From: a virus
Taxonomy: Duplodnaviria > Heunggongvirae > Uroviricota > Caudoviricetes
Virus record (IMG/VR): IMGVR_UViG_2684622620_000008
Length of the DNA stretch: 4,985 nucleotides
Strand: one strand, 5' to 3'
A program made the position numbers and the translations under genes. The notes beneath the pieces were generated by a model. It searched no databases. It saw only the letters and a program-made list of their open reading frames with translations, and was not told where the DNA came from. Positions 1 to 4,985 of the stretch are shown one piece after another. Numbering within the stretch: the first letter of the stretch is position 1; the number at the start of each line of letters is the position of its first letter.

Positions 1-546
1 CAGTGCAATGCTGTCCAGAATACGCGTGACCTGAACGCCTGAAATCCCAAAGGCAACAGTGACCGTCAGGCATTCCTTTGTGAAATCATCGACGCAGGTA
101 AGACACTTGATCCTGCGACCGGTGGAAAGTGCGTCCATGACGAAATCCATCGACCAGGTCAGATTGGGCGCCGCCGGACGGAGCAGCGGCAGACGTTCTG
201 TTGCCAGCCCTTTACGACGTCTTCTGCGTTTTACGCCCAGGCCACTGAGGTGATAAAGCCGGTACACGCGCTTATGATTAACATGAAGCCCTTCACGGCG
301 CAGCAACTGCCAAATACGACGGTAGCCAAAACGCCTGCGCTCCAGTGCCAGCTCAGTGATGCGCCCTGATAAATGCGCATCAGCAGCCGGACGGTGAGCC
401 TCATAGCGGCAGGTCGACAGGGATAAACCTGTAAGCCTGCAGGCACGACGTTGCGACAGACCGGTCGCATCACACATCAACATCACGGCTTCCCGCTTCT
501 GGTCTGTCGTCAGTACTTTCGCCCAAGAGCCACCTGAAGCGCCTCT
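1..546 (-). CDS. IS3-family transposase OrfB (DDE catalytic domain), 5' part only; expected to be expressed as an OrfAB fusion by -1 frameshift
   Basis: My own translation of the minus strand in the frame ending at 511-513: RGASGGSWAKVLTTDQKREAVMLMCDATGLSQRRACRLTGLSLSTCRYEAHRPAADAHLSGRITELALERRRFGYRRIWQLLRREGLHVNHKRVYRLYHLSGLGVKRRRRRKGLATERLPLLRPAAPNLTWSMDFVMDALSTGRRIKCLTCVDDFTKECLTVTVAFGISGVQVTRILDSIAL, with no stop down to position 1. It is -1 relative to OrfA, overlaps the OrfA 3' end (513-546), and contains the first D-containing motifs of an IS3-type DDE transposase (WSMDF, CVDDFTKE). The 231-473 ORF in the supplied track is a different frame and is not this gene. Confidence 0.85.
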
Positions 547-773
547 TTATCCAGCATGGCTTCGGCAAGCAGCTTCTTGAGTCTGGCGTTCTCTTCCTCA
601 AGCGACTTCAGGCGCTTAACTTCAGGCACCTCCATACCGCCATACTTCTTACGCCAGGTGTAAAACGTGGCATCGGAAATGGCATGCTTGCGGCAGAGTT
701 CACGGGCGGGTACCCCAGCTTCGGCTTCGCGGAGAATACTGATGATCTGTTCGTCGGAAAAACGCTTCTTCAT
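510..773 (-). CDS. IS3-family transposase OrfA (helix-turn-helix DNA-binding and leucine-zipper part)
   Basis: 87-aa ORF MKKRFSDEQIISILREAEAGVPARELCRKHAISDATFYTWRKKYGG...LEEENARLKKLLAEAMLDKEALQVALGRKY. The N-terminal HTH followed by heptad leucines is the conserved OrfA architecture of IS3/IS407-group elements, and it is immediately followed by the -1 OrfB frame. Confidence 0.9.
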   Translation of the reverse strand: MKKRFSDEQIISILREAEAGVPARELCRKHAISDATFYTWRKKYGGMEVPEVKRLKSLEEENARLKKLLAEAMLDKEALQVALGRKY

Positions 774-814
774 GGGGATGTCCTCATGTGGCTTATGAAG
801 ACATTACTAACATC

Positions 815-844
815 GGGGTGTACTAATCAACGGGGAGCAGGTCA
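815..844 (-). repeat. IS terminal inverted repeat (transposase-proximal end); the inner boundary is approximate
   Basis: The outermost IS bases on the minus strand are TGACCTGCTCCCCGTTGATTAGTACACCCC (reverse complement of 815-844). Only the outer boundary at 844 is supported; the partner IR is outside the window, so the IR length cannot be measured. Confidence 0.5.
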
Positions 845-869
845 GAGCAACCCGTCCAATTTGGTTTGC

Positions 870-888
870 TCTGCTTTATACTAAAGCA
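870..888. other. Lambda-att-core-like motif and 7-3-7 palindrome in the int 3' flank (candidate attachment-site core or Int/IHF-type binding site)
   Basis: Plus strand 870-885 reads TCTGCTTTATACTAA. The lambda common core is GCTTTTTTATACTAA (attB flank CTGCTTTTTTATACTAA), so this matches with three T's missing from the T-run. 872-888 (TGCTTTA TAC TAAAGCA) is a perfect 7-bp inverted repeat with a 3-bp spacer. Orientation relative to int (core on the plus strand, int on the minus strand to the right) is the same as in lambda. Confidence 0.3.
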
Positions 889-908
889 ATAAAGGGAGTA
901 ATTTATTA

Positions 909-2087
909 TTAGCTGGCTTTAATTTCTCCATGGGGAACGACAACCCAATCTATATGATTTTGCGTGTAGATCTTGGTTGACTTCGCATCGCTGTGCGCCA
1001 TTCGTCCTTGTGGATCGATACCCTGCTGATCGAATAGATGCGCTGCTAGTGCTCGAATTTCGTGAAAGGTTGGTCTTTCATCCATTGGTAGATTGTCGCA
1101 TAAACCTAGTTTGTCCCGTGTAGCTGAAAACGACCTACTCAAATAGTCCGGTGCAACTTGAGTAGGATGTGAAACCTCTTTGCTGCGTTTAACTTGGCGT
1201 TCTGGGATCCTGTGAACGACAAACGGACTGGCCACATTATCTCGGCTATCGTCAATTATCCGTTTCAACTCTTCACCAATTGGTATTGCAACGTGTGACG
1301 CCTCTTTTTGTTGCACTTTTTGCCTGTGGATGTAAAGCGTCCCATATATGCCATTTTGTGGTTGTTCGAACCAGACACATCCACATATACCGTCTTTAGG
1401 TTCGCGAATTGAGTAACGGATTCGCGATACTTCGAGTCGTGCATGTGTAGTCTGCAATGCTAGGTCCATTGCTGTTCTTAACCATGGTGCAGCGGCCTGC
1501 CTGATAGCTATAAAATGCTCGAGTGACAGGCGCCGTCTTTTCTTCTCATCAGTCCTACGCATTTTTTTTCTGATGGCCGGGTTATCCAGCATTAGTGATT
1601 CATCGACCGCATAAGAGAACAACTTTTTAAGAAAGCTGACCTTTCTGTTCTGCACATTTGCGGATGCGCTGGCATGATATTTGTTGATGTAGGTATTAAC
1701 GTGTTCAAGTTCGATATCGCATGCCGGAACATTTACGAAAAACGCTTTTACGCGTAGAGCGTCATTTTTCCAGTTATCTAAGGTGCTCTGGGAAGGACGT
1801 TCGTCTTCGATAATTCGGGCCATTATGTGATCAACATGTTCAGCAAATGGTTTTGCTTCTCCGATAACACCGCCAGATTCTCTAATAAGATTATCTACTG
1901 ATGGAGATAATTCTGGTCGCATCCTCAGGTTGTACTCTCTGGCGATTGCAATGGCTATTGCCCTATCCTTACCTATATTTTTCTTCTTTCCGGTAATAAG
2001 TGTGAATTTATAAACACCTCGATCTTTATCAAAAATCAGATAATCAGGAAGATGTCTGTATTCTTTTTTACGTGGCCTTGCCGCCAT
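909..2087 (-). CDS. int: Phage tyrosine integrase, lambda Int type (N-terminal arm-binding domain plus C-terminal catalytic domain)
   Basis: The N-terminus MAARPRKKEYRHLPDYLIFDKDRGVYKFTLITGKKKNIGKDRAIAIAIAREYN parallels lambda Int (MGRRRSHERRDLPPNLYIRNNGYYCYRDPRTGKEFGLGRDRRIAITEAIQAN). The C-terminal motifs HEIRALAAHLF and MAHSDAKSTKIYTQ match the lambda HELRSLSARLY and LGHKSDTMASQY catalytic His/Arg/Tyr box. GAGGGG lies 8 nt before the ATG at 2087; the supplied ORF begins two codons earlier at a GTG (2093) that overlaps the xis stop, and either start is possible. Confidence 0.9.
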   Translation of the reverse strand: MAARPRKKEYRHLPDYLIFDKDRGVYKFTLITGKKKNIGKDRAIAIAIAREYNLRMRPELSPSVDNLIRESGGVIGEAKPFAEHVDHIMARIIEDERPSQSTLDNWKNDALRVKAFFVNVPACDIELEHVNTYINKYHASASANVQNRKVSFLKKLFSYAVDESLMLDNPAIRKKMRRTDEKKRRRLSLEHFIAIRQAAAPWLRTAMDLALQTTHARLEVSRIRYSIREPKDGICGCVWFEQPQNGIYGTLYIHRQKVQQKEASHVAIPIGEELKRIIDDSRDNVASPFVVHRIPERQVKRSKEVSHPTQVAPDYLSRSFSATRDKLGLCDNLPMDERPTFHEIRALAAHLFDQQGIDPQGRMAHSDAKSTKIYTQNHIDWVVVPHGEIKAS

Positions 2088-2089
2088 GG

Positions 2090-2299
2090 TCACCCCTCAT
2101 TTATTAACTTGCGAACAGCTTGACTAACCATTGAGTCGACTCCCCATTTTTCTGTTTCGCAGACAAAAACAGAACCGTCCACGATACGCCCCATGAGCAG
2201 ACCGTTCTCGACCCAGCGTTTTATCGTTCGGTTGTCAGGAATTGAGCCATTAGAGAATTCACGGCGTCCCCATTGGCTCGCTTTCATTAGTTTTGCCAT
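2090..2299 (-). CDS. xis: Excisionase (Xis), lambda-like small winged-helix recombination directionality factor
   Basis: A 69-aa product MAKLMKASQWGRREFSNGSIPDNRTIKRWVENGLLMGRIVDGSVFVCETEKWGVDSMVSQAVRKLINEG lies immediately upstream of int, with its stop (2090-2092) overlapping the int start region. It has the lambda Xis pattern (QW..R, T..RWV, DG). The start is taken at the ATG at 2297-2299, which is preceded by GGAGAAACAGCC; the supplied ORF begins 15 codons earlier at an ATG with no obvious RBS. Confidence 0.7.
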   Translation of the reverse strand: MAKLMKASQWGRREFSNGSIPDNRTIKRWVENGLLMGRIVDGSVFVCETEKWGVDSMVSQAVRKLINEG

Positions 2300-2360
2300 G
2301 GCTGTTTCTCCACTTAACCCGCTGCACACGGGCAGTAATATCAAATTTCAGTCCTGATAA

Positions 2361-2576
2361 TTAATTTTGTTCTATGGTTGCTACCTGTTTAATTGGCCTG
2401 ATGCTGTCCAGGAGCAGTCGGCGGCGCGTATTTTCTGCAAAGTGGCGGCGTCCGGTTTCTTTGTGGTAAAACTCGTTTTTTCCGACGACCCACATCCGCT
2501 TTGTCTGGTGCAGTTTTTTTACCTGCGGACCGTTTCGGGTAATAACAATTCCTGTATGAGTTTTTATCACGCTCAT
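2361..2576 (-). CDS. Hypothetical small basic protein (71 aa), function unknown; lambdoid early-accessory (ea-region) gene
   Basis: ORF MSVIKTHTGIVITRNGPQVKKLHQTKRMWVVGKNEFYHKETGRRHFAENTRRRLLLDSIRPIKQVATIEQN. Its ATG (2574-2576) overlaps the TGA of the upstream gene (2573-2575) in an ATGA arrangement, which argues for real, translationally coupled expression. It has the same orientation as the operon. I do not recognise the family. Confidence 0.5.
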   Translation of the reverse strand: MSVIKTHTGIVITRNGPQVKKLHQTKRMWVVGKNEFYHKETGRRHFAENTRRRLLLDSIRPIKQVATIEQN

Positions 2577-2935
2577 TTCTTATTCTCCGGTGCTTTCGGC
2601 ATTACTGCCCAGTGAGTGATATTGACGTTTTCAAGGTCCCCGACCTGAAATGTCCACTGCCATTCTCCGGTTTCTTTTTGCCCCCATGTGTACCAGAGAG
2701 AACGCCAGCCAATCAGCCAGCCTTCTCCGTTAACATCAAATAACAGAACACTTTCATTTGCTGGTGGCAGTTCAGCTGACACTGGTATTACTTTGTTTTC
2801 CAGTGCTGCACATTTAGCTTCAAGCGCATCTAATTTACGCACCAGGTATTCAGCATCCGTTTCATTCACTTTCAGGTCTCGTGGTACACATCTCCCGCGA
2901 AGAAACCCTTCCATTTCGAAAACATTCATGCGCAT
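2573..2935 (-). CDS. yfdS: DUF551-like phage protein, YfdS homolog (N-terminal coiled-coil segment, C-terminal Trp-rich domain)
   Basis: 120-aa ORF. The C-terminus GEGWLIGWRSLWYTWGQKETGEWQWTFQVGDLENVNITHWAVMPKAPE has the Trp-rich ...THW.MP.P signature that I associate with DUF551 proteins of lambdoid prophages. Length and position after yfdR match K-12 yfdS as I recall it. An alternative start is the ATG at 2927-2929, which overlaps the yfdR stop (ATGA). Confidence 0.7.
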   Translation of the reverse strand: MRMNVFEMEGFLRGRCVPRDLKVNETDAEYLVRKLDALEAKCAALENKVIPVSAELPPANESVLLFDVNGEGWLIGWRSLWYTWGQKETGEWQWTFQVGDLENVNITHWAVMPKAPENKK

Positions 2936-3462
2936 TTTCGTAACTCCGATAACTCGTGAAAGCGTTCCATAAACATCCCGTAGGCATGGCCCGGTGGCAT
3001 TGGAATCACGTTGAACATCTCTGTTGCCGGGATGCCTTCCAGTACCGGCCAGAAAGAGCCATCATCAAGCCCGAGATCGCGGCGTTCGGTTGCCAGCATA
3101 ATGAGATCGGCATATTTCACTGGCGTGCTCATAACAGGAGGTAACCCGTATTTCTCACGGATTACGGCGTCTATTTTTTCTTCCATCCGTTTATAGTCAG
3201 GAAGAAGGCGTTTCAGTGGCGCGGGGATGTCCTGGCAATATGCTTCTGTTGCATCATGCATTAACGCTTCAAAAGCAAATTCCTGCTGCACCAGCTGGCT
3301 GCAAAGCACCGCATGTTGGGCGACACTGTAGAAGTGTGAAAGATGACCGGCAAAGCGACAGATATTTGAAAGGGAAACCGCGATATCGTTAATCACGATG
3401 TCGTCTTTATTTATCCTGTCATAATAAAAATGCTTCCCGGAAAAAGTTTTAATAAATGACAT
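2926..3462 (-). CDS. yfdR: HD-domain phosphohydrolase (YfbR-like 5'-deoxynucleotidase family), YfdR homolog
   Basis: 178-aa product from the ATG at 3460-3462 (MSFIKTFSGKHFYYD...), preceded by GGAGAACAAA. HD-domain motifs are visible: H..H in RFAGHLSHFYSVAQHAV, HD in ALMHDATEAY, and downstream acidic residues (KYADLIM, ERRDLGLDD). Length and position match K-12 CPS-53 yfdR as I recall it. The supplied ORF starts 10 codons earlier at an ATG with no RBS. Confidence 0.85.
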   Translation of the reverse strand: MSFIKTFSGKHFYYDRINKDDIVINDIAVSLSNICRFAGHLSHFYSVAQHAVLCSQLVQQEFAFEALMHDATEAYCQDIPAPLKRLLPDYKRMEEKIDAVIREKYGLPPVMSTPVKYADLIMLATERRDLGLDDGSFWPVLEGIPATEMFNVIPMPPGHAYGMFMERFHELSELRKCA

Positions 3463-3555
3463 TTTGTTCTCCGCGTATATGTGCTGCACCACGCTGAATT
3501 CTGGTAAAAGGAAGCCCTCACCATCCGGCGATTATTGAGTCAATTACGTTTCCAT

Positions 3556-3577
3556 AAATGCCCCCGCAGGGGCATTT
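3556..3577. other. GC-rich stem-loop in the yfdQ-yfdR intergenic region (possible weak terminator, attenuator or RNA-processing hairpin)
   Basis: AAATGCCCC-CGCA-GGGGCATTT is a perfect 9-bp stem with a 4-nt loop. It begins 12 nt after the yfdQ stop on the minus strand. The trailing U-run is only 3 and is base-paired in the stem, so it is not a canonical strong intrinsic terminator. Confidence 0.4.
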
Positions 3578-3589
3578 GCAGTAATGAAA

Positions 3590-4414
3590 TCAGGCGGTGA
3601 AAGTACCAATAAAGGTTTCTACTTTGCTGTCCTTGAATTTCTCAACAAGCAGATCACGAAATTCGTTAGCCATTTCTTCCTGCACTGCTTCCAGCTGAAT
3701 AATGCGCAGAACCAGTACAGGACGATCGCCAGTGATAATGCTGAGGCGTAATTTAAATGGACGTTCTTTCAGGCCTTCAAACGGAACGCATTTAAATTCA
3801 AATGCCACTGGCATAATGTCTTTGGTCTTCGCTTCGACAGACTCCATCAGGGAGCGTTTGCCGCTGAAGTCATTATCTTCAAAATCAGCGGTCTGGTTTG
3901 CTTCAATCGTGATTTTACGGACAGCCGCAGCCGCTTTTGTTGCCTGAATAGCGTCACCATTAGCATCAAAGCCCACAAGGTAGTCGGCCCAGTCTTCAAT
4001 CCATTCTGCCAGTGACTTCTGGGAATTACGCTCGCCATTAACAGACAACAGAGCAGAGAACGGTGCTGTCTTTTTCAGTTTGAGAGTGGCGGTGTTATCG
4101 GCGTGACCTGGTTCATCAATAGTACCCAGGTTAAGAACACTGACGGCACGCATATTATCAGCATCGATAAAGCAGCGGGTGCCTTCATCTGCAAGATCTT
4201 TAGAATAACAGGTAAAGTCATCGATGCTGGCAGTGGAAAGCGCACCACGGAAACGGAAGCGATTTAAATTAAATTTTTCCAGATCATGAATGCGGAAATT
4301 CTCAGGCAATGCCACAGCATCGGCACCAATCTTACTGATAATTTCATTAACACCCTGAGCAGAAATAAGAGCATGGATTTGATTAATTGCGGTTGCGTCT
4401 AAGTTCTGAGACAT
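3590..4414 (-). CDS. yfdQ: Prophage protein YfdQ homolog (I recall it as a DUF2303-type protein), function unknown
   Basis: 274-aa [28 protein letters not shown]... with GAGGA 7 nt upstream of the ATG. Length and position immediately upstream of yfdR match the K-12 CPS-53 yfdQ-yfdR arrangement as I recall it. Confidence 0.8.
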
Positions 4415-4479
4415 AATAAGTCCTCACTATATAAAGATATTCAGTGATGAGATAAATAATCAGTTAATTAAGAACGATA

Positions 4480-4842
4480 TTAATGACCTGCTGCGCGAAG
4501 TTTTCCGTCAGGTTCACCGGCAAGAGTCAGTAATTGTCCCTGGTCTTCCTGCAGAATAGTCAGGCGACCACCGCGATTGACATACATCGGCGTTTCGGTG
4601 GTGTCTTCTTCAGAAATTTTCCCGCGGTTAGTCGGGCGAACATATGAGAGTTTGTGTTTGATTTTCACACGGTTCTCATCAAACGGTTCGATTTCCAGAT
4701 TGAGTGAGACCTTCCCTTTGGTTTTCGTGTTCATCACACCGGAAGCGACTTCACTGAGAACTGCGCCGATTTTGGTTTCAAATACGCCGCCGTCCAGCTC
4801 CCCGATAAATGCCTGCACATCAGTACTGCGTTCGCTAGCCAT
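4480..4842 (-). CDS. yfdP: Prophage protein YfdP homolog, function unknown
   Basis: Start taken at the ATG at 4840-4842 (MASERSTDVQAFIGELDGG..., 120 aa), which is preceded by GAGGAGCAGCAAA. The supplied ORF begins 6 codons earlier (4860), at an ATG that overlaps an upstream frame's TGA, so a translationally coupled 126-aa form is an alternative. Confidence 0.7.
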   Translation of the reverse strand: MASERSTDVQAFIGELDGGVFETKIGAVLSEVASGVMNTKTKGKVSLNLEIEPFDENRVKIKHKLSYVRPTNRGKISEEDTTETPMYVNRGGRLTILQEDQGQLLTLAGEPDGKLRAAGH

Positions 4843-4856
4843 TTTGCTGCTCCTCA

Positions 4857-4985
4857 TCATATCGACCCTGCAAGGCCGATTAGTTTCTCCACAAAACAGA
4901 GAAGAACACCTGCGGTGGCAGCCGCCCGGATGGATTGGGTTATGAGCCCGTCGTCCGGTGATGCTCTTCTCTGTTTTGTAAAAAG
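4857..4985 (-). CDS. Possible 3' end of an upstream minus-strand gene running off the window (partial)
   Basis: The minus-strand frame ending at the TGA at 4857-4859 is open to the window edge (about 42 codons, ...ITQSIRAAATAGVLLCFVEKLIGLAGSI*), and its stop overlaps the first ATG of the yfdP ORF (ATGA). The yfdP frame is also open to the window edge, so the coding assignment here is uncertain. Confidence 0.25.
   Translation of the reverse strand, partial: LFTKQRRASPDDGLITQSIRAAATAGVLLCFVEKLIGLAGSI
4891..4979. repeat. Inverted repeat, 17-bp arms with one mismatch, about 55 bp apart, upstream of yfdP
   Basis: 4891-4907 ACAAAACAGAGAAGAAC pairs with the reverse complement of 4963-4979 (GCTCTTCTCTGTTTTGT gives ACAAAACAGAGAAGAGC). 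The interior is GC-rich with further short inverted segments (CACC...GGTG, CCGGA...TCCGG). Confidence 0.5.

Follow-up and report, generated by a model that had tools for sequence, protein, structure and literature searches.

The closest described relative of the genes considered here lies in CPS-53 (KplE1) of Escherichia coli K-12, a 10-kb cryptic remnant in which yfdP, yfdQ, yfdR and yfdS continue into yfdT-ypdJ-torI, with intS at the opposite end of the prophage. IntS and TorI, named in an earlier note on this DNA as the integrase and excisionase of CPS-53, are both present in the K-12 gene table. IntS carries the Pfam domain Arm-DNA-bind_3, which is typical of P4-type integrases.

A report on this cluster to which the earlier note referred exists and says what the note attributed to it: in multicopy, yfdQRS or yfdQRT inhibits replication initiation (Noguchi & Katayama 2016, PMC4776307). 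In that K-12 assay yfdQRS without yfdT sufficed, and YfdQ was needed for the phenotype. Purified YfdR binds DnaA in a Phe46-dependent manner, competing with DiaA and DnaB, and extracts oversupplied with YfdQRST inhibit oriC replication in vitro (PMC4776307). An effect on replication has been seen only with the genes in multicopy, deletion of yfdQRST has no effect, and the authors themselves raise the possibility of an overexpression artefact (PMC4776307).

Related blocks are widespread, the cassette being among the commonest early-left accessory blocks of lambdoid phages (PMC12315714). In Shigella phage SfV (orf29-orf32), with which SfIV and the Stx2c-converting phages are grouped, the block belongs to the early-left operon and has xis-int immediately downstream of it. 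SfV also keeps orf28 at the position of yfdT and has its own xis and int, unrelated to IntS and TorI, with gtr serotype-conversion genes beyond int. In phage mEp460 (gp31-gp35), gp31 is followed by Ea22-like, DUF551, exonuclease and excisionase genes, and a Rci-like integrase lies several genes away from the cassette.

Here we compare these systems with a 4,985-nt stretch of DNA (the window), whose features are collected in Table 1. The window would come from a lambdoid prophage, probably situated at proL/yejO/narP on a chromosome of E. coli type, and would cover the part of its leftward early operon that is farthest from the promoter, with the order structured leader RNA, yfdP, yfdQ, yfdR, yfdS, orf71, orf69, int. 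In the reading that we favour, with a probability of roughly 0.85, a circulating yfdPQRS cassette stands at the end of this operon beside a divergent lambda-type Int, and the DnaA model derived from K-12 would apply to it. Recombination at gene boundaries has probably placed this widely circulating cassette beside many unrelated integration modules.

Table 1. Features of the window, with positions counted from its first nucleotide.
Feature	Coordinates	Strand	Description
ISSen4 (IS3 family), 3' part	1..844	-	99.5% identical to ISSen4 copies; contig ends inside element
Target-site duplication GAGC, 4 bp	845..848	.	~60 nt downstream of int stop codon
Tyrosine integrase, lambda-type	909..2087	-	392 aa; PF09003 Arm-DNA-bind_1, 26.7 bits (cut-off 22), E=5.8e-6, residues 3-58
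69-aa ORF, candidate excisionase by position only	2090..2299	-	ends 2 nt ahead of int ATG
71-aa ORF, in place of K-12 yfdT	2361..2576	-	matches phrog_1226 (function unknown)
yfdS homologue	2573..2935	-	120 aa, DUF551-like C-terminus; 112/117 identical to K-12 YfdS, E=2e-87 (BLASTP)
yfdR homologue	2926..3462	-	178 aa, HD-domain 5'-deoxynucleotidase; 172/178 identical to K-12 YfdR, E=4e-135 (BLASTP)
yfdQ homologue	3590..4414	-	274 aa, DUF2303; 271/274 identical to K-12 YfdQ (BLASTP)
yfdP homologue	4480..4842	-	120 aa; 119/120 identical to K-12 YfdP, E=3e-90 (BLASTP vs MG1655)
Structured leader RNA element	4885..4985	-	upstream of yfdP; ~100 nt; absent from K-12

Identity and distribution of the yfdPQRS cassette

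The match of the four genes to K-12 CPS-53 is far beyond chance. The ORFs lie exactly where the earlier note had placed them, and its assignment of them to YfdP, YfdQ, YfdR and YfdS is borne out by protein identities of 99%, 99%, 97% and 96%, respectively (E from 2e-87 down to 0). At the DNA level, positions 2585-4861 align with CPS-53 over 2277 bp at 96.9% identity and without a gap, with the same order, spacing and strand for all four genes; the last three residues of YfdS differ from K-12 because the homology ends at 2585. The yfdPQRS blocks of the window and of CPS-53/KplE1 are orthologous. No promoter or terminator signal above shuffle expectation was found inside the cassette, which is consistent with a single operon, and the hairpin in the yfdQ-yfdR spacer is no more stable than shuffled sequences (z=-0.43).

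Family assignments are in line with these identities. The YfdP homologue matches phrog_204, of unknown function, and an identical yfdP gene in a relative of the window (L006) carries the precomputed Pfam assignment PF27127 YfdP. The YfdQ homologue matches PF10065 (E=7.9e-92) and the 36-chain PDB entry 9o7m, 'YfdQ Protein' (E=1e-44), for which our literature search found no paper; its structural model (pLDDT 75.6) returned no PDB fold neighbour at E<=0.001, 9o7m itself being absent from the Foldseek results. In YfdR, the H...HD...D motif is intact (AQH, MHD and YAD, as in K-12), and the six substitutions all fall elsewhere; the protein matches phrog_318, 'deoxyribonucleoside 5' monophosphate phosphatase' (E=5.5e-109), and aligns to an HD-type protein deposited as hypothetical (PDB 2gz4, E=9e-14), while the Pfam YfbR-like and HD_3 matches fall below their cut-offs. 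Finally, the YfdS homologue matches phrog_583 and reaches 21.6 bits for PF04448, slightly below the cut-off of 22.

Among the 5426 complete E. coli genomes searched, 2446 have at least 80% of the cassette, in up to seven places per genome. It is ~97% identical in SfV, SfIV, mEp460, 1720a-02 and Stx2c phages. The likeness to SfV extends over 2585-4985 (97.3% nucleotide identity), leader element included, and that to mEp460 over 2392-4985 (97.0%), taking in the 71-aa ORF (94% amino acid identity), yfdPQRS and the leader.

The integration module and its junction with the cassette

Downstream of yfdS, the window departs from K-12: in place of yfdT-ypdJ-torI it carries a 71-aa ORF, a 69-aa ORF and Int. 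The K-12 cluster is therefore not itself adjacent to the integration genes found here. The 71-aa ORF has no similarity to YfdT in BLASTP, which leaves this cassette without a yfdT counterpart, and is identical to mEp460 gp31 at 59 of 63 positions. In contrast, mEp460 does not have the orf69-int pair, and the DNA homology with SfV stops upstream of both genes.

The earlier note had proposed a lambda-type int/xis pair, and of this the integrase is supported, while a lambda-type excisionase is not. The integrase, judged by its sequence, is a divergent lambda-type Int, unrelated to IntS, with which it gave no significant alignment. It shares with lambda Int the arm-binding N-terminal domain (for which lambda Int itself, as control, scores 112.9 bits against PF09003), the three-domain layout and the HxxR/H columns, but is only 24% identical to it over 363 aa (E=2e-17) and ~35 residues longer. 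In the alignment the HxxR and second-His columns are invariant, and the box I Arg and the Tyr are present but offset by one column; the PF00589 Phage_integrase domain scores 19.1 bits, under its cut-off of 27.1. The integrases of phages Eeyore and Flotzy are 77% identical to it. Read from its ATG start, the protein has exact-sequence copies on nine public contigs, whereas an exact look-up of the version read from a GTG start matched nothing; through these copies the window was found to correspond to contig LECG01000115.1 in its entirety.

The 69-aa ORF abuts the start of int, as lambda xis does, and is a candidate excisionase by position only. It has no detectable similarity to lambda Xis (BLASTP E=0.61; hhalign probability 7%), no significant match to TorI by BLASTP or hhalign, and no match in Pfam Exc (PF07825, against which lambda Xis scores 141 bits as control), PHROGs or NCBIfam. 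Its 64 homologues are named hypothetical, bar one with a DUF4817 label. The AlphaFold model, of low confidence (pLDDT 56.6), has a helix / beta-hairpin / helix pattern, and a Foldseek search returned nothing significant, the best matches (E>1) including some winged-helix or MerR-like proteins. Seemingly strong PDB matches to WD40 proteins had zero passing stretches and were taken as a short-repeat artefact. As a family, these ORFs are candidates for the excisionase that goes with this lineage of integrases, and are not annotated as such.

How unusual, then, is the junction of cassette and integrase? The earlier note implied that it was uncommon, and this is not supported. At least four unrelated integration modules adjoin the cassette (those of K-12, SfV, mEp460 and the window), and the int/xis pair and yfdPQRS do not travel exclusively together, as the numbers of genomes that have them show. 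The integrase type of the window is admittedly far rarer than the cassette (109 genomes versus 2446), as might be expected if their junction were a rare, recent and functionally meaningful fusion. We regard such a fusion as highly improbable, however, since the junctions lie at gene ends (at 2585, in the last yfdS codons, and at 2392, in orf71), as in ordinary lambdoid exchange, since int to yfdP is arranged identically in 92 complete genomes, which come from many hosts and countries, and since the block has been known directly upstream of a different xis-int in SfV since its description in 2002 (cited in PMC4776307). The presence of the block in almost half of complete E. coli genomes beside many integrases instead marks the int-yfdPQRS arrangement as ordinary phage mosaicism, and one more integrase beside the cassette is the outcome expected from modular phage evolution. 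As a finding, a common cassette beside one more integrase type is already known and adds little.

In agreement with the suggestion that the block is carried by a more complete phage than CPS-53, relatives of the window element are complete prophages. The lambdoid prophage of FORC_042 is complete, at ~44 kb, and ends at tRNA-Pro/yejM; int-to-yfdP makes up its left arm, and it has genes for terminase, portal, capsid, tail and lysis. In L006, whose sequence is 99.5% identical to that of the window, the whole early region can be followed up to and including Q. Judging from these relatives, the prophage sampled by the 4985-bp contig would likewise be complete.

Beyond int, the window ends in an insertion sequence, identified as ISSen4 by its near-identity to other copies, its OrfA HTH (510-773, PF01527), an IS1222_FSE frameshift element (426-543, 156.6 bits) and TG...CA ends with a short duplication. 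A megablast match reaching 854-859 proved to be chance similarity, the true end having been fixed against another copy. Comparison of L006, which has ISSen4, with a relative that does not (L012) shows a simple insertion with GCTC/GAGC flanking both sides. ISSen4 is a later insertion, directly beyond int and outside any gene.

An insertion sequence beside int, together with the cryptic state of CPS-53 in K-12, the frameshifted yfdS and deleted yfdQ/yfdP of EC20-4B-2 and the several frameshifted early genes of VE-V11-M, could suggest that the cassette no longer has a function in this genome and is prophage cargo in the course of decay. This seems very improbable to us, given that seven of seven ORFs in the window are intact, as are the early genes of L006, that the insertion is simple, with its target duplication present and no gene hit, and that phages able to form plaques or to be induced, SfV and mEp460 among them, conserve the cassette at ~97%.

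Putative role of YfdQRS in host replication

Taking the cassette as a working part of a circulating early-left operon, we suggest the following sequence of events, which extends to the window, by way of 96-99% protein identity, the DnaA mechanism shown in K-12. To judge by its position, the cassette would be transcribed after induction or infection from pL, a promoter that lies outside the window. YfdR, as an HD-domain 5'-deoxynucleotidase, would bind DnaA domain I at Phe46 and compete with DiaA and DnaB, and YfdQ, YfdS and YfdR together would damp oriC initiation and so give phage replication the advantage over that of the host.

A different view of the same proteins gives the cassette a part in lytic growth, whether in nucleotide or DNA metabolism, in recombination or in anti-defence; YfdR would dephosphorylate dNMPs of the nucleotide pool, YfdQ would work as a large homo-oligomer, and DnaA binding would be incidental. 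The assignment of YfdR to PHROG families of deoxyribonucleoside 5' monophosphate phosphatases and its RefSeq name, 5'-deoxynucleotidase, both point this way, as does the 36-chain structure solved for a YfdQ homologue. Phage T5 Dmp offers a parallel, being a dNMP phosphatase that acts on the nucleotide pool. Furthermore, yfbR/yfdQ/yfdP-type genes form the early-left operon of lambdoid phages without a recombination module, such as LLS (PMC12315714), and the possible artefact conceded in the DnaA study (PMC4776307) would fit too. Against this, the same review notes that the cluster is not limited to Rec-less phages (PMC12315714), the YfdQ model gave no fold relative pointing to an activity, and both the direct, Phe46-dependent YfdR-DnaA binding and the in vitro oriC inhibition by YfdQRST extracts (PMC4776307) speak for a genuine effect on initiation. 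We therefore consider a metabolic role a real alternative, if the less probable one, and retain the DnaA model as our preferred account.

The yfdPQRS block is the only prophage cassette known to bind DnaA, and an intact, well-conserved copy of it is carried by prophages that are complete and probably inducible. What YfdQRS does naturally could therefore be tested in a phage context, and not by overexpression.

A structured RNA upstream of yfdP

The ~100 nt upstream of yfdP fold into a candidate leader RNA, which K-12 does not have because its homology with the window stops 19 nt upstream of yfdP. RNAfold gave -61.6 kcal/mol (z=-5.98) for a structure with a 20-25 bp outer stem around two stem-loops. 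Across 24 diverse homologues, 95.3% of cells were paired, versus 38-50% in slid controls, and ten pairs change on both sides (0/500 shuffles); with a covariance model, the sense strand scored 110-118 bits, as against 43 for the antisense strand. The first stem-loop reproduces, without variation, the anticodon stem-loop of the initiator tRNA (GGG / CUCAUAA / CCC), its apical 14 nt, CGGGCTCATAACCC, being identical to the anticodon arm of K-12 metZ tRNA-fMet. The element had no match in Rfam even at E<=10, AgvB, AsxR and STnc100 included, and our literature searches found no published description of it.

The element is not a tRNA gene, as ARAGORN calls none in the window yet finds tRNAs in control loci; the match to tRNA-fMet is confined to the 14 nt in the anticodon arm. 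Compared by description, the element resembles the put RNAs of HK022: it is a structured RNA encoded in cis, has two neighbouring stem-loops and belongs to the early-left leader. However, put RNAs occur as one copy downstream of pL and one of pR, whereas the covariance model found a single copy in L006, L007 and the 49-kb L015, with no putR-like second copy, which argues against a put-like pair. In addition, an outer stem encloses the element, and the terminator-like hairpin nearest to it is on its upstream side, not beyond it.

We tentatively suggest, while holding it doubtful, that this is an undescribed family of phage leader RNAs, acting either as an early-left cis-regulator or as a mimic or decoy of the tRNA-fMet anticodon arm. 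As a cis-regulator of the early-left operon it could possibly serve as a processing site or antiterminator; as a mimic or decoy, it might be aimed at a factor that recognises this arm, for example an anticodon nuclease, MetRS, or the P site of the 30S subunit with IF3. The phage group with this early-left leader is reported to have no N homologue (PMC12315714, PMC9378689), and the conserved leader, with its motif of the tRNA-fMet anticodon arm, could provide such N-less lambdoid phages with a new element for regulation or mimicry. Finally, Klebsiella phages have shorter versions of the leader next to tRNA genes; these possess an acceptor-like stem and end in a 3' RCCA, features that together suggest a tRNA-derived origin.

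The yfdPQRS cassette and its integration genes

An exact-sequence look-up identified the window as the entire 4985-bp contig LECG01000115.1 (assembly GCA_001309675.1; 100% identity), and a 158-kb contig from another assembly, L006, matches it at 99.5% identity across its full length. All genes of interest lie on the minus strand, and 2573-4842 extends exactly from the stop codon of the yfdS homologue to the start codon of the yfdP homologue. As the earlier note had claimed, these four genes are the counterparts of K-12 YfdP, YfdQ, YfdR and YfdS: BLASTP with the MG1655 proteins of the annotated record found 119/120, 271/274, 172/178 and 112/117 identical residues, respectively, and the DNA of 2585-4861 aligns with the cryptic prophage CPS-53 at 96.9% over 2277 bp with no gap. 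YfdQ matches Pfam DUF2303 (E=7.9e-92), the HD/YfbR-like matches of YfdR and the DUF551 match of YfdS are sub-threshold, and the H...HD...D motif of YfdR is intact.

Features of the window and loci carrying homologues of the leader element
Feature	Locus	Position	Strand	Basis or remark
ISSen4 end	window	1-844		99.5% identical to other ISSen4 copies; contig ends within the IS
IS3-family OrfA	window	510-773	minus	ORF call
integrase, 392/394 aa	window	909-2087/2093	minus	ORF call
orf69, 69 aa counted from ATG	window	2090-2299	minus	ORF call
orf71, 71 aa	window	2361-2576	minus	ORF call
yfdS homologue, 120 aa	window	2573-2935	minus	ORF call and BLASTP
yfdR homologue, 178 aa	window	2926-3462	minus	ORF call and BLASTP
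yfdQ homologue, 274 aa	window	3590-4414	minus	ORF call and BLASTP
yfdP homologue, 120 aa	window	4480-4842	minus	ORF call and BLASTP
leader element	window	4885-4985	minus	inverted repeat
leader element homologue	L004	6801-6904
leader element homologue	L003	6995-7098
leader element homologue	L006	7100-7203
leader element homologue	L013	402-527
other short versions of the element	L036, L038, L063, L067, L073, L077, L086, L103, L125

After this block the K-12 prophage continues at its attR end with yfdT, ypdJ and torI, and intS stands at the opposite end beside argW. The window differs from this order after the cassette, in line with the contrast drawn previously: orf71, which stands in place of yfdT, is unrelated to YfdT, and neither orf69 nor the integrase is related to TorI or IntS, respectively. 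IntS carries the Pfam domain Arm-DNA-bind_3, which is typical of P4-type integrases, and the window integrase carries the lambda-type Arm-DNA-bind_1 (26.7 bits vs a curated cut-off of 22). The latter aligns with lambda Int at 24% identity over 363 residues (E=2e-17), with the HxxR and second-His columns conserved and with the box-I Arg and catalytic Tyr present, each offset by one alignment column; its catalytic-domain Pfam match falls below the cut-off. The arm domain and this alignment together support the designation lambda-type Int, as a divergent member.

The pairing with a lambda-type Xis was not borne out, and it is in this respect only that the interpretation in the earlier note, whose observation was right, lacks factual support. 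The orf69 product has no significant BLASTP similarity to lambda Xis (hhalign probability 7%), no match to Pfam Exc (lambda Xis, as control, scores 141 bits) and none in PHROG or NCBIfam, and its 64 homologues found are named hypothetical, except one labelled DUF4817. Its low-confidence model (pLDDT 56.6) has a helix, beta-hairpin, helix order compatible with a winged-helix protein, and gave no significant fold match. By its position only, orf69 is a candidate excisionase. A relationship to WD40 proteins, with PDB sequence E-values to 2e-16, was rejected, as a passing stretch occurred in the weakest match only; these matches probably arise as an artefact, a short motif (…DNRTIKRW…) being added up over many repeats.

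Homology to K-12 and to SfV starts at 2585, twelve bases within the 3' end of yfdS, while homology to mEp460 reaches 2392 and takes in orf71 (94% identical to mEp460 gp31). On the other side, K-12 homology ends at 4861, whereas SfV and mEp460 run on to the window end. These differing limits indicate that the same ~97% block adjoins at least four unrelated integration arrangements: torI beside the block and IntS at the far end in K-12; an xis-int pair of its own, unrelated to IntS/TorI, in SfV; an Rci-like integrase several genes away in mEp460; and the divergent lambda-type Int here. Among 5426 complete E. coli genomes, the cassette (at least 80% of its length) occurs in 2446, at up to seven places per genome, the int/orf69 pair in 109 and the entire 888-4985 arrangement in 92. 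SfV homologues of the cassette have already been pointed out (PMC4776307). The junction between cassette and integrase is an ordinary modular exchange involving no special event, and the arrangement is a routine lambdoid mosaic of a kind already described; novelty, if any, lies in the adjacent leader RNA.

Proposed function of the cassette

The inhibition of replication initiation that the earlier note gave for the overexpressed K-12 cluster agrees with the published work: yfdQRS, and likewise yfdQRT, suppresses over-initiation when present in multicopy and also inhibits normal initiation, and an excess of YfdQRST in the extract inhibits in vitro replication from oriC (PMC4776307). Gene deletion gave no phenotype, and the authors, who state that the overexpression effect is possibly an artefact, suggest that ancestrally the genes acted on DnaA in a way comparable to lambda P (PMC4776307). 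Given 96-99% identity and the intact YfdR motif, the window cassette should act like the K-12 copy; judged from sequence, its proteins would behave as those of K-12 do. Expression would be from pL, since no internal promoter or terminator signal rose above background in the cassette.

The main alternative is that the cassette naturally serves nucleotide/DNA metabolism or another lytic function. This is favoured by the assignment of YfdR as a 5'-deoxynucleotidase, both by annotation and by PHROG family, and by PDB entry 9o7m (‘YfdQ Protein’, 274 aa, 36 chains), a YfdQ homologue that matches the window protein at E=1e-44 and whose 36 chains imply a large homo-oligomeric assembly. No publication on 9o7m was found in the literature searched; the YfdQ model had no informative fold neighbour in the Foldseek PDB search, from which 9o7m was absent.

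Prophage context and IS insertion

The suggestion of a potentially more complete phage holds for relatives of the window, and for the window contig we infer it. Strain FORC_042 has the same int-orf69-orf71-yfdSRQP block as the left arm of a lambdoid prophage of ~44 kb, with repressor/cro, replication, Q, lysis, terminase, portal, capsid and tail genes. In L006 the early region is intact from Q to int, with narP-ccmH as chromosomal flank. Comparison of L006 with the IS-free L012 shows ISSen4 to be a simple insertion that duplicated 4 bp (GAGC, 845-848), ~60 nt past the int stop codon; an IS1222-type frameshift element lies inside it at 426-543.

L012 (E. coli EC20-4B-2, 7001-9574) carries int/orf69 at 99.9% identity in the same narP-yejO locus. 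There, yfdS is frameshifted, yfdQ and yfdP are lost and what remains borders directly on tail and baseplate genes, so that L012 carries this prophage in a decayed form. At its far end the FORC_042 prophage has a tRNA-Pro adjoining yejM, called by ARAGORN (L015 48672-48748). In VE-V11-M, RefSeq gives a 78-nt tRNA-Pro beside yejO (L001 8821-8898) for which ARAGORN makes no call, and which may be a partial att-site duplicate. The analysis suggests that the prophage family occupies proL.

A structured leader RNA upstream of yfdP

Immediately upstream of yfdP lies a ~100-nt inverted repeat, the only element of the window that might be new. Its fold, at -61.6 kcal/mol (z=-5.98), has a long outer stem around two stem-loops. 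With a search pattern that fixed the core and a tested structure derived from one member, 95.3% of cells were paired in 24 diverse long versions, compared with 38-50% in slid controls. At ten pairs both sides change (at one of them, 14 sequences have GC and 10 have CG), a number reached in 0/500 shuffles, and slid controls gave 1-3. The covariance model scores 110-118 bits on the sense strand and 43 on the antisense, which, together with frequent G-U pairs, argues for an RNA in the operon sense.

The core motif occurs in at least 120 IMG/VR contigs. Among the matches listed, 54 distinct long versions are located in early-left leaders, where they precede yfdP or other first genes, and 10 distinct short versions combine an acceptor-like stem with a 3' RCCA. 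These short versions are 73-74 nt long, the core being flanked by GGCCUG...CAGGCC plus RCCA, and the examples examined lie in Klebsiella phages, after tRNA genes and upstream of lysis genes. The copy in Klebsiella phage GZ7 (L016 2478-2543) directly follows tRNA-Asn and tRNA-Arg, and several IMG/VR short copies share its upstream flank; the short versions thus hint at a tRNA-derived origin. The invariant apical tip of the first stem-loop comprises 14 consecutive bases (CGGGCTCATAACCC) of the anticodon arm of the K-12 initiator tRNA metZ (tRNA-fMet).

As a tRNA itself the element was rejected, with no ARAGORN call. It matched no Rfam family and is absent from K-12. Nor is it a putL/putR-like pair, since each phage has a single copy.

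Some viral contigs have the element directly adjoining the yfdQ-yfdR spacer, so that these phages apparently lack yfdP and yfdQ; L023, L041 and L134 are the IMG/VR contigs noted for this spacer, which in the window (3543-3590) holds a 9-bp GC-rich hairpin (AAATGCCCC...GGGGCATTT). The long leader contains no convincing ORF. Directly preceding the element in L006 (7062-7105) is a terminator-like hairpin (GGCGGTACCAG...CTGGTACCGCT then CTTTTT), whose U-tract is the base of the outer stem. Some 450 nt further upstream, at 6598-6640, two TTGCAT-N5-GCAAC repeats look like repressor operators at pL.

Follow-up and report, generated by a model that had tools for sequence, protein, structure and literature searches.

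A small basic protein gene of the phrog_1226 family at the yfdS stop codon of a CPS-53-like prophage

Results

Organization of the locus

The window analysed here is a stretch of 4,985 nucleotides from a virus of the Caudoviricetes (IMG/VR record IMGVR_UViG_2684622620_000008). On its minus strand the gene order is yfdP-yfdQ-yfdR-yfdS-ORF71-(61 nt)-xis-int (Table 1), and ORF71 is the subject of this study. The coordinates of xis and int come from RefSeq records that have the same module; Escherichia coli C7 was unsuitable for this, since its xis/int module is a different one. The program-made list of open reading frames begins yfdR (GTG at 3492) and yfdP (ATG at 4860) too far upstream; RefSeq and K-12 place these starts at 3462 and 4842. 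The stop region of yfdR overlaps the yfdS start by 10 nt (2926-2935).

Table 1. Features of the window around ORF71
Feature	Coordinates	Strand	Description
int	909..2087	-	Tyrosine integrase with lambda-type arm-binding N-terminal domain (Pfam Arm-DNA-bind_1, E 5.8e-6, plus weak integrase-domain matches); RefSeq
Putative xis	2090..2299	-	69 aa; named by position, directly upstream of int; RefSeq "hypothetical protein"
Spacer	2300..2360	-	61 nt, ORF71 to putative xis; travels with the ORF71 tail
ORF71	2361..2576	-	Protein-coding, 71 aa, ATG start; RefSeq CDS at identical coordinates
ORF71 variable 3' end	2361..2393	-	Codons 62-71 and stop; mosaic joint with the common 67-aa allele at ~2392
Antisense ORF	2367..2615	+	82 aa, TTG start; not a gene
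ATGA start/stop overlap	2573..2576	-	yfdS-like TGA 2575-2573, ORF71 ATG 2576-2574; read from the sequence
yfdS-like	2573..2935	-	120 aa, phrog_583; upstream cistron of the probably coupled pair
Shine-Dalgarno-like GGAG	2585..2588	-	8 nt 5' of the ORF71 ATG, within the 3' end of the yfdS-like gene
yfdR	2926..3462	-	HD-family 5'-deoxynucleotidase; 97% identical to K-12 YfdR; phrog_318; RefSeq
yfdQ	3590..4414	-	DUF2303 (Pfam, E 8e-92); 99% identical to K-12 YfdQ
yfdP	4480..4842	-	99% identical to K-12 YfdP; RefSeq

An earlier reading of this DNA, made from the sequence alone, had called the gene upstream of ORF71 a DUF551 gene. The match to DUF551 is marginal (E 4e-4, 21.6 bits against a cut-off of 22), whereas the match to phrog_583 is strong and the protein is 96% identical to K-12 YfdS over residues 1-117. 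The same reading had placed ORF71 immediately upstream of xis. The position holds, in that the 69-aa gene is the next one downstream and stands before int, but the name xis is less firm. We regard its product as a putative excisionase mainly from this position, together with weak matches to the phrog_629 excisionase profile (E 0.008) and a DUF4817 HTH domain (E 0.0045); BLASTP gave no match to lambda Xis or TorI.

Sequence of ORF71 and its junction with yfdS

The ORF71 product contains seven lysines, eight arginines, one aspartate and four glutamates, which gives a net charge of +10 and a pI of 11.3. It consists of a conserved beta domain (residues 1-61) and a variable, disordered tail (residues 62-71). 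On the minus strand the 3' end of the yfdS-like gene reads ...CCG GAG AAT AAG AAA TGA and overlaps the ORF71 start, ATG AGC GTG, by 4 nt. This overlap was what the sequence-only reading took as an argument for real expression, and its recurrence far beyond the window supports that argument. Among the related loci it is retained behind about a dozen distinct upstream genes, which include YfdS, a 292-aa PAPS-reductase/NinC-like protein (Stx phage PA2), a 249-aa DnaC-like protein (Kluyvera) and DUF977, as well as other, unrelated ORFs of 148-208 aa. Behind a Dam-like methylase gene the overlap is 4 nt in one of three cases and 1 nt in the other two. A Shine-Dalgarno-like motif with a spacing of 4-10 nt precedes the start in 18 of 24 distinct upstream contexts. 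Scans for promoters and terminators gave scores at chance level, and no such site was placed between yfdS and xis.

The layout is that of a translationally coupled cistron, with a start-on-stop overlap and a ribosome-binding motif inside the upstream gene. This geometry argues strongly that ORF71 is co-transcribed with the gene upstream of it, and because of the same overlap and motif we consider translational coupling between the two probable.

ORF71 is a genuine gene

The length of ORF71 alone is not above chance, since the window is rich in ORFs of 60-120 aa in non-coding frames. Its significance therefore comes from conservation of the frame. About 100 related loci were drawn from RefSeq E. 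coli genomes, GenBank phages, PLSDB plasmids, GTDB genomes and IMG/VR, and the frame is uninterrupted from end to end in 98 of 100. Of the remaining two, one breaks off at residue 49, on a contig of 461 bp, and one is a long form with several domains. Pairwise comparison of 16 diverse alleles over a 62-codon core gave 1547, 1349 and 3531 differences at the first, second and third codon positions, respectively. Measured against the window, dN/dS is 0.07-0.22 in 12 of the 13 relatives with unsaturated dS; the value of 0.35 belongs to the most divergent of them, a conjugative-plasmid copy. Fourteen IMG/VR loci, as well as RefSeq genomes, have the 71-aa allele of the window type intact, and at three loci (L021-L023) the protein is identical to ORF71. 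RefSeq calls the identical CDS a "hypothetical protein" (WP_032219794.1, WP_001100814.1, WP_021548839.1). Frameshifted copies occur occasionally in the databases (e.g., P0095, P0097 and P0127), which is the expectation for genes in decaying prophages.

Could the frame be a chance one, or could the functional element be the antisense ORF or an RNA? Chance ORFs of this length are common in the window, as noted, and in the window, as in some close relatives, nothing interrupts the antisense frame. The antisense frame is, though, interrupted by one or two stops in nine of the 16 diverse relatives, and its translation has no Pfam match and a best PHROG match at chance level (E 0.34), thus no meaningful family. 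Rfam gave no match in or near ORF71. The sense frame is under purifying selection, has homologues at the protein level down to ~40% identity, and yields a confident predicted fold (see below). We therefore rate the non-gene reading as extremely improbable, and on the sequence comparisons it is effectively refuted. That ORF71 is a genuine, translated gene is almost certain. The sequence-only reading had described a real, uncharacterised, small basic protein, and the strong net charge, the conserved frame, the low dN/dS and the uniform label "hypothetical" in all sources bear this out. It had also named two outcomes that would tell against it, a minus-strand frame broken in related prophages and an antisense ORF that is the conserved one; we find the reverse on both counts.

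A catalogued family with a basic signature

ORF71 matches the phrog_1226 profile with an E value of 2.3e-40 (137.7 bits), and its residues 1-65 align with positions 1-65 of the 67 in the profile. Thus, ORF71, which the sequence-only reading could not assign to any family, can be assigned to one, and the gene is annotated in RefSeq. A profile search, one of the checks that had been proposed, gave this match. Pfam, NCBIfam and PADLOC hold no meaningful match for ORF71, nor does Pfam for 33 diverse members of the family, and searches of the PDB by sequence and by profile returned chance matches only (E 0.3-0.8). A literature search by the PHROG identifier and by three RefSeq accessions of family members found no paper, and the source names are all "hypothetical".

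The family signature is K-T-H-T-G ... W ... Y-x-K-x-t-G-x-R ... R-L-L-L-x-s-I-x-P. Among the 33 diverse members, which reach down to ~26% identity, T6, H7, W29 and G42 are invariant and Y37, L54 and L56 nearly so. Every one of these members is basic, with a pI of 9.5-11.3 and a net charge of +3 to +10. Because all are basic though only four residues are invariant, we take the charge itself to be a selected property. The phrog_1226 domain is also found inside the proteins of phrog_7520, phrog_5148 and phrog_4183.

A word-indexed search collected 103 relatives, mostly of 66-71 aa, from Escherichia, Klebsiella, Citrobacter, Raoultella and Salmonella, and a full HMM scan of a library of 1.84 billion proteins gave 91 cluster representatives at 50% identity. 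Similar DNA is present in 832 of 5426 complete E. coli genomes (~15%), often in cryptic prophages. TBLASTN found the family in 102 deposited phages, 62 of which are Stx2a-converting, as well as in phages of Klebsiella, Yersinia, Erwinia and Cronobacter. It is also carried by 445 plasmids, among them ~90-100-kb plasmids, IncI/K plasmids and large Klebsiella conjugative plasmids. The ~90-100-kb plasmids also bear phage-like genes, e.g., ead/Ea22-like ones. The relatives follow DnaC-like, O-like plus DnaB, DUF977, Dam-methylase and PAPS-reductase genes. With these neighbours, and with members on conjugative plasmids, the family is not tied to the locus next to xis.

The conjugative plasmid pO111-CRL-115 (IncK2/Z) has an intact 63-aa homologue with 41% identity at 6001-6192 (L004), a few genes upstream of trbA, a setting of conjugative plasmids of the IncI/K type. 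It is missing from the PLSDB gene table, where an ORF on the opposite strand, at 5860-6069, is entered in its place. Matches at the level of this homologue occur in about 217 conjugative plasmids. Gene copies with 58-92% identity are also found on three short contigs filed under Sutterella, Sphingobacterium and Microbacterium (L007, L008 and L018). These contigs are probably mis-binned or contaminant, rather than a sign of the real host range.

Predicted structure and domain combinations

An AlphaFold2 model of ORF71, built from an alignment of 30 sequences, has a mean pLDDT of 87 and a pTM of 0.72 and is all beta. The predicted strands span residues 7-13, 16-24, 28-32, 35-38 and 53-61, and a basic loop of 14 residues (39-52) lies between strands 4 and 5. 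In the C-terminal tail pLDDT drops to 38-62, with residues 69-71 below 50. Structure prediction, one of the checks suggested earlier, thus returned a confident five-stranded all-beta model with a disordered tail.

Foldseek against the PDB gave a best E value of 1.6. Against models of viral proteins it matched uncharacterised phage proteins only, with TM scores of up to 0.79 at 24-32% identity; judging from the models, these matches probably extend the family to phages of Pseudomonas, Cronobacter, Erwinia and Serratia. What structural similarity there is, all of it weak and below significance, is to small beta-barrels of the Tudor, SH3, Sm and WYL types. SH3-, Tudor- and Sm-like barrels bind nucleic acids or peptides; ORF71 differs in its 14-residue basic loop, and we do not claim membership. 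The best solved neighbour is MicN of Salmonella (PDB code: 7XL7), an RpoS-binding protein from the Gifsy-1 region. Both proteins are small, appear to share five antiparallel beta strands, and come from regions of the lambdoid prophage type. MicN is acidic, whereas the ORF71 family is basic, and given this difference the modelled resemblance can serve only as a lead. Taking structure, an acidic surface and RpoS binding as the marks of a MicN-like sigma-factor binder, we do not place ORF71 in that class. We also set aside an excisionase or recombination directionality factor, since the predicted fold is all beta and the relatives occur far from int/xis, including on conjugative plasmids.

Longer relatives that retain the KTHTG motif join the domain to modules of the HTH type. 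Two of them, P0108 and P0132, have an extra N-terminal segment, which in P0108 matches phrog_323, a "transcriptional regulator" family (E 4.6e-11). The phrog_4183 proteins, of ~225 aa and in 57 clusters, are predicted to fold as three modules. The C-terminal module is predicted with a pLDDT of ~90 and has the order a1-b1-a2-a3-b2-b3, which would be winged-helix-like. In these proteins (P0121 and P0206-P0249; L101 5001-5669) the beta domain lies between a short N-terminal piece with the motif 'DDGCDY..ILW.MNA.ARARTRS' and the C-terminal domain. In Klebsiella prophages the phrog_4183 gene comes directly after O-like and DnaB-helicase genes.

Mosaic exchange at the edges of the gene

Comparison by blastn places breakpoints at the edges of the conserved domain. 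With the common 67-aa allele, the homologous DNA extends from yfdS as far as position 2392, which falls in codon 62. With Stx phage PA2 the shared DNA is confined to 2566-2395, i.e., codons 4-61. Relative to prophages that have the same 71-aa allele and other excisionases, homology ends at 2303-2305, just before the xis ATG, and the module made up of tail and spacer occurs with no fewer than three different xis/int modules. Because of the breakpoints at codon 62 and the sharing of codons 4-61 with PA2, we take the 61-residue domain as the conserved unit. The difference in length between the 71-aa and the 67-aa forms is explained by the 10-residue tail of ORF71, which comes from a different mosaic module. 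On this evidence ORF71 behaves as a self-contained cassette that would have been placed by recombination behind varied early genes in temperate phages, ~95-kb plasmids and conjugative plasmids. Three E. coli proteins (P0061, P0065 and P0073) have an N-terminus of 14 residues like that of the window and the C-terminal motif 'RRRLLLDSIRPIKQVAT.EQN', with a diverged middle and ~70% identity overall, a pattern that suggests recombination inside the gene in addition to that at its edges.

In most related loci the gene downstream encodes a 79-83-aa protein of phrog_1344 (E 2e-52), whose start overlaps the ORF stop by 4-8 nt. It follows at L005 4197-4436, at L002, at L014-L016 and at most IMG/VR loci, and it is absent from the window. 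The pairing is kept even where the upstream gene is different, as in Kluyvera prophages at ~70% identity. ORF71 and the 79-aa phrog_1344 protein could thus make up a two-gene module, from which ORF71 was orphaned here when xis-int took the place of its partner, and it may then have little or no activity in the window. The frequency of the pairing speaks for this, as does the point at which the window allele departs from the 67-aa allele, exactly at codon 62, the site of the overlap. The pairing is not obligatory, though: the window type and the loci L010, L012, L013, L017, L006 and L004 have other downstream genes and an open frame, and the 71-aa allele persists intact in the IMG/VR loci and RefSeq genomes counted above. 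A link between phrog_1344 and the 'DDGCD' N-termini of the fused relatives, of the Rosetta-stone kind, also failed: BLASTP aligned a 10-residue motif only, and profile-profile comparison with hhalign gave 11% probability over 8 columns. We consider an orphaned half-module quite improbable.

Apparent fusions in the databases to Cro/YdaS, DUF977, PAPS reductase and YfdS (P0016, P0058/P0094, P0026 and P0103) are best read as deletion products between neighbours, because each joins the domain to the gene that normally precedes it and lacks the KTH motif; they were not counted as functional evidence.

Comparison with YfdT and the lambda exo-xis region

The window and the CPS-53 prophage of K-12 are 96-99% identical from yfdP to yfdS and diverge at the last three yfdS codons. 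The swap point lies at ~2573-2585 in the window and at 4865-4874 in the K-12 locus (L003); from there K-12 continues with yfdT-ypdJ-torI and the window with ORF71-xis-int. From this alignment, the yfdS stop is the point at which the modules are swapped. YfdT of K-12 (101 aa) occupies the same slot as ORF71, since it too comes after yfdS and its start overlaps the yfdS stop. The sequence-only reading, which saw a difference in length, was correct that ORF71 differs from YfdT; in fact the two have no similarity whatever (BLASTP E 3.5 over 3 residues), and homology to YfdT is rejected.

The gene had also been said to occupy the position of the lambda ea genes. As to position this is right, since ORF71, like the ea/exo-xis genes, is a small leftward early cistron, the last one before xis-int. 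It does not extend to homology. BLASTP and TBLASTN against Orf55, Ea8.5, Ea22, Orf61, Orf63, Orf60a and Xis gave best E values of 0.7-7 over 6-9 residues, and the family HMM against six frames of lambda 27.7-32.1 kb gave a best E of 0.96. The review of exo-xis modelling (PMC8614690) does not describe the ORF71 protein. Unlike the lambda exo-xis proteins, the ORF71 family is found in nin-type regions and on plasmids as well. From these comparisons ORF71 is a positional analogue, not a homologue, of the lambda ea genes.

Discussion

ORF71 belongs to a family that is already catalogued and annotated in RefSeq, and it adds one more to the known class of small accessory early proteins found in lambdoid elements. 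Those of the lambda exo-xis region are small, dispensable, early and leftward, and modulate development and host replication (PMC10834534, PMC8614690). Lambda Orf60a has been modelled as a small beta-sheet DNA binder (PMC8614690). In K-12, inhibition of DnaA-dependent initiation is caused by multicopy yfdQ and yfdR together with either yfdS or yfdT, and YfdR binds DnaA (PMC4776307).

We tentatively favor a role of ORF71 as an accessory early protein that binds a polyanion, most plausibly DNA. This is because all 33 diverse members are basic, the weak structural neighbours are of the barrel type, longer relatives join the domain to HTH-type modules, and relatives lie next to genes of replication or DNA modification. 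Within the early-left operon of a CPS-53-like prophage, ORF71 is the final cistron ahead of xis-int. Its translation probably starts by coupling to the ribosome that terminates on yfdS at the ATGA, aided by the GGAG motif. The product consists of the basic five-stranded phrog_1226 domain of ~61 residues and a disordered tail of 10 residues that stems from the mosaic joint. The domain would then bind DNA, or possibly RNA, and the protein could be an accessory factor, dispensable and produced soon after induction or entry.

A close rival, only somewhat less probable, is that ORF71 is a small modulator that acts by protein-protein contact on an acidic host or defence protein, such as RNA polymerase, a sigma factor, DnaA or an anti-phage system, and changes host physiology early after induction. 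Other small proteins from the early regions of lambdoid elements would be comparable. The suggestion of a host-interaction factor in the sequence-only reading is speculative.

Small host-killing proteins are known from the equivalent operons of lambdoid prophages, and ORF71, being small, basic and in the early-left operon, could by such circumstantial marks be a Kil-like growth inhibitor or toxin that arrests a host process or excludes phages, effects for which the sequence-only reading had proposed tests. Its neighbours vary on both sides, though, with no conserved antitoxin-like partner beside it, and PADLOC, Pfam and NCBIfam hold no toxin match. The family is moreover carried by the ~15% of complete E. 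coli genomes noted above; its copies often lie in cryptic prophages, and frameshifts among them are only occasional. We regard a Kil-like protein or toxin as very improbable. A toxin-antitoxin or known defence component finds no support, with the same lack of database matches and of a conserved partner gene.

A more ambitious hypothesis, which we hold to be rather improbable as a whole, goes further. The phrog_1226 domain could be a structurally new small basic beta fold that serves as a portable early effector, e.g., a DNA- or RNA-binding anti-defence or replication-control factor, of Enterobacterales mobile elements including temperate phages, Stx2a phages, large plasmids and IncI/K conjugative plasmids. 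In prophages of the CPS-53 type it would take over the part of YfdT in the YfdQRS module, which holds DnaA-dependent initiation in check.

Taken alone ORF71 is ordinary. It is annotated as a "hypothetical protein", belongs to a catalogued PHROG family and is common in E. coli. What is notable is a confidently predicted fold that has no solved structural relative. Since the family is spread over prophages, Stx2a-converting phages of EHEC, ~95-kb plasmids and conjugative plasmids, a single biochemical study could annotate thousands of genes. The place of ORF71 in the yfdT slot, within a cluster that interferes with the initiation of host replication, provides a testable genetic context. The gene is also a clean example of mosaic exchange, in which small cistrons are swapped as probably translationally coupled cassettes in phage early operons. 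We read it as the exchange of a single cistron because the ATGA is kept behind unrelated upstream genes, a check proposed by the sequence-only reading, and because the breakpoints lie at the gene edges.

The flank beyond the integrase gene is variable as well. Rfam identifies IS1222_FSE, a programmed-frameshift element of the IS3 family, at 426-543 on the minus strand of the window (156.6 bits, E 1e-33), where it overlaps the 3' end of an 87-aa ORF similar to transposase orfA (510-773, minus strand). An IS3-family element, or its 5' part, lies just past the 3' end of int, and other strains have different DNA there. At L001 1256-2572, in E. coli C7, a related prophage with a different xis/int adjoins a DarT/DarG-type pair with a NADAR antitoxin and a second, degraded integrase gene, which suggests a composite island at that attachment site.

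Follow-up and report, generated by a model that had tools for sequence, protein, structure and literature searches.

An E. coli yfdR orthologue in a lambdoid prophage early-left operon: a YfbR-type HD active site predicted in a protein whose K-12 counterpart binds DnaA

The gene studied here, located in a stretch of 4,985 nucleotides of Caudoviricetes DNA (the whole of which is called the window hereafter), is by its sequence an E. coli yfdR orthologue. It very probably encodes a mononuclear HD-domain 5'-nucleotidase that belongs to an early-left operon and also binds the host initiator DnaA at its domain I. The enzyme activity and the DnaA binding proposed for the window protein are carried over from the 97%-identical K-12 protein and are worded accordingly below.

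The open reading frame found on the minus strand of the window extends over 2926..3492 with an upstream GTG start. The internal ATG at 3462 leads to a product of 178 aa ended by a TGA stop, which is the length of RefSeq yfdR in E. coli genomes, and this ATG is preceded, with a spacer of 4 nt, by a sequence that reads as a Shine-Dalgarno motif, GGAGAA (Table 1). The ORF 2926..3462 is a real gene, and the limits given to it in the original prediction were exact, the stop codon being included. The plus-strand ORFs lying inside yfdR (2956..3144, 3011..3196 and 3216..3392) were treated as shadow ORFs, the minus-strand gene being the conserved one. When the window was scanned for promoters, terminators and tRNAs, nothing near yfdR rose above background.

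Table 1. Position of yfdR, of its predicted active-site codons and of the neighbouring cassette genes in the window
Feature	Position	Strand	Evidence
yfdR coding sequence; predicted HD-domain 5'-nucleotidase, probably also binding DnaA	2926..3462	-	ORF; 172/178 identical to K-12 YfdR (b2361); phrog_318, E 5.5e-109; RefSeq yfdR in the same frame
Shine-Dalgarno sequence GGAGAA	3467..3472	-	Sequence reading; 4 nt 5' of the yfdR ATG
R36, putative equivalent of YfbR R18 (phosphate and sugar contact); F37, putative equivalent of YfbR W19 (deoxyribose gate)	3352..3357	-	hhalign; R36 in 79/80; position 37 F in 71, Y in 8, W in 1
H50, putative equivalent of YfbR H33 (first metal-binding His of H...HD...D), in SVAQH	3313..3315	-	80/80; hhalign
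H69-D70, predicted HD dyad, equivalent to YfbR H68-D69	3253..3258	-	BLASTP, HMMER and hhalign agree; each 79/80
E73, predicted equivalent of YfbR E72; D78, predicted equivalent of YfbR D77 (ribose hydrogen bond)	3229..3246	-	BLASTP and hhalign; E73 in 79/80, D78 in 77/80
D119, predicted last metal ligand, equivalent to YfbR D137, in VKYAD	3106..3108	-	hhalign pairs VKYAD with VKQAD; 79/80
yfdS-like gene (DUF551)	2573..2935	-	96% identical to K-12 YfdS; 10-nt overlap of its start with the yfdR stop
yfdQ (DUF2303)	3590..4414	-	99% identical to K-12 YfdQ; Pfam DUF2303, E 7.9e-92; directly upstream, same operon
yfdP, first cassette gene	4480..4860	-	phrog_204, E 1.3e-50; yfdP in matching genomes; Pfam YfdP on matching loci

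The yfdR product is identical at 172 of 178 positions (97%), without gaps and over its full length, to YfdR of E. coli K-12 (b2361), which is encoded by the cryptic prophage CPS-53/KpLE1. The six substitutions (K16R, P59Q, L155M, A156P, N169H and D170E) all fall outside the conserved positions, and every conserved YfdR residue is unchanged between the two proteins. At the codon level, 12 differences between the two genes are synonymous and 6 change the amino acid, and the conserved sites are untouched. Among 5426 complete E. coli genomes, 2971 gave a match to yfdR, with 80-99% nucleotide identity and at most 4 copies per genome; the gene carries there the label 'yfdR: 5'-deoxynucleotidase'. 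Several NCBI assemblies also contain the identical protein, and their DNA shares 99.3-99.4% identity with positions 843..4985 of the window. Both the gene and its context are already known: the gene is named, annotated, present in more than half of the complete E. coli genomes and biochemically studied.

The neighbouring genes show the conserved order yfdPQRS found with YfdR orthologues in lambdoid early-left operons, and yfdP, yfdQ and yfdS are also the neighbours of yfdR in K-12 CPS-53. The TGA of yfdR and the ATG of yfdS overlap over 10 nt (ATGCGCATGA), an overlap shared with CPS-53 that makes a translational coupling of the two genes likely. The RefSeq start of yfdP is internal to the ORF listed in Table 1 and gives a protein of 120 aa. 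The spacer between yfdQ and yfdR measures 127 nt and its predicted fold is not unusual (z = -1.7); it contains a perfect GC-rich hairpin at 3557..3578, AAATGCCCC-TGCG-GGGGCATTT on the minus strand, without a T-run. In the near-identical NCBI assemblies and in one RefSeq genome, the cassette lies between a gene for a cI-type repressor (HTH_3 and Peptidase_S24 domains) and xis/int, and the other arm of these prophages carries cro/cII-side replication, RusA, Q-antiterminator and holin genes. As the cassette stands between the cI-type repressor and int, its location is, by gene order, the early-left operon of a lambdoid prophage, in line with the prophage early operon first proposed for it. [quoted passage not shown]

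The prophage of the window is a fuller lambdoid element than K-12 CPS-53 and differs from it beyond the shared genes. At the place occupied by yfdT in CPS-53, the window has an ORF of 71 aa (2361..2576, minus strand) that matches phrog_1226, a family of unknown function, and has no similarity to YfdT. The published inhibition of initiation was mapped to yfdQRST, so that the fourth gene is a different one in this prophage. Further downstream, the region 909..2344 (minus strand) contains a 394-aa integrase with a lambda-type arm-binding N-terminus and a small upstream ORF (84 aa in the window, 69 aa as annotated in other genomes); neither this integrase nor the excisionase is related to IntS or TorI of CPS-53. 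The unrelated integration module, together with a yfdS that is not followed by yfdT, points to the cassette as a mobile block within mosaic prophages, and in the sequences compared yfdPQRS is common to lambdoid prophages whose integration modules differ. The prophage adjoins narP and the ccm genes in related genomes. At positions 1..859, the window carries the terminal part of ISSen4, an IS3-family element that shares 99.4-99.5% identity with its E. coli counterparts; its orfA is intact (510..773, minus strand). The homology to the prophage loci, which are otherwise 99.3% identical, starts at 843, which places ISSen4 directly against the int-proximal end of the prophage, where it may have disrupted the attachment site.

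Concerning the family, the protein matched over residues 1-178 the PHROG profile phrog_318, named 'deoxyribonucleoside 5' monophosphate phosphatase' (E 5.5e-109). The scores obtained with the curated YfbR families stayed below their cut-offs: 23.4 bits for Pfam PF12917 YfbR-like (cut-off 25.9, E 5.4e-5), 18.2 bits for PF13023 HD_3 (cut-off 22.5, E 2.5e-3) and 18.5 bits for NCBIfam NF003009, the equivalog of the YfbR 5'-deoxynucleotidase (cut-off 122). On these profile scores, YfdR is homologous to YfbR but lies outside the curated Pfam and NCBIfam boundary, in a distinct, phage-rich sister family. The deoxynucleoside-5'-monophosphatase Dmp of phage T5 was considered as the origin of the phrog_318 name and rejected, as it is not homologous to YfdR: it shows no BLASTP similarity to it, has no HD or other Pfam match above threshold and belongs to the separate phrog_415. 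Dmp is nevertheless the product of a phage early gene with the same reaction class, and hence a plausible functional analogue of YfdR. Among solved structures, Atu1052 of Agrobacterium tumefaciens (PDB 2gz4) comes closest, with an E of 9e-14 for the single sequence and of 5.2e-17 with the family profile. This protein, about 21-26% identical to YfdR, was deposited without known function and informs on the fold, not on the function. The AF2 model of YfdR is of moderate quality (pLDDT 74.5, weakest at residues 39-59) and retrieved Atu1052, not YfbR.

An exhaustive search (E up to 1e-3) gave a family of 22,785 clusters at 50% identity, and 330 phage records carry it, with hosts that range from Escherichia to Bacillus, Caulobacter, Vibrio, Rhizobium and Pseudomonas. 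The homologue of Bacillus phage pW2 (2992..3567 of locus L008) lies between genes for thymidylate synthase/DHFR and thymidine kinase, a neighbourhood that suggests a role in phage pyrimidine salvage or in the dTMP route, as proposed for YfbR. In Vibrio phage VpKK5, the homologue belongs to a replication/recombination module, among Sak4, SSB, a Cas4-type exonuclease and a helicase. Nine representatives of 354-413 aa (P0122, P0127, P0129, P0141, P0158, P0176, P0196, P0216 and P0241) have two YfdR-like stretches each, which look like a tandem fusion of HD domains from this family.

To map the active site, the window protein and 79 full-length representatives, 33-67% identical to the query, were aligned (n = 80), and this alignment was compared by hhalign with an alignment of YfbR, OxsA, Lin2634 and HDDC2 obtained from a PDB search (n = 4). 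The two alignments matched with a probability of 96.3% and an E of 1.8e-9, a level that, like those for phrog_318 and 2gz4, is far outside what chance would give. When YfdR and YfbR were compared alone by BLASTP, HMMER, MAFFT and hhalign, only the segment from HD to PxK was reliable (33% identity over 40 aa by BLASTP, with this segment alone recognisable), and the N-terminal part was wrongly aligned with an amphipathic helix that lies earlier; the register was solved only after the addition of OxsA, Lin2634 and HDDC2 to the YfbR side. In this register, all eight functional residues of YfbR have an aligned counterpart in YfdR, seven of them identical and W19 replaced by F37, and the aligned active-site positions are conserved at 96-100% among the 80 representatives. 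The proposed equivalences of R36, F37 and H50 come from this one profile-profile alignment, with its four YfbR-side sequences, and from conservation. The pairing of H33 with H50 agrees with the placement on phrog_318, where YfdR 1-178 covers positions 97-274 and YfbR residue 30 falls on position 143. Compared with YfbR, YfdR has a deletion of 16 residues between the H50 helix and the HD helix. E72 of YfbR is reported to be a catalytic residue (Zimmerman et al. 2008), and the comparison with YfdR was reportedly used there as support for W19 being the selectivity switch.

The two proteins probably belong to the same HD fold class (YfbR, PDB 2PAQ, Pfam PF12917) and, by the alignment, share the same mononuclear H...HD...D site; YfbR is a housekeeping protein encoded on the chromosome, YfdR a protein carried by phages. 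In YfbR, a single Co2+ is bound by H33, H68, D69 and D137, R18 and D77 make contacts with the substrate, and W19 keeps ribonucleotides out by steric hindrance (PMC8177086). The profile searches and the YfbR alignment indicate that the HD site of YfdR is intact, with metal-ligand and catalytic residues of the YfbR type that are conserved in the 80 representatives. They thereby bear out the original prediction of an intact HD signature with a catalytically competent type of site, built around MHDATEAY (residues 68-75). Some details of that reading have to be corrected. If the 'H..H' taken as motif histidines meant H40 and H43 (GHLSH), the first metal-binding His is instead H50 (VAQH), present in 80 of 80 representatives; of the 80, 71 have H and 9 have Q at position 40, and H43 is variable. 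Among the downstream Asp residues invoked, D119 fits the role of metal ligand, but D78 is the counterpart of the sugar-binding D77. The assignment to the YfbR 5'-deoxynucleotidase type stands as far as the active-site match is concerned and is qualified by the sub-threshold scores of the sister family and by the Phe at the place of the gate Trp. Two other residues, E126 (LATERRDL; 3085..3087) and K84 (PxK; 3211..3213), are invariant in the 80 representatives, and the PxK lysine K84 is common to YfdR and YfbR (PVK); no role was named for either residue in the literature found.

Taken together, these data allow a mechanism to be proposed. One metal ion, presumably Co2+ or Mn2+, would be held by H50, H69, D70 and D119, R36 would position the phosphate and D78 would bind the sugar hydroxyl. 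E73 would assist a metal-activated water in its attack on the phosphate, the (d)NMP being converted into nucleoside and phosphate. The replacement of the bulky deoxyribose-gating Trp by Phe37 would relax the sugar specificity, so that ribonucleotides would be accepted too. Noguchi and Katayama, in the passage where they cite Zimmerman 2008, describe YfdR as a structural homologue of YfbR and a phosphohydrolase with much lower affinities for nucleotides than YfbR (PMC4776307). A metabolic engineering study citing the same source presents YfdR as a CMP phosphatase, the deletion of yfdR leaving the CMP yield unchanged (PMC10870394). Through these two papers, Zimmerman 2008 is the source for a metal-dependent in vitro hydrolysis of (d)NMP by K-12 YfdR, and the kinetic values for YfdR are likewise second-hand. 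An activity on CMP, a ribonucleotide, would fit the Trp-to-Phe change at the sugar gate; YfdR is probably not deoxy-specific, and the term 'deoxynucleotidase' may be too narrow for it.

The original prediction also raised the binding of DnaA, and this side corresponds to what is reported for the K-12 orthologue. K-12 YfdR binds DnaA domain I directly, in a Phe46-dependent manner and in competition with DiaA and DnaB (PMC4776307), the competition with DnaB being restated later (PMC12122000). When yfdQRST is overexpressed, initiation at oriC is inhibited both in vivo and in vitro (PMC4776307, restated in PMC12122000). By analogy, the window protein would be made on induction or infection, yfdR being cotranscribed with yfdP, yfdQ and yfdS from the early-left operon, would bind DnaA domain I at the Phe46 patch in competition with DiaA and DnaB, and would hold back initiation at oriC together with its neighbours. 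Other proteins, namely lambda P, B. subtilis SirA and E. coli Dps, likewise bind DnaA and inhibit initiation, SirA and Dps also through domain I (PMC4776307). They are unrelated in sequence to YfdR and are not enzymes of its type, and lambda P, unlike YfdR, binds domain III.

These observations could be taken to mean that YfdR is mainly a phage inhibitor of host initiation acting through the Phe46 patch of DnaA, its HD site being a leftover or a ligand sensor. We consider this unlikely. The competition was moderate and its authors allow for a possible overexpression artefact, and the deletion of yfdQRST gave no change of initiation under standard conditions (PMC4776307). In the window, yfdT is missing, which is one gene of the cluster studied. 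Moreover, the catalytic residues are almost invariant in 80 diverse representatives, which argues for selection on the active site, and the family is carried by Bacillus, Caulobacter, Vibrio and Rhizobium phages, whose hosts have a divergent DnaA domain I, and often in nucleotide-metabolism modules. In the literature found, no phenotype ties either the nucleotidase or the DnaA binding to phage fitness. A further scheme would join both activities in a bifunctional early phage factor. Its HD site, with the relaxed Phe gate, would drain or reroute host (d)NMP pools or remove a nucleotide-derived immune signal, while a separate surface, proper to the enterobacterial clade, would block the loading of DnaB and DiaA on DnaA and stop host initiation in lytic growth, with a possible coupling through the nucleotide occupancy of the active site. 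This scheme is speculative and, in our opinion, quite improbable.

The accessory part of early-left operons often houses counter-defence and signalling genes, and yfdR lies in such a part. An HD phosphodiesterase or a (d)NTP triphosphohydrolase that destroys immune nucleotide signals or reshapes dNTP pools could then be envisaged, the more so as the HD superfamily includes phosphodiesterases and dNTPases (PMC8177086) and as a weak match to phrog_7076, 'dATP triphosphohydrolase', was obtained (E 1.3e-4). The best matches are, however, families of the monophosphatase type. The extended phosphodiesterase motif H...HD...H...HH...D (PMC8177086), known from HD-GYP and related proteins, is not found in YfdR: the sequence scan of residues 71-118 gave no His, and the lack of a His between the HD dyad and D119 indicates a mononuclear site, not one of the phosphodiesterase type. 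PADLOC gave no match for yfdR or its neighbours, and the papers mentioning YfdR give it no such role. A part in degrading nucleotide signals, as first suggested for this protein, thus finds no counterpart in these results, and we regard a counter-defence or signalling enzyme as very improbable. The idea that yfdR is a decaying passenger of a defective prophage, without current function, recalls that K-12 CPS-53 is cryptic, that an IS element abuts the int end of the window prophage and that deletions are without phenotype under standard conditions. It is hardly tenable in view of the intact frame and the good ribosome-binding site, of codon differences to K-12 that are synonymous in 12 cases against 6 and spare the conserved sites, and of the presence of the cassette in the functional phages cited above. 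The reading preferred here remains that of a mononuclear HD-domain 5'-nucleotidase that also binds DnaA.

As a known gene in a described context, yfdR offers little in the way of discovery, and the question of catalysis versus DnaA binding was already recognised in the literature. What is gained is a cleaner map of the active site, with H50 as the first ligand and a Phe in place of the deoxyribose-gating Trp, and an argument from family-wide conservation for selection on catalysis, which is the only element that the sequence analysis adds to this question. The very large size of the family, the wide range of its hosts, the near-invariance of its catalytic residues and its nucleotide-metabolism neighbours suggest that the ancestral function of YfdR, and the one under selection, is catalysis in nucleotide metabolism; the binding of DnaA would then, at most, have been added in the enterobacterial clade.

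Follow-up and report, generated by a model that had tools for sequence, protein, structure and literature searches.

A conserved non-coding three-way-junction RNA domain in the early-left leader of SfV/mEp460/ST64B-type temperate phages

Upstream of yfdP, at the very edge of the viral record IMGVR_UViG_2684622620_000008 (the window, i.e., the whole stretch of 4,985 nucleotides that was analysed), lies an imperfect inverted repeat with a structured interior. Is it the end of a protein gene, a site acting in DNA, or a piece of RNA with a role of its own? The window belongs to a temperate prophage, of which it is the early-left arm; it is read on the minus strand and carries there an IS3-family fragment, an integrase, an excisionase-like ORF, yfdS, yfdR, yfdQ (DUF2303) and yfdP. 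The original prediction had placed two 17-nt arms at 4891-4907 and 4963-4979 and had suggested a structured element embedded in the 3' end of an upstream gene, or else a paired protein-binding site or the remnant of a small element. We find that the repeat forms the helix that closes an RNA domain, a three-way junction that is conserved and does not code for protein. In SfV/mEp460/ST64B-type temperate phages of Enterobacterales this domain is part of the 5' leader that precedes the early-left operon (yfdP-yfdQ-yfdR...xis-int).

Anatomy and genomic setting of the element

The two arms had been located correctly and are complementary at 16 of 17 positions; their sole mismatch (4906/4964) is a G·U wobble in the minus-strand RNA, and the helix in fact runs continuously for 20 bp (P1, Table 1) around 49 enclosed nucleotides. 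A repeat search reports the arms as 25 nt long (4891-4915 and 4955-4979) with 84% complementarity. The further inverted segments noticed inside the repeat correspond to two hairpins that are formed by the 49 enclosed nucleotides. Folded as RNA, the minus strand of 4861-4985 reaches -60.9 kcal/mol, as against -33.3 ± 3.8 kcal/mol for 200 dinucleotide shuffles, none of which folds as well (z = -7.2), in agreement with the structured element that had been proposed, and the identical fold is recovered within a context of 421 nt. On the minus strand this amounts to a three-armed RNA of ~90 nt closed by P1. Arm 1 rises from a base stem through two small internal loops and a GA/UC step to its GGG-CUCAUAA-CCC tip (4938-4950), and arm 2 varies among homologues both in sequence and in length (14 to ~45 nt). 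Both the single-sequence fold and RNAalifold predict pairing of the GGAGAA motif with the U-tract of the upstream terminator, by which P1 would grow to ~25 bp.

Table 1 Features of the leader element and other sites in the window (P, paired region; -, minus strand)
Feature	Position	Strand	Evidence or remark
U-tract end (CUUUUU) of the intrinsic terminator of the upstream sRNA	4980-4985	-	extensions in L001, L080 and L129
P1 5' arm (ACAAAACAGAGAAGAGCAUC)	4960-4979	-	pairs with 4891-4910; RNAalifold predicts the same helix
Junction A	4959	-	between P1 5' arm and arm 1
Arm 1 (P2)	4926-4958	-	CCGGA/UCCGG base stem (5 bp); sequence strongly conserved
Arm 2 (P3), GCGG-CUGCCA-CCGC, variable arm	4912-4925	-	4-bp base covaries
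Junction A	4911	-	between arm 2 and P1 3' arm
P1 3' arm (GGUGUUCUUCUCUGUUUUGU)	4891-4910	-	as for the 5' arm
Conserved GGAGAA motif, directly 3' of P1	4885-4890	-	GGAGA(A/U) in nearly all variants
Hairpin 2 (AUCGGCCU-UGCA-GGGUCGAU)	4861-4880	-	just upstream of the yfdP ribosome-binding site
Shine-Dalgarno GAGGAG	4850-4855	-	sequence
Annotated yfdP start codon	4840-4842	-	RefSeq yfdP in L001 4081-4443 corresponds to window 4480-4842
IS1222 ribosomal frameshift element	426-543	-	full-length match, 156.6 bits

As the window ends inside this U-tract, and its edge cuts off the terminator hairpin itself, three relatives served to extend the sequence: L001 from E. coli, phage mEp460 (L129) and the viral contig L080, the closest of all, which is 99.3% identical to window positions 909-4985. 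Within the E. coli collection nothing matches the window exactly, 95.7% being the best value. None of the three relatives has coding sequence on the 5' side of the hairpin, and the terminator GGCGGUACCAG...CUGGUACCGCUCUUUUU, whose U-tract is window 4980-4985, stands directly upstream. It ends an sRNA module that opens with a long hairpin, continues with a branched domain, which GUUGUGG.../...CCACAAC closes, and with a short single-stranded stretch (seed), and finishes with the intrinsic terminator. Extension past position 4985, which had been recommended to define the upstream gene, thus leads into an sRNA module that PGAP mislabels as a 'frameshifted hypothetical protein', and the supposed 3' end of a protein gene falls away, as the element itself carries no coding signature.

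The element starts 2-3 nt past the terminator of this DicF/sRNA-17/STnc100-type prophage sRNA and lies, on the operon strand, between that terminator and the ribosome-binding site of yfdP, i.e., in a 5' UTR or intergenic position. A T-run is found immediately upstream in 112 of the 114 unique contexts, whereas the downstream gene varies across these contexts and may be yfdP (of two types), yfdR, an RdgC-like gene or others, from which we conclude that the element belongs to the leader and not to yfdP. A counterpart of hairpin 2 (at least 4 bp and a (U/G)GCA loop) is present in 49 of 58 unique downstream contexts, built from 23 stem/loop sequence combinations. Recombination junctions flank hairpin 2: the match to the K-12 prophage CPS-53 ends at 4861, and matches to the O157 and MA11 prophages start at 4874-4880. 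At the opposite end of the window the IS fragment abuts the integrase end of the prophage, and the IS1222 frameshift element sits in its IS3-family orfA (ORF 510-773, minus strand).

Conservation, strand and distribution

Homologues were collected in three ways, i.e., by scanning viral contigs with an arm 1 pattern, by searching one genome per species with a pattern that left the arm 1 loop free, and with a pattern anchored on the P1 3' arm only. The loop-free search gave 22 hits, from Escherichia, Shigella, Citrobacter, Klebsiella, Enterobacter, Kosakonia, Phytobacter, Trabulsiella, Buttiauxella, Mixta, Erwinia and Pseudescherichia. Pairing is retained in all three alignments: 95.1% of cells are paired in A1 (hand-chosen, 20 distinct sequences), 95.5% in A2 (75 distinct sequences) and 94.3% in A3 (79 distinct sequences, anchored outside arm 1), with 11, 11 and 12 pairs, respectively, changed on both sides. 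For P1 alone 93.5-94.9% of cells are paired across homologues, and 5-6 of its 20 pairs show changes on both sides; one or two internal P1 mismatches (C·C, G·G) occur in most variants. No shuffle reaches the observed covariation score in A1, A2 or A3, and in A3 none reaches any of five measures. Sliding the partners by 1-3 columns, as a control, lowers pairing to 37-51%, and RNAalifold recovers the same junction without being given it. In arm 1 the base stem appears as CCGGG/CCCGG, CCAUG/CAUGG, CCAGG/CCUGG and CCGAG/CUCGG, and the tip stem GGG/CCC is replaced by GUG/CAC in variants. The comparison with homologous prophages that had been set beforehand shows arms conserved with compensatory changes: in a set of ~80 different variants, drawn from phages and from genomes of Enterobacterales, pairing holds in 94-96% of the stem cells.

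These alignments also bear on the two readings in which the repeat is not an RNA structure. G·U and U·G pairs outnumber A·C and C·A combinations by 125 to 26 across homologues, which indicates that pairing is kept on the minus strand, i.e., the strand of the operon. A 20-bp inverted repeat could act in DNA, as a paired protein-binding site, a cruciform or a small mobile-element remnant, but complementarity that is maintained on one strand only, a spacer that varies by up to 25 nt and a single copy per prophage in fixed context and orientation make such a site, which had been among the original suggestions, highly improbable.

That the region is ordinary coding sequence, either the 3' end of the PGAP 'hypothetical protein' or an opposite-strand ORF, is harder still to credit. 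The open minus-strand frames and the TGA stop at 4857-4859 are present as had been described, PGAP does annotate a frameshifted CDS, and a 49-aa ORF over the element matches phrog_33599, a small PHROG with no function assigned and the sole protein-family echo. However, PGAP needs the frameshift to obtain any protein, Pfam returned no hit, and substitutions are doubles that preserve base pairs. Element lengths are 105, 106, 107, 108, 124, 126, 127, 129 and 130 nt, with indels that are not multiples of three, and fall into all three classes modulo 3 (39, 32 and 4 variants), so that no reading frame is preserved. The variable columns are spread 20/19/22 over codon positions 1/2/3 of the open frame, i.e., without codon periodicity. 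The element is non-coding. A small ORF after GGAGAA was also considered and rejected, given that there is no start codon at a workable distance and the frame differs between variants.

Of 5426 complete E. coli genomes, 2492 contain near-identical copies of the window variant (five per genome at most), and related variants are known from at least a dozen genera of Enterobacterales, in temperate phages as well as in prophages. Within a prophage there is one copy, in constant place and orientation; the search for the repeat elsewhere, which had also been suggested, found no second (putR-like) copy in ~1 Mb of loci, in which the only other hits were the reverse strand of the same site and weak ones on the upstream sRNA domain. 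BLAST against phage genomes shows a retained hairpin next to an sRNA body that changes: at least three types of body are swapped at this place, and in Salmonella and Klebsiella phages the match to the window is limited to the hairpin. The leader together with a yfdP-type gene was also met on contigs assigned to Chryseobacterium sp. 18061 (L136) and to a Geobacteraceae MAG (L141), assignments that likely reflect contamination or mis-binning.

The adjoining sRNA module and a putative RNase III site

The sRNA module upstream has known relatives. In mEp460 it is sRNA-17, a 193-nt transcript mapped in E. coli K1 by 5'/3' RACE and Northern blot (PMC7719688), and the published RACE 3' end is the U-tract that matches window 4980-4985 (PMC7719688). 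In the E. coli relative, positions 4579-4801 of L001 match the Rfam family STnc100 (RF02076) with 46.5 bits (gathering score 47) up to the U-tract, and the module terminator weakly resembles DicF. The element is linked to STnc100 (RF02076), PasD, sRNA-17 and DicF in that it adjoins them on the same strand and in the same transcription unit and travels with their terminator. It differs from STnc100 and sRNA-17 in that the Rfam model and the mapped sRNA-17 end stop at the U-tract and the hairpin is outside both; for the same reason, i.e., an RF02076 match with nothing over the hairpin, the element was rejected as a form of STnc100 itself. A boxA-like reading of CUCUUUUUACAA was discarded too, as this stretch is the 3' stem and U-tract of the terminator and is gone in those few variants without a terminator. 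In phages LLS and Eeyore, weak RprA-like Rfam matches (~41 bits, gathering score 70; L007 1370-1506 and L008 1408-1506) cover the 3' part of the sRNA domain and the terminator.

Could the element be a terminator in its own right? A back-up terminator or attenuator that silences the early-left operon in lysogens would fit a long, stable hairpin placed right after a terminator, with a 3' arm that ends in GUUUUGU in the window variant. Yet this U-rich stretch is base-paired and reads GUUGUGU in most variants, and the consensus scan places no terminator at the element. Moreover, when sRNA-17 is deleted together with its terminator, yfdP reads go up ~95-fold with the hairpin still in place, so the hairpin alone does not stop transcription, although read-through from a resistance cassette could be what lies behind this rise. 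We consider a back-up terminator very unlikely. The same features, i.e., an A-U-rich stem base, paired U's with no free U-tract after the stem, and a consensus scan without a site here, dispose of the element as a canonical intrinsic terminator, a point on which the original prediction was right. The consensus scan likewise shows no promoter inside the element.

The closest parallel is the dicBF region of the Qin prophage (E. coli K-12), also a prophage early operon, in which an sRNA ends in a Rho-independent terminator with a near-identical hairpin (UGGCGGUAUCAGUUU versus UGGCGGUACCAGUUU). In both Qin and the window a helix of ~20 bp, 3-8 nt past the U-tract, closes a branched domain before the first downstream ORF; in Qin the stem has 21 bp, begins 8 nt after the DicF terminator and closes the domain ahead of dicB. 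RNase III cleavage is documented for Qin, whereas for the window element it is proposed from position and analogy. Termination yields a DicF of 53 nt, and RNase III processing of the full-length transcript one of 72 nt (PMC5069750, as summarized there from Faubladier 1990), and the ~19 nt by which the latter is longer would put the cut ~12 nt into the Qin stem. RNase III also makes the 5' end of a 190-nt DicF (bioRxiv 10.1101/2023.04.14.536235), a cut that, judged from the lengths, we infer to lie in the 3' arm of the long hairpin that directly precedes the sRNA domain. In general, 5' UTRs and the intergenic parts of transcripts are enriched for RNase III sites (PMC6212723).

The parallel has its bounds, as the Qin helix closes an STnc100-like domain and not a three-way junction, and the element model gives this helix only 12 bits; the argument for RNase III thus rests on position and analogy, not on homology. 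The Qin dicF-dicB region (L153 1933-2142) is a sub-threshold STnc100-like domain (34.4 bits, gathering score 47), and phage F1055 and L080 each have, as their corresponding domain, a homologue of the sRNA body upstream of Qin dicF. Within Qin the element model scores highest, though still weakly (12.8 bits), on the upstream hairpin. Such a second long hairpin upstream of the sRNA domain was observed in K-12 Qin (L153 1664-1762), and similar ones in mEp460 (L129 1288-1360), LLS (L007 1248-1324) and Eeyore (L008 1245-1322), with a stem that resembles P1 (GAGRGCAU...GUGCUCUC).

At 20 bp, or 25 bp with the U-tract·GGAGAA pairing, P1 is as long as the stem of an RNase III hairpin (about two helical turns, ~20 bp or more). 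Given that P1 holds the position of the Qin stem, has the right length and would be present only in read-through RNA, we consider that it most likely marks an RNase III cut site in read-through transcripts, a proposal to which we give about an even chance. Transcripts that stop at the terminator would never contain the domain, whereas those that read through would fold it, with the U-tract paired to GGAGAA at the base of the helix, and the resulting helix of 20-25 bp would be a substrate for the RNase III of the host. Cleavage would then part the sRNA from the mRNA that follows and define the 5' end of this mRNA, possibly with hairpin 2 left as a 5' stabiliser, and in this way both early-left expression and the form of the sRNA would be tuned. 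The internal mismatches of P1 (C·C, G·G) could alter or block such cleavage. Searches of the literature on ST64B sRNAs and of RNase III data returned nothing direct for the element locus.

Long hairpins in transcripts of the PL operon are also known from lambda, i.e., the sib retroregulator and the N-leader hairpin, which form or matter only in read-through and change the fate of the mRNA via RNase III. They have no sequence relationship with the element, sib is at the 3' end of int whereas the element is in a 5' leader, and neither has a sequence-conserved side arm, unlike the element.

A near-invariant side arm and its possible partners

A part of the domain that RNase III does not explain is arm 1, which is nearly nucleotide-for-nucleotide the same in more than 12 genera of Enterobacterales, also when the search is anchored elsewhere. 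RNase III needs little sequence specificity and requires no conserved side arm. Together with the conserved stem, this near-invariance points to an additional or different partner. The main rival to RNase III processing is accordingly that the junction is an autonomous RNA domain in which a specific factor from the phage or the host, e.g., a translational regulator of the first early-left gene or an elongation/antitermination factor, is bound by arm 1 and perhaps by hairpin 2, and the long stem only closes the domain. Besides arm 1, this would account for the (U/G)GCA loop that hairpin 2 keeps on 23 different stem/loop combinations and for arm 2 variants that are a UUGCAG-loop hairpin like hairpin 2, and it would suit SfV/mEp460/ST64B-type phages, in which the interval from PL to the first early-left gene holds no N gene. 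On the other side, no candidate binding protein is common to all loci, there is no second copy in the right operon or elsewhere in the loci, and an element located after the terminator cannot rescue RNA polymerase at that terminator. We hold this reading to be possible, with perhaps one chance in a few.

As to the arm 2 variants themselves, the arm is sometimes GCGG-UUGCAG-CCGC, the same as hairpin 2, and in other cases its exact reverse complement, GCGG-CUGCAA-CCGC (among the Phytobacter loci L132, L143 and L147 and the loci L099, L060 and L133); the UGCA core of the loop is self-complementary. Kissing or pseudoknot pairings were looked for by inspection (arm 1 loop with the downstream start codon region, arm 2 with the hairpin 2 loop, UCCA with UGGA, and the sRNA seed with the 5' arm), and none is conserved across variants.

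A more specific form of partner is suggested by a resemblance of arm 1 to the anticodon arm of the initiator tRNA. Window 4937-4950 is a 14-nt exact match to E. coli metZ (CGGGCUCAUAACCC) that takes in the CUCAUAA loop and its three G-C pairs; in 3000 shuffles the longest match is 12 and none attains 14, CUCAUAA is the loop in 93 of 114 unique contexts, and YUCAU is in the loop of all 22 hits of the search that left the loop free. If arm 1 were indeed a mimic that engages a factor recognising tRNA-fMet, it might dock to the 30S P site/IF3 or to MetRS and so control the first early-left gene, or it might serve as a decoy against initiator-tRNA-specific anticodon nucleases of the VapC type, e.g., VapC/MvpT of Shigella and Salmonella. 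Against this, the resemblance was noticed post hoc and among ~45 tRNA species, loop positions 37-38 vary (AA, UA, UC), and ARAGORN finds no tRNA-like gene in six loci, which also eliminates a tRNA gene as such. With the anchor outside arm 1, there are loops with C in place of U33 (CCCAUAA, CCCAUCA) or without CAU (CUCCUAA, CCCACCA, CCCUAA), so U33 and CAU appear to be preferred but not obligatory. We regard tRNA mimicry as unlikely.

Two known classes of phage leader RNA were compared with the element and set aside. The put RNAs of HK022 and HK639 are, like the element, structured cis-acting RNAs in the early leaders of lambdoid phages without N, but put consists of two tandem stem-loops before terminators, with putL and putR in HK022, whereas the element is a three-way junction after a terminator and is found once per locus; nothing similar is present in HK639, in which putL is annotated, and the element model has no hit there. 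The C4 RNA of P1 and the CI RNA of P4 are processed phage RNAs in which, similarly, a basal stem carries two hairpin arms, but the element has no Rfam C4 match at E <= 10, and inspection revealed no conserved complementarity between its loops and a target in the leader.

The element is thus a real, conserved and very common structured RNA that has no match in Rfam 15, in which nothing covers the hairpin in the window, L001, six other phage loci, the K-12 Qin region or L080, and of which we found no description in the literature searched. It is probably best filed among the RNase III-type processing structures of prophage early leaders, with one conserved arm that such a role leaves unexplained. 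It stands at the junction of a much-studied group of prophage sRNAs (DicF, STnc100, PasD, sRNA-17) and the recombination/excision operon, and through this location it bears on the maturation of the sRNAs and on the control of leaky early-left expression in lysogens.

Current RefSeq records leave the element blank or fold it into a 'frameshifted hypothetical protein', and a covariance model would remove this recurrent pseudogene call and give a clean marker for the leader module. The call, 'hypothetical protein, frameshifted' in RefSeq/PGAP, spans sRNA and hairpin in L001 (4458-4768), L002 (2969-3288) and L003 (2975-3294), and phage records place hypothetical ORFs on either strand over the same stretch (mEp460 gp36, F1055_0036). 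Between the early-left genes and the sRNA module, L001 also holds an 81-aa ORF on the plus strand (4881-5126) that is not annotated in RefSeq, and in L002 a different plus-strand gene occupies its place.
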